Assembly (NCBI GenBank): GCA_038496445.1 | Contig: JALMLS010000480.1 | Location: forward strand, 124,001 to 188,000 | Source of the DNA: Trichosphaerium sp. ATCC 40318 | Taxonomy: Eukaryota; Protista; Tubulinea | Length of the DNA: 64,000 nt | Direction: 5' to 3' | In this document: positions 1 to 64,000 of the stretch, piece by piece | Position numbering within the stretch: position 1 is the first letter of the stretch | How the letters are laid out: every line of letters starts with the position of its first letter | Translations under genes and position numbers: made by a program | Notes under the pieces: generated by a model | The model's input: only the letters and a program-made list of their open reading frames with translations | Databases searched by the model: none | Told to the model about the DNA's origin: nothing

Positions 1-645
1 CTGGCGTCGATAGGCGATTTAGTATCGCTTGCAAGAAGAACAGAACACTCCGTTTAAAACGTACAGCAACTAGACTGCGATCGCTTTAATGATAGCGAAT
101 GAAATACAGTTGGGTTGATGCGAGAGAACAGTACGTATTAGTCCAGTTTGGTTCAGACGATCGTATGCGCCTAATCGCGCTATCAATGCTCGTTTTGATT
201 GTGCTGAGTTCCTAACACAGACCCAAACAACCCAAACCATAAAACCGCATGAAACTACAAGATAGAACTGTTCGACGCGCAGGGAAGTTAGTTTGAAAGC
301 AAGAAAGCGATCTCCGGCTATGCCTATCTTTTGCGATTTTCCTTTGTTCGAGCGTATTCGCGTCGATGGATGCGTTCAGTACGTGTTTATGTAGTTATCA
401 TAAAAAGCCACGTGAGGATTATTTACGTAAATACGTGTCAAATTATTACCGTTTGCGTTCCTTCGTTTCTCAGTTGTTTGTTTGTTGTGTTTCCTTGTGC
501 TTTTGGAACACTCGTATCGTACTAACATGATAGAGTGTAAGGAATCCACGTAGCTGTGAAAGGAGAAGGATTGAAGCACATTGGAACAAGCGAGATTTTT
601 TGTGACACAATAAAATAGGACAGATAACAAAGAAAGCAACGCTTT

Positions 646-3600
646 ATGGGGACATATTCTGTTATTTTCATTGCTCTACTTGTGTCTATAGTATCATCAA
701 GGCCTCTCGCATTTTTGCCAGGTATTGAGGATGGAAGTTTTGATCCCCCATTCTCAGGAGAGATAGCCATAGACGGTACGTTAAACTGAAGCAATTTTAG
801 TAAAAACAGCAAAGTGAGAACATTCTTTTGGTAACGTTCTTGCTTGATGGTGTTTACATTATGACACCAGACATGCTTTTGCGTAGATACACTACTCTTA
901 GGGTTTATATGTGGTAATGTAAGGTTTTGATTGTTTTATTTAGTGTTTTACATAAAAACCGACTCTGGCTCTACAACTGCTACGATAGCTGGCGACGAAT
1001 TTACTTGGCAAGGTATGCGAGATTTTTTTTCAGATAGTGATGTGTATTTACGTACTACCTTTTGGGTGTGACGTTATATATTTTGATTTCGGATAGTCAC
1101 GTGATAACAACCGTCACTTCGCCCAGTTGTAGTTTTATACCCATTTGTAGTAAAATTTTGTTCCTTTTTTTTTTTGTCCTAATTGAGTTTGTCCGCAAAT
1201 TGGGTTTGTTTTTGTGGGTACTAAATTATTAATTAGCATCACAGACGTTGGGTGGCGAAGAAAGAATGGGTGTACGCTAGATTTTTTATTATGTTGACAA
1301 GAAACACTGGTTATTTTTTTTGTTTTTGGTTAAAGGTCAAATTGTACTTGTTTTGTTATGAAACTGTGGTTTTCGAACCCGTGATGATAGTGTTACTGAT
1401 AAAAACATAGCTAGTTACATTTTTTGATGGGCTGGGCGATCGTAAGGCACGTCATATCCAGTAATTAAACCGTTTTGTTTTAACTTACGTCTTTTTATTA
1501 GCTCACTTACGAAGGTGTTGCTTGTACGCTATTTTTGTCTTTGTAGCTTAAAATATATCTCTAAAGATTTAAACTATAGCGCGCTGTGTTCCTTCCCCAA
1601 GTTTTGGACAATTGGACCCAGCCACTTTTGGTTGGAACTATGTTTGGTATATCAAGATTCTTTTTTTTTTTATCTCATTTTTACTAAGGGGAAAAGATGC
1701 TGGGACTGGTTCCTTCATATCGGCAAAAATGATCGTTCTAAATAGAGAAAATGGGTTCTTTGCTACTTTTGTTTATCTATCTCCCAACACTGGCCTTGGC
1801 TCCGATAATACATGGCATGAAGAAGATATAGATAGCACTACCAATGTACAAACAATTTTTTTAGCTTTTTTTTTCGAAGTCTCTTCTTTTTGTTCCAACC
1901 ACCACGTGTTTTTTTTTTTCGTTCTAAATAATATCAAAAGTAGTTTATATCGTTATTCAAAGCATTTTTTGTCAGTTACGGTTTTTGGTGCAACCAGAAA
2001 TGAGGTATTTAGAAAAAAGTTTTCGGCGTACTTTTTTTTTTGCGTGTTTTTTTTCCTCTTTTGCCTCACTCCTTATGTAGCAATGGACGATAGCGAACGT
2101 TTTTTGGTTTGGCGCCCTGGGTGATATAACAGATGATGCGACTTCTAGTATAAACTTTATCAATGACAATGGTGATATTGGCACCTTAAACACCGGAATG
2201 ATGGAGTTGTTTGCCACCTTTGCAACCCCACCTGCCCTACCCTCATTTACTGGCTGGGGTGACACAAATGGGCGCCCTAGATCACTTGATGTGAGTTTTA
2301 ATGCATTTTGTACTCTGAGAGCGAGATCATTCATACGCCTTGTTCGAATTGTCTTGATTTTTTTTTTTTCAGCTGTTATTTTTCTACTGGTACCCTTTTT
2401 ATTACTGTAATAATTTTGATTTGTAGCAATGGTTTAATCCCACCACCGATATTTCTCCTGATTATTTGAGTGGATCACCAACGGTTAATCCCTTTTATTA
2501 TGCTCTTACAAATGATGACTCAAGTTTTCCTGAGGTATGTCAGTAGACAACTGCATGATGGGATCGGACACGTGTCACTTTTTTTTTCTTGTTTTTATTT
2601 ATACTAAACTATTTTCTGTTCTTTACAGGTTTTTTTAATTCAATTTGGTATTGGTACAAGGTACGCAGAAGCTCATTTTTGTCAAACTAAAATTTTTTTT
2701 TTTTTTTTTCCTTCTTTCGAAGAACTGTATTGACTTCGTTTTATAGTGCCGGTGTAAAAAGGGCCTGGTTAGATGAAACTACATTAACATTAGGGGGTAG
2801 AGTGGTGTATGTTATATTATCATTCTTGTGATGCACGTTGAAGTACAAATGAGCTAATTTGTTTTTTTTTGTTTAGTCAACAGTCAGATTTTGACACAAT
2901 GGGACCATCTCCTTCTTCTACGGCTGAAGAGATTGATAGGTGTAGAGGAACATGTACAATCCCACGTATGGCTAAACGTGAATACAACAATATCAAGGGA
3001 TTTAGAAATCAAAAGTGTATCCTTCTTTTCTTTCTTTTTTTTAAATGTCTTATCTTGCAATGCGTACCTTGTAGTTTTTACCTTGACACATCAAAGTATC
3101 GATGGAAGGCAAACATAATGATATTTTGAACCTTGTGAGCGATGACCATTGTCAAGTTAACGCAAAGCTGGGTAAGACTGACGATTCTAAGTCAACACGT
3201 GTGACTCTACTTGGATTCAGTGTTGGTAAGTACATCTTTGTAACTCTCCTTTCTTTTTTGTTTCTTTTTGTTTGATACGTGATTATTGTTCTTACTTGGT
3301 TTCATAAAGGTGATGAGAAGATATTGGTTGGATGTGATGATAAACATGCGTCTGTTGTTCAACTCAACGGCAAACCGTTGGCATCAAAACAAAAGTTTTC
3401 ATCTTCTTCAGGATTCATTTCTCTCAATGAAGATGGTACAGTGACTGTTGCATTCCCATTGTACCAGTTCAAATTATCTATCGTTCAAGTTGGTACACCT
3501 TCATGTCATGTTGGGTTTAATATCAAACATTGGCATGGCGATCATGACTCTCCTCCACACGGTACGCATATTTGTCTATGAAGACTTAAAATGTCAACAA

Positions 3601-3928
3601 CAACTGGTCATCTGTTTTTTCTGTTATTTTAAACCATTGTCTCAGGTCTTCTTGGATTGACAGTCCACGACATTGGTACAAGTATTCAATCAAAGATGGA
3701 CGCACTTCTGAAAGATAATTTACATGATTTCCGTGTTTCTGGTATGTCTTGGATCCGTTTCGTTTCTCTTTTTTTTTTAACTCTGTTCTTAACCTCTTTT
3801 GTTTGTTAGACATGTTCTCATCTGACTTTAAACACAACCGATACAATGCAACATTGTCAAGTGCTTCTGATTTGAAAATGAATCAATACTTTGCAAAGAG
3901 AAGTGTTTTCATATCAGAGACCATCTAA
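646..3928 (+). CDS. Multi-exon secreted protein with C-terminal VWD-like (root-cap / ITI heavy-chain C-terminal type) domain
   Basis: Signal peptide MGTYSVIFIALLVSIVSS at 646. GT-AG exons join to IKGFRNQKVSMEGKHNDILNLVSDDHCQVNAKL...VTLLGFSVG...PPHGLLG, the GF.GQ/NLVSD/QVNA/HGLLG pattern of this domain class. Stop TAA 3926-3928. Some 5' exon junctions are uncertain. Confidence 0.65.
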
Positions 3929-4029
3929 TTAAATAAATTACAATATTTTTCCAATACATCTTTGTTTGTTTTTAATCACGTGCCTATACCCCCCTTATTG
4001 TAATCACTCTTGCCGATTCTTTCAATACC

Positions 4030-4880
4030 GCTAATATACACCAACAAAACAGCAGGGGTCCAACTGTAGTTCCCATTTCTCCAATAAATGCCTCAACTGA
4101 TGCTCCAACAACTTCACCAACAGTACTGTTAGCACATACAACAGCAATCCTGTCCAACCAACTAGTCACCAGCCTATGTGCATCTTTAGGATTCTTTATC
4201 GTCTGGGCCACAATCGCAATTGCAAGTGCAACAGATGTTCTGGTAGCTAGCATTACAGGTGTTGTTATTTTTTTTATGTACATCAAGCAGATTCATTTAT
4301 ATACACGCACTTGGTAAACTGCGATAGTACAAGGTGGTGCTTTTTTTAATTTACTTGATGGCTCATTTGAAGCAAACAACCCAGACTTCATAGTATCTGA
4401 TAGTTCAACGGAGTATATATAGCCCCAGTTAGTAGTTATTCAATTGAACTAAACATAAATTCAACATCACAACCTTCACAATGATTGAAAATGAACCTAG
4501 GAATCTTTGACTTAATATTTACTTGTGTGATGGATAATGCTATTATTACAGGTACGTTTTCCTGCATCTAAGTTAGTTTATCGCCTCCTCTTTAATTTGA
4601 TTTGTTAGGGTTATATCTAAAGTCGTCTGACTTACTTGTTGTGCCGGCAGATATTACCTTCAATACTACAACATTCTCGTACGCAAACGGGTGACTTCAT
4701 TTCTGAATTTTTGTATGTGCCTATACCTCCTACCACGATAGCACCTACACTTCCTCCTACCACTCTTCCACCTACAACAATACCTCCTACCACACTATCT
4801 CCTACAATGCTGCCTCCTACCACGCTAGCTCCTACAACACTACCTCTTACCATGCTACTTGATATTGAAAACCACATAAA
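4030..4880 (+). pseudogene. Fragments of a Pro/Thr-rich (mucin-like stalk + TM) membrane-protein gene
   Basis: PTVVPISPINASTDAPTTSPT followed by a hydrophobic stretch (~4060-4290), and a PPTT-repeat block (4720-4860). No start/signal exon found; frames are interrupted. Confidence 0.4.
4724..4860 (+). repeat. Degenerate 15-bp tandem repeat encoding (L/I)PPTT
   Basis: About 8-9 units like cctcctaccacactt / cctcctaccacgcta / cctacaacactacct. Confidence 0.8.
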
Positions 4881-4997
4881 TAAAATAGTGGTTACAATAT
4901 GTAGTTTCTATTGGACCTTTTTATTCCTTCAGCTTTATGATGCATTGTTTTATGTATGGCAAAGGTGTATTAAAAATCAGGAGCAGAAATTGGCAAG

Positions 4998-7900
4998 TTA
5001 TTTTATGGAGTTGATTCGATAGACTACATTGATGTTGTTTTCGACATTCTCCGTGTTCATGAAAGCTTGTTTCATGAGTGAGATTTTGTGCACTTTGACA
5101 TGTGCTATGGTATTAGCTAACAACCAAGTTTTGTTCATTTGTGTGTTGTGAATTTCTTCATGTTATTGATGGAGTACTCTTCAAAATACCTCTTGGCTAC
5201 AAGTATTGTTGCATGTGCTAATAAAGGGCAATAAGTGAAATTGATTATTTTGTTATATAAAATACAGTATCGAACTAAAGTACTACAACACTTACGCTTC
5301 GGACTGTACTCATCTTCAAAGGAAAATGGCTTTATTTCTTTTGATATCTTGTACTGTTTCTTCCAGTTTGTAACTTCTTTTTCTTTTATGGGTTGTATTG
5401 TTAGTTCCTTGAATAGCAACAAACACCAAGTTAGTACAAAAAGAAACAAGTTTACGTCATACGTCAAAAAAGCCAAATGTGACGATTGGTTCAATCCGAG
5501 GTTTTTTTGGTATTGGTTCCATGCTTTGAACAGGAAGTGTTTGGAGTTGCTCATGTGGTTGAACTGGTTCCTGGAACCAAGCGGATCGCTCCAATGGATT
5601 GTTTTCCTTTAAAACACAATTAACAAATGTGCCATTCAACAAGATATATTTTGATGCACTGTCCAGTCCAACAAAGCTATAAATGTCTTGTTTATATATA
5701 TTGGTGGTAAAGTACCTTTGATATGTTCATATGGGCATTTGAAGGTGCAACAAGTTTGCTCAATGGGAAAGTCTTGAACCAAAGAGGTTTCCAATATTCG
5801 TTTTTAAAACAAACATTACGATAGTACTTGTTCACACTACCAAGTTGACATAGCCCATGTGCATCAAGATAATCCACAACATGGAGTCTTATCTCATATG
5901 GCATTTGTTCAAAAACCTGTAAAACAAAACAAATCAACAACCAACACCACAAGCAACAATTAAAAAAGTACTTACTGTAATCTTCAGTGATGAGTTGAAA
6001 CATTTAAGCCAGAAACAAAAGTTGTATCTTCCGCCAGATGTTATACGCTTTTTTGAGGGTTCTCTATGTCCTGGATAAACAATGGCATAGCATGGTCTTT
6101 GTTCAACAATAACATCAGAGTCATTGTCTCTTGGGAAGACCAATTCACCACCTTAAACAGTCAACCAAATGAGTCAAAAAAAAAGTACTAGGTCAAAATC
6201 AAAAGTACCTGTACATCCTGTAAAAGTTCCCAAACATATATTTACTGTATAGTCACTGGATTCAACATCAAGATTATGCAAATTAGTATTACGTTCATTA
6301 AAATACCGAATCGAAGCATCAGTGCCTTGCAATACTTCATGTTCTGAAAGACCATATAGAGTATGAATAATTTTACTAACAATATCACCACACACGCTCT
6401 AGAATAAGATTAAGCAAATGTTGTTTGAAATACAATTGCCAAATGGTACACGTGTACATACCTTAATAAAGTTTGAGAATCCATATTCCTTCAAAACCAG
6501 TTCATTTGTGAGTGGCAGAAAAGATTTGTTAATATTTAAAGTTTCACAACTCTTCACATTGTTTTCCTATTATTTCGAAGGTATATATATCTTTGTCGTA
6601 GATTTCCATCATATCTCTTGTTGGATAAACACCAGACTTAATAGAATCAAACACAGGACATTGACTCACATTGGCGGCGAAAAAATTAAGTAAATCTGGG
6701 GATAGTGGCTTGTAGATATTTTTCATGACGTTAAACTCATCAATTGCTGTATTTTCAAAGGTAGGGTCTTTAAGTCTAAGTAATGGTACTTTATCACGTC
6801 TTGGAAGCTTATCACGTGTTCCTATTTTTAAGTGAGTGAGCAAACATCAAGAAGCAGTGTTGAAAGTTTGAAATAAAATCAGTACCTGTTGGTTCAAAAG
6901 TCAGCACAACGAGTTTGTTCTTATTGTTGTTGTTTGATACTGTAATAAGCTTATTCTTAAATCCAACAAATGAAGTCAGCTGCACTTGTCTCCATATCCA
7001 GAATATTTCGGTTTGAGAAGTAGAGCAACAACACAAGTCGCCACCAAAATATCCTGAAAATCTATAGCCAATAGCTTCCGCTTGCCTGAGGTAAAAGCTT
7101 AGATTAAGTACTGCTGCTGTTCTATTACGTACTGTGCTGTTAGGAATATGCATGCGTCTTGATGAACATGCCATGAGCTTAAGCAGTAGCCAATAGGTTT
7201 ATTCCATGTTTTTTCGCACCTCTAGTAAGTTAGATATTGAACACTGAACATTGCAAAACCACGTAATACTACAACAAAAAAGTTACTTACGTGTTCTTCA
7301 ATAAACGGATATCCATCTCGCTCAACTATGACTTCATCGACTGACCTCATTTTACGAATGCTTGTAAAAGGTAATTCGACTGTTTCTGAAACAGTGTTCC
7401 CATTCACAAACTTTCGTACTGACTTAGGAATTGTTGAAAAACAAAGTCAATCGTACCTGTAGTTGGTGTCCAAACGGACCTCTTATCCAACATATAGAAT
7501 CAACACAATAGATCTCTCCACCGGCATATATATTTCTAGGAGGCGAATACATTAGGAAAATAAAGTTGGAGAGCAGGTAATGGAGGACGTGCAGATTAGA
7601 GGGTAAAAAGGAAAAAGTGTTCAAGTCGAAATACCAAATCTTTAATGTAGTCGATAAGATTAAGACATCATCAATGATGCCAGCACTTGTATAGAATAGA
7701 GTGCTGGCATCTTTGCCACGTGGGATCTATGTTAATATGTTAGTACGAAGCTATTTGTTAAAGATAGTACTTTAATGTCCTTGAAGTCGTATAATCTCAA
7801 ATCGAGTACTTTTGGATTACTATTACTGCTAAAAACTAAAGCGTCATCGTTCCAAAAAACAGCCATAGTTACAGGGGACTCCAAGGTTTCTTTGGTATTG

Positions 7901-8603
7901 AGAACGTCTTTTCTCTTCCTTGGATCGAAGTTGTAGTTTGTAAAGACATGTACACGCCTAAAACGAACAAACGTCAATAAAAAAAAAATATCACGTGACA
8001 TGGAAGGAAAATAAATCATACAAGGTCGAAATAACAGCCATAGATCCACCACTTGAAGAAAACACTATTTTAGTGTATTTCTCTTTGTTTGTTTTGTCTG
8101 GAATTGTTATGGTATTGATTGCTCTCCAATTATCATCTTTGGCATCAAAAATCGTTACAATAGATGATGTAGCATTGTCAACAGACTCTGAACTATTTGT
8201 TTTGTCTGACGTATTGTCGATAGATGTAGAATAAACCTTTTTGCCCTGAGTTACACAAGCAGCGTAGTTTTCGCAAAGACCTTGACCAGTAAGTACGTCT
8301 TAAAGTCATGTATAGAGCACCTATAGCATTGATGTTGTCATTTTCTGCTACTAATAGTTCTATTTGGCTAAACCTTCCTTCACGAAATGCCATCTGTTTT
8401 TTAACTGACTTCACTTGTACTCAGAGTTAAGTTGTTGTTTAAGTTATGAAGTGTTTGTGGAATGTTGTAATGTTTCTTTCACCAATACAATGCTAGTCAA
8501 AACACTTAGCATTGTACTACCATCGGTGTTGATGCTCAAGAGAAGAACGCAATAGCAGATTTAGACTTACTTAGAAAACAATACCATAGTCTACATTCAC
8601 CAT
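4998..8603 (-). CDS. Multi-exon protein: possible beta-propeller-like N-terminus + degenerate 2OG-Fe(II) oxygenase (OGFOD2/P4H-like) + F-box
   Basis: Spliced exons give RYFNERNTNLHNLDVESSDYTVNICLG...ELVFP...SGGRYNFCFWLK directly followed by F-box FEQMPYEIRLHVVDYLDAHGLCQLGSVNKYYRNVCFKNEYWK. Stop at 4998-5000. Start at 8603 is tentative. Confidence 0.7.
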
Positions 8604-8715
8604 TAACACGTGTAAGTCTCTGGTTGACAGAAAGAACTTTGTTGATTTTCAAGAAATGACTATTTGGTTAGGAAGATACTGATGTTTTTATTGATGTGGG
8701 TTTAAACTGAAGATT

Positions 8716-9004
8716 TCAAGCGGTTGGATCATCAGTAGGACCATTTCTGCATCTACGAATGCATACACGTGTTCTTTGTCTACAAACTGCATTGCTAACC
8801 TCATCATTTTCAATGCAAGCACGTCCTCTACGGATACAACGACGAGCACAAGGGCCACTCATTGGATCGCCAGTTGGATCAGGATCATCTTGAGCCTTGT
8901 TTTGCGAAGTTAGAGGATAAACAATAGTTGGACTTCGTGTAATGTACCATGCTAATGACAATTAGAGCAAGTAAAGCGAGGGCAAGGAGAGTAAGGTATT
9001 GCAT
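8716..9004 (-). CDS. Small secreted Arg-rich six-cysteine peptide
   Basis: Exon 1 MQYLTLLALALLALIVISM (signal peptide); GT-AG intron 8896-8947; exon 2 AQDDPDPTGDPMSGPCARRCIRRGRACIENDEVSNAVCRQRTRVCIRRCRNGPTDDPTA*. Confidence 0.8.
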
Positions 9005-10779
9005 GTTGAGGAGTTGTTGTCTGATATTGAGTGTTTTCGTTATGACTGTTTTTTCTCGTACATAAGCACTGTATCACAACTTGCTTATCGGCCGAAGATT
9101 GCGGCCAATGTATTTCACTGCTTCGATCGAATCTGTTGTCGTCACGTTCGCTAAACATCGCTACACTGCTGTCGCTTCTTCCAACACAACATTGTTTTGT
9201 ATGCGATGTCAGTACTGTAGCTAGCGCAAGTTAAGATGTGAACTATCAAAATGTTGCGTTGAACTAGCGGTGCTTTTACGTTGTCAATCAGGTATGTCTT
9301 TAAAAAAACACGATGTCAGCGACAACGTTAAAGTGTACTTTGATATTTCACAACTATTTTTCCGCAGCCCGCATGTTGTGAACACATTTTACTCAAACTA
9401 GCGCAAAAATGTTTCACTTGATGTTTTATTTTTAGAAGCTATAACCGACAAAGTTAAAAATGAAAATCAGCAACAAAAAGTAGCCCGTCTTACTGATTAC
9501 ACTGCTGTCTACTGATTTTGATTTAAAAAAGCTTGGTCACGTGTTTAAAAAAGACAGAAATGGGCAAGCACAGCCTTCAAACATACTTTTTTTTCTCTAC
9601 AATTGATACTGCGAGTACTTATTCTCAAGCCACCAGGATTGTGATACGACAAATAAATTGAGTTTCTAGTACATCCAGCGCTACCATAATACAGTAGGCA
9701 GCTATTACTGCCAGTGCAGATTGGCCCAAATAACCATTACCAAACATCCAGAGTGGGCATTTAACGGATAACAAAAAACACAAGCTTCTGATATTTAGGC
9801 ACGTAGGAGATCCATGCATGGCTACTTATATGCCTTTCAGAAGCACTGCAAGCGAGTTAAACAAGTAAACATGCTAAGGTTCAAAGGTGACCTGATAATC
9901 GCAATGGAAATGATGACAGTTTTTGAAGATATTTCTTTTAGCTCCAAATAGGCGACTTTAAGCATTAGGAACTGAATTGTGACAAAAACACTGAAATGAA
10001 CTAACTTATGGCACAAGATATAGTCAAATCAAGGTGTTATCGCATATCACCAGCTAGATATTGACCTAGCACCAGAAGTTGTACTTTGTGGAGGTCAGAA
10101 GACAGCACCGAGGTTTAATAAAGTTGAAACTAATCTTTGTTTCGTTGTATCATCAGTTGTATGGAAGCCAAATGTGATTGAAGTAGTTTGTTGATAAACC
10201 CAATTTAATAAACCTGAGTTGTCAAGGTCTTTGCGCAATCTACGGTGCTAGTGTCACACGACAACAAAGAACAACACCACATCTCTCAAAAGGTTTACAT
10301 CATCAACTTTAACGAGTACTCTTTCGATTATGAGGAATTTATCATACTAGAATGAACAAAAATTTGTTGGTATCTAACACAACAGCAAATACCAAAGCGC
10401 AACTGTCACTCATGAGCAATTCAATCAATGACACATTACGATAGAAAAAGTTTTTTAATGTAATGTAATTTGTACAAGAGATCAATCCAATATGGGATGG
10501 TCTCCTGCTACGTTGATCCAGTAGTTGCAGCCGAGTGAGATGGACTCTCCCCTTCAATATGGTAGTGTTGGACCAATCTAATGCTTTTAAAACACTCAAA
10601 ATACTTCGTCAATTTCTGCTTCTGAAGGCTAGTTGGTTATAGGCGGTTAAAATGTGCTCAATAGTTGGCACATTTAAAATCTAAGCGATTTTTTGGACAA
10701 GAACTGCAGTCAACTTAATTCAAATTGTGTTTAATGTGTTACTTAATTTAGACTGGCACTGTGATCACGTTGTATCAAA

Positions 10780-11793
10780 ATGAACAAAAACAGCGCATTC
10801 TTTGATGAGATACCTGTTGAAGTCATTGTTCATATTCTACAGTTTGTTTCTATTGTATCTATGCATTCTGTTGTACATACCTCTAAATTACTTTCAAATA
10901 TTGCAAAACAGCACATGGGATACGCTAACAGGAGAAAAATAGTAATAGAGGAGGGAAACATGCTCAAAAAGTTATTTAAGACATCGCCTCGTCTCATCAA
11001 AGAAAACACGATTACTATCAAGTTCCGTATTAAACAAAAGCATTTGAAGTACCTACAAGGAGCGTATGCCCTTGAAATACGTACAGAATTTGGTACAATT
11101 AACTTTACTGACTTTAAAGTTGCTGATGGGATAGACTTTCAATATTGTGATTCTGTTTCTAATAAACACCTTAAACAGCTCTCTGGGATTAGAAGAATAA
11201 ATCTAAGCAGTGATGGTAGAATGATAAGCTCGGGCTGTACTTCTTACCCTCGTAATTGGCGTTCAGGTGTTACAGATAAAGGAGTTAAAGCATTGGCTGG
11301 TGTTCATACAATAAACCTTTCTGATTTATTCAGTACAAGAATTACAGATAAAAGTATTAAAGCATTGGCTGGAGTTCATACTATTGGTTTACGTGGTACA
11401 AGAGTTACAGATGAAGGTGTTAAAGCATTGGCTGGAGTACACACTATTGATTTAAGTATTACAAGTGTTACAGATGAAGGTGTTAAACCATTGGCTGGAG
11501 TTCATACAATAAACTTGAGGTGTTGTTTCAAAGTTACAGATAAGGGTGTTAAAGCATTAGCTGGAGTTCATACTATTGACTTACATAGTACAAGAGTTAC
11601 AGATGAAGGTGTTAAAGCATTGGCAGGTGTTCATTGCATTGATTTACGCAGCACAAATGTTACCGATGATGGTATAAAAGCACTAGTGGGCGTGCACACA
11701 ATTATTCTTACTTACACAAACGTTACTGACGTGGGCGTAAGATTGCTGGGTAATGCTGTATCTAGTGGTGATCACATGTTAATAAGATTTTAA
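10780..11793 (+). CDS. Intronless F-box / leucine-rich-repeat protein, copy A (7 tandem LRRs of ~21 aa)
   Basis: F-box FDEIPVEVIVHILQFV...TSKLL; repeats VTDEGVKALAGVHTIDLxxTx; uninterrupted 337-aa ORF. Confidence 0.9.
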   Translation: MNKNSAFFDEIPVEVIVHILQFVSIVSMHSVVHTSKLLSNIAKQHMGYANRRKIVIEEGNMLKKLFKTSPRLIKENTITIKFRIKQKHLKYLQGAYALEIRTEFGTINFTDFKVADGIDFQYCDSVSNKHLKQLSGIRRINLSSDGRMISSGCTSYPRNWRSGVTDKGVKALAGVHTINLSDLFSTRITDKSIKALAGVHTIGLRGTRVTDEGVKALAGVHTIDLSITSVTDEGVKPLAGVHTINLRCCFKVTDKGVKALAGVHTIDLHSTRVTDEGVKALAGVHCIDLRSTNVTDDGIKALVGVHTIILTYTNVTDVGVRLLGNAVSSGDHMLIRF

Positions 11794-12468
11794 ATTGGCT
11801 GAGTTATTATAATGAATGAAGATGTGACATTGCAAGCGTTATAAAATCCTTTTTCTTTTTGTAAAAATTCTTTTTGTTTTTCCTATTTCTTTCAACAACA
11901 TTACATATCACACGAGTTTCTAAATGTAGAATAAATCCGCTTGTGTGCCTACACTAGAGCTACCAAAGACTGACCGTCTTTCCTCCCAGAGCGCCCTTGA
12001 TTGTCAACGTCAGTCCAACCGAACTATTATGCAATGACAAGGCGAATGTGCAGATATGTTGTTTTGTCGCATATAGTACAAGTTAACATATAACAAGTGA
12101 TAGTTGAAGGTGTAATGGTAACGTGATAATGTTTTAATCTACAACAAAATACCCAATTTTGGTGGTTGTACAATAATGGAGAAGCAAGCTCTTGTGTACA
12201 AGGCAGCTGGATGAAAACCATACATACGTTTTTTCTGTAAAGATTGGGTGAATGGTCACGTGATTGTCTTTAAGCTATTTATTTGAAATAGAGTGCAGAA
12301 CCTCTCGTGTTTATATATTGTCAACACTTAACATTAGTTTATCGTAGTGGTAGTAGAGTGACTCAGTGCGAGTCTTTATTTTAGCTTGATTTAGGCAAAG
12401 CTGGTACAAAGAAATTTCTCTGTATTTTTGATCAGTTAGGCTCAATAACACAACAAGGGAAGCACCTT

Positions 12469-15400
12469 ATGGAATACGGCAAAGATTACACTAGAAAGGG
12501 GGACACCCTTGAGCTTGATTTTAAAGAGAGTAAGTGGTGTACTAACATAAAAAACCTCAAGACATTCACGTGTTTACCCGATACGTTAAAAAAAGGACAT
12601 AACTTAGTTTTAGATCCTGACAATTATCCTGACATATTGTCTACGTGTTCCTTCAAAGACCAAGAGGGATGGCACGTGAAATTAAACGAACCTAGACAAA
12701 TAAAGTACTTTGAGGTAACAAATAAGACTCAAATGTACGCTGTCAGGCTTACTATGCGTAGGTAACGGTCTTGGGTCTTTCAGGCGGAGCATTGCGAATG
12801 GCAATGGGTTTAATAGATGGGAAAGGGTATTTCATGGAAGATGACGGTGTTGTAGGTTAGTTAGAATCACGTGCCTTTTACCTCAACTCCATTTTACACC
12901 AAAAAAACCCATTAAAGTGTTTTAGCTTGGTACAGCAAAGACGGACGCCTCTTTGAAGGCTATGAAAACCGTGTTATATCTAAGCCTTGGGGTTATCATG
13001 GAACAACAGTTGGTATGGGTATGGACAGTGTCACAGGAAAAGTGAGTAATGCTTCTCGTTAATATGATGTTTCTTGCGTTTCCATACTAATTCTGTGGTT
13101 TTGTAAATAGGTGTTCGTCACTATAGATGGCGCTTTTCTAGGATTTCAGAGCACGTTGGGAGCGAAGGTACCTAACTTCTATCCGGTCATTGGTATCGAA
13201 GCATCTACGGGTTCGTTTAAAGTCAGTTTCACGCCTCCTTTTGTTTATAGCTTGGAGAATGTTCCATCCTTGTTGGAAGTAGAGGTATAGTCTTTTTCGT
13301 ATAAGTGGCTGTTTCTAATTAAAACCTTAGAGTTCGAATATCAAGCATAGGTATGTTATAATATGGTGTTTTGTTTGACGAACGATAGAGTTGCTATGTC
13401 AGGATGCATGGCTAGAAGAAAGATGAGTGTTCCAACCTTAGTTTCTCAGCTAAACAATATTAAACTAAAAGCAATTGCTGCTGGCAGGTCATCTTGCTAC
13501 GTGTTAACAAGTAATACATACTATCCCATGTGCTTATTAACGTATTGATAGCAACTGGTCAAGTTTACTCATGGGGATCCAACTTCGACGGACAGTAAGT
13601 TTTGCAGACAATCGATCTTACAAACTGTTTTTGTTTAGACTTGGCATTGGTGTACAGGGCGATAAGTTCCCTGAGCCAAATAGAATAATGTTCCATGATC
13701 AAATTAAGCTAATAGGCGCAGGTGCAGTATGCGCTGCTGCAGTGACACATGACGATCAGCTATTTTGTTGGGGACAGGTAGACCAACTACAAAGTTTCAA
13801 TCTGCTAAACACGTGTTTGTAGTACAAGTCAAGCGAAAAACACTACTCCCCAGTAAAGCAAGAGATTGATAACATTGTGATATCTATGGTTGATTGTGGT
13901 AGAGAACAGACTATTGTACTGAGCAATAAAGGCGAGATATACGAACAAAGAAGCTCGTTTAAGAAGTACGTAAATAGAACAAAAAAATGCTGACTGCAAC
14001 TTTTTTTCAATTTAAGGATCAACCATGATTTTGGAAAGATAAAAAGTATAGCAGTAGGCGTACGTACACTTAACTTATTAAATGCCGAAACCTAAAGTAG
14101 TTTACTTTTAGGCAAAAGCTGTGTTCGCTCTTTCAGGTAAAAATCCGATTTCTGATTTTCTGATATTTTTCTTAAATCACTATTAACTTACTACAAGATG
14201 AGGGAGATATCCTTCGTGTGAATAATGATAACACCGTTGTTACCTTTTCAGAAGGAAATCATTTCATCCACATAAGATACCGTCTCATGTGTTGTACTGC
14301 AGTAACAGGTAAAGGACCTCGAAACTGATAAGCTTTTGTATTGATTACAGATTATTAGAAAGCGGTGATGTGTACCATTGGATAGGAGAAAAGAGTGATA
14401 TTAATGAGCCTTTAAAGATCATAAAGGAACCTATTATTAGCAAACAAAAGGAAGGAAAACCAAAAATTGTTAAAGCCACTCCATGTGGAAGAATATATCA
14501 CCATTTCGTAGCAGCAATTGATGGTACGTTGTTATCAAAGGGCACTGTTTTCTTACCTTTTTTTTAGAGTGTGGTGGCCTTTATATGAACGGCAAAGATC
14601 TGAACGGAATGCTTGGTCTAGGAGACAGTATTCATGATACTAAAGAGGAGTTCATACGACTACCACACTTTGATGACTTTGAGTATTCAGATGTTCAAAT
14701 AGGGTACGTTTGGAACAATTGGTGTTTTTCATCACGTGTGAAGAATTTTGACTCTTGGTTTCTTGCTTTAGGTATAGTTTTACGTTATTCCTGTCAAAGG
14801 AACCTGAACATAGACCTTGGGGGTTCTCACCTGAGTTTGTAAATGTTGGTCATGGATGGCAGCCTAGGGGATACGGGAGAAATCCGTATTCGATTTACTG
14901 TCTTGATGGTACAAAGATTGGTTACTGGTCTAACATGGAACATCGTGAGTTTATGAATTACTGGAAGTATGTAAAGTGGTTATATTCTTTCTTTATGTAG
15001 TGGTTAAGAGTCTCTTGACTTGAGTCACTTAACACTACAACTAATTCGTTTCCTAATTCTTTTAGTAATCATTTAAATGGTGCTTCTTTTGATATTGACA
15101 AAGTGTATGCCATACAAAGTAAGGATCTAGAAATGCAGTTTCAATCACAATACAATACACTCCAAAACAAATGGGTAAGAAAGAACCTACTCATGTAGAG
15201 TCACCACACCGCTCACACGTGTGTTTTCTTAGGACAAAGCTCCATGGCTTTTCAAAAGGTAACACAGCAACAAAACACAGCATTATAAAGAAATGTAATA
15301 ACTTGAACTAATAAGGGACCACTGGAAAAAATTAGAAAATGTGAAGAAACGCAACAATGTTTTGGACTCGTTCAAGGCATCAATGGCAAAATATCCATTC

Positions 15401-16265
15401 AACAAGAACAGAAAGGTAACACTCACTATTAACAAACAAAATAGGTACCTAACACAATATACTAGATGTCCCTGTACCTCGGTGTTCATGGTACATCAGC
15501 TGGAGCTGTTGACAGTATCTGTCAGTCTGGATTCGCTTCACTTGCTACAGTTGATGCTGGTTGGTATGGACGAGGTAAGGAGCCAGTGTAATAATGTTTG
15601 TTGACTTATGTTGTGCTTTTGTTTAAGGCATGTACTTTACTGATAATGCTGAATACGCTGCAAAGTACTCTACTGATAAAGTTAAGATTTTCGTTGTAAG
15701 TTATATTATACCTGGAAACATGTATCCTGTAATTGAAGAACCTCATGGATCAAGCTCATTAAAAGGGATGCCAGGTGAGCGTTTTGAACATTTAGTTAAA
15801 TCGCATTTTGTTGTATTAATTGTTTATTGATTTACTCATTGTTTTATTCAAGGAATCTCTGGTTATCAGTCCCATTGTGTCGAAGTAGGCCGCAAAGGAA
15901 CAATATATCAAGGTAGAGGACCAAAGTTCACAGAGTTAGTTGTATTTCAGGTATGAAACAAATAGCACGTGCTAAGCATTGCCTCCTCAAAAAGTTCAAT
16001 GATTTTTTGCTAGGAAGCTCAGATTGTACCGAAATACCTTGTGTATGCAAGAAAAGCGAAAAGAGGCAAAACCAAACCTACGGACGACAAATCGAAGAAA
16101 GCGACTAGAAAGAGCAAAACAGATGCCAAGAAAAAAATTGAAGAAAAAAGTTCTTCCCAAGAAAGTGATGATGATGAATTTAGTGACGATGACGATGATA
16201 TGCTTGCACAAAGACAAATGTGGGCAACACCTTCCGTACACTCAGTACACCCAAGAAGCGACTGA
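12469..16265 (+). CDS. Multi-exon SPRY - RCC1 repeats - PARP/ADP-ribosyltransferase catalytic domain protein
   Basis: SPRY: KYFEVTVL...WYSKDGRLF...GTTVGMGMD...VFVTIDG...FYPVIGI. RCC1: IAAGRSSCYVLT..GQVYSWGSNFDGQLGIG. PARP: GVHGT..AVDSICQSGF...GWYGRGMYFTDNAEYAAKYS...TELVVFQEAQIVPKYLV. Basic/acidic tail. Start is tentative. Confidence 0.85.
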
Positions 16266-16447
16266 GCTCATAGTATCAAAACGTTTCACAAGAATCCACC
16301 AAAAGGTTAATGAAGAAGAAAGAAATAATGTGTAATTTTGTATAGTCTCTTACAATAAACCACTTCTCATTAGCACTATACTTTCTTTTATGCATCTTTT
16401 TAGTTTTACAGAGGGGTTCTCCGTTGAAACTCACGATAATTCATATT

Positions 16448-16680
16448 GGGATCAAAGCTTTTTGGAAGGAACGAAAACATTGGTAATGAGACTTCTGTTG
16501 ATCTTGCACATGTTCACAAGGCAACTGGTTTTGGACCTAGTACTCGGAGAGGCTTGTATGATACTCGTTGTTTGGAAGGTTTATGATTACACAAATGACA
16601 GGTGGTTCTCGTGTTTTGTTTGCTAGAGAGGAACTTGCTGATGACAACAAGATTTTACATAATTATTTAACATAGGGTAC
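16448..16680 (+). pseudogene. Decayed copy of a Sec23/24-like exon segment (donor 39147-39389)
   Basis: gggatcaaagctttttggaaggaacgaaaacattg...ggaacttgctgatgacaacaagattt...acatagggtac aligns to 39147-39389 with indels. Confidence 0.9.
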
Positions 16681-16798
16681 ACTACCTTTCGTTTTAAGAG
16701 TGTTTTATCCATCTTGAACTAGTAGTGTTGTCATCAGTATTAACATTACATAACCGCCTTGATTGTTTATGCTGATTTTATTTGTCTATACAGTAATA

Positions 16799-17520
16799 CT
16801 ACCAACGTACACCATTACCCGAAAGAACCCGATCTAGCCAGGAGCCCCAGGCAGGAATAGAACCTGATTGATTGTATGAAGATAAAATTAGGATGGTAGT
16901 GAAGTGCAAGCACCCCATTCCGCTACTGCTCAAACACGTGGTGTACATTAGAAAAAATAGCAACCTACAATGTTAGCTACCAGAACACCAGTTACAATGC
17001 TTTCAATTGCTATAGTGGCTCCAGATTATAAAGAATCTTTTGGATGAGTAAGCCTTGTAGTGCTTTAGCTGATGTTGTATTTAAACTTTATAAAACCATA
17101 AAAACTTGCATTGTCATCCAAAATCTTATTTTTTTTTATTGTTACAGTATCCACGCCTATGCAAGCTCATTTGTAAATTCCATCCGACTATGCTTTTATC
17201 TAGAAGCATTTTCTTCTCTGTATAAGTCTATACCCAGGTCTTACTAGTCCTTCATCTTGTTTCTGAAAACGAAGCTTTCTTTCCTCAATTGAACAAAGTT
17301 TCTTGCGTAGTATTCTCTTGTAGTCGACTTTGTCTGAATCTTCGCTTACGCTGTACTTTCCGTACCTATTGCTGTATATTGTGCCCCAGAACCTGTTATC
17401 TTGTAGTTCGAAGGAGAATTGTTTGTTTGTACACAAAAGAGACCCTACGGAACTCCAACACCTCTCATTACAAAGAATAATCTTGTGTAGTATCTCCAAC
17501 GGAAGAGTGGCCAAGGACAT
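16799..17520 (-). CDS. F-box protein (3' exons uncertain, possibly decaying)
   Basis: MSLATLPLEILHKIILCNERCWSSVGSLLCTNKQF...NRFW is F-box-like. I could not splice the downstream exons into one stop-free frame; only ~17245-17520 is firm. Confidence 0.55.
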
Positions 17521-17849
17521 GATGAGCTTATGAATTTGTTGACTAAAAAAGAAGTTTCTGGATATTTCGTCAAAAAAAGCTAAAAATACCACGAACAGAA
17601 TTTGTGTTGCTGATAAGACTTCCCTTTTCTTACGTGAACCGAATATTAACTGAGCAACCCAATAGTGAACGCTAATTTATTGAGCAACCTTGTAGATCCT
17701 TAGTGTCACGTGCAATATATTGTTTGGTCAGTTGTGATTGCTCAAGTTTGAACTATCAAGGAGTCATGGTATTACAAAATTACGTAAACATTGGAAGCAA
17801 AGCCTTTATTAAGTGTGTTGTTTACACTATCAGAGATCTCACTTTTGTT

Positions 17850-18867
17850 CTAGCAGAACCTAACCCAAGATTTTAAGTCCAATCTCTTTTTAAGACCTCT
17901 AAATAGATAAAATGTTAGAATTGCAAAACAAAGTAACACGTGAAGTAAATGGAAGCTACGTACGAATGACCAAAAGAAGCAGCATGATTACAAATTGAGC
18001 TGACAGTCCCGCTGTATTCAATTTGAAATACAGCCTTGTTACGGTTAATAAAAGGAGCGTATGACCCGCATTCATTGTATTGTTTGCATTGTTCATTAAC
18101 AACAAAGTCGTAGTAGTTCACTAAGTTTGGAACTTGTTCAACACTGTTTTTGAGCCCAATAGCCAAGTCAAGCTTATGCGCTTCATTAGCCATCCATCTG
18201 TTGTAAGCTAGTTGGTGCGACTTTCTCAAAGGAAACCCTGTAATAGCTTAGACTGATATTAAAAACATGAGAGTGTACGCACCACTTGGGTTGGTGTAAG
18301 CGTCAACGTTATCTGGATCAACAGCGTCACAGCGTTTGTTCTTTGCAAGTCTAAGTCTAGCTCGCATTATAGGGGCAAGGGTAGAGATCTTAGGTGACGG
18401 TAAGACAAAAAAAAATGAAGTGTGTACCTTTCTAATGTCAAGCCATCTCTCACCAGGCCAACCACTTAACGGACTTCCCAAGACACTTGATGGAAACCTT
18501 CCAGCGTCGCTTCTCCAGTTTTCATAAGATCCAGCACTAAAGTAACATACTACTTTACGACCAGCGTTATGAAGGCTATCAATGACAGACTGAGGTGTAT
18601 CGAAGAGGTCAATGTCATACATATCAACTAGCGGAAAATTATTAGTCCGCTACTTACCAAAATCAAGGAAAGACAAGATACAAAAGTGTTCACTTACCGT
18701 TGTACGAAGTAACGATGTTACCTTGAAGCTGTATTTGCCATGTCATTCCAGCAGGGAATGATGTACGGCTAAGCGAAAAAAAATCGGTTTACATCACGTT
18801 GTTCTAAAGGATAACCGTACCATAAAGCAAAGGCAGTAAGACACGTGAGTAAGATAAAAAGCTTCAT
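17850..18867 (-). CDS. Secreted GH114 endo-alpha-1,4-polygalactosaminidase
   Basis: Signal MKLFILLTCLTAFAL; motifs WQIQLQG, YDIDLFD, VVCYFSAGSYENWRSD, GWPGERWLDIR, CDAVDPDNVD, IGLKN, VNEQC..YNEC, KAVFQIEY; ends LKKRLDLKSWVRFC*. Confidence 0.92.
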
Positions 18868-19755
18868 ACTCTATAAAATCATTTAGGTACTGTATGTGAC
18901 GTGGTATTGTATCATTATACATGACGTACTTTATAGAGAGATACAGGAGTGATGTCTTGTTTGTTGTGTAAAGCGATAAAATGGTTGCTTTTGGTAGACG
19001 AAAATTGGTCTACTTTTCATGCTAGCGCATGTGACGCTAGCGATGCAATGGTCTTGTGATACAGGTGAGAGGTTTCTACTTTCAGCAGTGTTCGAGATGT
19101 GTCGCTATAAACCCCAAAAGCGTATTAACACTCACTGTCGGAGCGCGGTGGAATCTTGTACGACAGATGTTCCTATTGCAAATATAAGCGTCTACTATTG
19201 ATATGGAAACATATACCGCACTGGTATAAAATGTTCATCGTACTCGGAGCTATTATTGTACCGCAGCAATACTCATTGATACAAGGCCGGTTTCCATATT
19301 CTGACGAAATACATCCACTTTCAAACCGATAAGCGAACTTGCAATAGATATTCTACAGTACATACTGTGTCGAATCGCAACACGTGATAGTGCTGATATC
19401 CAGTAGAGTTTTTAAGCAGAAAACAAGCTTAGTTATGTATACTGCAGGATTATAGTCAGTAACACGCAAACAACCCTTTACAGTAACCCTGTGAGAGTAT
19501 GCGCTTAACTGTAGTTGGAGTATAAGTTAGATAATCGCATCAAATAGTTTCTCTTGGAAAAAAACGAGGCACGTCTTCTAAACCTCGCGGTTTTAAAGTT
19601 CTACGCGTAATAATCATAATTAAGACTAAATATCAACCAGTTGAAATAATTCCCACGTGACCCCAAAAAGACAACGTGGCAAAACGAAACAAAACCCCAG
19701 AAAATATACAACATAACAACCTTGAAGCTTCCAACCCTATTTTTTGACATTTGAA

Positions 19756-21769
19756 ATGATTACATCACGTGCTTACGCTCGTTCTCTCAGTATACTTATC
19801 GTATTTGTTTGTATACTTACTGTTGTTCGAACACAAACTACACCAACAGCACCAACACCACCACCAACACCACCACCAACAACACCACCACCAACAACGC
19901 CACCAACACTACCACCGCCACAGCCAGATAACTTTTGTAAAAACCACCAAACAGCACCTGTACCCTGCAGTAGTTTGGGTTTACACGACACAAGTACGTG
20001 CTAACCCTCATTCTTCAAGAAATAATTTCCAGTTCAAATCGTTCAAATTCTCTACTTTTTTTTTTACCCCACGTGTTGAAACTGCTCATTTTGTAAGCGA
20101 AATGAACCTTCAGCTCATCCTGTGGAAAGAAAAAAAGTAGGATTTGTACGAAGTACTTCTTTTTTTCCCTCCACCCTACAGAAACCGCCTTGAATTTTAT
20201 ATAGCTTATAAAAGCAGTACTTGCAAGGGTAGATGGGGGAAAAACAAATTGAACGATTCGAACTGTAATGTTAACCATCTTCATCTTCTAACTTGTTTTG
20301 CTGTAGCTGATGATAATAGCGAAACCCCAGGGGTTTCATATTATTGGTATACGGATCCATTAAAAGATGAGACTGTGTACATTCCTTCTACACAGAAAGA
20401 TACTTTAACAGTCTCTGATGACTCAGTTACTTATTTCCACTTGGATTTTGGTACGAATATATTATGGTTTTAAGTGTACATACAACTAAAGGAACGTACA
20501 CCCAGACTATGGTGGGGATTTTCTTCTACTAGAAGCTCAAGTCGCAGGGCTTAATAAGGTGGATACAACGATTGTGTCAAACGGAGCTGCGTTAATCAAG
20601 TACGTTTGGGCTGCACTTTAGTTTACATATCATATTTTTTGTCTTTATCCTTTTGCGTCACGTGACGTGTTTGTTAAACATACCCTTTTGGTCAGATTGT
20701 TTTTGTATTAGTTTTGAGTGGTCAATTCTTAGTTACAAACTAGAAAAACAGATGATAAACACTTCGTATTTTTCATAGCTCAAAGAGAAACAGAAGTATC
20801 AGTAAAATGGACACATTGTTGTGTATACCCCAAGCCCACACATAAGAAAGTTATACCTTCTACACACTTGTTATGCTCTTTGGCAGGGAATGTACAAGAA
20901 GAAGTTAACATTACCACTGAGTTTTGCGATGAGGAGTAAGAAAAACAACTTGTTAAAACAACACTAATCAAACACAACTCATAGACACGACTGCGATGAA
21001 GATCAAGAAATTGTAAAAACCCTTGAAGCTATTTCGTATGCAGAGATATACGGCAAAAAAGAGTGCAGCGCAATGACTGCGTACTGCTCATATGAATGTG
21101 AAAGTGCGTTTTACTTTATATTTTACAACCTACTAAAGTTTGTAGATACACCAACTGCAGCCCCCACTGCCGCCATCACCTCCGCTCCCACCAACAGTAC
21201 TACCATAGCTCCCAGTACCCCTCCTCCCACAGACGCTGTTCCCACAGACGCTGTTCCCACAACCGCCGCACCATCAGAGGCAGTTGCAGTTCAACCATCA
21301 ACAACGGTACGTATCGAAGGCCAAAAAAGCGTAATCCAACACTCAAAATGTGTGTATCATTATTTGCCCTGAAATTCCGCGGAGGTGATGCCCTTAAACT
21401 AGTTAATTAACAAACATTTTTCCAATTTGAAACATATTTTTGGCATCAGGCATCTTTTGTTGTTTCACGTGGCCGCATCATGTTTTTCCTAGTTATAACT
21501 TTTTATCTTCTTTTGGATCTTTTTTTTTTTGGATTTTTTTTTTCTGTTGTTGTTGAAACTATTTTGTTTAGAATCCTGTTATAAGTACAACTGTTGGAGC
21601 AGTTTTAATGTTAATTATACTCGCTGTTGGACTACTTGTTTTGGCGTATATTAACCGACATACTTGGTTGAAGTGTATTTTTTCTGAAAACAAAAGACCT
21701 AATCAGGTTGACCGTATTTTTGATCCTAGCAGAGGAGAGCGTCATGAAATGGAATCTTTAAGAGATTGA
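19756..21769 (+). CDS. Type I membrane protein with Pro/Thr-rich segments and Cys-containing ectodomain
   Basis: Signal LSILIVFVCILTVVR; TPPPTPPP repeat (19838-19920); PTDAVPTDAVP stalk; TM VGAVLMLIILAVGLLVLAYI; stop TGA 21767-21769. Confidence 0.75.
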
Positions 21770-22127
21770 ACGGATAAAAGAAAGTATAAAAATAGAAAGA
21801 TATGACATATTCCGTCATCCCTACACGTTGGAGTGACATGTCGAATAAACAATTGTTTCAATATTTTTTGGAGTAAAAACCCCTTTGTGTACAGCACCTT
21901 TTGTGTTTGGAGACCTAGAACCAACGCTCACATCGAAATAACGACACCATCAAGCCCTATTAGTACTGTACGCTGTCTAACGACTCCGCAAAGACTGTGT
22001 TTGACAAAAAAAAATATTGTGAGACTTTTCGAAATATCAGATAGTTGTTACGGAACAAACCATACCGTCTTTATCCTGGTTTGGTTTTATTTCTCCATCA
22101 AGCGGTTACTAGTAAATAACAAGCGTT

Positions 22128-25100
22128 ATGATATACTATAATATAATAGCGCTAGCAACACTTTCTATCTTAATATTCTGTTCGCAAGGACAAACGATTG
22201 AAAGAGCCACTATTAAAATAGGTACGTTGGACTAGTATTATTTAGGGTCTGGTTATAGGACTGGACTTGTCTTTTTTAAAAGTTGTTAATTGCTAATCAC
22301 GTGATCAACCAAATCGGTTATTTTATTTACCATTATACTAGGATTAACACTGAGTGGTGTTTCAACAGAGTTAGATTCGGAATACAGGTAGGCTTAAAAA
22401 AAAAAAAGTTCAAAGTTCTTTTTTGTTCAATGTCGACCTTATTATCATATTAGGGATGGTCTTTCGTTTGCTGAGGAATGGATAAGAGAAAACCCTATTA
22501 AGGTGAGTTAATACAATCAATTAATTATCTATTTTGGCCGAAGATTAAAAAAAATACAACACCGGCTTTAAAAATTATCCGTCCACGTTTTTTTTCTTTT
22601 CGTCTATAAAAATTCACTGCGTTCACATTATTGCTTTGTGTGACTGCATCCACTATGGAAAGAAAACCGTCATAATTAAACTACCACGTGTATATATGCA
22701 CTACCATGTATCTAAGTCGGATAGTATGAAAATACCACGTGATTTTTTTTTTTTTTTTTTGGGTTTTTTTTCGTTGTACCTCCGAGCCAAGTATATTAAT
22801 GTCAGTAAAATTTAAAGTCGCAAAGTAATTTCCTATGACTAAGTGCTTCATAAATTGCAGTAATTTATTTTGAGGTTGACTTTAATTAACGTCCGCCGTT
22901 AACATAATTTTTCTCCCAAGTCTGTATTTTGTAAATACAACCCTTTACATCAAAGTCGCGTATCAGATATTTTTGCCGACATATTTATTATGGCCATGAG
23001 TATATCTCTTGTGACTTTATTTAACTGTTTAACTTATTAATAATGCGCTAGTTGAACTTCATCACGAATATTACAAAATGGCCTGACACCCCGTTGTATG
23101 ACTTAGATATTCGTTTTGAAATTAGAGAGGACATGGACAAAACTACTGAGGTAGAACAAATATACCAGTCCTTTATGGACGATGCGACTATATCATTCAT
23201 ATGGGCTCCTATTGGATTAGATACAGCGAGAAGAGCAGCAGAAGTAGCGCTAGAAAACCATTGGGCTTTGTGTACGCTATTATTAATCTTTCATTTTAAC
23301 AATCCATAAAATTTTCATTCGCTTGCCGTAAAAACCTTCTACACGCATGGTCGGGTATTTTGGTGGTCTCTAATTACAAAGTAGTATTATTTTTATAACA
23401 AATCCGACTTTCTGCCCATTTTCTATTCAATTAACGAACCTAGAAGGAAAGAAAATATTTTTTGTAGTTCTTCAATTACAAAAATACTTTTTCACTAACT
23501 TTTTGCCATTATCAGTTAGCTATGCCAATAAAGATCCTTATATAAACACTTTTAACCGCAGATTACTACCATTGTCAATATCTGAAGCCAACCTTTACAA
23601 GTAAGTAGAAAACCCTTTTTTTAATTTTTTTCTGAAAAAAAAATCACGTGACAAAACGACTACAGTTAAATATGCTTCATACCAGCCTAAAAAAATGATA
23701 CGCTATCCTTACGATAAAATTGGACGCTTTTAAATCGAATATGGATCTTTTTTTTTTTAGAACCTTTCTTTTATTTTTCTTGGTCTTGTTGTATTATCAC
23801 GTGATAAAAAACTTGATTGATTTTTAATATTATTTTTCTAGGAGAGTTTTGGCTCCATTAAGGGTTGCTGGCGCTCATAATGTGACTATTATATTAAGTT
23901 CTGAACAAATACATAGTAAAGACCCTGGACCTATGAAATGCGCTCATCCTTTATTTCTTGAAGCTATTGAGTTGAATTTTCTTAAGTTCAACAATTCTTT
24001 TCTAGAAAGTACACCAAGATCACCTGGTAGGCCCTTTTTTAAGCGATCTTATTATCTGTTATTCTAAATAATACTAGATGAGAGTATTTCTTCAGAATGG
24101 GAGGAAGAAATGTACCCTAAACTCCTTGATATGATGGAAAGAGATCCAGACATTTGGATTTTTTGCGATGGTGACCCTGCCGCTGAAAATTGGTATATAA
24201 GAAAAATGAGAGAAGCTGGGTATACTCCTAGAGCTTTTGTTGGATTGAAACAAAGTATGGATGACTATGATGAGGATACAATAGATTACAGAAGCGCCAT
24301 TGCTCTGGTAAGGGTTTTTTCAATTTTTTTTTTCTTTATTAATGTATCTTATTGATTTTGCTGTTAGTTCGCTTCTGATGTAGATTACCCACCTGACTCG
24401 TTTAACACTACAATGAAGGATTACAACAAAGACTTTTACGCGAGATTTGGAAGGAATATGTCTGAGCCAAGTATAGACGCTTTAATCGGAGCTCAATTCT
24501 TTAAATATGCACTTGAGCGAATAGACGCTGGTGAAGTCTACGCCCATGTACTTTCAAAATATTCTCTTAAAATACTCATTTAACTCAATAGATCAATAAT
24601 AATACTCGTATGGGCTTAATTAAGCAAGGGACCTTACCTAGTGACTCTATGAGCTGTTCAAAAGATGCGGTAATTTACTTTTTTTTTTTTGAAAGTTTTT
24701 TCATCTGTTCAAAGATTACTCTGGTGCTAACTATTTTTTGTGTTTAGGCAGTAAATGATGGAGGTTTTTTGAAGCTTCAAGATGAAATATTTATTTCAGG
24801 TCTTCAGCATCGGATTGAAACATTAATTGGTCGTATATCTTGGAACGCTCAAGGAGAACAACAAATAGAAACATTTATGAGCCAATACTTTCGTGGAAAA
24901 TTCCATGCTGTCGCTCCTGAGGAGTTACAAACAGGAAATATTTCATTGGTATATCCAATGCCTACGTGGGACGAAAGAATTTTCAATCCTACTTTTGGTA
25001 AGTGATAGAACTTGTAATTTTCTTTTTTTTTTTTGCCGTTTGAACACTGACAAGTTTTTTCCTCTTGTGTACAGGTCACTGGACAGAGATATTTATAACA

Positions 25101-27289
25101 GTTCTTTCCGCGGTTTTCATAGTTGCTAGCGTATTCTGGGCAATATTTATGTACAGTACTTTTGCGTTCTGTAACAACCACGTCTCAAAGATGTGGAGTG
25201 TTTTTAAGGTACCTTAAAAAATATCTCTTAACAATTTTTTTGTTTCTTTCACTTCCCTACTCAACTCCCTTTTGTACAATTAAAATCAACGCCTTGAAAA
25301 GGAGATCAATATCTCCAAGATATAGAGGTGTTGGTTTGTTTTGACGTTTGTCTTTTACGGTTTCGTGGACGGACAATTTTTTTTTAAAAAGTGTGAACTT
25401 GAATCACATACTTAGTTCTTTGTTGCTATAGGCGGCTTCACCTGCTTTTATGACACTCATACTGATTGGAAGCATTATTTTATATTGTAGTGTCTTTACT
25501 TTCTTACCTAACGTTGTCACACGAGCTACTTGTATCGCCAGAGCGTGGGTTCTTGATTTGGGATTTATTCTACTTTTCGGGTACGCATTAAAAACAAACC
25601 ACGTGACAACACTTCTCTTGTTTCCCTCGTTGATCGTAATACAATGATCGGATAAACCTAAGACTAACTAGCGACATCTGGAGTGTCGCTAGCTTGTTCT
25701 TAGACGGTATCGTTTACGAAGTATTGTGGGAGGTGTGCCTCCCTAAGCAATAATTTTTTTGTCAGTTGCCACATTTTTCTTTTCACTAAAGACTGTCTTT
25801 TGTTTCGTTTATTTACTTGACTTGTACTTATGTTCCTTTTAGGCCTTTTTTCGCAAAGGTAACTTACATAAAAATAATTATGATGTCTTCGCAGTAGTTG
25901 CTACATATTAAATTATTTTCGTTTTTTCCAGCAACACTTTGACTTATAAAATTAGACACTCCGTATTGAAAGGCTTTGGAAGACAATGACAACTGAGATT
26001 ATCCAAATTTCTAATCTTCAAGTGCTTTCATGGGTTTTGGTATTAGTTGGAGTACATGTTACAACTCTCATTGTTATGGTACGCCCTCTCTTTGCGCAAA
26101 GAAAACCAACAGCAAAAAAAGCTACTTTTGATTATTTTCAAAGTCTGCAGGTTTCACAACCACAAACACGTGTTATATTTATCCTCCCTTTTTATTTTGA
26201 CAAAGCCTGCTATGTACTTCCCGCTTTAATAGGGTAAAAGGCAGTAATCCAACTACAGAAATCACAACAAATTATTTTAGTTCACACGATTGATTTTTTA
26301 TAACTTTCTGTTTAGACTATAGCAGGCAATCCACGTGTCGAGCTTGTAGAGGCAGATATACATAAAGTTGTGAACAATTACTATGAGTGCAGATACAATA
26401 CACTATATACAGTACTTTCTTATTGTATCGTTGTAGTAAACGTGCGTTACTTTTCTTACAACTTTGTTTGTCTTTTTTTTAGAAACACCCAACACTTTCT
26501 CCACTCGAACACTATTCAACGTAATGTGCTATTAAATACCCACATCGATTTACTGTGAATATTGTTTGACAAAAAAAACACTTATTTTTGCCTAACGTGT
26601 AACACAAAAGCGTTGTATTTGGTGAAAGAAGACTTAATCGATTTATTTGTCAACTTAACAACATTCTTTACGCTGTATTGAATTTTATGCTGATTACTTT
26701 ACTTTTTTTAGGGACTTTTACTACTCATTGGTGCTGTCATAGCTTTCCGAGTAAGAAATATTCCTATCAAGAGATACAATGAATCGAAGATTATTTTCTT
26801 CTCTGTTTATAATGTCATTTTCTTCTCTATAATTACATTGGGTTTATTCACTCCTGAAATGGATAGATTCATTAAATTCTTTCTCACTATGCTCTTTGTA
26901 ATGTTAGGCGCAGGTACGTTTACGAAACAATAGCACAAAGCTGTTTTGCGTTCCATAAAAAAACAGCTTTGTTCACACCATCTAGTTTTTTCTTGTACTA
27001 AAACTTTATCTAGCACTCACTGTCAACACATTATTTATCGTCAAATTACACCCTCTTTCAAGACAACCAACAACCACTACCGGTACCACGTCAAGCGCAA
27101 AGTCAGGAACCGGAATCGCGACAGGTATGACCTCAGCAAAGATTCCAAACAAAAAAAGATCCAACGCTTTTTGACTACTTTCTTTTTGGCCTTTTCCCTT
27201 TTATGGCTCTTACCTTTGTTGTAGGTACAACTTTAAATACATCAAAGAGTACCATATCAATGGGTAAAATAACATCAGCCGACGATTAA
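22128..27289 (+). CDS. Class C (family 3, GABA-B-like) GPCR with periplasmic-binding-protein type ectodomain, copy 1
   Basis: Signal peptide; IKIG start of the PBP1 fold; TLIGRISWNAQGEQ...YPMPTWDER; AASPAFMTLILIGSII, CIARAWVLDLGFILLFGPFFAKTLRI, AFRVRNIPIKRYNESKII (7tm_3 hallmarks). Confidence 0.88.
25603..25772 (+). other. Structured intronic element (three hairpins, T-tract, imperfect terminal inverted repeat)
   Basis: Stems tgatcgt/atgatcg, ctaag..ctagcgaca/tgtcgctag..cttag and tattgt-gggagg/cctccc-gcaata; ends gtgacaac/gttgccac; lies in intron 25581-25842. Confidence 0.5.
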
Positions 27290-28101
27290 AAAAAATACAC
27301 GTTCAGAAATAGCTATACTACTTTTTTTGTTGTCCTTCATAAAAAAACAAAAAAAAAAATACAAAAGCAACCTTCAACTCTCACTAAGGGAAGAAATTTC
27401 AGGCTCAACATTAACTTTAGATTTTTGTACTTCTACTGCTTTAAAATAAAATTTAAGATGAAAAAAAACAAACACACCCACTGTGGGTGATTACCTCAAG
27501 TTTCTTCATAGGAAAATAACTTTGAATGTGCCAACGATACCTAAGTCCATCGCCTCCTATAAAAGCTACCAGAACGCTCGGGATAATGCCAAGTGACTTC
27601 CACACTGTGAAGATGGTGTAACGTGGTAGTTTTCTTCTTGGCATTGTGCGACTATTAGCAGGTGGTTCTTATTCAGCACTAGAAGTATTAAGTTGATGCT
27701 TATCACTTAATAAAAAAAAAGAAGTATCTACGGCTAGTGCTACATAGTGGAGTTTTGGTGATGTGTTAATGGGCATTAACACGCTACTTGCAGTTATGCT
27801 TTGACAGCTTGTAAAGTTTGTTCTCTCTGAAAATCGTTACGGAAAAAAATGAGGTTTTTGATTTTGTTTTCAAACTTATACTTGTCACGTGATGCATTGA
27901 TTGCAGATACTGTAGTAGCTGATTCAAACGTTTCTCAAGTTGCAAAATAACAGATACAATTTTTGTTGGCTCTTGTGTTCACGTGCTTGTTTTTAGTGCC
28001 AAGTTTATTGCAACACAGCTGTGCACCAGAAAACTCAAAAATATTGGAAAATTAACCCAAATAAGCAACTGAAGGCTACTTTTGCTGGTGAGAGTGTAGC
28101 A

Positions 28102-30545
28102 ATGGTGACGAAAAGCTTGATAACAGCTTTTTTGGTCCTTTGTCACGCTATTGGTTAGCGCTAGCCACTAATTTTTTTAAAACAGCTAATTGTCCTATTA
28201 GTTGCTTTGGCAGTGTTCTCAGACCCACAATTCAACGTTTTCATGGACGCTTCCGAATTAGAACCAGCATACAGCGGTAGACCGATATTATCGGTAGCTA
28301 TAGCGTATGGCGTTCCAAATAATGGAATACCGACGTATTTCTACTCTATAGAAAGTATTTGAACCGCTTTAAGTTATCTGTGCCCTAACACGTTAATAAT
28401 AGCTACTGATCAAACTCTGATACATGCAACAACGTCTGAAAGTACGTAAAACAATATTCAGTACGTTTCTGTACTAAACAAGCGCAATAGACTTCTTTAG
28501 TGGTACAAAAGAGCTAATACCAGTGAATGGCAATTTTTCTCGTCCAGTTCTCGAATATGGTAAACAGAAAGTGTTATTTCTTTATTTGAACAACACGGAC
28601 GGAATGCTCTCGTACCTATTTATGGAGAGAGACGGGTCAAGTGTATGAAGACTATTTTGTTTTTGGTTCTAGTTGACATTCTTCCTTAGAACTCATACGG
28701 GTTTAATTCTGCATTGATAGACTCTAATACTGCACCTGGTTTGAGTTATTACGCTTCGTTTGATAGAACAGAGTATGAAGGTATTGATTTTTTTTTTTCT
28801 TGTTTTTTTCACGTTTTTTTTTTTTGGGTTTAGTGCACTCACCTGCTCGTAAAATTCAGCAACACTGTTTTATTTCGTAAGAGATCATCTGTGTTTGCCG
28901 CTCTTTTGTTCAGCGTTTTATTAATACGAAACAGCTCAGTTTTTATTGACGTGGCTCTAGTGTATTTCGCAAAAAGTATTTCTAATACATATTTAGCTTC
29001 TGGGAGAGAAAGGTTTCTTGTAAATGTAGAGTTTCCTTCCCTTGATTCATATTTCTTTGTTGTAGAAGAAAGTACAGAGGTTATACAGGTTTCATACAAT
29101 AGAAGTAAGTTCTGGCGACAGATAACTGCTATGATGATGTTTGTTTTACTAAAATGTTTTAGCTGTACCTGGTAACTATGATTACTCTATAACACATATG
29201 GACACCCAGGGTTGCTTTTTAAAAATGTCAACTAATACTACCGGCACTTTTTCACATCTTTCGTATTACTCTAAAGTGGAAGTATCAGACTCAGAGGTAG
29301 GACTTCGTACTTTGAACCGTTTTTTTTCTTCTTTTTTTCCTTTTTTCTGAATTGAAGTTGTAGGTTTTTGGAGATTCTCATAGAGATCTGTTTTCTTCAA
29401 GAGAAGCTTTAAGCATATCCAGTACTTCTTTTGATGATACTATATACTCTTTGTATATGCAGGATAATTTTATATACTTGAGCTACACAACAGTTAATTG
29501 CTCATCATCTGAAGAAGATTATACAAATGAGGCATTCCAATTCTTACCTCCAACTACTACTCCTCAAGTATCTGCTATCGTTGCTTTAGAATCATCTAAT
29601 GATATAGATATATTGATTGTCTATGCAGAACCAGGGCCAAAGGTTACAATACAAGGGTTTAATGTACGTTTTTCATTCGAAGAAATTAACTTTTAACTGT
29701 TTGTTCACTTGTAGCATTCTTCTCGATTGTTTGTTAATTCAAATACCACAACTGACACGCTAAGTAATGGCAATATAATACGATTAAGTGCTACATTTGA
29801 CCCATCACAGTGTGTAGTAATAGTACGTCATACTTTAATTTATGTTTAGTTTTTTTCTAAGCATTTTTTTAAGGTTGTTGCATCATTTGATGATAATACC
29901 TCTAATATAATCTTTTATAATGAATCAGCTGGTGTTTTCACGTGCCCCAATATCACAACAGAATCACCTACCATTTCACCAACCTCTACTCCCGTAACAC
30001 CAGCTCCTGTTATTTCTCCAACAACAGTACAACCTACTACAACAACTCCAGTAATGATGCCGTCTTCTACACCAGGATTACGTAGAACGTTTACCATAAT
30101 TCTTGATAGAGGTGTTGGGGATAATACACTTCCACTCAATGCTACATTTGATGACCTAAAAGTCATCTACCCTAAAGATGTTACACTGTTGAATGTCTCA
30201 CATTGTCCAAACATCTCTGTTGTCAATGTTGTGTTTCAAAACTCGACTGTTCTTGAATCTATCCTTGATAAAGGTAACTTCACATTGTTGACAGTACCAG
30301 AGGAATGTATAATTAGTAGTGTTGATGTTGAAGTGACAGGTCCAGGAGATAGAGTTTGTAAAACAAGCTCAACATTTGAATCAAGATCTTTGATTGTATT
30401 GTTATCTTCATGTGAATCGTTATCAGGTTCAGAAGACAATCAGTCGTATACTACATACTACATAATAGGAGGTGCTGTAATTTTCGCTCTAGCAATAATT
30501 ATGGCAATTATACTTGGCTTGTACTTGTACAATAAACGACACTAA
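28102..30545 (+). CDS. Type I membrane glycoprotein with Pro/Thr-rich linker
   Basis: ATG-only first exon, then LIVLLVALAVFSDPQ (signal); multi-exon ectodomain; TESPTISPTSTPVTP linker; TM YIIGGAVIFALAIIMAIILGLYLY; ends NKRH*. Confidence 0.7.
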
Positions 30546-30881
30546 TAGTTGTCACTTTTTTGAATTTCTGTTTTGTCTCAACAACCAGCAGTCACCTAAA
30601 ATGCGATTGGATTCTTTTGAATAACTGTTGCTTTTAATTTAAACCTTACTTGATAACCGTTTAGTCAAGTTTACAAAACAATACCTAGCTAAACCTTGTT
30701 GTTTGTTTAAAGGTTATCACTTCTGTGTAAGTCCTTTATTACCTGCGCACATCATACTTAATTGCCCACCGCCACTGCTTCTCCCCATATCCTATAGTTC
30801 GGTATGTGGATAGATAGTCTGGCTCCAACATCCACCTAAGTTTAAGGGACCCATAAGCTAGCACGTGTATTTATTTTATTT

Positions 30882-31300
30882 CAAAGGAAGACAATCCATT
30901 GGAGCGATCAGCTTGGTTCCAAGGAACCAGTTCAACCACATGAACAACTTCAATATTCTGTTCAAAATATGGAAGTACGAGAAGACAACTTTTTCTTCCT
31001 TTTATGGTATGAGGCAAAGACATTTTTTGCTAAATTCTTGCTTTCTCGGAAATTCATTGCTATTACAGAAATCCAGGTCACAAACTGGAAGAAACAATAT
31101 AAGATATCGACACAGTCTAGGAATTTTAGGACTATGGGCCCTTATAAGAACTGTAAGTGCTTAGAAGTACTAAAGTTTGCATTGCTAAGTTAACTTGTTT
31201 TTTTTAGCTGCTACTGGTGAGAGTTTTGATGAGTGTTCATCACTCGCAAATAAAAATATATTGAACACTGCTGTTAATATAATCATCAGTCACAAATAAG
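30882..31300 (+). pseudogene. Frameshifted inverted copy of the 3' exons of the 4998-8603 gene
   Basis: KEDNPLERSAWFQ, +1 frameshift, EPVQPHEQLQ...VTNWKKQYKIS; matches the reverse complement of ~5190-5613; intron positions retained. Confidence 0.88.
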
Positions 31301-31887
31301 TCTGTTCTACCTTGTTAGTGTACTTTCTTATGAAGTGCATGTAAATGTGTACTAGTACCTCCAAACCAAATACTATGGGAGTGTACATGCAGCATTTTAC
31401 TACTTTCAACAAAAAGCAAGCCAACTGATACTCTTGAGGACAGTGTTTTGTGTCTAATACATCAAGAATTTAGTAGTAACTGTTGTCACTAAAAGCGAGC
31501 TTTAAAGGTTTTTCCTTGTAATGAGATGTATGCTTTGTAGATGGCGAAGAATGCGAACACATGTTTACCATTAATCTAATCACTAATTTATTGCTACATA
31601 ACACACGAGGGCTTCAATCAACACGTGCATAGCTCAAGAGTAATGAAGATGAGTTAACTTCAGCCATCTTTCTATTCTTTCCAACTTTATGCTTTAATCA
31701 CGTATTATTTATGCAGTTCAGACTGTAGTTTACAGTGTAATCTTTCTAGTACTACAACCCAATACTCTTAGACTAATGATAATTTTTATTTTTGTAACAA
31801 AGGTGTAATGCTTTTTCGAAATTTTTTGTTATTTCAACAATTGGGTTTTGCCTGTTTTGTCCTAACCTTAGGGCCTTTTATATTTCA

Positions 31888-34800
31888 TTAGAATTCGTTA
31901 TCAACAGTTGTAGCTGTTTTTTGTGTTGCTGTCAAGTCAACACCTGATTGAGGTTCTAAATAGTTTTTAAGTTAGTAACCAAAGAAAATTAGAAAAAAAA
32001 AAGTAGCAGTTGCTTACCTGTTGCACTTGCTGAGTGTTGGGTGTTGAAAGTAGGCATTTTAGCACCTCCATAGAACCATTGACATTTTACAATGAACAAC
32101 GCATTGATAGCAAGAGCTATAAAAGAAGAGTAAGGTCAAAAAATAAACAAAGTATTTCAGATGAAGAAAAAAGAAATCAAAACAAATGTGAAGTTGATTG
32201 GCCAACTCTTCGTTCTCACTTTCTCTTTGAAGATGAAGTGTTGGCAGTGGGAAGTCTGTGTTTTTACTGACAGTTATATATAAGGTACCTGCGCCTAGCA
32301 TAAGGAATATTGTGAAGAGAGCAAACTTTGTGAATCTGTTCATTTCAGGTGCGTATATTGCAACGCAAATGATTGCGAAGAATATCACGTTGTATATTGC
32401 GAAGAATATTATTTTGGATTCGTTATATCTCTGTAGTGGTATATTACGAACTCTAAAAGCAATAACAGCACCAATGAGAAGGAGTACACCCTTGGAAGAA
32501 GGTAAGCAAGATCCAAGAAAAATAGTAAAAAAATAAGAAAAAAAAACCATTGGCGTACGTTTACTGCTATAATGGCGTATACCAATGCGTTAAATAGTGA
32601 GTTATAATGACACTCATAGTGATTATAAGATATTCTATACGGATCAATAACAACAACTTGCTTGCCAGGGTCACCCCAAACGGTCTTTGAAAAAAGTTAA
32701 TAGACCTATTCACACAAATGTCTTTTGTACCATTATGATTAACACTACGACGTGAAGAGCTAATAATCCACCAACCCATGAAAGTACTTCTAAGTTAGAT
32801 ATTTTAATCTTATCAACATCTCTCTTCCACATTCTCTCTATACGTAATGTCTAGAACATCATAAGCTCCCGCAAATGTAAAAATTTTTTGATGAAAGAAA
32901 AAAAACAGAAAAAGATGATTTGCTCGCTTCTGCCATTTGCAGTACACTCATACATGAATTGGTTGTAAGGTGAGGGAAAAGGTGTAACAATAATCATGAA
33001 GGTGAAAAGATTTGATGGCGATGAAAGACTGTACCTTTGCGAAAAAAGGAGCGAAAAGAAGAATGAAACCAATATCTACCAACCAAGGACGAAGAGTACA
33101 TGTAACATCATTGACGACGTTTGGAAAGAAAGTGAACACACTGGCGTATATAACAATACTTCCAAATAGTATAAGGTACATGAAGGCAGGGGAAGCCGCC
33201 TGAACGAAGTAAGTCAAAAACAAAGATGTGAACTTAGGAAAGAAAACTGAAAAAAAAAAGGACGTACAATGAACACTTTCTTAAGGTTCTCACTTAGACC
33301 AAAAGTAGTGGCAACGAACATATATACTCCCCAGAATATACTAGAAATAATGAATATTACAGCCAATATCGCTACAAAGTATTCCGTCCAGTGACCTTGA
33401 AGGGTAAGAGAAAAAACTTTAAAGTTTTTTGTTTCAACAAAAACGAAATGAGACGTACCGAACTCTGGGTTGAGTACACGCTCTGACCAAGTTGGCATAG
33501 GATAGACTACAGCTTGTTCTTGTACTGCAAGTGGTGCTATTGTTACTCGTTCTCCGTTCACGAACTGCATAAGAACCTTCTCACGCTGCTGTTCTCCTTG
33601 TGCTCCCCATGAGATACGTCCAACTATAGTGTCATGTTTAGACCTGAATCCGGCACGGTAGACCTCATCTTGTAGAGACAAGAATCCGTTATCTTCAACA
33701 GTCTATACAAAGCGCGTGTAAGTCAGTGTAGAGTTAAAAAAAAAGCTGCAACGAAGTTTTTTTTGTTCAAGTTTGTGAAACGATGTTAAAAGGAAGTTAC
33801 TGCTTACAATGCCGTTGTTACAACTTCCATTCGTTCCTTCAAGCATCAACCTTCCATTTACATCAATCTAAATAAAGGTAAATCACTTTTTATTTATGTG
33901 TCGTTTAAAATCACGTGTGCGTACGTCAAGGTTAAACGATTGTGAAACATCCTCTACAGCTCTTTTAAGAACAAGAGCACCGATTATAGGGTTGAGTTGT
34001 GTTGACGTTAGAGGTTCCCCAAAGCGCGCCTCGAATTCTTTAGATACTTCTGAAAGCAGACCTAACTCTTCTGTCCTTGGGTAGTCCATTTCATGCTCAA
34101 ACTAGAACAAACGCGTTAAAGGCAGAAAAAAAAGATCAAAAAGTCGGACAAACAATTTTCTTTTTCTGCGGCAAAAAAATTTATCTTCTAGCGCTAGTTG
34201 GAAAACTTGCGAAAGTTCGGATCAATCTGCCGATAACAAGGAAGCGAGTGTTTCCTTAAAATAAAAAAAAATTTGGTCGTTAGGTTTTTGTGAACTGAAT
34301 TCAGTCTTTAAAATGAAGTACTCCACAAATAACTGCAGTAGACACAAGAAGGAAATTCGGCATAGCAAATTCTGTTGAGTTTTTTTTAGGGAGAAAATGG
34401 AGATTGACAGAAAAAAAAATCCAATAAAAAAACATTGACGTACTGCTGAAACACCCATCCTATAGTTAAGCATATCATCGTCTAAGTCGAAACCATAGCT
34501 TGTAGCTGGACCAACACGACCGATGTAAGCTCTAGGTGTATAGTCTATTGACCTGTACAAGTCCAAGAACCAGTTTGCATCATTTGTTGAAGTATCGCAG
34601 TACATCCAAACATCAGGGTCTTTTATGCTCATGTCAATTGCTGCTTTTCTCATTTCGATTCGAGCAGTCTCGTTGCTATTAATCCAACCACTTTGATCTA
34701 AAGTGACAGGTAAGGACAAGGAATGGTTAAACCACAAGTGGTTACCTGGCATAGAAATGTATCCTTTAAATTCAAAGCCGTGGCGCTGCATGAAATCAAG

Positions 34801-36009
34801 AAAGTTTGGATTAGCACAACGCTCTCCATTCTCAATTCTTGATTTATCTAAGAATATCATTGTTGACTTAGCTCCGGCTACACGTAGGGTTGGCATAACG
34901 ACTCTACAGAGAATGTGAGAAAGAATTAAAGAAATAAACCAAAAATAAATTGTAAAGTTAGAAAACGTACGTAAAGTCTTTGTCATCGCCAGTGAGAACA
35001 GGTAAGACACGTCTATTGTTTAGAGGAAGTGTAACGTCTCCGTTTGTATAACTGACTAGAAGAAAAAGTTAGCTACTTTTGCTGTACTGCCTGCCGTATC
35101 CAAAAATAAAACGGTTTTTTTAATTTTAGTTGAAGCACGCGTACGGAGCATCCAATCATCTGCCTCCGTTACTTCAGCAGCCTCTCTAGCTCTGGTGAGA
35201 CCAAATGGTGAGAAAACGAAAGAAATCGATGGATCTGCTATGAAGCCTTCCATGAGAGATCTAACCACTGAGACAGTGTATTGATCATCTTTGATTATAA
35301 ATTTGAAAGAGAGCTCCACGGTACGATTCACTCCGTCTGTGCCAAGCTTATTGAACTACAGAAAAACTATAGTTAGTTATTGTGGTGTTTAAAACCGATA
35401 ACGATGGAGGGAAAAAGTCTTGGGTAGTATCAGAAAATGTAAATAAAAAAATCGGTAATTGTATTTTTACGAAAAAAAAAAAATAACAGGCCTAGTTTCT
35501 CGTTTGAATGGCCTTGGGTTTTCTTTCCAAATTTATGTGGTACAGGAGACATTTGTGTTTTACAGAAATAAATAAAAAAAATTAAAGCGTTATTTACCCT
35601 GATAGGATTATCCTTCATCCATTCTTCAAACCATTCAATACCTTCACTAGCATCGAACGTCAAAATAAAAAAAGACAAATATCCAGGAACAACAAGAATG
35701 GTTTCCCTTAAAAACTCGATGAAACACGCTTACACTATTTGTCTTCCAGTAGATTGAAAGGCTGACCCATTAATCGGAGCAGTAACGCCTTATTTCAAAA
35801 AATAAGCTAAACTTCAAAATACTAAAAAAATACAGCACGGCAAAGCCACGCCACCTGACACGTGATAGAAATGATCAAAATATTAGTCCCGTTTAGATGG
35901 GGGTCTTACCAATGTTAATCTCTCTTTTTTCAATAAGAACTTGACTCAATACCAATGTACTAGCGCTAAACGCTAAAATAAACAGAACAATCACGTGATT
36001 ATTTGCCAT
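31888..36009 (-). CDS. Class C (family 3) GPCR, copy 2
   Basis: Signal MANNHVIVLFILAFSA; paralogous motifs LRVAGA, YTPRAYIG, TIVGRISWGAQGEQ, YPMPTWSER, AASPAFMYLILFGS, AFRVRNIPLQRYNESKII; stop 31888-31890. Confidence 0.88.
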
Positions 36010-36223
36010 GTTTTTTTAAGACCAAACTACTACGACTTTGTGAGTAACCAAAGAAACTTTTTTATGGAAGGATAGTACAAAAAAAAAAGAAGCGTTTCAA
36101 AATTAACCTACTGTGAATCTAAGTCCGGTGCTTTAATTTTCTAATGTTCGCATAAATAAAAACTCCAGCAAGGACACTTAAACTTTGCAGTTAAGGAAGG
36201 AGCCAGCTGTCGCGTGCCCTTCG

Positions 36224-39200
36224 ATGGCGTCCAGGCCGATTCGTTTTAGCTTCAGGAAGATACCTAATACACGTAAAACAACGTAACACTACTTTAAGCC
36301 TAATGAACCGTAGCCGAGCTCAAAACTGCTATTGGATTGCCACTTGGGTTTTGTTTTCGCCCATTAGTACCTGTTGAAGGTGCGAAGGTGTTATACGTGT
36401 CATAATACGCTTACTGTTAAACCAAAGCGGGATCACTTAGAAGTATACCTATTAGCGCTATTGCGCGTTGTAAGTCATGTTACGCTTATATTAACAAGTT
36501 ACGTCGTAAAATCGGTTAATAATCTCATTTATATGACACTTTGTGTCTGAAACAGCTCTCCTTTGACTGCTTGATCGCTCACACCTATATATAAAAAAAA
36601 ACACGGCGTACAGACGTTTTTTTGTACAAGCGCGTTTAAAACGTAGCCAAAGCGACCCAAATGATTTGTATGATACTGAACTAACGTTATATAAGGTTAT
36701 GTTATTTTTCTGAAGGCACATGGCACTGTTCGTTATGTGGAGAACGCAACATTCCTCAAACACGTGAAAACAGGTACAGTTTTTTGATCAGGAATTATAA
36801 GTTTCTAAGTTCGATAAAAAAAAACCGACACAAAACCATCCCTAGTGTTGCACTATTGCTTTAAAACGAATGACAATATTCGTTTTGTTATTGAAGCGAA
36901 TTTCTTTAAATTATTTAAACAGTGCTCTGAGAGAGGGGCTTATGAAGAATTGAGTTTTGGTTTTTTTGAACAAAAGAGAAAATTTTTATTTTGTTTTTCG
37001 CTTTTTCTCTTTTCTCTACTCACTCTTACATGATACTTTATTAGATATACAAGTTCTATTGATTTATCAAATCTACCAGAGCTTCAGTACAACTTTGTAG
37101 AATACTCAGCGGATGAGAAAAACGAAAAAAATCAAAGTCCTGATGAGCAAATTGAGCTTCACACAGGAGACATACCTATAATCATTGCACTCTTGGATAG
37201 GACAATGCCTAAACCATGGTTGAAAGCGTGTACAGATGCCCTTATAGAAGGGTTAAAAGGTTAGTAAAACAAGACTACGCAAGCGCATAAATCTTGCTTT
37301 CTGGAAATCTGTTGACTGTTTGCACTTAGTTTTACCACCAACTTGTCTTTTTGGCCTTGTATCGTTTGGTAAGGTTGTAGGAATACATGACTTGCGATCT
37401 TCTGTACCGATGGTACATGTACGTTCTGTTGAGAGCTCAGTTTTTAAACAACTTGATCGGCTTTTTGACAAACGATTAGGAACTCAGTGTACCAGAAGAA
37501 GGTAATCTATCTGTTCCTATTGATGATGTTTTACCTTTATGTGATTTTCTTGTACCTGTTGGTGATCATCTTGATGAGATAATATCATCATTGAACTCTC
37601 TTGAGTGTTTACCATTAGAAAACAAACATGAAAGAGGATTTGGTTCAGCTGTTTCTGGTTTAACTGATTATTTATCTGTCTATGAAGATGTACTAAATGG
37701 TATGCTTCTTAAACTCCTCTGAAATGGATGGACTTAACGATTGGATAAGCGCTATATAGCTGAGAGTGCTACATAGTTGTTTAAGAATCCAACACAGTTC
37801 GCTTGTCAAGTGCTTTTTTTCCTATTTTTTTCTTGTTTTTTGTTCTAATATTTCGATTAGTGCGTATCTTGGCTTTTCCTTGTGGTGCTCCAAACCATGG
37901 GATTGGATCTATACGAACAATTGAGGATATAAAAAGTGATTATCCTGTCCTACCACAACCAAACTCGTTTTACAAGTACAACCTTTATCTTTTTGTTTAT
38001 CATTTTGCTTCAAACTTTTTATGTACCTTCTTCTCTTCCTAAAATAACTGTCTGACTAGAGAATTATCAAATCGTATCGTTAGTGTTGGTGCAACTTTTG
38101 ATGTATTTGCAGTACACTGTAATCCTTTGGGACTTGCCAATTTTTATCCTCTTGTAAAAAACACATGTACGTTGGTTTTCTTTAGTGTTTGAGTGGTTAT
38201 GAACCTTCTGGGTTGTATACAGTCTCTAGACTGATATTATAGTTTATGTATCATTGGATGTTCTATTAATATGCTCTAGGTGGTGTATTGAATCTGTACA
38301 AAGATGATGTTGACTCACAAAAGAAAACGCTTATTTCAGATGTAAAACACTTTCTTGAAGAAATACTATGCTTTAATGGCGTAATGCGTATCAGAACATC
38401 GGATAATGTTAAGGTACATACATTTCTAAAACCTTGCTACATTGATTTTTTGCTACTAACACATGACGAACCTTCAAAAGTACTGGTTGTTTTCCTAACT
38501 TTTTATTTCAGGTTAGTTCTGTTTATGGTCATCTTGTGCCTTTTCCAGAGCATGATAATCTTTATAGAGTTCAAGGATGTGACCCTTCTAAGGTATGTAA
38601 TACTGATACCTATTTGTGTAAGATAGTTAAGTAATTAATATTGTAGTGCTTTTCAGTACAACTTGACTATGTCGATGCTGATGGTATTAGAAAAGGAAAT
38701 CATAATGTTCCAGTTATACAACTTGCTTTTGCTTATACATACTTACCACCTCTTACAAATACTAAAAAAGAACGTTTCAGATTACATAAACGTGTCAGGT
38801 ACGTAATAACACACCCTCATGGCATCAACACTAAAAAGGAAAAAACTTGCAAAAAAAAACCTTGTTGTTCGGTTTCTTGACTTTTTTTTGACTGATCCTG
38901 ACTGTTTAGGGTATACACATTTGCTACCGAAGTAGCTTTAAATGCATCACAAGCTTTAACACTGAGAAGCGCTATAGATATTGATGTAATGTTCGCTCTT
39001 TTAGTTAACAAGTTGGAACGTATTTGCATATCTCAAGGTATTGAAGAAGCTCGCCAAGCCCTTATAGAATGGATAAAACGTTTGCTACCAACAACCAGAA
39101 AAGTTGCCAACTTGGTTCACTTGCCTGTATTAGTATCAGCGCTATTGGGATCAAAGCTTTTTGGAAGGAACGAAAACATTGATAATGAGACTTCTATTGA

Positions 39201-39859
39201 TCTTTGGGTAGCACACTCTCATAAGGCAACTGGTTTTGGACCTAGTACTCTGAGAGGTTTGTATGTTCCTGGTGTTTGGAAGCTTGATGATTTTAACACA
39301 CAAATGACACGTGGTACACGTGTTTCTTATACTAGAAAGGAACTTGCTGATGACAACAAGATTTACATAATTGTTGAACATAGGGTACGCATTGCGTAAA
39401 CAAGATTTTTTTGTTTGTCTCTTTTTTGTAACCTGTCAGATTTTGACAACTCAGATTTCCCTTGGTATAATACTAATATTTGTGTGTATCTTTTTTATAC
39501 ATCATTTGTCTTTTAGCAAATGGATGCTATGAGTTTTGCTCTGCCAAAACTTTTTTTCTTGCTTTTTTCTTGTTTTCACACCTTTTTGAACTTTTGCTTC
39601 TGTTTATGTGCTTAATACTAAGTTTACTTGTAAGGTTGCAACTATATTTTGCCGTGGAGAATGTGATGTTTGGCCACCACCTGAAGGAACTCCTTTTTTA
39701 AGTCAACTGAACCACTTGAAACATTATAACCCTTTTGATATTGAAATACGTGTTCTTGGTGATGATGAAGAATCTTTGACTGTACTAAAAAATATTGATG
39801 AGAGTGTTAAGCTTCATGAAGAAAGATATATAATGTTCTTGCAGCAGCTAGAACTTTGA
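36224..39859 (+). CDS. Sec23/Sec24-family (COPII inner coat-like) protein, divergent
   Basis: MASRPIRFSFRKIP...LPLGFCFRPL; zinc finger RCKSCYAYIN...WHCSLCGERN; vWA trunk IIALLDRT...LFGLVSFG; FNGVMRIRTS; IQLAFAYT...VRVYT beta-barrel; helical and gelsolin-like C-terminus. Confidence 0.85.
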
Positions 39860-40229
39860 TATTAATAACTCAATGTAATAAAAGTGACAAGAAAATAGTT
39901 ACAGTTTTTAGTACTACTTCAATTCTTGTTCCATGCTATGTGATAGACACATTTTGATCCTTTTATGTAATCGCTCTAAAACTGATACTTATTCTATTAA
40001 AGAGGATAGATATGCGTCCGACTGAGGAAAACACTAGTGTTCTACCAAAATACACCCTCCAAAAAACAGTTTTGATACCAAATTCCTTTGCCGTCTTCCA
40101 CACTCCTGTTTGCGTTCTGCGCTAACGTTCCACCTATGCAATGTACTGGTGTTGATGTTATTTTTTTGAGATTGTCGCAGAAATCTGAAGTACTGGCTAT
40201 ATTTTATTGCTTCTTTATCATTTATTGCT

Positions 40230-41046
40230 TTATTCGTCATCTGAGTATAAAGGCTCATACTCAGACTCTCTCCACTTTCTACAACAAGGACCTAAATTCC
40301 CTTGATTTGGAAAAAAAAGCACGTGTCAGAAAAACAATCATCAAGAAAAAAAAAGTCTTTGACATACTTGGTGTTGTTTCGTTATTGCTCTCTTCGTTGC
40401 ATCCAAAATCATCATCTTCATCATTTGATGAACTTAATACATCATCTTCTTTATTCTTATTAAACATGGACATCAAAACCTTTTTGCTACTTCTTGTTGA
40501 TGTCTTTAAAGATAATTTTTTTTTTGTTGAAGCTAACTTAAAATCACCAACCAACTTATCATCTTTATACAACCAGTGATACTTTATTTTCCCTTCCTTT
40601 GTTCTCTCAGTATACTCACCATTCATTTTATCATCTACACAATGGTACAGACATTTTAACTCACCAGTAGGGTAGTACGTCAACACTCTTCCAACAGCTT
40701 TTCCGTTAACAAAATTCTGTTTTTTTGAGATTGTTTTATCCCTTCTGAAGCAATACCATACGCCATCCTTCTCTAGGAACGTATTAAATCGTGATGCAGC
40801 GCTCAAATGACATAATTGAGGCCATAAAAGGTACAACTACGCCAAAGTTAATAAAAGACGTTATTTTATCGTTTTTATGCTTGAACCTCTTTGTCCGTGG
40901 TGTAAATTTTATGTTGAAGCTCTATTGGTAGGTACAAAAGGCTAAACGCTTTATTTCAATTAAACAATGCTTTTGGTGTTATTGTACCTCTTGATAACGT
41001 CTATTGGTAGTGAATTTGTGCGTTTTGGTTCTTCTGTGCCACTCAT
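40230..41046 (-). CDS. F-box-like + MORN-variant (YwqK-like) repeat protein
   Basis: LLYLPIELQHKIY (F-box-like); NFVNGKAVGRVLTYYPTGELKCLYHCVDDKMNGEYTERTKEGKIKYHWLYKDDKLVG (MORN_2-type repeats); acidic tail; 4 exons. Confidence 0.7.
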
Positions 41047-41447
41047 GTTGTTTTGAATGAAAGTCTCGAAAAGTCTTTAACTTTGAACGTTTTCTTTGCA
41101 TACTTTCTTTGACCTTACGCTATAACTTCCTTGCCAGCTATCCTTTGTAACCATGCGAATGTAGAGCGTAGTAAAAGGAGCTTGGTGCCTTTTATTACGT
41201 GTTCTAGAGCCTTGATAGTGCCTACCAGCACGAATTTGTTTTAAACTACGCCAACGAGTGTAAGTGTATCTCAGATGTTCTCTATTCCCTTCACATTACA
41301 CGTAGTTCGTTGTAAATAAGGAAATGACGCTGAACGACTTTTTGATTCGCTGAAAAAAAACGTTTCATTTCAGTTTTTTGTTCCCTTAAACGGTAATCAG
41401 TAACTACTTAATATATTACTTTCTAGTTACGACAATAACAACACAAC

Positions 41448-42218
41448 ATGGAATACAGCAATAGACAACAAATGGAGAAGCGATTAGCGTTAATGGAAAG
41501 CCGTGTAGCCTATGCAACTGAACAGTCTCAACGCATTTTGCACATGTTCGAGAAAACAACAAAACGAGCATTTGAGCATGAAGTTGACCTTCTTAAGCTC
41601 AAGTACAAACGTTCTCTTCAACTTGAAGAAAAATATCAAGAGGACCAATTAGCTATTTCAACGACAGCAGATAGAGCTGAAATACAGAAGTTGAAGGAGA
41701 TTTTGGGTGTAAGTTTTTCTTTTTTCAGTGGGTGTTTCTTTTTTTAGACTTTTTTTTCGTAATCTTCTGAGATTTAATCTTTGTTGTAGGTTAACATTGA
41801 GTATGATAATACACACTAAAATACAGCTAGTACTCCATAGTTAACTTTGTTTTAGAGAAGAGATATACTGTGATGCAGTTATGCATCATAGAGTCTTCAC
41901 AAATAAAGTTATTCGTTCTACTTTTGATAATAGAGAAATGTACTCTATTGATACTAGTAACATAGAGCTAGGTTATGAGATACCTCCGTACGTTTGCAAC
42001 TGTTTGTTTTATGTTAATGTGTTCTATGATACAGGAATAAGATATTGGGCGTACCTCATGCAGTATATCCAAGTGACCCAAAGTATCTTGAAAAAGAACT
42101 TTTCTTGTACGTTATAAACACTTCAGTAGACACTTCATCTTTACTGAGTATATACTATTGTAGGAACTTACAATCGTTCCGTGATCGTGCAATTGTTCTT
42201 GAAACAAGAATGGAGTAA
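41448..42218 (+). CDS. Hypothetical coiled-coil protein
   Basis: MEYSNRQQMEKRLALMESRV... heptad-rich exon; further GT-AG exons to TAA 42216-42218. Confidence 0.55.
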
Positions 42219-42739
42219 AATGACATAGATGTAATGCCAATAACACGTGGCTAAAAGCAAATAAAAAGTTGTAGTAAAATGTTGTACCTCAGTTGTTGTA
42301 TTGTTTAAGTACTCGATTATAGGCTTTGTAACTTCTGACAATGCAAGATAGAATAATAGGCAAAGCCATTTAGATTGTTTTAACACCAGGTGGTTGCATT
42401 ATAAACACGTGAACACCCTTCCGTAGAGATAGTATTCTTTGAACCGAACGAAAAAATATTACTTATGAAATACGACAAAGCCGAATACACCGTTTACTTA
42501 TCTCAGTATGTAGCAAAGCGGTCATCATGAGCATCACCTCAAGCACAGCGCGCATCATTGAGTTTGACAGGCAATATACAACGAACAAATTTTTTTCGAG
42601 AAATCCGTGGACCGCCCTTGCGCAAAGTCAACTTAACGCCTTTTCGTTGAAATTAGCAATTATTTTCTGGGTCCACTCAATTGGCAGCCTAAGCGATCAG
42701 AGTCGCGTGATTTTTAGTATCTGGTGTTTTACAAAAGAG

Positions 42740-44149
42740 ATGAACGAAAACAGCGCATTCTTTGATGAGATACCTGTAGAAATCATTGTTCACGTTCTAC
42801 AGTTCGTTTCAATGTTATCTATGCATTCAGTCGTGGGAACATCTAAATTACTTGAGAACATCGCTAAACAGTACCTTGGTTATGTAAATAGGAGAAATAT
42901 TGTTCTAGAGACGGAAGCAAAGCTGCAAAAACTTTTTAAAGAAGCACCTCATCTCATCAAAGAACATACGTTTTTTATCAAGTTTTCTATTCAACAAAAG
43001 CATCTACAGTACCTACAAGGTGTGTATGCACTTGTCTTTCATAAAGGGTTTGGTAAAATAGACTTTACTGGCTTGAATATCGTTGACGGAATATACTTTC
43101 GATACTATAAGTCAATCAAGGACAGACATCTTAAACAGCTTGCTGGAATTAACAGAATTTATTTAGCTCGTTCCAGTGTTAAAGATGAAGGCATTAGAGC
43201 ATTGGCTGGTGTTCATTCAATTGACATATCGTACTGTCAAGTAACAGATGAAGGTGTTAAAGCATTGGCTGGAGTTCATACAATAAACTTGGGGTGTTGT
43301 TACAAAGTTACAGATAAGGGTGTTACAGCGTTAGCTGGAGTTCATACTATTGACTTACATCGTTGTATTGTTACAGATGAAGGTGTTAAAGCGTTAGCTG
43401 GAGTTCATACAATTGACATATCGTACTGTCAAGTAACAGATGAAGGTGTTAAAGCATTAGCTGGAGTTCATAAAATAAACTTGGGGTGTTGTCATAGAAT
43501 TACAGATAAGGGTGTTAAAGCATTAACTGGAGTTCATACAATTGAATTACATTGTTGTAATGTTACAGATGAAGGTGTTAAAGCATTAGCTGGAGTTCAT
43601 ACAATTTACTTAAATTATTGTAACGTTGCAGATGAAAGTGTTAAAGCTTTAGCTGGAGTTCATACTATTGATCTATCTAATACTGCAGTTACTGATGAAG
43701 GTGTTAAAGCTTTAGGTGGAGTTCATACTATATCCCTTAGCTCAACTGCAGTTTCTGATGAAGGTATTAAAGCACTGTCAGGAGTACATTCAATTGGTCT
43801 TTTCAACACTAAAGTCACAGACAATGGTGTTAAAGCATTGGCTGGTGTTCACTTGATTAATTTATATAACTGTAATGTGACGGATGAAGGTGTTAAAGCT
43901 TTAGCTGGAGTTCATACCATTAGTCTATCTAATACTGCAGTAACAGATGAAGGTTTAAAAGCATTGAAAGGAGTTCATATTATTAATGTTACCAACTGTC
44001 CTGGTGTTACAGATAAGTGTGTTAAATCACTAGTCGATGATGGGACAATAGATATCTCGAATACACCTCAAAGAAATATTACAGCTGAATTAATGCAATC
44101 GTTTAATATTAATCCAGACTTCAGCTTGCTATTTGTTAATACGTTGTAA
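42740..44149 (+). CDS. Intronless F-box / LRR protein, copy B (13 tandem LRRs)
   Basis: MNENSAFFDEIPVEIIVHVLQFV aligns with the starts of copies A and C, so ATG 42740 is preferred over 42527; 13 repeats of 21-22 aa. Confidence 0.9.
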   Translation: MNENSAFFDEIPVEIIVHVLQFVSMLSMHSVVGTSKLLENIAKQYLGYVNRRNIVLETEAKLQKLFKEAPHLIKEHTFFIKFSIQQKHLQYLQGVYALVFHKGFGKIDFTGLNIVDGIYFRYYKSIKDRHLKQLAGINRIYLARSSVKDEGIRALAGVHSIDISYCQVTDEGVKALAGVHTINLGCCYKVTDKGVTALAGVHTIDLHRCIVTDEGVKALAGVHTIDISYCQVTDEGVKALAGVHKINLGCCHRITDKGVKALTGVHTIELHCCNVTDEGVKALAGVHTIYLNYCNVADESVKALAGVHTIDLSNTAVTDEGVKALGGVHTISLSSTAVSDEGIKALSGVHSIGLFNTKVTDNGVKALAGVHLINLYNCNVTDEGVKALAGVHTISLSNTAVTDEGLKALKGVHIINVTNCPGVTDKCVKSLVDDGTIDISNTPQRNITAELMQSFNINPDFSLLFVNTL

Positions 44150-44992
44150 ACTATATGTGTTAATTTCACTGCCTAGAATAAACAAAGAACCTTTAGTTGC
44201 ACTATGAGTTTAACACTGGCACTTGTTTTCTTTATATTTAGTGGTTGTATATCTATGACCTCTATCCAAGGTTAAAACTGAGTACACTCTCACTTAATTT
44301 TGAGTAAACGATTGGGTCATAGTAGCGCTGACCTTTTTGTATCCTTAGAGGATGTCTTTTTAGCTGTTTCAAAGCAGGGTAATGAAGTACTTGTATTCAA
44401 CATTATGTCACATTCTGTCAAGCACATTTACCACAGAAAAGAAATAGGACTGCCAGGCGATTTGTCACCACCATTGTTCAATTTAACAATCACGTAGACT
44501 TTGTACTTGGCGTGAGTATGTAGTACATGTTAAGCAAAAATGTTTTTGTTACATGCATAGCACCTATTATTCGAGCTATGAAGGATGAAAAAGATGTACT
44601 AAGGTTATGAGTAATGAACTATTAAATGAACTATTAAAGACTTCAATTGTGTAGTGTCAAGGTTAATTATAGTATGGTCCACCAAACTCTTGGAATGAGA
44701 CATCTTCGGTAACATTGACTACAAGCATTTAAACAAACGTATTGGGTTCTGGAATATTAGCAAAGTTTTTTCGAATAAATATGGAGAAGCCAAATTTGGT
44801 CAGTGAGTAAAGCGGATAAGTTAAAATCTGGAAATGTTCAGAAAGTATGATGACACCATCAATAAATATATTTACCACATAATCTTCCGAGTCAAGATTA
44901 GCAAATAAAGTCAAACTTTTCTCGAAAACCGCGAACCTAAACATCTCACGTGTTAACTTGTCAAAAACAGATCTAAACTTGCAGCAAAAACA

Positions 44993-47669
44993 ATGGTAGA
45001 AGACTACCAGTACATTAACAAAAATGTAGCTAAACTGAAGGTATGTTTAACGTTTAAATCATTTTTTGTGGGTTATAACACCATAGCGGTAGCGTTGGAA
45101 GGTAAAAGATGGATTACAAACTACTTCTACCGTTGTTAATAAAAAAGTCGTCAAATTCGTTAACCTACTATCCGTGGATCACTGTGAGTGCGTTTGAATA
45201 ATATTTAACGCGTTTTTTAACGTTTTCGTCAGAGCACTTATTAAAGAGGCAGAAAATATGTCTAAAACACTCTCTGATGCGTCTATACAACTGGTAACTT
45301 CTTTTCAATGATATGGTTTCGCCTAACGTAACGTTTCAGAACGTTGTCGGTGTTGATCTCAGAAAATTCGGATTTATGAGTTTCGCAGCTCAACTGGCAA
45401 AGATAGCGGGCAATCACTTACCTAAAAACGTCTTTTCAAAGCGTAGTTTACATAAATCATTTTATCCAGTACACGTGTACATCATAAGTACGTACAAAGT
45501 TGTCAAAACAAAATTTTTTTTTTTGGAAGTTGATGACAATCTTTTGAAGAAATTTACACATGTCAACTCTGTTGAGAGGTTAGAATAACGGAATTGGTTT
45601 GTAAAAAAATTTGAATTTAATTGATAAGAGTAGTACATGATGAGCAATAATTACTTGTTCGTCAGTGTCTGACATTCTAACAACAAAAAAACAACTTTAC
45701 ATTTTGTTTATTAAGTGATTGTTTTAGAGTATGATAGTGTCTCTGGTACATCTTCTCATCCTGCACATCATGATGACGCTGATTTAACTATTAATATTTG
45801 TCTCGGAGGCAAATTCAAAGGTAGAGAAATCCATTTCCTCGTTCTACTCAAACTGAGTGTTAGGTGGAGAGCTTTATGTTATGGATAAGGAAACAACTGT
45901 TATACCTCAAGAACAAGGTACAGCAATCATTCATGGCAATGTTCTGCATGGTAGTAAACCTACAGAAGGTTGTAGGTAAGTTCACAAGCATAGAAAAGAC
46001 ACGGTTTAGTAAAGAGTCAATAGGTATAATTTAATAGCCTGGTTTAAACGCAACTCGTATTTCAAAAAATTCACGTGTCTGCCTGCAGAGATATCTAAAC
46101 ATGTGGTATCCTTTTTAGATATACCTACTTTATTCAGATTCTCTTGTGTATCAAAGACATGTCATGACATTATGGAACAATGGGGAGAGGTAAAAAGAAA
46201 CTCTATTGTTCTAAAGTTGAAGTCTTGACATCAATTTTTCTTTAGAGTATTATTAAACAAAGGATATCTTCCAACCAACCTGAAGTATTAAATCAAGCTC
46301 ATTACAAAAAGTTAAGTACATGGAGGGAAAAAGCACGCTTCTACAGAGTAGTAAACAAAGCGTATGTCTACATCTCAAAACTCTGTAAAAACAACCGTTT
46401 TTACAACTCTTTTAAAACACGTGGAAACTCCTGCCAAAACAAAAGAACAAATTAATACCATGTTCAACAGTTAATATTTACACTCAAAACGTTAATTACT
46501 GTATTAGGAGTAAAGAAGCTTCAAGCATAGTTTGGGAAAGGATGCACATTATTTTAAAAGAAGTATGTGATTCTGAAAAATTATATTGCAGCAAGATGGA
46601 ACTTGCTCAGGTACTAACATCCACTTGATCTTATCAACAAGTCTTGTATCTATAAATCGTTCATTCATTTTGTTTGACGTAAAATATTAACACGTGGTTT
46701 AAAGAAAATAGCCAACGGTACAAAGAATTTGATATCGAACAAGCACCATGCCGTTTTATTTGGTGGTGTTGATGGGATTGCTCACTGTTCACTCTCAATA
46801 TTGGAAGTATTACAATCGCATGACCTTTTTTCAGAAGATATATCCACTCTATACAGTCTCCTATTAGAGCTGTATAAAAACGCACGTGTCAGAAATCAAA
46901 TCATATTTTTTTTCTTTCTCCTTTTTTTCTAGTTTTTTTTCTTAGTTCGTTTATTGACACTGTTCATTACATATTCTTTAATTAATATGCTTAGTGTCGT
47001 AACACATTTCAGTCGTATAAACAATACATTGTTAACCATGACGAAAGAAAAGTAAAACTCATGACAAAACTAATGAACAAAGGTAAATTCAGCCGCTGTG
47101 TGAATCACTTTACACAAGGAGAGCAGCTTGAAGTAACAATGATTTATCCTGTAAGACGTATTCCAAGATATACTCTTCTTGCATCTGTACGATAACGCTA
47201 TCTAGTACTTGTCAGATGAACTAACTGTAAGTACAGGAAGTTAAAAAGTATACCGGAACATGTGTTACAGAATTATTAGATCTTGTACGTTCATTGAATT
47301 TCTGATAATACTTGTACATCTAGTAACGTCTTTCTTAATGGTTAGCTTATAACCTCACTCCACGGTCAAAATGAAGTAATTTCGAGAGCAGTGAGGGAGC
47401 CCAAAAACAAAGATTTTAACTTTTTATTTGCACTGAATGTCAATTTGGAAGAAGGTGGATGTCTGATGAGCTTTTGCACGAATAGAATGGTTATGTCGTC
47501 AAAACATTATGGTAAAGTAATCAAGATATCACCGGTTACAGGGGGTCTATGTTTTAAGTTAGATAAAGAAAACGATATCAAGTTGATCAAGCTTACTGAA
47601 AAAGAAAAAAGGCGAATTATTTTTTGGTTTGAACACGGTAGTTCAGAAAACGATTGCACATTGTTGTAG
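44993..47669 (+). CDS. Multi-exon 2OG-Fe(II) dioxygenase (OGFOD2/P4H-like) - F-box - RhoGEF DH (probable PH) protein
   Basis: HPAHHDDADLTINICLGGKFKGGEL...VLHGSKPTEGCRYNLIAWF; F-box FTCLPAEISKHVVSFLDIPTLFRFSCVSKTC; DH hallmarks RMHIILKEVCDSEKLY, LFGGVDGI, YKQYIVNH, IYPVRRIPRYTLL. 3' end uncertain (47669-47890). Confidence 0.8.
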
Positions 47670-47749
47670 ATATCAACGACTTATCAACAAGTTTTGGCAA
47701 CACCAATAAATATTTGAGTGTAATTCTTTATGTACTGACCATAGTTTCC

Positions 47750-48699
47750 TTAATACTTACTGGTGGCACCAGAACCACAAACTGTTTAAAAGAGAAAAAA
47801 ACGAGAAAAAAAAAGTATATGTTTGTATTGCGTTGTAAGTTGTTTCAAGAATTCACTAAATTCACGTTTACAACAGCTAATTTCGTGTAGTTTATTCAAA
47901 TCTAATTCACTTTACAAGCATGTTTAGAAGCTGCTTCCATAAAATAAGTAAAATTTTGACAGTTCCCAATGCATCCATCATCTTGTATGAAGTAAAAGGA
48001 AAAGTCTAAGCAAGCAAACATTAAATTTATGCAACTCGTAAATATATGCATACCTTCAGCTTTTGGATCACAATTAATTGTGACTACATGAACGTTACAA
48101 TACGAAAAAAGAAGGAAAAAATTTCTGAAAACATTTCCGTACGCTTAGCTTGTCTTGTTTCAAGGTCACCTCCTCCGTATAGAAACATAACACCTTTGCC
48201 GTCATTCAAACCAAATATTTCTTCATCAGAGTATTTTCCAATGCAGGACTACATCGAGGAGATAAGTTGTAAGTTAACAAAAAAAACAACTCACATTTCT
48301 GTCTGGAGTAACAAGACACGCGCCGTATTCATGCTTACAGCTGTAGTTCTAAACAAGAAATATATGATTAGAAGCGTTTTACGGTCAAGAAGTAGTACAT
48401 GGCACGGTTTCTTAACGTTGGTACAAACAGAGATATTGTAAAGAGATAAATACCCCTAAAATAATAAGAAATCGCTTAATTTTAACTCCACTTGTCTCTT
48501 TGCGCACGGGACATGAAGGACAGAATGGATAACTACCAAGGTGACTCGCAGTAACTCCAATAAGCTTCGTTAAATCATACTCTGTACCGTCACTTGCTAT
48601 TATAGACTCACAAGCGTGCTTCTTTTTTTGTGGAATAGATACCGCTAAAGCCGAACATAACCAACACAGTAGTATCAACGAGATGAAAGAATAGTGCAT
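47750..48699 (-). CDS. Secreted mannose-6-phosphate-receptor-homology (MRH/ATG27-like) domain protein
   Basis: Signal peptide; DGTEYDLTKL, YNISVCTNVKKPC, CIGKY, GVMFLYGGGD, VTINCDP, KHAC; no TM segment seen. Confidence 0.65.
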
Positions 48700-48841
48700 G
48701 TAGCTTTCTTACTGAACAATATGCGTCTTCTTAAGGTACACCAAGCACGTGGCCAACTTAAAAGGGTATTGATAAGCTCTGTAACAACCCACAACGTAGT
48801 TGAAGTAAATATCAAGAATACAGAAGATTAAGCCTCCCACT

Positions 48842-50488
48842 ATGGCCAAAATAGGTTAGTATTAGTTGTAAACCCATATTTATCACTTAAAACAACGAAC
48901 TAGCGCATTTAGATCGCAACTTTGAGCTGTTTTAAACGAACTTTTAATTAACCGCTTTAATTTACTCCCATACGCGTTTATTTCATAACAAAAGCTTATA
49001 CGCGCCCTTTTAATACTGTTTTAAAATTATTCAACAAAGGTAAGCGCGAAGCTAACTACGACTCAAGATTCGGCGATTGTACTAGATTGTGGCTCTCTTG
49101 AATCGCGTGTTGGGTTTTCTGGAGATTCTGAGCCGAAAAGCGTCTTTCCATCTGTTGTTGGTACGCCAATAAACCAAGTAGTAATGGTGGGTATGCCACA
49201 ACGTATGGCCTTTGTTGGAGATGAGGTATTTAGTAAATGTGGCATACTTCAACACAACTATCCTATAAAGAATGGAGTCATATCAGATTGGAATAAAATG
49301 GAGTTTTTGCTTGATTATGTCTTCAAATATAAACTACAAGCAGACTCATCAGATAACCCTATTTTAATGACAGAACCTGCGTTAAATCCAGTGCAAATAA
49401 GGTACGTAAATCATGTTCTTTGAGAGCAGAAAATAATGAGAAAGTTTTTTTTTTTCATTGAAACTAAAAAAAGCAACAAAATCGGCAATCATCTTTCGTT
49501 CCTTAGTTCTTGCTTGAAGGCTTCCACCTCTTTTATGTATTTTTGATTTGTTTTCTCTTATGGATATTCAGTTCTTGCTGATACCTTTTTTTTGAGGGAG
49601 CGAACAACAACGTTAATGTTTGAGACATATAATGTTCCTTCATTTGGTTTAATGAATAAGGAGGTGCTTGCTTTATATGCCACAGGGGAAACAAATGGTT
49701 TAGTCATAGATATAGGTGACACGCTTACCCAAACAGTACCTGTTTACAAAGGACGCTCACTACAGAAATCGGTAGAACAAGGATTTTTCGGTGGAGCTGA
49801 TGTAACTGAATCTTTAAGGACTCAACTCCAAGATGCAGGAAGAGGATACTCGTTCACAACTACAGCTGAGCGTTCCCTTATCAGGCATATCAAAGATACT
49901 CTATGTTATGTGGCTCTTGATTACGATAAAGAATTACGTAGGGATGACAAAGAAATTGAAAGCGTTTATAAACATCCAGGTGGTTATGATATTATCACTA
50001 ATCACGAAAGATTCAAGGCTTGTGAAGTTCTTTTCAATCCAAATAAGACATCCGATTCACAACAGTTACTTGGTGTTCACACCATGGCTTGTGAATCCAT
50101 TCAGAGATGTGATGTTACTATCCAACCTGTATGTGAAACGTCATTTAGTTTGTTTGTTTTTTTCTTTTCCAAAAAAACCTCCTTGCTGATAAGCTTCGAC
50201 CCATAGCATCTGATTTGTTTTCTGATCTGTTTTTTTTAGACTATTTGTAGTAATATACTTGTAACAGGAGGTTCGAGTGTTACAACAGGATTTTCAGAGC
50301 GCCTACAGATTGAACTTTGCAAAGTCTTACCAAAAACAAAGGATTACAAGGTTGTTTCTACCAATAAGAAGTATCTTTCTTGGGTTGGTGGTTCTATGTA
50401 TGCAAGTAATAATGATACCAAGACTGTGTTTATATCCAAAGAAGAATACGATGAATACGGGCCTGGTATTGTTAATAAAAAACGTTGA
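48842..50488 (+). CDS. Divergent actin-related protein
   Basis: IVLDCGSLESRVGFSGDSEPKSVFPSVVG, YPIKNGVISDW, ILMTEPALNP, MFETYNVP, LYATGETNGLVIDIGD, ERFKACEVLFNP, SWVGGS, EEYDEYGPGIV. Start exon tentative. Confidence 0.88.
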
Positions 50489-51189
50489 TAAAATTTGTCT
50501 AAATAAATGTTCTCCGCATAGGATAGACGTTGAAGAGTGACTTTGCGTAATTTCGAAGCTGTCTCAAAAGCGATGCTGGCCCCAAAGCCGGGTCAAAAAA
50601 ATAGAGCCAGATGCTGTCCAAAGTACAAAGCATGTGTAGCTGTAAAGCATATTGAGCAAACAATTAACTTCTGATTTTTGTCAACTTTTCTCAATCATCT
50701 CATTGTTACTCAAGATAAACTCCGGAATATTACATGTAGATTTCAGCATCGCTTCATTGTTACAATATCTACCTGCATCTAAATACTACTCTATGTCTTG
50801 TGGTAGATACACATGTTTAGTGTGAACACTGAGCAATATCAGTACTTCAGATATACTACATGACATAGCGTACTAAGGAGCGCAAATTACAGCTACTATT
50901 GGCGTTTTGGGTTGATTTAGTAACAAGACTGCACTAACGACTAGTTGGAAATTTCTTTCTTACTTTCTATAAAACGCCTTTTTTATGGCTGTGAGGGCGT
51001 TGTGTTATATAATTATCACGTGATTGGACGTTTTTAGGAAAAGACACTTGTTGGGAAACTGAGCAGCTAACTAAACGTTAAGACTAATGAGGGATGAATT
51101 CTAGTGGAAAGAAATCATTTCCCGAGTCATGTGCACCATTTTTTTAAAAAGTTCTTCATTCGCACAACAAGTCAACAAATCATTTATTT

Positions 51190-52467
51190 ATGACTCCTAT
51201 ACGTGTACTACTCACTATAGCTCTTTGTTTCGTGATTTACACTACCCACGCTACGTTTGTATTAAAGGAAGAAGCAAATACCACGTGTATCAATAGGTAC
51301 GCGCCTAGAGATTTATTTTAAGGCATTTTGAGACTTTGCTGCTTTTTTTTGTTGTTCAAAAAAAAAGTAGGTCATCAAACTTAATAGAAGTGCTCACAGC
51401 GTCAACATACGATGAACTACCTTTGACTACTCGCTATTGGGTAAACGTGGAGTTTAATGGAACTAGAGAATACCACAACCTTGTTTGCGTGTGGTGTCAG
51501 AATAGCGACGTATGCGACCAGTGCTATGAAGCGTTATCCGATTTTATATGGCAAGAAAGTGGCTTGCCAATGACGAAAACAGATTTGTTTATGATAGGCG
51601 CTGGGAATGATACAAAGACTTTTCTTAAACAGTATTGGAAGAATTCACGGCCTAAGTTGGCTTTAAATACCCATTGTATCGAAAAAAGGGCAGGAGGTTA
51701 GTGAAGAGAAAGTCAAACTTATTTCTGAAATACAGATCTTTATTAACTGTTGTTTGAATAGGGTTTTTCGATATTAATTGCAGTTCAACAAGTACTGTAG
51801 TATGTAAGGATAATATAACAACTGGAATACAAATTGTTACTGGGAATATATCTATTATAGACGCTGATGTTGTGCTGGGTGGTACTGAACGAGATTGTTC
51901 TCACTGCGTTTGTTAATATTTTTTTCAAGGAGTGGTCACGTTCGAGAATACAGTAATAGAAGTCAACAACTCAACTATTGCTATCACAAGATGCCCTGAA
52001 TTTGAGGATAACGTGACATTCGATTTTGGAAATGTAAGTATAAATAGATTACTCAACACGTGAAAATCTAATCAAAATAAAAAAAATAGGAAACATCAGA
52101 AATAATGTTATTCGAGTTTAATGAAACATGTTCAATTGACATTGACAAAATATCAGTTTCTGAAGGTTCATGCTTGAAATTAGGTACATTCGTTATTACG
52201 TATGAAAATAGACTAACGTCTAACGCACAAGATAACAACAGATTGAGCCTCGTTGTATTTTTTGGAGATGATTGCGATACACTGAATTCAGACGAGTCTT
52301 CATTCCCGTTGATAGCAACTTGTTTGATAATAGTAGCTGCTATTATATTACTTGTGATAATATCTATGAGTATGGTGTATTTTGTACCTTCAATACGCCA
52401 CCATGTACTACCTTATAGTCGTACAAAGCAACATGTGAATGTTGAGCAAGACGATATACTAGAATAA
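51190..52467 (+). CDS. Type I membrane protein with C-type-lectin-like domain, tandem copy 1
   Basis: Signal MTPIRVLLTIALCFVI; RYWVN...FIWQESG...YWKNSRP...HCIE..GFFDINCSSTSTVVC (CTLD-like Cys/Trp spacing); TM LIATCLIIVAAIILLVIISMSMVYF. Confidence 0.65.
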
Positions 52468-53420
52468 ACATTAAATGTTGCGATATTTATAAATCAGACT
52501 TTTCCCTTCCTAGTAGACGGTCGAAGTCAACTAATTTCGGGTTACCTCTTCGTTGTACCAAATAGTACGCAAGATATTAAAAACTTAATACCAGAGCCAA
52601 AAAAAAGAGCTATGTTCTGAGAACCCAAAACATCAATGAAACAAATATTTTTAAGTTTGAAAAAGTTGCATCTTCGTCCTTATGTACCGGCAAGAGGAAA
52701 ATAGAAATGTCAACATCACATCAAAGGAAACGAGCCTATCATAGTATTTTAAGGTGCTATAAATACTACACTAGCACCCTAAGGACCTGAATAAGTTAGT
52801 TCTTGCAAACCTGTCAGATTTTGAAAGAAGAACTAACTAAAGAGCTGCCATTGACTAAACTCGAAAATCAAAGTTTAAACTTGAAAGATACAGACAATAT
52901 CTCCTTTTAGGCGAACAGAAGCCGAGCATTTGATACATAATTCTCCTTCAATGTTTCCACCTCCTCAGGTTCGAATCTGTCCTTGATTAATTTCTTCACG
53001 TGTGGTATGTTACTCGTGCAGTTGGAGCGAAAATAAAACGAAGGTTGAGCGTTTAGTTCCAAGTACTGCATTCACGCCAATTTTGTGCAGTCTCGTACTT
53101 TTCGAAACATATTTCTGAATGTTGAATGTGATAACCAATTTATTTATCACGTGATAGGCTGCGAATTAACTGGTGGACCAGGCGACGCTGTTGTTGTCTA
53201 GTATGCAGTGAACTTAATTCCATATAATGTAAACTTAAGTTTAACATCACACTGAGTTCTCTCCGAGAAGTACAGAGACTCCTTGCCAGGTATCTCTTTA
53301 CACTTGCTAACGTTGAAATTCATGAAATAAATTCTCGTGGGAAGGAAATTTCATATCCCGTCATGTGTACGTTTTTATTAAGCTCTTTATTCGCACAACA
53401 AGTCAACAAAGCCCGTATTT

Positions 53421-54690
53421 ATGACTCCTATACGTGTACTACTCACTATAGCTCTTTGTTTCGTAATTTACACTACCCACGCTGCGTCTGTGCCAAAAGT
53501 AGAGGCAAACACCGCGTGTATCGACAGGTACCTGCGTAAAAGGTTTATTTTAAAGCAGAAGAGTTTTGTTGTAATACAGAATTAGGCAATCAAGCTTAAT
53601 AGAAGTGCTCACAGCGTCAACATACGACGAACTACCTTTGACGACTCGCTATTGGTTAAATGTGGAGTTTGAAGTAGCTGAATCTGAACCATATGACAAT
53701 AATGCTTGTGGTTTATGTCAGAACGGAAACTCATGTGACACGTGCTATGAAGCGTTATCCAACTTTATATGGCAAGAAAGTGGCTTGCCAATGACGAAAA
53801 CAGATTTGTTTATGATAGGCGCTGGGAATGATACAGAGACTTTTCTTAAAAAGTATTGGTTGAAAAATCGGCCGAGGCTGGCTACAGATACTCATTGTAT
53901 TGAAAAAAGATTTGCTGGTATGCGAAGAAAACCTGAACTTGAACTTTGTTTGGAAATTTTGTTGACTTTGTTTGAATAGGGTTTAATGATATTAAGTGCA
54001 CTGTACGAAGTACAGTAGTATGTAGCGATAACGTAACAGAAGGAATAAAGGTTGTCACTGGAAATATATCTATTGTAGATGCTGATGTTGTTGTATTGGA
54101 TGGTACGGGAGTGTATTCTCTCGCAACTAATAGCGTTCCAAGGTCTGGTTACATTCGAGAATACAGTAATAGAAGTTGACAAGAACTCTACCATTTCCAT
54201 CAATAAATGTCCTGAGTTTGAGGATAACGTGACATTCGATTTTGGAAATGTAAGTATAAATAGATTTCTTAACACGTGAAAATCTAATCAAAAAAAAAAA
54301 AATAGGAAACATCAGAAATAATGTTATTCGAGTTTAATGAAACATGTTCAATTGACATTGACAAAATATCAGTCTCTGAAGGTTCATGCTTGAAACTAGG
54401 TACATTCGTCGCTAATCTTGAAAAACACACTAACGTTTGACCCATAAGATAACAACAGATTGAGTCTTGTTGTATTTTTTGGAGATGATTGCGATACACC
54501 GAATTCAGAGGAGTCTTCTTTCCCATTGATAGCAATTTGTTTGATAATAGTAGCTGCTATTATATTAATTGTGATAATATCTATAGTTATGGTGTATTAT
54601 GTACCTTCACTACGCCACCATGTACTACCTTATAGTCGTACAAAGCAACGCGTGAATGGTGTTGTGGAGGAAGACGATAGTGAGCTATAA
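53421..54690 (+). CDS. Type I membrane protein with C-type-lectin-like domain, tandem copy 2
   Basis: Direct paralogue of 51190-52467 at an offset of ~2.23 kb, with the same exon structure. Confidence 0.65.
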
Positions 54691-54875
54691 TAAATGCTTG
54701 TAATCCTGTTTACTTCAAAAGTTTCCATCCATGCAAACCTTATTAGCATAATCACTAGTTTGTACGAGGTTATAAAGTATCAAAGCAACTTGCAAGCTTT
54801 GTGAAATTCGAAAATCAAATGCTGTCCAACTTTGATAAGTATTTCAAAGACTTGAATAAAGACAATGTCTCCTTA

Positions 54876-55171
54876 CTAAAACAGATTTGTTTATGACAGG
54901 TGGTGGGAATGATTCCAGGAGTTTTCTTAAACAGTGTTGGACGAACAAACAACAGAACTTGGATTCAAATACTTTGTGTTGAAAAAAGGTTGGCAGGTTT
55001 TGTGAAGAAAGCAATAATGTTCTGATCATTGATAGCAACTTGTTTGATAATAGTAGCTGCCATTATATTACTTGTGATAATATCTATAAGTATGTGCTTT
55101 TGTACCTCCAATACGCCATCATGTCTACCATATATAGTCTGTCGAAGCAAAACGTGGGTATTGTTGAGCAT
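54876..55171 (+). pseudogene. Internally deleted third copy of the CTLD-like gene
   Basis: aaaacagatttgtttatgacaggtggtgggaatgat... (lectin exon) fused to ttgatagcaacttgtttgataatagtagctgc... (TM exon), with frameshifts. Confidence 0.85.
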
Positions 55172-55677
55172 TAGATAGTGTACAAAAAAAAACTTGAACT
55201 GTCTTCATTGGTTCTGTTTTATCAAAGTTTGCAAGTACACCTTGAGGCCCAAAAAACCCGAAACTTGAATGTAAGCATCACAAGTTCTCAATTCATACAC
55301 TACCCTTACTTATGTATACTGGTTATCCAGCGGCTAAAATTTTGCCCTAGTTTGGGTGCGGAGTAATGGGCGGTTACAAATATTTGTGTATGGGATTTCG
55401 GGGCGTACCAGTAATACAGCGTTCTGAAGGACTGTAAACGTTTATACAGTACACGTGACAATTTTGGTAAGATATGACGGAAAAATACGCTTGTATTTAA
55501 ATAAAAGACTATGAAGTTTACTACGAACATTAAGAAGCTTCGGGGGTTTAAAGTGCCCTAAGTTGGGGTTTTATTTAACCCGTTCTTTCCACCTGTTTTT
55601 CCACTGCTTTTTCTTTAAGTCACGTGATTCATGACACGTTGAGTTTTTAATACCATATTCTCACAGTTAACACAACA

Positions 55678-56595
55678 ATGGCAACATACAAGCTCACTTA
55701 CTTTAACGCACGTGGCAGAGGTGAAATAATCCGCTATCTTTTCGCTGCAGCCAAACAAGGTAATAAAACGCTTTAAATATGGAATAAGATGAGAATAACG
55801 TGTTTTAAATATCTTTTCTCACGTGTATGTTTAGAGTATGAAGATAACCGCTTTACAATGGCCGAATGGCCTGCTATAAAGCCAACGACACCATTTGGAC
55901 AAGTACCTGTGTTGGAAATCACCACTGACGGAAAAAGTTCGTAAACAAATTTTTTTTTTTTTCATATTTTTCCTATTTAGTTTTCCGCCATTAATCCTCT
56001 TTGTAGCCACCAAATACGCTCAATCAGCAGCAATTGTACGCTACCTTGCTCACAAGTTTGGTTTTTACGGCTCTTGCGCCGAAGACGAGCTCCTCATTGA
56101 TATGGTTTGTAAGTATCTCAACTGGAAACGTATGTTCTGATGAACTAAACACTCATAGATGAACTGTGCGGAGACTTGTACCAAGAGTCTTCTATCATCC
56201 GTTTTCTGACACCTGAACCCGAACGTCCTGCCAAGTATAAGAAACTAACAGAAGAGAGTGTACCAGCAAAGCTCAAAATCATCGAGACATTCTATGCAAA
56301 GAATGAAGTATGTTCAAGTTTGTTCTTTGTGCCTTTGTTTTAAGTTAACGTCTCCCCAGGGTACCTTCTTGCTTGGTGATAAACTATCACTTGCCGATAT
56401 CGTGCTTGCACGTGGTACTGATGACTTTGATGTTGATAGTTCTATTACCAAGACACTTCCAAACTTGCAAAAATTAAGGTACTTTTTGTTGCTCTAACGT
56501 TTGTTCTTCTTTGATTCTTACATTGTTTCTATAGAACTGCAACGGACGAAATTTTCAAGGCATGGAGAGAAAGCAGACCAAAGACTAATAATTAA
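55678..56595 (+). CDS. gst: Glutathione S-transferase (sigma-like)
   Basis: [59 protein letters not shown]; multiple GT-AG introns. Confidence 0.93.
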
Positions 56596-57014
56596 ACTCT
56601 CAACATTGAACAGTATGCTATTACGCTACTAAGACACGCACAATAAACACAAACAATTTAAAAAACCCGCCCGCTATTATTGTCCCCTCGTGAGTTTACC
56701 TACAAAACCTTCTCTACGTAGTACTTTCTCATCACCATTTCCATGATGGAGGCAACTACTTTCGAGGCGCCTTTTTTTACTGCTGTTGTGTTGGTGAGTT
56801 CAGGTTGGTGAAAAATACTATGAACACAAAGCCACGTGATTGTTAAAAACTAATCTACAGCATTTTTTGTTTGTCAAAGTCCACCAATGTTGTGTGCAAG
56901 GAAACTCAATTGTTTAAGTCCCGTGTTAAGTACAGAGCGATATATATTGTGTTTAAACCGGCGAGTAACCTAGCTATTAATTTATACACTGGCACGTGAT
57001 CAAGTTGTATCAAA

Positions 57015-58088
57015 ATGAACAAAAACAGCGCATTCTTTGATGAGATACCTGTTGAGGTCATTGTTTATATTCTACAGTTTGTTCCGATCAGATCTATGCA
57101 CGTTATAGTACATACCTCTAAATTACTTTCAAATATTGCAAAACAGCACATGGGATACGTTAACAGGAGAAAAATCGTGATACACAACAAAAAGAAGCTT
57201 AAAATGATGTTTCTGACATTGCCTCATCTCATCAAAGAAAACGTGATTGTTGTAAAGTTTCGTATTAAACAAAAGCATTTACAGTACCTACAAGGAGTTT
57301 ATGCCCTTGAATTACATGAAGAGTTACATAAGATTGACTTTACAGGCTTTAAAGTTGTTTATGGGATAGACTTTCAATATTGTGATTCTGTTTCTGATAA
57401 ACACCTTAAACAGCTCTCTGGTATTAGAAGAATAAATCTTAAAAAAAAAAAGCCTTATGAAGTAAAGGATCACGTTTATTACGTTGCTGCACGCCGTCTA
57501 AAAGTAACAGATAAAGGCATCAAAGCTTTAGCTGGAGTCAATCACATTGATTTAAGCCATACTTCAGTAACAGATGAAGGCATTAAAGCATTGGCTGGTG
57601 TACAATACATTGATTTAAGCCATACTTCAGTTAGAGGTGAAGGCATCAAAGCTTTGGCTGGTGTTTATTATATTGATTTGAGCCATACTTTAGCTACAGA
57701 TGATGGTATTAAAGCATTGGCTGGTGTTCATCACATTGATCTAAGCCATACATATGTCACTGATGAGGGCGTTAAATCATTGGCTGGTGTTTATCATATT
57801 AATTTAAAGTCCACTTCAGTTACAGATGAGGGTATTAAAGCTTTGGCTGGCGTTCGTCACATTGATTTAAGCAATACTTCAGTTACAGATGATTGTATAA
57901 AAGCGCTAGTGGGTGTTCACACAATTGATGTTACTCGTACAAAGGTTACAGATGAAGGTGTTAAAGTCTTGGGTATGGCTAATGTAATTAGGCATAGGTC
58001 ACCGCTAAGATATTATTGCGTTATTTGGAGTCTAGCTTACAGCATTGGCACTTCTAAAAGTGTAAGTGTCAGATACGAAATGGCTTAA
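57015..58088 (+). CDS. Intronless F-box / LRR protein, copy C (7 tandem LRRs)
   Basis: MNKNSAFFDEIPVEVIVYILQFV; VTDEGIKALAGVxxIDLSHTS repeats. Confidence 0.9.
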   Translation: MNKNSAFFDEIPVEVIVYILQFVPIRSMHVIVHTSKLLSNIAKQHMGYVNRRKIVIHNKKKLKMMFLTLPHLIKENVIVVKFRIKQKHLQYLQGVYALELHEELHKIDFTGFKVVYGIDFQYCDSVSDKHLKQLSGIRRINLKKKKPYEVKDHVYYVAARRLKVTDKGIKALAGVNHIDLSHTSVTDEGIKALAGVQYIDLSHTSVRGEGIKALAGVYYIDLSHTLATDDGIKALAGVHHIDLSHTYVTDEGVKSLAGVYHINLKSTSVTDEGIKALAGVRHIDLSNTSVTDDCIKALVGVHTIDVTRTKVTDEGVKVLGMANVIRHRSPLRYYCVIWSLAYSIGTSKSVSVRYEMA

Positions 58089-58454
58089 CTCTAGACTAAG
58101 CACAACACTATTTGTAATACTCGAAAACGTTCTGACCTCTTGAGACTAATTCTGATACCAAATGTGTAGCAAAAAACATTTATCAATTAATTTCTTTGAT
58201 GATTGTCCGTATCATTCAAGATAAGGCTCCGCCTGTAAACATTGTTTGACCTTTTCTTGTCAACTTTTTTGTCAATGACCAACAGTGAGTGTCAAAACAT
58301 GTTCGCATAGCATGATTGAGTAACCTTAGGTTCAATAAAGCTGTACTGCCATTTTTGTTTTAACTTTACAAATTCACATCAACCTTAGATTATATACAAA
58401 CTATTTATTCTAACAAAGTATACATCTACATAAAAATAGACTCCTCCCAAAGCC

Positions 58455-59212
58455 TTAAAAAGCACCATGATGATGGCCGCTATGAGCGTTATGAGCGTGA
58501 TGAGCATGATGAGCGTTATGAGCGTGATGAGCATGATGTGAAGTATATACAGCAGGATTATACGCCGGAGGTGGTTGATCGTACATTACTGGAGAAGCAT
58601 TACGCTGGTGTCCTGATATTGGTCCTGATTGGTAATACGCTCCTGTACCCACTGGACCGTAGGTTTGCTGCGAATATGTTAAATCAATCTTTTGTTGTTT
58701 TGGACTTACATTTGGGTATTGGCTCACTACTGTTACGGCACCAGTGCTGTTTCCTCTACTCCAACAAAGTACTAAAGCACCAAGACCCATGATCATGAAT
58801 AGGCCGCCTAGCCATTAACGTTAGACATCTACAAAAAACTCTGTTCTGTTTTCGAGGTTTTTTGAAACGTACCGAAAGCCATCATTGCATACCAAGCCAT
58901 TTTCCTGGTACAGAAATTAAAAAAGAGAAATATGAAATCCTTTATCAGACGACGCCGTACATTTCGTCGCGCCATATAAAGCTTAGTCCGAACACGAAGG
59001 CTCCCTGTATATTATGTAAGTTAGTGAAAGAGCATATTTTTGAGAACCAAAAAAAAAAGATAATCGTGGTTTTTATTAACACGTGACGCTTGGAGATGTT
59101 AATTTACACGTATTGTTATTAATTCGCACCATTAAAATTATACCACACCCTGCAATGCGTCTATTTCTATTATAGTAAGGAGAATCATACCATCCATATC
59201 CTTCCGATTCAT
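58455..59212 (-). CDS. Small membrane protein with PPxY motif and His-Ala-rich tail
   Basis: Hydrophobic exons (GAFVFGLSFIW; WYAMMAFGGLFMIMGLGALVLCW), QPPPAY, HHAHHAHNAHHAHHAHNAHSGHHHGAF*. Start tentative. Confidence 0.7.
58482..58538 (-). repeat. Perfect 27-bp tandem duplication (9-bp subunits) encoding HHAHHAHNA x2
   Basis: (atgagcgttatgagcgtgatgagcatg)x2 on the + strand. Confidence 0.9.
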
Positions 59213-59842
59213 ACATCGTTAGTAAGTGCCAATATCGTTAAACAATCTAATTTTGTTTTCCTGAACAACGAACTTAACTAGTAAACGTTTGAAGTGAACC
59301 AAAACTCACTTTTTATGTGGACCTTATCGTTCTTTCGCGTTGTGATTAAAGAACCTGCGCAAACTAGAGCAATACACTGAAGAAGTTTTTTTTTCTAAAT
59401 CACGTGATTTCTGTTTCGTAGGCGCTTACAAAAACATAATTGTTGTAAGGGTTTGTGTACCATAGTTTGCTATTGTGAACTTGTTTCTATTGGAGGGTGT
59501 ACATAGCACCCTCCATGTGCCTGAACTCAATCATTGGCCACTTTCTTATTCTGTGATTTGTATTAATTGTTGTGAGCTATTCCTTCTTTGAAAGTACCTA
59601 CAAGTGCTTTTATCTCCTGTCCTTACGGAGCCAGTGTCTGCTAGCCCTACCCCAAAACATAAAGCATTCATAGTGCTCTTCAAACTAATCTCCAAAGCAT
59701 AATTGCAGTCCGATTGTGTTCTCTGGACTATCCGTTATACCTTTAAGTGTAAGATGACTCAATGGTTATAAGTAATGAATAGGGTAGTACCCAACATCAC
59801 ACCCAATCATTAGTTAGTACTTACAATCTTGACAATTATTTT

Positions 59843-61953
59843 TTATTGCATTGAAATATGACTGACTGTTCGTATTGACGACATTTGCATTGATGAGTCT
59901 GTTTGTCCAGATGATACTTCGTTCTTTGGCTTCTTTTGTATTGATGATATTTGTGTTATACTAACAAGTTCTAAGAATACCCAGTATATTAAACTTGTAA
60001 CTAGAAACGGCCATGGAGATGCGTATGCTTCTAATACAGAAAACAAGAAGTTTAGTGAATAGATAAATATGAAGATTGAGCTCGACATGATTTGTATGGT
60101 TATCTAAACAACTTTGTTAGTCAAGCTTTTATGGTAATGATACCATTAGATACTGTTTTGCATGAATAAATACAAGTGTTAATGTAGTTGTGTTGGATAA
60201 AGAACAAACAGCTTGCCGGCAAAAAAGTATGAGATTTGAAGGTCAAAAAGATTTCCACTTAAATTGAATTGACAATGTTAGTCAATCTTTTATATTAATA
60301 AATTAATGCTAATGGTTAGCCTGGACAGCAACCAACTGCCGGCCGCATCTATATGCAGAAAAATGTTCAATAGATTTACTAAATAATGGAGAAAAAGATT
60401 TTATCAAGTTCGATCCAACATGGTTGATGACGTACAAGTCTTATTGTTTTCAGTGTTTTTGATTCAGTTTTTACTTTACGTAATCTTTTGAGTACATGGT
60501 ATCCAGTAACCAATAAGTAGATAGCACATGAAATAGATACAAACAGTAATATTGTTTCAAAAATAAAGAATATTATCTGGAAAAAGTGGAACATCAACAG
60601 TGTCACACCGGTTATTTCAAGTAGTATCAAAAAAGCTACAATAATAGCGCTTGGTATAAAAAATGTGCCAACAGTGTATTTTGTATTTTCTCTCAAAGTC
60701 TTGACATTAAGAAGCATTTCATGCCTAAAGAGAAGTTAAAAGAAAAAAAACGTTTTTCATTGCAAAGACAATTTTGCTTTTTTTTTTCAACGATTGATAC
60801 AAAGGTCACGTGATCAAATATAAATTTGGTTCAACTACTGATAACGTACCAATAAAATCCAATGAGTACTGTTGTTGCAAGTGATAGTGATACAAGTCCA
60901 AGTGACATAAATGAATGGAAAGGCATTGGAAAGATACGTCTTGTGTATATTGGATCAATGATAACATAAATACTCCTCAATGTGTTTGCAAACACTTCAA
61001 TGTAAAGACATGACAACTGATATGTTAACTGTAAACCCTGAGCCGACTTGTACATAATATATATCTTATGACATGCCAGGAACGTTGCGTAAAGACAGAG
61101 GGATCCAACAAAAACAGAGAAAAATATCTACAAGTTTATAAAAATTAGTCAGAACTAATAACCTTGAACAACAACGTACTGATCCGTATACTGTAGCCGC
61201 CATCCATGGATTTTTATCTATACAAATATTATTACCACAGTGAACCAAATTTATTGGAGAGACCGTACCATCACTAAAGAGAGTGACATTAAACTCAATA
61301 AAAGTGCCATTAATAGTTGGTGTATAGACCATGTCATAAACATCTTCAATTTCTTCTCCAGCAGCTTCAACTGTTGGAATGCTAGGTAGCTTCTCAGGTG
61401 CCTCAATACGACTCAGCTTTAAGTAGTTGTATGCTCCCGGTACTTCTAGAGATGTGTTAAACTCTTTAAAGTATTGGTTAATTGTCCGCACTCAGTAGCT
61501 TTGAGAATAAAACAATAGCTTTCGCTCCATGTTGGTACGCATCTCGGACTTGGTCGCTCCAGTGTCGTCCAGAATCATCAATCATTACAATTTTTTGTGA
61601 AACATCAGGATGATTTAAGCCAACAAGGAAGCCTATGAATACACGTACGAAATATGAGAATGATAAAAAATTACGATAATACAATGGTAAATGCGTCCAA
61701 ATCAGTATTTTTGATATCACGTGATTTGTCATGGTTTTTATTAACAATGACGTACCATTTATTCTTTTTGTACTCCACGAGTCCCCTGAAAGCCATGAGA
61801 CGTTTGGACTGTCGAAGTGCTCTGCTACAAGTAAGATTGAAGGTACTATGCTTATTGATCGTTTAACAGGTACGCACTATCCCTATTTCCATGTACGATT
61901 AACCCTCTAGCTTCCCATAGTACTAAGAGTACTACTAACACAATATAACGCAT
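59843..61953 (-). CDS. Protease-associated (PA) domain + multi-pass (about 7 TM) receptor-like protein
   Basis: Signal MRYIVLVVLLVLW; PA-like KIVMID...QVRDAYQHGAKAIVLF...IPTVE; NPW then TM helices (CLYIEVFANTLRSIYVIIDP...LIGFYWHEML...SPWPFLVTSLIYWVFL). Confidence 0.75.
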
Positions 61954-62214
61954 TGTAAAGTAGAACAGTGGAAAATGGTGATTTTATCTGAAAATGCAGC
62001 TTAAACTTGGATGAGTTAAGCGCTATCACGTTGCCCTTTTGCATTGTCGCTTTGCTACAAGGCTATCATGAAAGTGTGATAACAAGTTCAATAAAAATTA
62101 CTTTGTACTTATGCAAACGTTATGCTGGTGACCATAGATATGTGATGTTCTCAAACATTGTTTTATCCCTTATACTAAGAACTTTGGGAACATGGGAATA
62201 GTTTGATGTCTTTG

Positions 62215-62535
62215 TACCTGTTTGATAAAGAGTCTCAAGACTTTCAATTACCAAGAATCGTTCTTTAGCTTCTTTTTTATTTTCGGTGTATTAGTGTTAT
62301 AGTTTCCTAACAAGTTCTAAAAATATCCAGTAAATCAACCTTGTAGGTTTGTTGTAACTAGAAACGCCCAAGGAGATGAGTATGTCGTGAAAACAGAAAA
62401 CAAGAAGTTGAATAGACAAACATGAAGATTGCACGCGACATGATTTGTATGGTTATCTAACAACACAGTTAGTCTTTCGCTCACGTATTTGAATGTATAA
62501 TAGTGTTAAAGTAGTTGTATTAGATGGACAAACAA
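62215..62535 (-). pseudogene. Decayed copy of the last exon of the PA-7TM gene
   Basis: ctaacaagttctaa...ttgtaactagaaacg...acagaaaacaagaagtt...gacatgatttgtatggttatctaa matches ~59900-60210, including the intron flank. Confidence 0.85.
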
Positions 62536-63155
62536 CATTGAGGTGTTATCATTACACAAAATAGTCATTCCCAGTAAGAAAACTGGCTCTGACATGTCTG
62601 GTATTGATTTATGAAAGCTGCTCTTTTCAGTATTCAGTCTAATAATGTGTTATAGTGGAATTCCAAATAAGGAAACAGGGCTAGATTGAATTGATTCATT
62701 GAGAAGCCCTAGGAGTCCTCGCTTCATTTAAAACGATACATAAGTATTACTCTTACTTGTAATCAAGAAGTATACAAACTCTCACTTGTGAGGCTTAACC
62801 TGGTGAGTTCGTTGATAGAAGGGATATTATAAATAATTAACTTAAAAACAAAGGCACGTGACATCATGAAAGGCTACAACGTATGTGGTATACTGATAAT
62901 GGGTGGCTTTCCTAGGATAAGTGTACTGATTAGATGCTGATAAAGGACTAAACGCAAATATAAACATGGTTTTTTGTTTTCTTTTTTTTTTTTATTACAA
63001 CTTTCTTTGTTTGTATTTTTTGTTTTCCAAGTTTTAATAACATCTCTGTCTCACCAAAGGTAGTATAAATATACTGTTGTGTAGTAAGCTCTTGTAATTT
63101 TTAGAAAAAAACATCTAAGTGACAATGGTCTCTATGGGTATTTCTTCCGCTCCTA

Positions 63156-63834
63156 TCAACAATCAATTAATTGGTTGCTCTCAACCTCTGGTTCTGAACC
63201 TGGTGTACTATCTTCCTGAGCATTGTCTTCTAAATATCGAATAAAAAACTGTCACTTCATACTTGAAGATAAAAAAATTATTTTAAACACGTGGTTACAT
63301 ACGCGCAAGTAACGCAATACGAAGGTAAATTGCAAAAAAAAATAAATCTCTGAAGCAAAAATAAAATAGAAATTCTATCAGGTATTAGAGACGTACCTTC
63401 TCCAAACACTCCTCCTGCTTTCTCTTTGAGCTCTGGTGGTAAATTTCTAGGTATTTGTTTTAGGATTTTTGGCAAACTGAGCCCAAAAAAAAAAAAACAC
63501 TATCGAAGTCTCAGACAACGAGCTAGTTAACTAAAGTAATCTAGAACCACGTGGACTGTAAATACCCATAACGGATGCGTATTAATCAGTCTGTTAAAAT
63601 CGATAATGTGACTATAAAGCTCCGTATACCACGTGTGTGTATTATTAACCGTTACTGAGTAATATAGGACGCCTCTAACGAAACCAAAAGGTAAAAACAA
63701 AAAAAGTTACGTTACCTTGCATCAAAAGAACCGTCGGGGTTATAACCCACGTGACCAGCATGTTGAAAACCGCTAGGACCTGATATTGAAAAGGTTACAG
63801 GCGCTTGTTTCTTCTTAGACCCAAAGGCTCCCAT
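63156..63834 (-). CDS. Small N-myristoylation-motif CRIB (Cdc42/Rac-binding) protein
   Basis: MGAFGSKKKQ...ISGPSGFQHAGHVGYNPDGSFDARNLPPELK; acidic tail; stop 63156-63158; 3 exons. Confidence 0.8.
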
Positions 63835-64000
63835 TATATGTGGACTAGAACTACAGTTAGGCTTGCCAAATTTCTTTAATGTTGTTTTGTGTTTTCAAAC
63901 TAAATTTCTTTCGGTTTTACGGGTGATTGTGGTCGATTTGGTATAGTTAAGCGTATTTTCTATTAACCCAATACAACCATAAAATCAAAACAATGTTAAA

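Follow-up and report, generated by a model that had tools for sequence, protein, structure and literature searches.

Genes A, B and C and other features of the window

The window (the whole 64-kb stretch of DNA analysed here), which is eukaryotic but not human and in which long open reading frames (ORFs) are sparse, holds three paralogous genes on one strand, which we call A, B and C, each consisting of a single ORF (Table 1). All three encode a C-terminal leucine-rich-repeat (LRR) domain, matched by Pfam LRR_6 with E-values of 8.8e-19 for A, 6.1e-19 for C and 5e-42 for B, and built from a 21-residue unit of the form VTDEGVKALAGVHTIDLSxTx; counted by the pattern of the unit core, gene B has 14 such units. 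Outside these genes, a six-frame motif scan of the window returned only isolated single matches to the LRR motif, at 2924 (+) and 35647 (-). Gene C ends in a long and odd C-terminal tail.

Among the other features of the window, the divergent actin-like gene provides a local reference for introns. The ORFs of the tandemly duplicated unit of ~2.2 kb gave no Pfam matches, and no matches were returned by the Rfam and tRNA scans of the window.

Table 1. Positions of the features discussed in the text (numbered along the window).
Feature	Position	Strand	Remarks
Inverted repeat, 61 nt	5572-5632 / 30861-30921		85% complementary; arms 25 kb apart
High-identity patch between A and C	10743-11205 (C: 56977-57440)	+	~463 nt; starts 37 nt before the ATG, ends at the 5' edge of the loop
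Gene A	10780-11793	+	Intronless ORF, 337 codons; F-box-like motif, cryptic N-terminal repeat region, 21-residue loop, 7 canonical 21-aa LRRs, cap
F-box-like motif of A	10801-10914	+	Residues 8-45; Pfam F-box 18.4 bits, F-box-like 18.5 bits
Loop A	11206-11268	+	21 codons, Ser/Gly-rich
Unit A2 with 7-aa linker	11269-11340	+	Not orthologous to C2
Units A5-A6	11467-11583	+	51-nt cores each 96% identical to B3 and B4 (43241-43357)
Dispersed paralogous segment	16444-16655 / 39143-39364		22.7 kb apart; blocks of 97%, 86% and 88%; another patchily similar gene pair
GH114 glycoside hydrolase match	18251-18622	-	Exon-sized ORF, 3.6e-39
7tm_3 match (family-C GPCR transmembrane domain)	32062-32550	-	ORF, 7.4e-11
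Open codons upstream of gene B	42527-42739		71 codons, before the ATG aligned with A and C; resemble neither A nor C
Gene B	42740-44149	+	469 codons from the conserved ATG; intronless; ORF open from 42527
Super-repeat in gene B	43131-43514		Three units, 192 nt, copies 84% identical; units 4-6 of A show the same a-b-c pattern
ARSS of gene B	43166-43177		Follows LRR 1
Unit B2	43178-43228		Regular unit after ARSS
Divergent actin-like gene	49068-50490	+	Pfam Actin 4.7e-40 on one exon; exons examined singly, not joined
Introns of the actin-like gene	49403-49596; 50130-50240		194 and 111 nt; GT..AG, long T tracts before AG
Tandem duplicate of ~2.2-kb unit	51141-52444 and 53372-54661		80-92% identical
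Third, partial copy of the ~2.2-kb unit	54875-55094		66-nt stretch 92-97% identical
Gene C	57015-58088	+	Intronless, 357 codons; architecture and unit number as in A
Loop C	57441-57503	+	21 codons, Lys/Arg/Tyr-rich; first 11 nt all A (57441-57451)

Protein family and predicted fold

The F-box-like motif of gene A covers positions 2 to 38 of the 43 in the Pfam F-box profile and scores below the cut-off of 20.5 bits; a sub-threshold match lies at the same place in both B and C. In the AlphaFold2 (AF2) model of A this region is drawn as three helices (residues 13-20, 25-32 and 36-45), and the models of A and C (mean pLDDT of 85 and 72, respectively) both show a regular strand/helix solenoid. A Foldseek search with full-length A placed FBXL2-SKP1 at the top (E=3.8e-13), followed by FBXL17-SKP1 and, lower down, by COI1-ASK1. 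All three genes lack introns and combine a borderline F-box with LRR_6 repeats in a fold like that of FBXL2 and FBXL17, and their products probably act as substrate receptors in SCF ubiquitin ligases.

A word search with the whole of gene A found its nearest database proteins among protist transcripts, at most 56% identical and over the repeats only, with a common layout of F-box-like motif, conserved GY and repeats; a word search restricted to residues 1-165 of A found no relatives. The closest of these are two paralogous transcripts (P0001, L001 20-1234, and P0008, L002 70-1140) of the JGI/MMETSP sample 3300016894, which have in common a long N-terminal extension as well as the F-box-like/GY/LRR layout, but possess short linkers only. 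A 29-mer common to A, B and C was absent from the metagenome, genome and viral contigs searched, and a profile-guided locus search found no further family members. The lineage-specific family (21-residue LRR_6 repeats behind an N-terminal region with no word-search relatives) is of a familiar kind and, as far as our searches show, undescribed.

The pair of 21-codon loops

The original prediction had drawn attention to the junction between the N-terminal half and the first canonical repeat (which begins with VTDKG, at residue 164), where A and C, nearly identical just upstream, would each carry exactly 63 nt of unrelated sequence. Both halves of this description proved accurate. The two genes keep a single offset (46235 nt) all the way from the ATG through the last base of the loop. 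Upstream of the loop, A and C differ at 2 of 76 nt, or at 3 of 75 when the last base is included (the quoted stretch contains two differences and the third lies at 11205), which gives an identity of 96% over 11131-11205. The loops themselves are 30% identical over 63 nt, a value that a shuffle test does not distinguish from random (p=0.19), and in the 42 nt that follow, from VTDKG on, identity is 71%.

Gapped local alignment of loop A with loop C, on the same strand and as reverse complement, scored below the mean of the shuffled sequences. Since ungapped, gapped and reverse-complement comparison all show no similarity between the loops, the pair cannot have arisen from one loop sequence by inversion or by a double frameshift.

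In each loop the coding frame is the sole stop-free frame of the six; the one exception is a minus-strand frame of C, in which the only stop sits in the 6-nt flank. At this base composition, we estimate that such a pattern would arise by chance with a probability of ~0.22 per loop. Since the coding frame stays open, the loops are apparently translated, and their equal length and open frames suggest a common origin and translation of both. The run of 11 A at the start of loop C encodes KKKK and is prone to slippage; poly(A) tracks within ORFs can stall ribosomes, and the run might affect the output of gene C.

We looked for donors of the loops within the window by blastn-short, the original prediction having proposed a search of the genome. 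For loop A the longest non-self match was 10 nt, and for loop C there was no long match among the matches listed. No LRR-like reading of either loop was found in any of the six frames, the protein local alignment of either loop with the repeat arrays was not significant, and k-mer sharing with the arrays was at background.

In the AF2 models, the insert departs from the solenoid directly behind a beta-strand (residues 139-141) and returns to it ahead of the helix at 166-170. Confidence falls below a pLDDT of 50 at residues 148-159 of A and at residues 148-150 and 152-157 of C (where the loop is drawn as a low-confidence hairpin), and these stretches stand between confidently modelled repeats. 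Since some distant relatives have 10, 14 or 17 extra residues at the corresponding place after the strand, such inserts are a sporadic trait of the family and vary in length. Of the seven short linkers, two differ in length between A and C, whereas the 21-residue loop does not; this comparison hints, weakly, at a constraint on loop length.

Divergence between A and C and its breakpoint

The high identity upstream of the loop belongs to a longer patch. Similarity starts 37 nt before the ATG and the 2 kb of either flank show no similarity between A and C and are unalignable, so the patch is a bounded tract of ~463 nt. Synonymous divergence (dS) is 0.23 over codons 1-142 and 0.14 over the last 25 codons before the loop, against 0.99 in the repeat region, and the step between N-terminus and repeats is highly significant (Fisher p=5e-7). 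The low value reflects recency and not constraint, since the same codons differ from those of B at a dS of 0.87-1.0. A maximum-chi2 analysis of all sites places the breakpoint at 11204/11205 (none of 500 permutations reaches the observed value), and when the loop is removed and the analysis restricted to third positions, it falls at 11202/11205.

Beyond the breakpoint, the proportion of synonymous differences (pS) between A and C is 0.85, and thus saturated, in the core of the first unit beyond the loop, 0.53 in units 3-6 and 0.45 in units 7-8 plus cap. The p-distance between the loops (0.70) exceeds the third-position distance in the repeats (0.44) and the pS of units 3-8 (0.45-0.53), and equals the divergence of the adjoining unit. 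In the comparison of A with C, the ratio omega has a value of 0.26 for the repeats, which indicates that the genes are under purifying selection, 0.12 just before the loop, and 0.59-0.78 in part of the N-terminal half.

Since the synonymous breakpoint coincides with the 5' edge of the loop, the sharp contrast in identity marks a recombination or gene-conversion boundary and not site-specific hypermutation. A significant synonymous step, incongruence between segments of the genes (described below) and a tract bounded on both sides are the marks of gene conversion, and all three are present here. The original prediction, which attributed the contrast to a hypervariable loop replaced as a block or under extreme positive selection, thus stands in part: the insert is real, apparently translated, of equal length in both genes, unrelated in sequence, placed after a beta-strand and more diverged than the synonymous sites of most repeats, but the contrast does not point to hypervariability of the loop alone, given the dS step at its edge and the saturated unit next to it.

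Repeat arrays and the register between A and B

The gene tree switches along the sequence: the N-termini group as ((A,C),B), whereas the middle repeats of A pair with those of B. Many exact runs of 25-32 nt link the repeats of A and B and none link those of A and C. The unit after the loop in A (A2) is 67% identical to C2, against 88% to both A5 and B3, and the units of C resemble one another. Outside the patch, A and C are nevertheless collinear, with an equal number of units and 84% identity in their distinctive last unit.

The position of the loop relative to gene B depends on the register in which the repeats are paired. The best one pairs A2 with B3 (88% against 80%), with a summed identity over six units of 524, compared with 486-490 for the four other registers tried; it was returned by protein MAFFT and by the top blastn HSP, whereas DNA MAFFT (with B cut at 43400) pairs A2 with B2. 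In the A2-B3 register the loop stands opposite ARSS, the whole of unit B2 and SYCQ (25 aa), and in the A2-B2 register its 21 aa stand against 4 aa. The units of C do not discriminate between the registers. Consequently, the earlier statement that B has only ARSS at this position holds in the A2-B2 register and not in the better one, and the remark that 63 nt is the length of one LRR unit fits neither, since an extra unit would need 75 nt.

Origin of the equal-length, unrelated loops

The explanation that we favour, and hold to be somewhat more probable than not, is that the equal-length unrelated loops are an unconstrained insert that lies beside a gene-conversion boundary, as part of ordinary multigene-family evolution. 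A and C would be sister paralogues, each with a 21-residue non-LRR insert before the first canonical repeat, most likely inherited from their common ancestor, from which the identical length, position and open frame would follow; as the two genes are collinear outside the patch, with equal unit counts and a similar last unit, inheritance is the simplest source of the equal length. The insert itself would be a flexible surface excursion with no demand on its sequence. A recent gene conversion (~463 nt, from -37 to codon 142) may then have homogenised the F-box/N-terminal half of these old paralogues, stopping where homology stops, at the insert, and leaving the step from ~97% to random identity; such an end is expected, because conversion needs homology and the insert has none. 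On the 3' side, the divergence between A and C would be old or scrambled by conversion, with the repeats of A exchanging with those of B and the repeats of C being homogenised among themselves, and the unconstrained loop, lying 3' of the breakpoint, would have randomised.

The amount of divergence in the loop bears on the last step. Against neutral decay of the loop stand probabilities of ~0.01 at p=0.55 and of ~1e-4 (normal approximation) at the p-distance of 0.46 that is expected from the dS of ~0.7 at the 3' end. Neutral decay since the split of A and C therefore fits only if concerted evolution has kept down the divergence at the synonymous sites of the repeats; if not, the loop must have been replaced or have evolved faster. 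The retention of loop length while linker lengths changed also counts against a purely unconstrained loop. As an alternative for this step, the block formed by the loop and the next unit may have been replaced from an unseen paralogue or may be evolving faster, options which the three genes on which the whole comparison rests cannot separate; block replacement is kept in play by the excess of loop divergence over the synonymous divergence of most downstream repeats.

The strongest competitor gives the loop a function, as a specificity-determining hypervariable element, either replaced as a block (perhaps together with the adjoining unit) from paralogues with other 21-codon loops, or under diversifying selection on substrate recognition. 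The same excess of divergence agrees with this, as do the strict keeping of length and frame where other linkers changed length and the modelled position, which adjoins the concave face immediately behind a beta-strand. The long loops of F-box LRR proteins of the TIR1/COI1 type contribute to ligand pockets. Positive selection is also known to act on F-box families that have expanded (PMC8120010). Nevertheless, no donor was found among the matches listed for the 64 kb, no further copy came from any collection searched, the dS breakpoint alone explains the contrast with the upstream flank, and the models of the loop are of low confidence and its composition of low complexity, so that we regard such a role as unlikely. 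The fuller form of this idea is a shade less likely again: a 21-codon slot of an expanded F-box/LRR family, holding a recognition loop constrained in length and hypervariable in sequence, with blocks of loop plus repeat exchanged among many paralogues and the Skp1-binding half kept uniform by conversion. If it were true, the family would offer a germline-encoded way of varying ubiquitin-ligase targets, perhaps against parasites or symbionts.

Alternatively, the loop could be the wreck of an LRR unit, in the slot filled by B2 in gene B, which lost four codons and all of its repeat character by neutral decay of an unneeded repeat. The A2-B3 register, in which the loop faces ARSS, B2 and SYCQ, agrees with such a history, and A2 has the "b-type" signature (INL and a long linker) of B3, B6 and A5. 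Additionally, one DNA local alignment of loop A with a B unit is collinear with VTDEGVKALAGVHT (31 of 42 columns), at p=0.04 before correction for six tests. On the other hand, a profile test of the 63 nt that allows gaps is not significant for either loop (p=0.12 for A and 0.63 for C), neither the k-mer nor the protein-level comparisons rise above background or reach significance, and the register is one that the units of C do not single out; we consider this origin rather improbable.

Less credible still is pseudogene decay of A and/or C, with the loop as mere junk inside them. The raised omega in part of the N-terminal half could be read in this way, as could the 11-A run, the odd tail and the weaker AF2 model of C; however, ORFs of 337 and 357 codons have stayed intact in DNA of 36% GC despite a repeat dS of ~1, and the low omega in the repeats and just before the loop, together with the intact ORFs, makes decay very unlikely. 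Finally, the least plausible reading, that the 63 nt hold a short in-frame spliceosomal intron and that the divergence is intron divergence, fails because it works for A only: A has a GT at 11216 and an AG at 11265-11266, between which the removal of 51 nt would leave a normal 4-residue linker, but there is no in-frame GT..AG pair in or around loop C, both loops are open in frame, and the two introns locatable within the window (111 and 194 nt) have GTAYGT donors and long T tracts, neither of which the candidate in A possesses.

In our view, the main value of the case is methodological: where two paralogues switch from identical to unrelated, a synonymous breakpoint should be tested for before hypervariability is invoked.

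Comparison with known systems

The closest structural counterparts of A, B and C are the SCF substrate receptors FBXL2 and FBXL17, which the models resemble in having an N-terminal three-helix motif of F-box type followed by an LRR solenoid. The CC-type repeats of FBXL proteins are ~26 residues long, whereas the unit found here has 21; the F-box of the new genes also lies below the Pfam cut-off, and their N-terminal 165 residues have no word-search relatives. TIR1 and COI1 share with them the combination of F-box and LRRs and a non-LRR loop that leaves the solenoid after a beta-strand, a likeness of position only: the loops of TIR1 and COI1 are conserved and form a defined pocket, whereas those of A and C are unrelated to each other and modelled with low confidence.

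The original prediction had compared the loops with the inserts of lamprey variable lymphocyte receptors (VLRs) and the island domains of plant receptors. What is common to all of these is a non-repeat stretch that interrupts an LRR solenoid and differs among members, and neither comparison goes further. A VLR gene is incomplete in the germline and is built up in somatic cells from cassettes that flank it, whereas A, B and C are complete ORFs and no donor cassettes were found in the window. An island domain is a folded module, roughly 36-70 residues long, of an extracellular receptor; the insert of A and C has 21 residues, its pLDDT falls below 50, and it sits in a protein whose N-terminus is F-box-like and which does not have a receptor architecture.

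A better parallel for the distribution of divergence is given by the tandem LRR paralogues TLR1 and TLR6, in which gene conversion homogenises one region while the remainder diverges (PMC2077338). There, as here, one region of neighbouring LRR paralogues is near-identical by conversion and ends at a sharp boundary (PMC2077338), but the converted part of TLR1 and TLR6 is C-terminal (from LRR 16-19 through the TIR domain), whereas in A and C conversion would have affected the N-terminal F-box half, and its boundary lies at a non-homologous insert. Should the loop turn out to be a real specificity element, the pair would represent a compact form of modular evolution, in which the adaptor-binding half is kept constant by conversion while the substrate-binding half is diversified, in parallel with TLR1/TLR6 and with nematode and plant F-box families that evolve fast.

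Follow-up and report, generated by a model that had tools for sequence, protein, structure and literature searches.

A predicted gene that joins an OGFOD2-type oxygenase domain, an F-box and a RhoGEF domain in Trichosphaerium

In the window analyzed here, that is, the whole stretch of 64,000 nucleotides from Trichosphaerium sp. ATCC 40318 (contig JALMLS010000480.1, positions 124,001 to 188,000), the plus strand between positions 44993 and 47669 can be spliced manually into 14 exons that are separated by 13 introns of 43-159 nt, all with GT-AG borders. The phases are consistent across the model, there are no internal stops, and the exons add up to 1665 nt, a length that is divisible by 3 and corresponds to a protein of ~554 amino acids. 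As observed in the preliminary description of this locus, the prokaryote-style list of open reading frames leaves out nearly the entire gene. The gene is intron-rich, and its host is an AT-rich eukaryote. The window also carries several F-box/LRR_6 genes and an actin-like gene, and Rfam and tRNA scans of it were empty. Three single-exon open reading frames next to the gene had no exact match among recorded proteins, and comparison of the actin-like gene with the PDB gave no taxonomic signal that could be used. The features of the gene, together with a paralog encoded in the same window, are the following:

44993..45040, plus strand: exon 1, with the start codon, MVEDYQYINKNVAKLK; the ATG is preceded by an upstream in-frame stop; donor GTATGT
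45093..45187, plus strand: exon 2, ...VKFVNLLSVDHC, ending in phase 2; part of the putative OGFOD2-like N-terminal domain; manual GT-AG model
45233..45293, plus strand: exon 3, (E)ALIKEAENMSKTLSDASIQL
45340..45442, plus strand: exon 4, NVVGVDLRKFGFMSFAAQLAKIAGNHLPKNVFSK
45530..45570, plus strand: exon 5, (L)DDNLLKKFTHVNS; weak donor GTTGAG, the least certain boundary in the model
45730..45820, plus strand: exon 6, YDSVSGTSSHPAHHDDADLTINICLGGKFK(G), with the HxD iron ligands H45766 and D45772
45864..45975, plus strand: exon 7, (G)GELYVMDKETTVIPQEQGTAIIHGNVLHGSKPTEGC(R), with the distal His ligand at 45947
46024..46189, plus strand: exon 8, (R)YNLIAWF, with the predicted 2OG-binding Arg and the final oxygenase strand; the F-box (~46073-46171) begins ~12 residues further on
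46246..46361, plus strand: exon 9, linker that connects the F-box with the DH domain (SIIKQRISSNQPEVLNQAHYKKLSTWREKARFYRVVNK); open and GT-AG bounded, without homology support
46508..46610, plus strand: exon 10, first part of the DH domain with CR1, ERMHIILKEVCDSEKLYCSKMELAQ
46705..46887, plus strand: exon 11, central part of the DH domain; open, GT-AG, both ends in phase 0
47013..47186, plus strand: exon 12, DH core with CR3 (PVRRIPRYTLL)
47237..47284, plus strand: exon 13, EVKKYTGTCVTELLDL, DH helix after CR3; its resemblance to the DH consensus 'kel.k.T' was judged by eye
47346..47669, plus strand: exon 14, last DH helix (…GQNEVISRAVRE) and an 85-residue tail; open frame to the TAG stop at 47667-69
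47705..47710, plus strand: AATAAA, a possible polyadenylation signal read from the sequence, 36 nt past the stop
~6723-5716, minus strand: paralog with an oxygenase-like fold and an F-box, in which the HxD and distal His ligands are replaced

The 87-nt, in-frame intron at 45443-45529, whose acceptor is preceded by a T-run, was inferred from a count made by eye because its removal yields a gapless match of 64 residues to the paralog, up to NICLG. Without exon 9, the phase-0 end of exon 8 could not be joined in frame to exon 10, which is entered in phase 2.

Pfam returned no matches for single oxygenase exons, with E values up to 10 considered; because these exons are too short for Pfam individually, we compared the six-frame open segments of the window, 3813 in total, with a custom HMM that had been built on 120 natural OGFOD2 proteins, and took profile scores exon by exon. 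The best-scoring segment was exon 6 (25.2 bits, E = 1.9e-6), and the top 5 segments as well as 6 of the 9 best lie in this gene or its paralog, in colinear profile order. The H, D, H and R of the profile align with the very residues that had been put forward as intact ligands in the preliminary description. The HxD motif, read as A-H-H-D-D in exon 6 (H, 45766-68; D, 45772-74), matches the H-y-D of the profile; the distal His (codon 45947-49) lies in exon 7, which is colinear with profile positions 269-297; and the Arg of RYNLIAW, whose codon AG|G is split between 45974-75 and 46024, aligns to 'eRvNLIiW' (positions 300-319) together with exon 8. These ligands are invariant in the OGFOD2 family, and the iron-ligand columns (HxD and the distal His) are invariant in our alignment A3. 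In the superfamily, a basic residue some 10 positions beyond the distal His binds the C5 carboxylate of 2OG, and the Arg in question is found 9 residues past H45947. Exons 1-3 display a colinear but weak similarity to the OGFOD2-like N-terminal domain (PF25238; 1.3-1.9 bits), accompanied by motif resemblance: exon 1 resembles the 'YkplHpel' start of this domain (positions 82-104 of our HMM, a colinear but weak match of 1.3 bits), and the 'FC-ell-e-en' motif, partly read by eye, straddles the junction of exons 2 and 3, where the sole scored match, on an unspliced segment, amounts to 1.9 bits.

A scan for relatives with a single protein yielded three stand-alone OGFOD2-like genes (L002-L004), two of which, L002 and L004, match PF25238 at 85-109 bits and, among PDB entries, the lysyl hydroxylase LH3 (E = 2e-7); prolyl 3-hydroxylase 1 was also among the best solved structures (E = 0.049). 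A further candidate from the same scan, L005, was a spurious match on a bacterial contig of 58% GC, and phmmer searches of the PDB with single exons gave chance matches only, for example, to antibody light chains and TNF ligands. The JmjC family was absent from every Pfam scan of the exons and homologs, and the PhyA/PHD type of prolyl hydroxylase is ruled out by the identity of the relatives, which are OGFOD2 proteins, with LH3 and prolyl 3-hydroxylase 1 as the best structures. Judged by sequence, the oxygenase domain is OGFOD2-like, with LH3 and prolyl 3-hydroxylase as its nearest solved relatives.

The F-box that had been described as directly following the oxygenase is readily detected: exon 8 (46025-46189) matches PF00646 over residues 17-49 with 35.5 bits, against a cut-off of 20.5, and contains the pattern LPxEI...FLD...L.R...VSK...W; the same single exon encodes the final strand of the oxygenase. 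Both hallmarks reported for the DH domain were located as well, EVCDSEKLY (CR1) in exon 10 and PVRRIPRYTLL (CR3) in exon 12. Exon 12 alone scores 28.6 bits with the Pfam RhoGEF profile PF00621 (positions 88-147), above the cut-off of 27.6, whereas CR1, its Glu and the last helix, GQNEV, were recognized by eye only, and exon 11 on its own gave no Pfam match. For the last exon (47346-47666), no Pfam family was found, the PH domain included; a word search with its 107 amino acids among proteins of 59-187 aa returned no relatives, and a single-sequence AlphaFold model of this exon alone was unusable (pLDDT 36). The C-terminal tail may be a small PH-like domain. When 1.84 billion representatives were searched with the junction exon 8, three matches were obtained (P0001-P0003), of which P0001, aligned over query residues 1-51, is the only true relative; the other two look like generic plant-type multi-F-box proteins and match the F-box part only.

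A homolog with the same domain order was detected in a second organism, on a JGI metagenome contig (L001; 31.7% GC) that comes from a distant AT-rich eukaryote and also carries a uS5 gene, which likewise gave no usable taxonomic signal against the PDB. Its relationship to the window gene was apparent with phmmer for exon 6 (E = 1.9e-9) and the junction exon 8 (E = 2.9e-11), with exon 7 at E = 0.12, and a word search started from the L001 piece retrieved nothing but that piece. An uninterrupted open frame (21-429) of L001 encodes HSD...H...R followed by an F-box (27.5 bits in Pfam), and it scores 88 bits with the OGFOD2 HMM; with PF13640, for which the cut-off is 27, it reaches only 18.7 bits. 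Since a canonical 64-nt GTAAGT...AG intron leads in frame from the F-box into a full RhoGEF domain (55.4 bits), right after which the contig stops, the layout of oxygenase, F-box and DH domain recurs in this organism. When the window was searched with the L001 DH domain, the top-ranked counterpart of its N-terminal part was exon 10 (E about 1; z = 3.2), and exon 12 aligns to residues 125-184 of this domain (z = 4.0). Since the DH domains of the two genes share only a weak similarity (E about 1-4), the DH fusions could be independent events.

The paralog on the minus strand begins with the same motif as exon 1 (KNIYKPLSPDLL), its first exon matching positions 77-149 of the OGFOD2 HMM at E = 0.68; like exon 6, it has a phase-1 intron within the Gly codon that precedes GEL, and it retains the oxygenase-to-F-box junction. 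The ligands of the paralog are changed from H to D, from D to E and, at the distal position, from H to P, and a DH domain was looked for in it and was not detectable. The paralog accordingly demonstrates that a two-domain, oxygenase-F-box form can exist, and it provides, within one window, a built-in comparison of an enzyme with a pseudo-enzyme. Weak HMM matches at ~59.6 kb (plus strand) and ~16.6 kb (minus strand) were considered as further paralogs and rejected on inspection.

The reading of this locus as a real oxygenase-F-box-RhoGEF fusion, with the three domains in one phase-consistent predicted model, is confirmed at the level of sequence analysis. With a probability of roughly 70%, we favor a single 14-exon gene for a ~554-aa protein that consists of a putative OGFOD2-like N-terminal domain and a double-stranded beta-helix with a complete H-x-D...H...R set, an F-box, a linker of ~45 residues, a Dbl-homology RhoGEF domain and a short unclassified tail, and that has the following proposed roles. 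The F-box would dock the protein on Skp1, either as a subunit of an SCF complex or as a mere Skp1 partner, and the DH domain would bind and activate a Rho-family GTPase or, perhaps, present the GTPase to the SCF. By means of O2, Fe and 2OG, the oxygenase probably hydroxylates a protein that is held in the same complex, given that it belongs to a clade of protein lysyl and prolyl hydroxylases; candidate substrates are Skp1 or a cullin, the GTPase and the protein itself. The supply of O2 or of a metabolite could then affect the output or stability of the GEF.

The fusion itself could be an artefact of splicing if the locus encompassed two transcription units or isoforms, namely, an oxygenase-F-box protein terminated just behind exon 8 and a DH protein that is expressed separately or alternatively. 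Read-through of intron 8 leads to a stop after 12 codons and would give the former product, and the paralog, where a DH domain is undetectable, has just this architecture; the linker exon 46246-46361 is without homology support, the gene caller split L001 into F-box and RhoGEF frames 5 nt apart, the second of which begins with ATG, and the fusion is read from genomic DNA. However, exons 8, 9 and 10 are only 56 nt and 146 nt apart, too close to accommodate a terminator and a promoter, the first Met available to a separate DH protein falls inside helix CR1, and the phases chain exactly across the splice model. In L001, moreover, the GTAAGT donor is perfect and every frame-preserving GT-AG pair links the F-box frame to the DH frame, and the domain order is common to two distant organisms; this scenario appears improbable. 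Less plausible still is a decaying or non-functional copy. The region is rich in duplicated F-box genes and includes the degenerate paralog, and the searches with the last exon and with the junction exon found no identical or close protein, but all 14 exons are open, with intact splice sites, catalytic motifs and domain motifs, and a plausible AATAAA follows the stop.

Even in an intact fusion protein, the oxygenase-like domain might be a non-enzymatic binding or regulatory module of an F-box RhoGEF, for example, one for substrate recognition or 2OG sensing. The replacement of the ligands in the paralog, with the fold and the F-box kept, indicates that the family tolerates non-catalytic use, and no OGFOD2 protein comes with activity data (PMC10083964). 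Conversely, both the window gene and its distant L001 homolog retain the H-x-D, the distal H and the R, the pattern expected under selection for catalysis, and we regard a non-enzymatic domain as unlikely. A catalytic domain is the reading that we prefer, and its boldest extension, which we put forward as a long shot, is a self-contained switch gated by O2 and 2OG: the protein's own hydroxylase would modify Skp1, a cullin or the DH-bound Rho GTPase, such that SCF assembly or the lifetime of the GEF would be under the direct control of O2 or the metabolic state, which would in turn govern Rho/Rac-driven motility; by the logic of domain fusion, stand-alone OGFOD2, the human protein included, would then have its targets among the proteins of the SCF/ubiquitin or Rho pathways.

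OGFOD2, an oxygenase conserved among eukaryotes, also occurs in humans. The window protein shares with this family the HMM-aligned motifs H-x-D-[DN]-x-[ED]-x-T-[IL]-N-[IV]-[CS]-L-G, GG.LY, H-G and G/E-R-[FYV]-N-L-I-x-W and seems to start at a counterpart of the 'YkplHpel' motif; in contrast, the canonical family members are stand-alone proteins of about 270-390 aa, and none of the 120 best OGFOD2 relatives contains an F-box or a RhoGEF domain. No function, substrate or activity data have been assigned to any member (PMC10083964), and the recurrent fusion, by which an F-box and a RhoGEF are attached in two distant organisms to an OGFOD2-type domain whose ligands are intact, hints at the targets of the family and allows a testable guess at its partners, namely, Skp1/SCF components or Rho-family GTPases.

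The preliminary description invoked the Skp1 prolyl 4-hydroxylase (PhyA/P4H1) that ties O2 to the SCF in Dictyostelium and Toxoplasma (PMC9485057; see also PMC7864055). Its three domains, intact ligands and single gene model hold, but the parallel with Skp1 hydroxylation is an analogy only, the domain being OGFOD2-like rather than of the PhyA/PHD type: both are 2OG oxygenases with an SCF connection, but PhyA is a PHD-type enzyme that acts in trans on Skp1, whereas the domain described here resembles OGFOD2, LH3 and prolyl 3-hydroxylase and is fused to an F-box. The combination of a non-haem Fe/2OG dioxygenase with an F-box in one polypeptide is found in the JmjC proteins KDM2A/B (FBXL11/FBXL10). 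In Dictyostelium, it occurs in JcdI/Fbxo13, an O2-dependent JmjC F-box protein that binds Skp1 via its F-box and has a Km for O2 near ambient levels (PMC9485057). This group is the closest functional precedent for the window protein, with the differences that the oxygenase is JmjC there and OGFOD2/lysyl-hydroxylase-like here, that none of these proteins has a RhoGEF domain, and that the F-box is N-terminal to JmjC in JcdI and C-terminal to the oxygenase in the window protein. The order of F-box and Dbl-homology domain is that of ECT2L and of the F-box-containing Dbl RhoGEFs of Acanthamoeba (PMC5499878), for which an oxygenase domain is not reported. Thus, the pairings of oxygenase with F-box and of F-box with DH are already known, and the idea of an F-box dioxygenase is not new; in agreement with the earlier impression that the three-domain combination is unfamiliar, we found no report in the literature of the three domains in this arrangement, nor of any protein that pairs an OGFOD2-type domain with an F-box or with a DH domain. 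If the favored reading is correct, the protein described here would add, beside the JmjC F-box proteins, a second, structurally unrelated dioxygenase that is itself an F-box protein, a class that bears on oxygen sensing in protists.

Comparison of a three-frame reading of positions 44900-47800 with the raw sequence, in which phases and split codons were verified junction by junction, showed that the open segments chain via GT...AG introns into a predicted 14-exon gene for an OGFOD2-type oxygenase followed by an F-box and a DH (RhoGEF) domain. All introns of the model are GT-AG, the phases are without conflict, the exons contain no internal stops, and their sum of 1665 nt yields a predicted protein of 554 amino acids plus the stop.

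Exons of the predicted fusion gene
44993-45040 (+), exon 1
45093-45187 (+), exon 2
45233-45293 (+), exon 3
45340-45442 (+), exon 4
45530-45570 (+), exon 5
45730-45820 (+), exon 6, HxD
45864-45975 (+), exon 7, distal His
46024-46189 (+), exon 8, Arg of RYNLIAW and F-box
46246-46361 (+), exon 9, linker
46508-46610 (+), exon 10, EVCDSEKLY (DH)
46705-46887 (+), exon 11
47013-47186 (+), exon 12, PVRRIPRYTLL (DH)
47237-47284 (+), exon 13
47346-47669 (+), exon 14

The residues named in the preliminary description were located in this model, namely, the HxD pair H45766 and D45772 within AHHDDADLTINICLG, the distal H45947 within NVLHGSKP, and the 2OG-binding Arg of RYNLIAW, whose codon is split (AG and G) across intron 7; the F-box placed right behind the oxygenase shares the exon of this Arg, and both DH motifs, EVCDSEKLY and PVRRIPRYTLL, lie in the DH exons. 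The long exon proposed there was divided in the model: an 87-nt in-frame intron (45443-45529) was split out because only with its removal does the protein match, gap-free over 64 residues up to NICLG (counted by eye), the product of a second gene in the window.

~6723-6550, 6398-6209, 6151-5976, 5916-~5716 (-), exons of the paralogue

The N-terminus of this paralogue is OGFOD2-like (MKNIYKPLSPDLL...); further exons read ...SSDYTVNICLG and GGELVF...GGRYNFCFW, and another scores 30.7 bits against Pfam F-box-like. As in the fusion gene, the Gly codon ahead of GEL is interrupted by a phase-1 intron. None of its metal ligands survives: the H of HxD has become D, the D has become E, and the distal H has become P. 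The Arg is retained, and no DH domain was found downstream. Its product resembles a pseudo-enzyme that carries an F-box. Since the paralogue shares the oxygenase-to-F-box junction, this junction is, by sequence comparison, an inherited unit in this genome, and the intact ligands of the fusion protein are informative when set against its ligand-less relative.

The exon 46025-46189 scores 35.5 bits against the Pfam F-box profile (cut-off 20.5), and 47013-47186 alone reaches 28.6 bits against Pfam RhoGEF (cut-off 27.6; profile positions 88-147). The oxygenase exons taken singly (13-37 residues each) matched nothing in Pfam or PDB, so relatives were needed for the family call. When the 56 amino acids of the junction exon (46022-46189) were searched against 1.84 billion cluster representatives, the sole true relative was P0001, a protein of 101 amino acids that is 41% identical and whose alignment starts at the Arg and covers the F-box. 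It is encoded on L001, a JGI metagenome contig (2167 bp, 31.7% GC) with an uninterrupted frame, 21-429, that lies behind an acceptor-like TAG and reads ...DTHHPIHSDDSDFTINICLGANFKGGNLYF...IHASKATIEGERFNLIIWYRAQ..., then F-box; thus, HxD, distal His, Arg and F-box are contiguous here, with no intron between them. An intron of 64 nt (23% GC; consensus GTAAGT donor at 430, AG at 492-493) joins the F-box frame in phase to one that extends to 1167 and encodes an entire RhoGEF domain (Pfam 55.4 bits); in the gene calls of the metagenome, the locus appears as an F-box ORF and a RhoGEF ORF 5 nt apart. Given this layout, a distant AT-rich eukaryote shows the predicted order of oxygenase, F-box and DH as well, L001 being 5'-truncated and holding the C-terminal half of the oxygenase only. 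A convergent uS5/S2 ribosomal protein gene with a long RGG-rich N-terminus (L001:1217-2113, -) follows, the stop codons of both genes being only ~50 nt apart.

Scanning of metagenomes with the L001 piece retrieved three stand-alone relatives. Against Pfam PF25238 'OGFOD2-like', L002 reaches 85 bits and L004 109 bits; L003, with 26.5 bits, stays under the cut-off of 31, and it has 23.2 bits against PF03171, at the cut-off of 23. L003:9581-10354 (contig MDTB01196983.1, 200 kb) encodes an OGFOD2-like / 2OG-FeII_Oxy protein with GERFNLIIW among bacterial-looking neighbours (an Fpg/Nei-like glycosylase and a dipeptidase-like gene); bacterial members of the family appear to exist. A PDB search aligned the L004 protein with the lysyl hydroxylase LH3 catalytic domain (E 2e-7); the L001 piece has its best match in prolyl 3-hydroxylase 1 (E 0.049) and scores 18.7 bits, under the cut-off, against Pfam PF13640. 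A profile word search from alignment A3 yielded 303 proteins, the best 120 of which, of animal, plant and protist origin, bear the annotation OGFOD2 or CP2 with few exceptions; no F-box was found in the precomputed Pfam lists of these 120 or upon rescanning of the longest relatives and an ankyrin fusion. The latter, P0117 (317 aa, JGI contig), carries ankyrin repeats N-terminal to its OGFOD2-like domain, a predicted combination of such oxygenases with another protein-binding module. In an OGFOD2 protein from Arcella intermedia per UniRef (P0067, 454 aa), residues 36-131, in an N-terminal extension, match the fold of ubiquitin-conjugating enzymes (UQ_con) below threshold (18.1 bits, E 0.002), which again hints, if weakly, that OGFOD2 is connected with the ubiquitin system.

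An HMM built from the 120 natural proteins above and run on all 3813 six-frame stop-to-stop segments of the window ranked the HxD exon first (25.2 bits, E 1.9e-6), followed by an exon of the paralogue at 13.8 bits, by the RYNLIAW exon at 8.7 bits and by two further paralogue exons, with the distal-His exon lower; the matches are colinear with the profile in both genes, and the L001 frame scores 88 bits (E 3e-26). With the L001 piece as phmmer query over the same 3813 segments, exons 8 and 6 came out on top (E 2.9e-11 and 1.9e-9), and the following four matches were three paralogue exons and exon 7. These rankings lend profile support to the 2OG-Fe(II) dioxygenase domain claimed earlier, and the family is assigned from these profiles as OGFOD2-like. 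PHD/PhyA was ruled out as the family, the profile relatives being OGFOD2-like.

We predict from these data that 44993-47669 is one gene. That it comprises two transcription units instead seems to us improbable, even though retention of intron 8 would stop the protein 12 codons on and no homologue of the linker exon (46246-46361) was found: the oxygenase C-terminus and the F-box occupy one exon, the introns between exons 8, 9 and 10 are just 56 nt and 146 nt long, the exon phases are compatible, a separate DH protein would have a Met only inside the first conserved DH helix, and L001 displays the same domain order.

The window is eukaryotic, with 32-40% GC and genes interrupted by many introns of 43-160 nt; tRNA and Rfam scans of the 64 kb gave zero matches. 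F-box genes are abundant, and a cluster of single-exon LRR_6 genes has many repeats of the form VTDEGVKALAGVHTI, some with an F-box-like N-terminus (by eye).

42527-44149 (+), LRR_6-repeat gene, single exon
10780-11793 (+), LRR_6-repeat gene, single exon
57015-58088 (+), LRR_6-repeat gene, single exon
17592-17200 (-), small F-box-like ORF
49592-50206 (+), divergent actin-like exon (Pfam Actin 138 bits; ~148 bits to PDB actins over 177 residues), predicted actin-related protein rather than conventional actin
32059-32550 (-), class-C GPCR (7tm_3) fragment, probably an exon of a larger gene
40279-40836 (-), MORN-repeat fragment, probably an exon of a larger gene

Characterised relatives in the clade of this oxygenase hydroxylate protein Lys or Pro, so the enzyme would probably hydroxylate a protein held nearby. 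The F-box is expected to bind Skp1; Dictyostelium JcdI/Fbxo13 is an F-box dioxygenase able to bind Skp1 and limited by physiological O2 (PMC9485057). The DH domain, in which the CR1 Glu, the CR3 motif PVRRIPRY.LL and the Asn of the last helix were recognized by eye, looks competent, so binding of a Rho-family GTPase is expected. Conceivably, the bound GTPase could be activated by the DH domain or presented to SCF.

A dioxygenase and an F-box are combined in one protein in KDM2A/B. Such a pairing is also found in Dictyostelium JcdI (PMC9485057), and an F-box accompanies a DH domain in ECT2L and in Acanthamoeba RhoGEFs (PMC5499878). The three-domain combination had been called unfamiliar, in agreement with which no fusion of an OGFOD2-type domain to an F-box or RhoGEF was found in the literature or among database proteins (the 56-aa junction query and word searches over a restricted length range, in libraries evidently without the window's own proteome). 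PMC10083964 describes the functions of OGFOD2 as unknown, and the predicted fusion is of value mainly for what it suggests, as a domain fusion, about the partners of this oxygenase.
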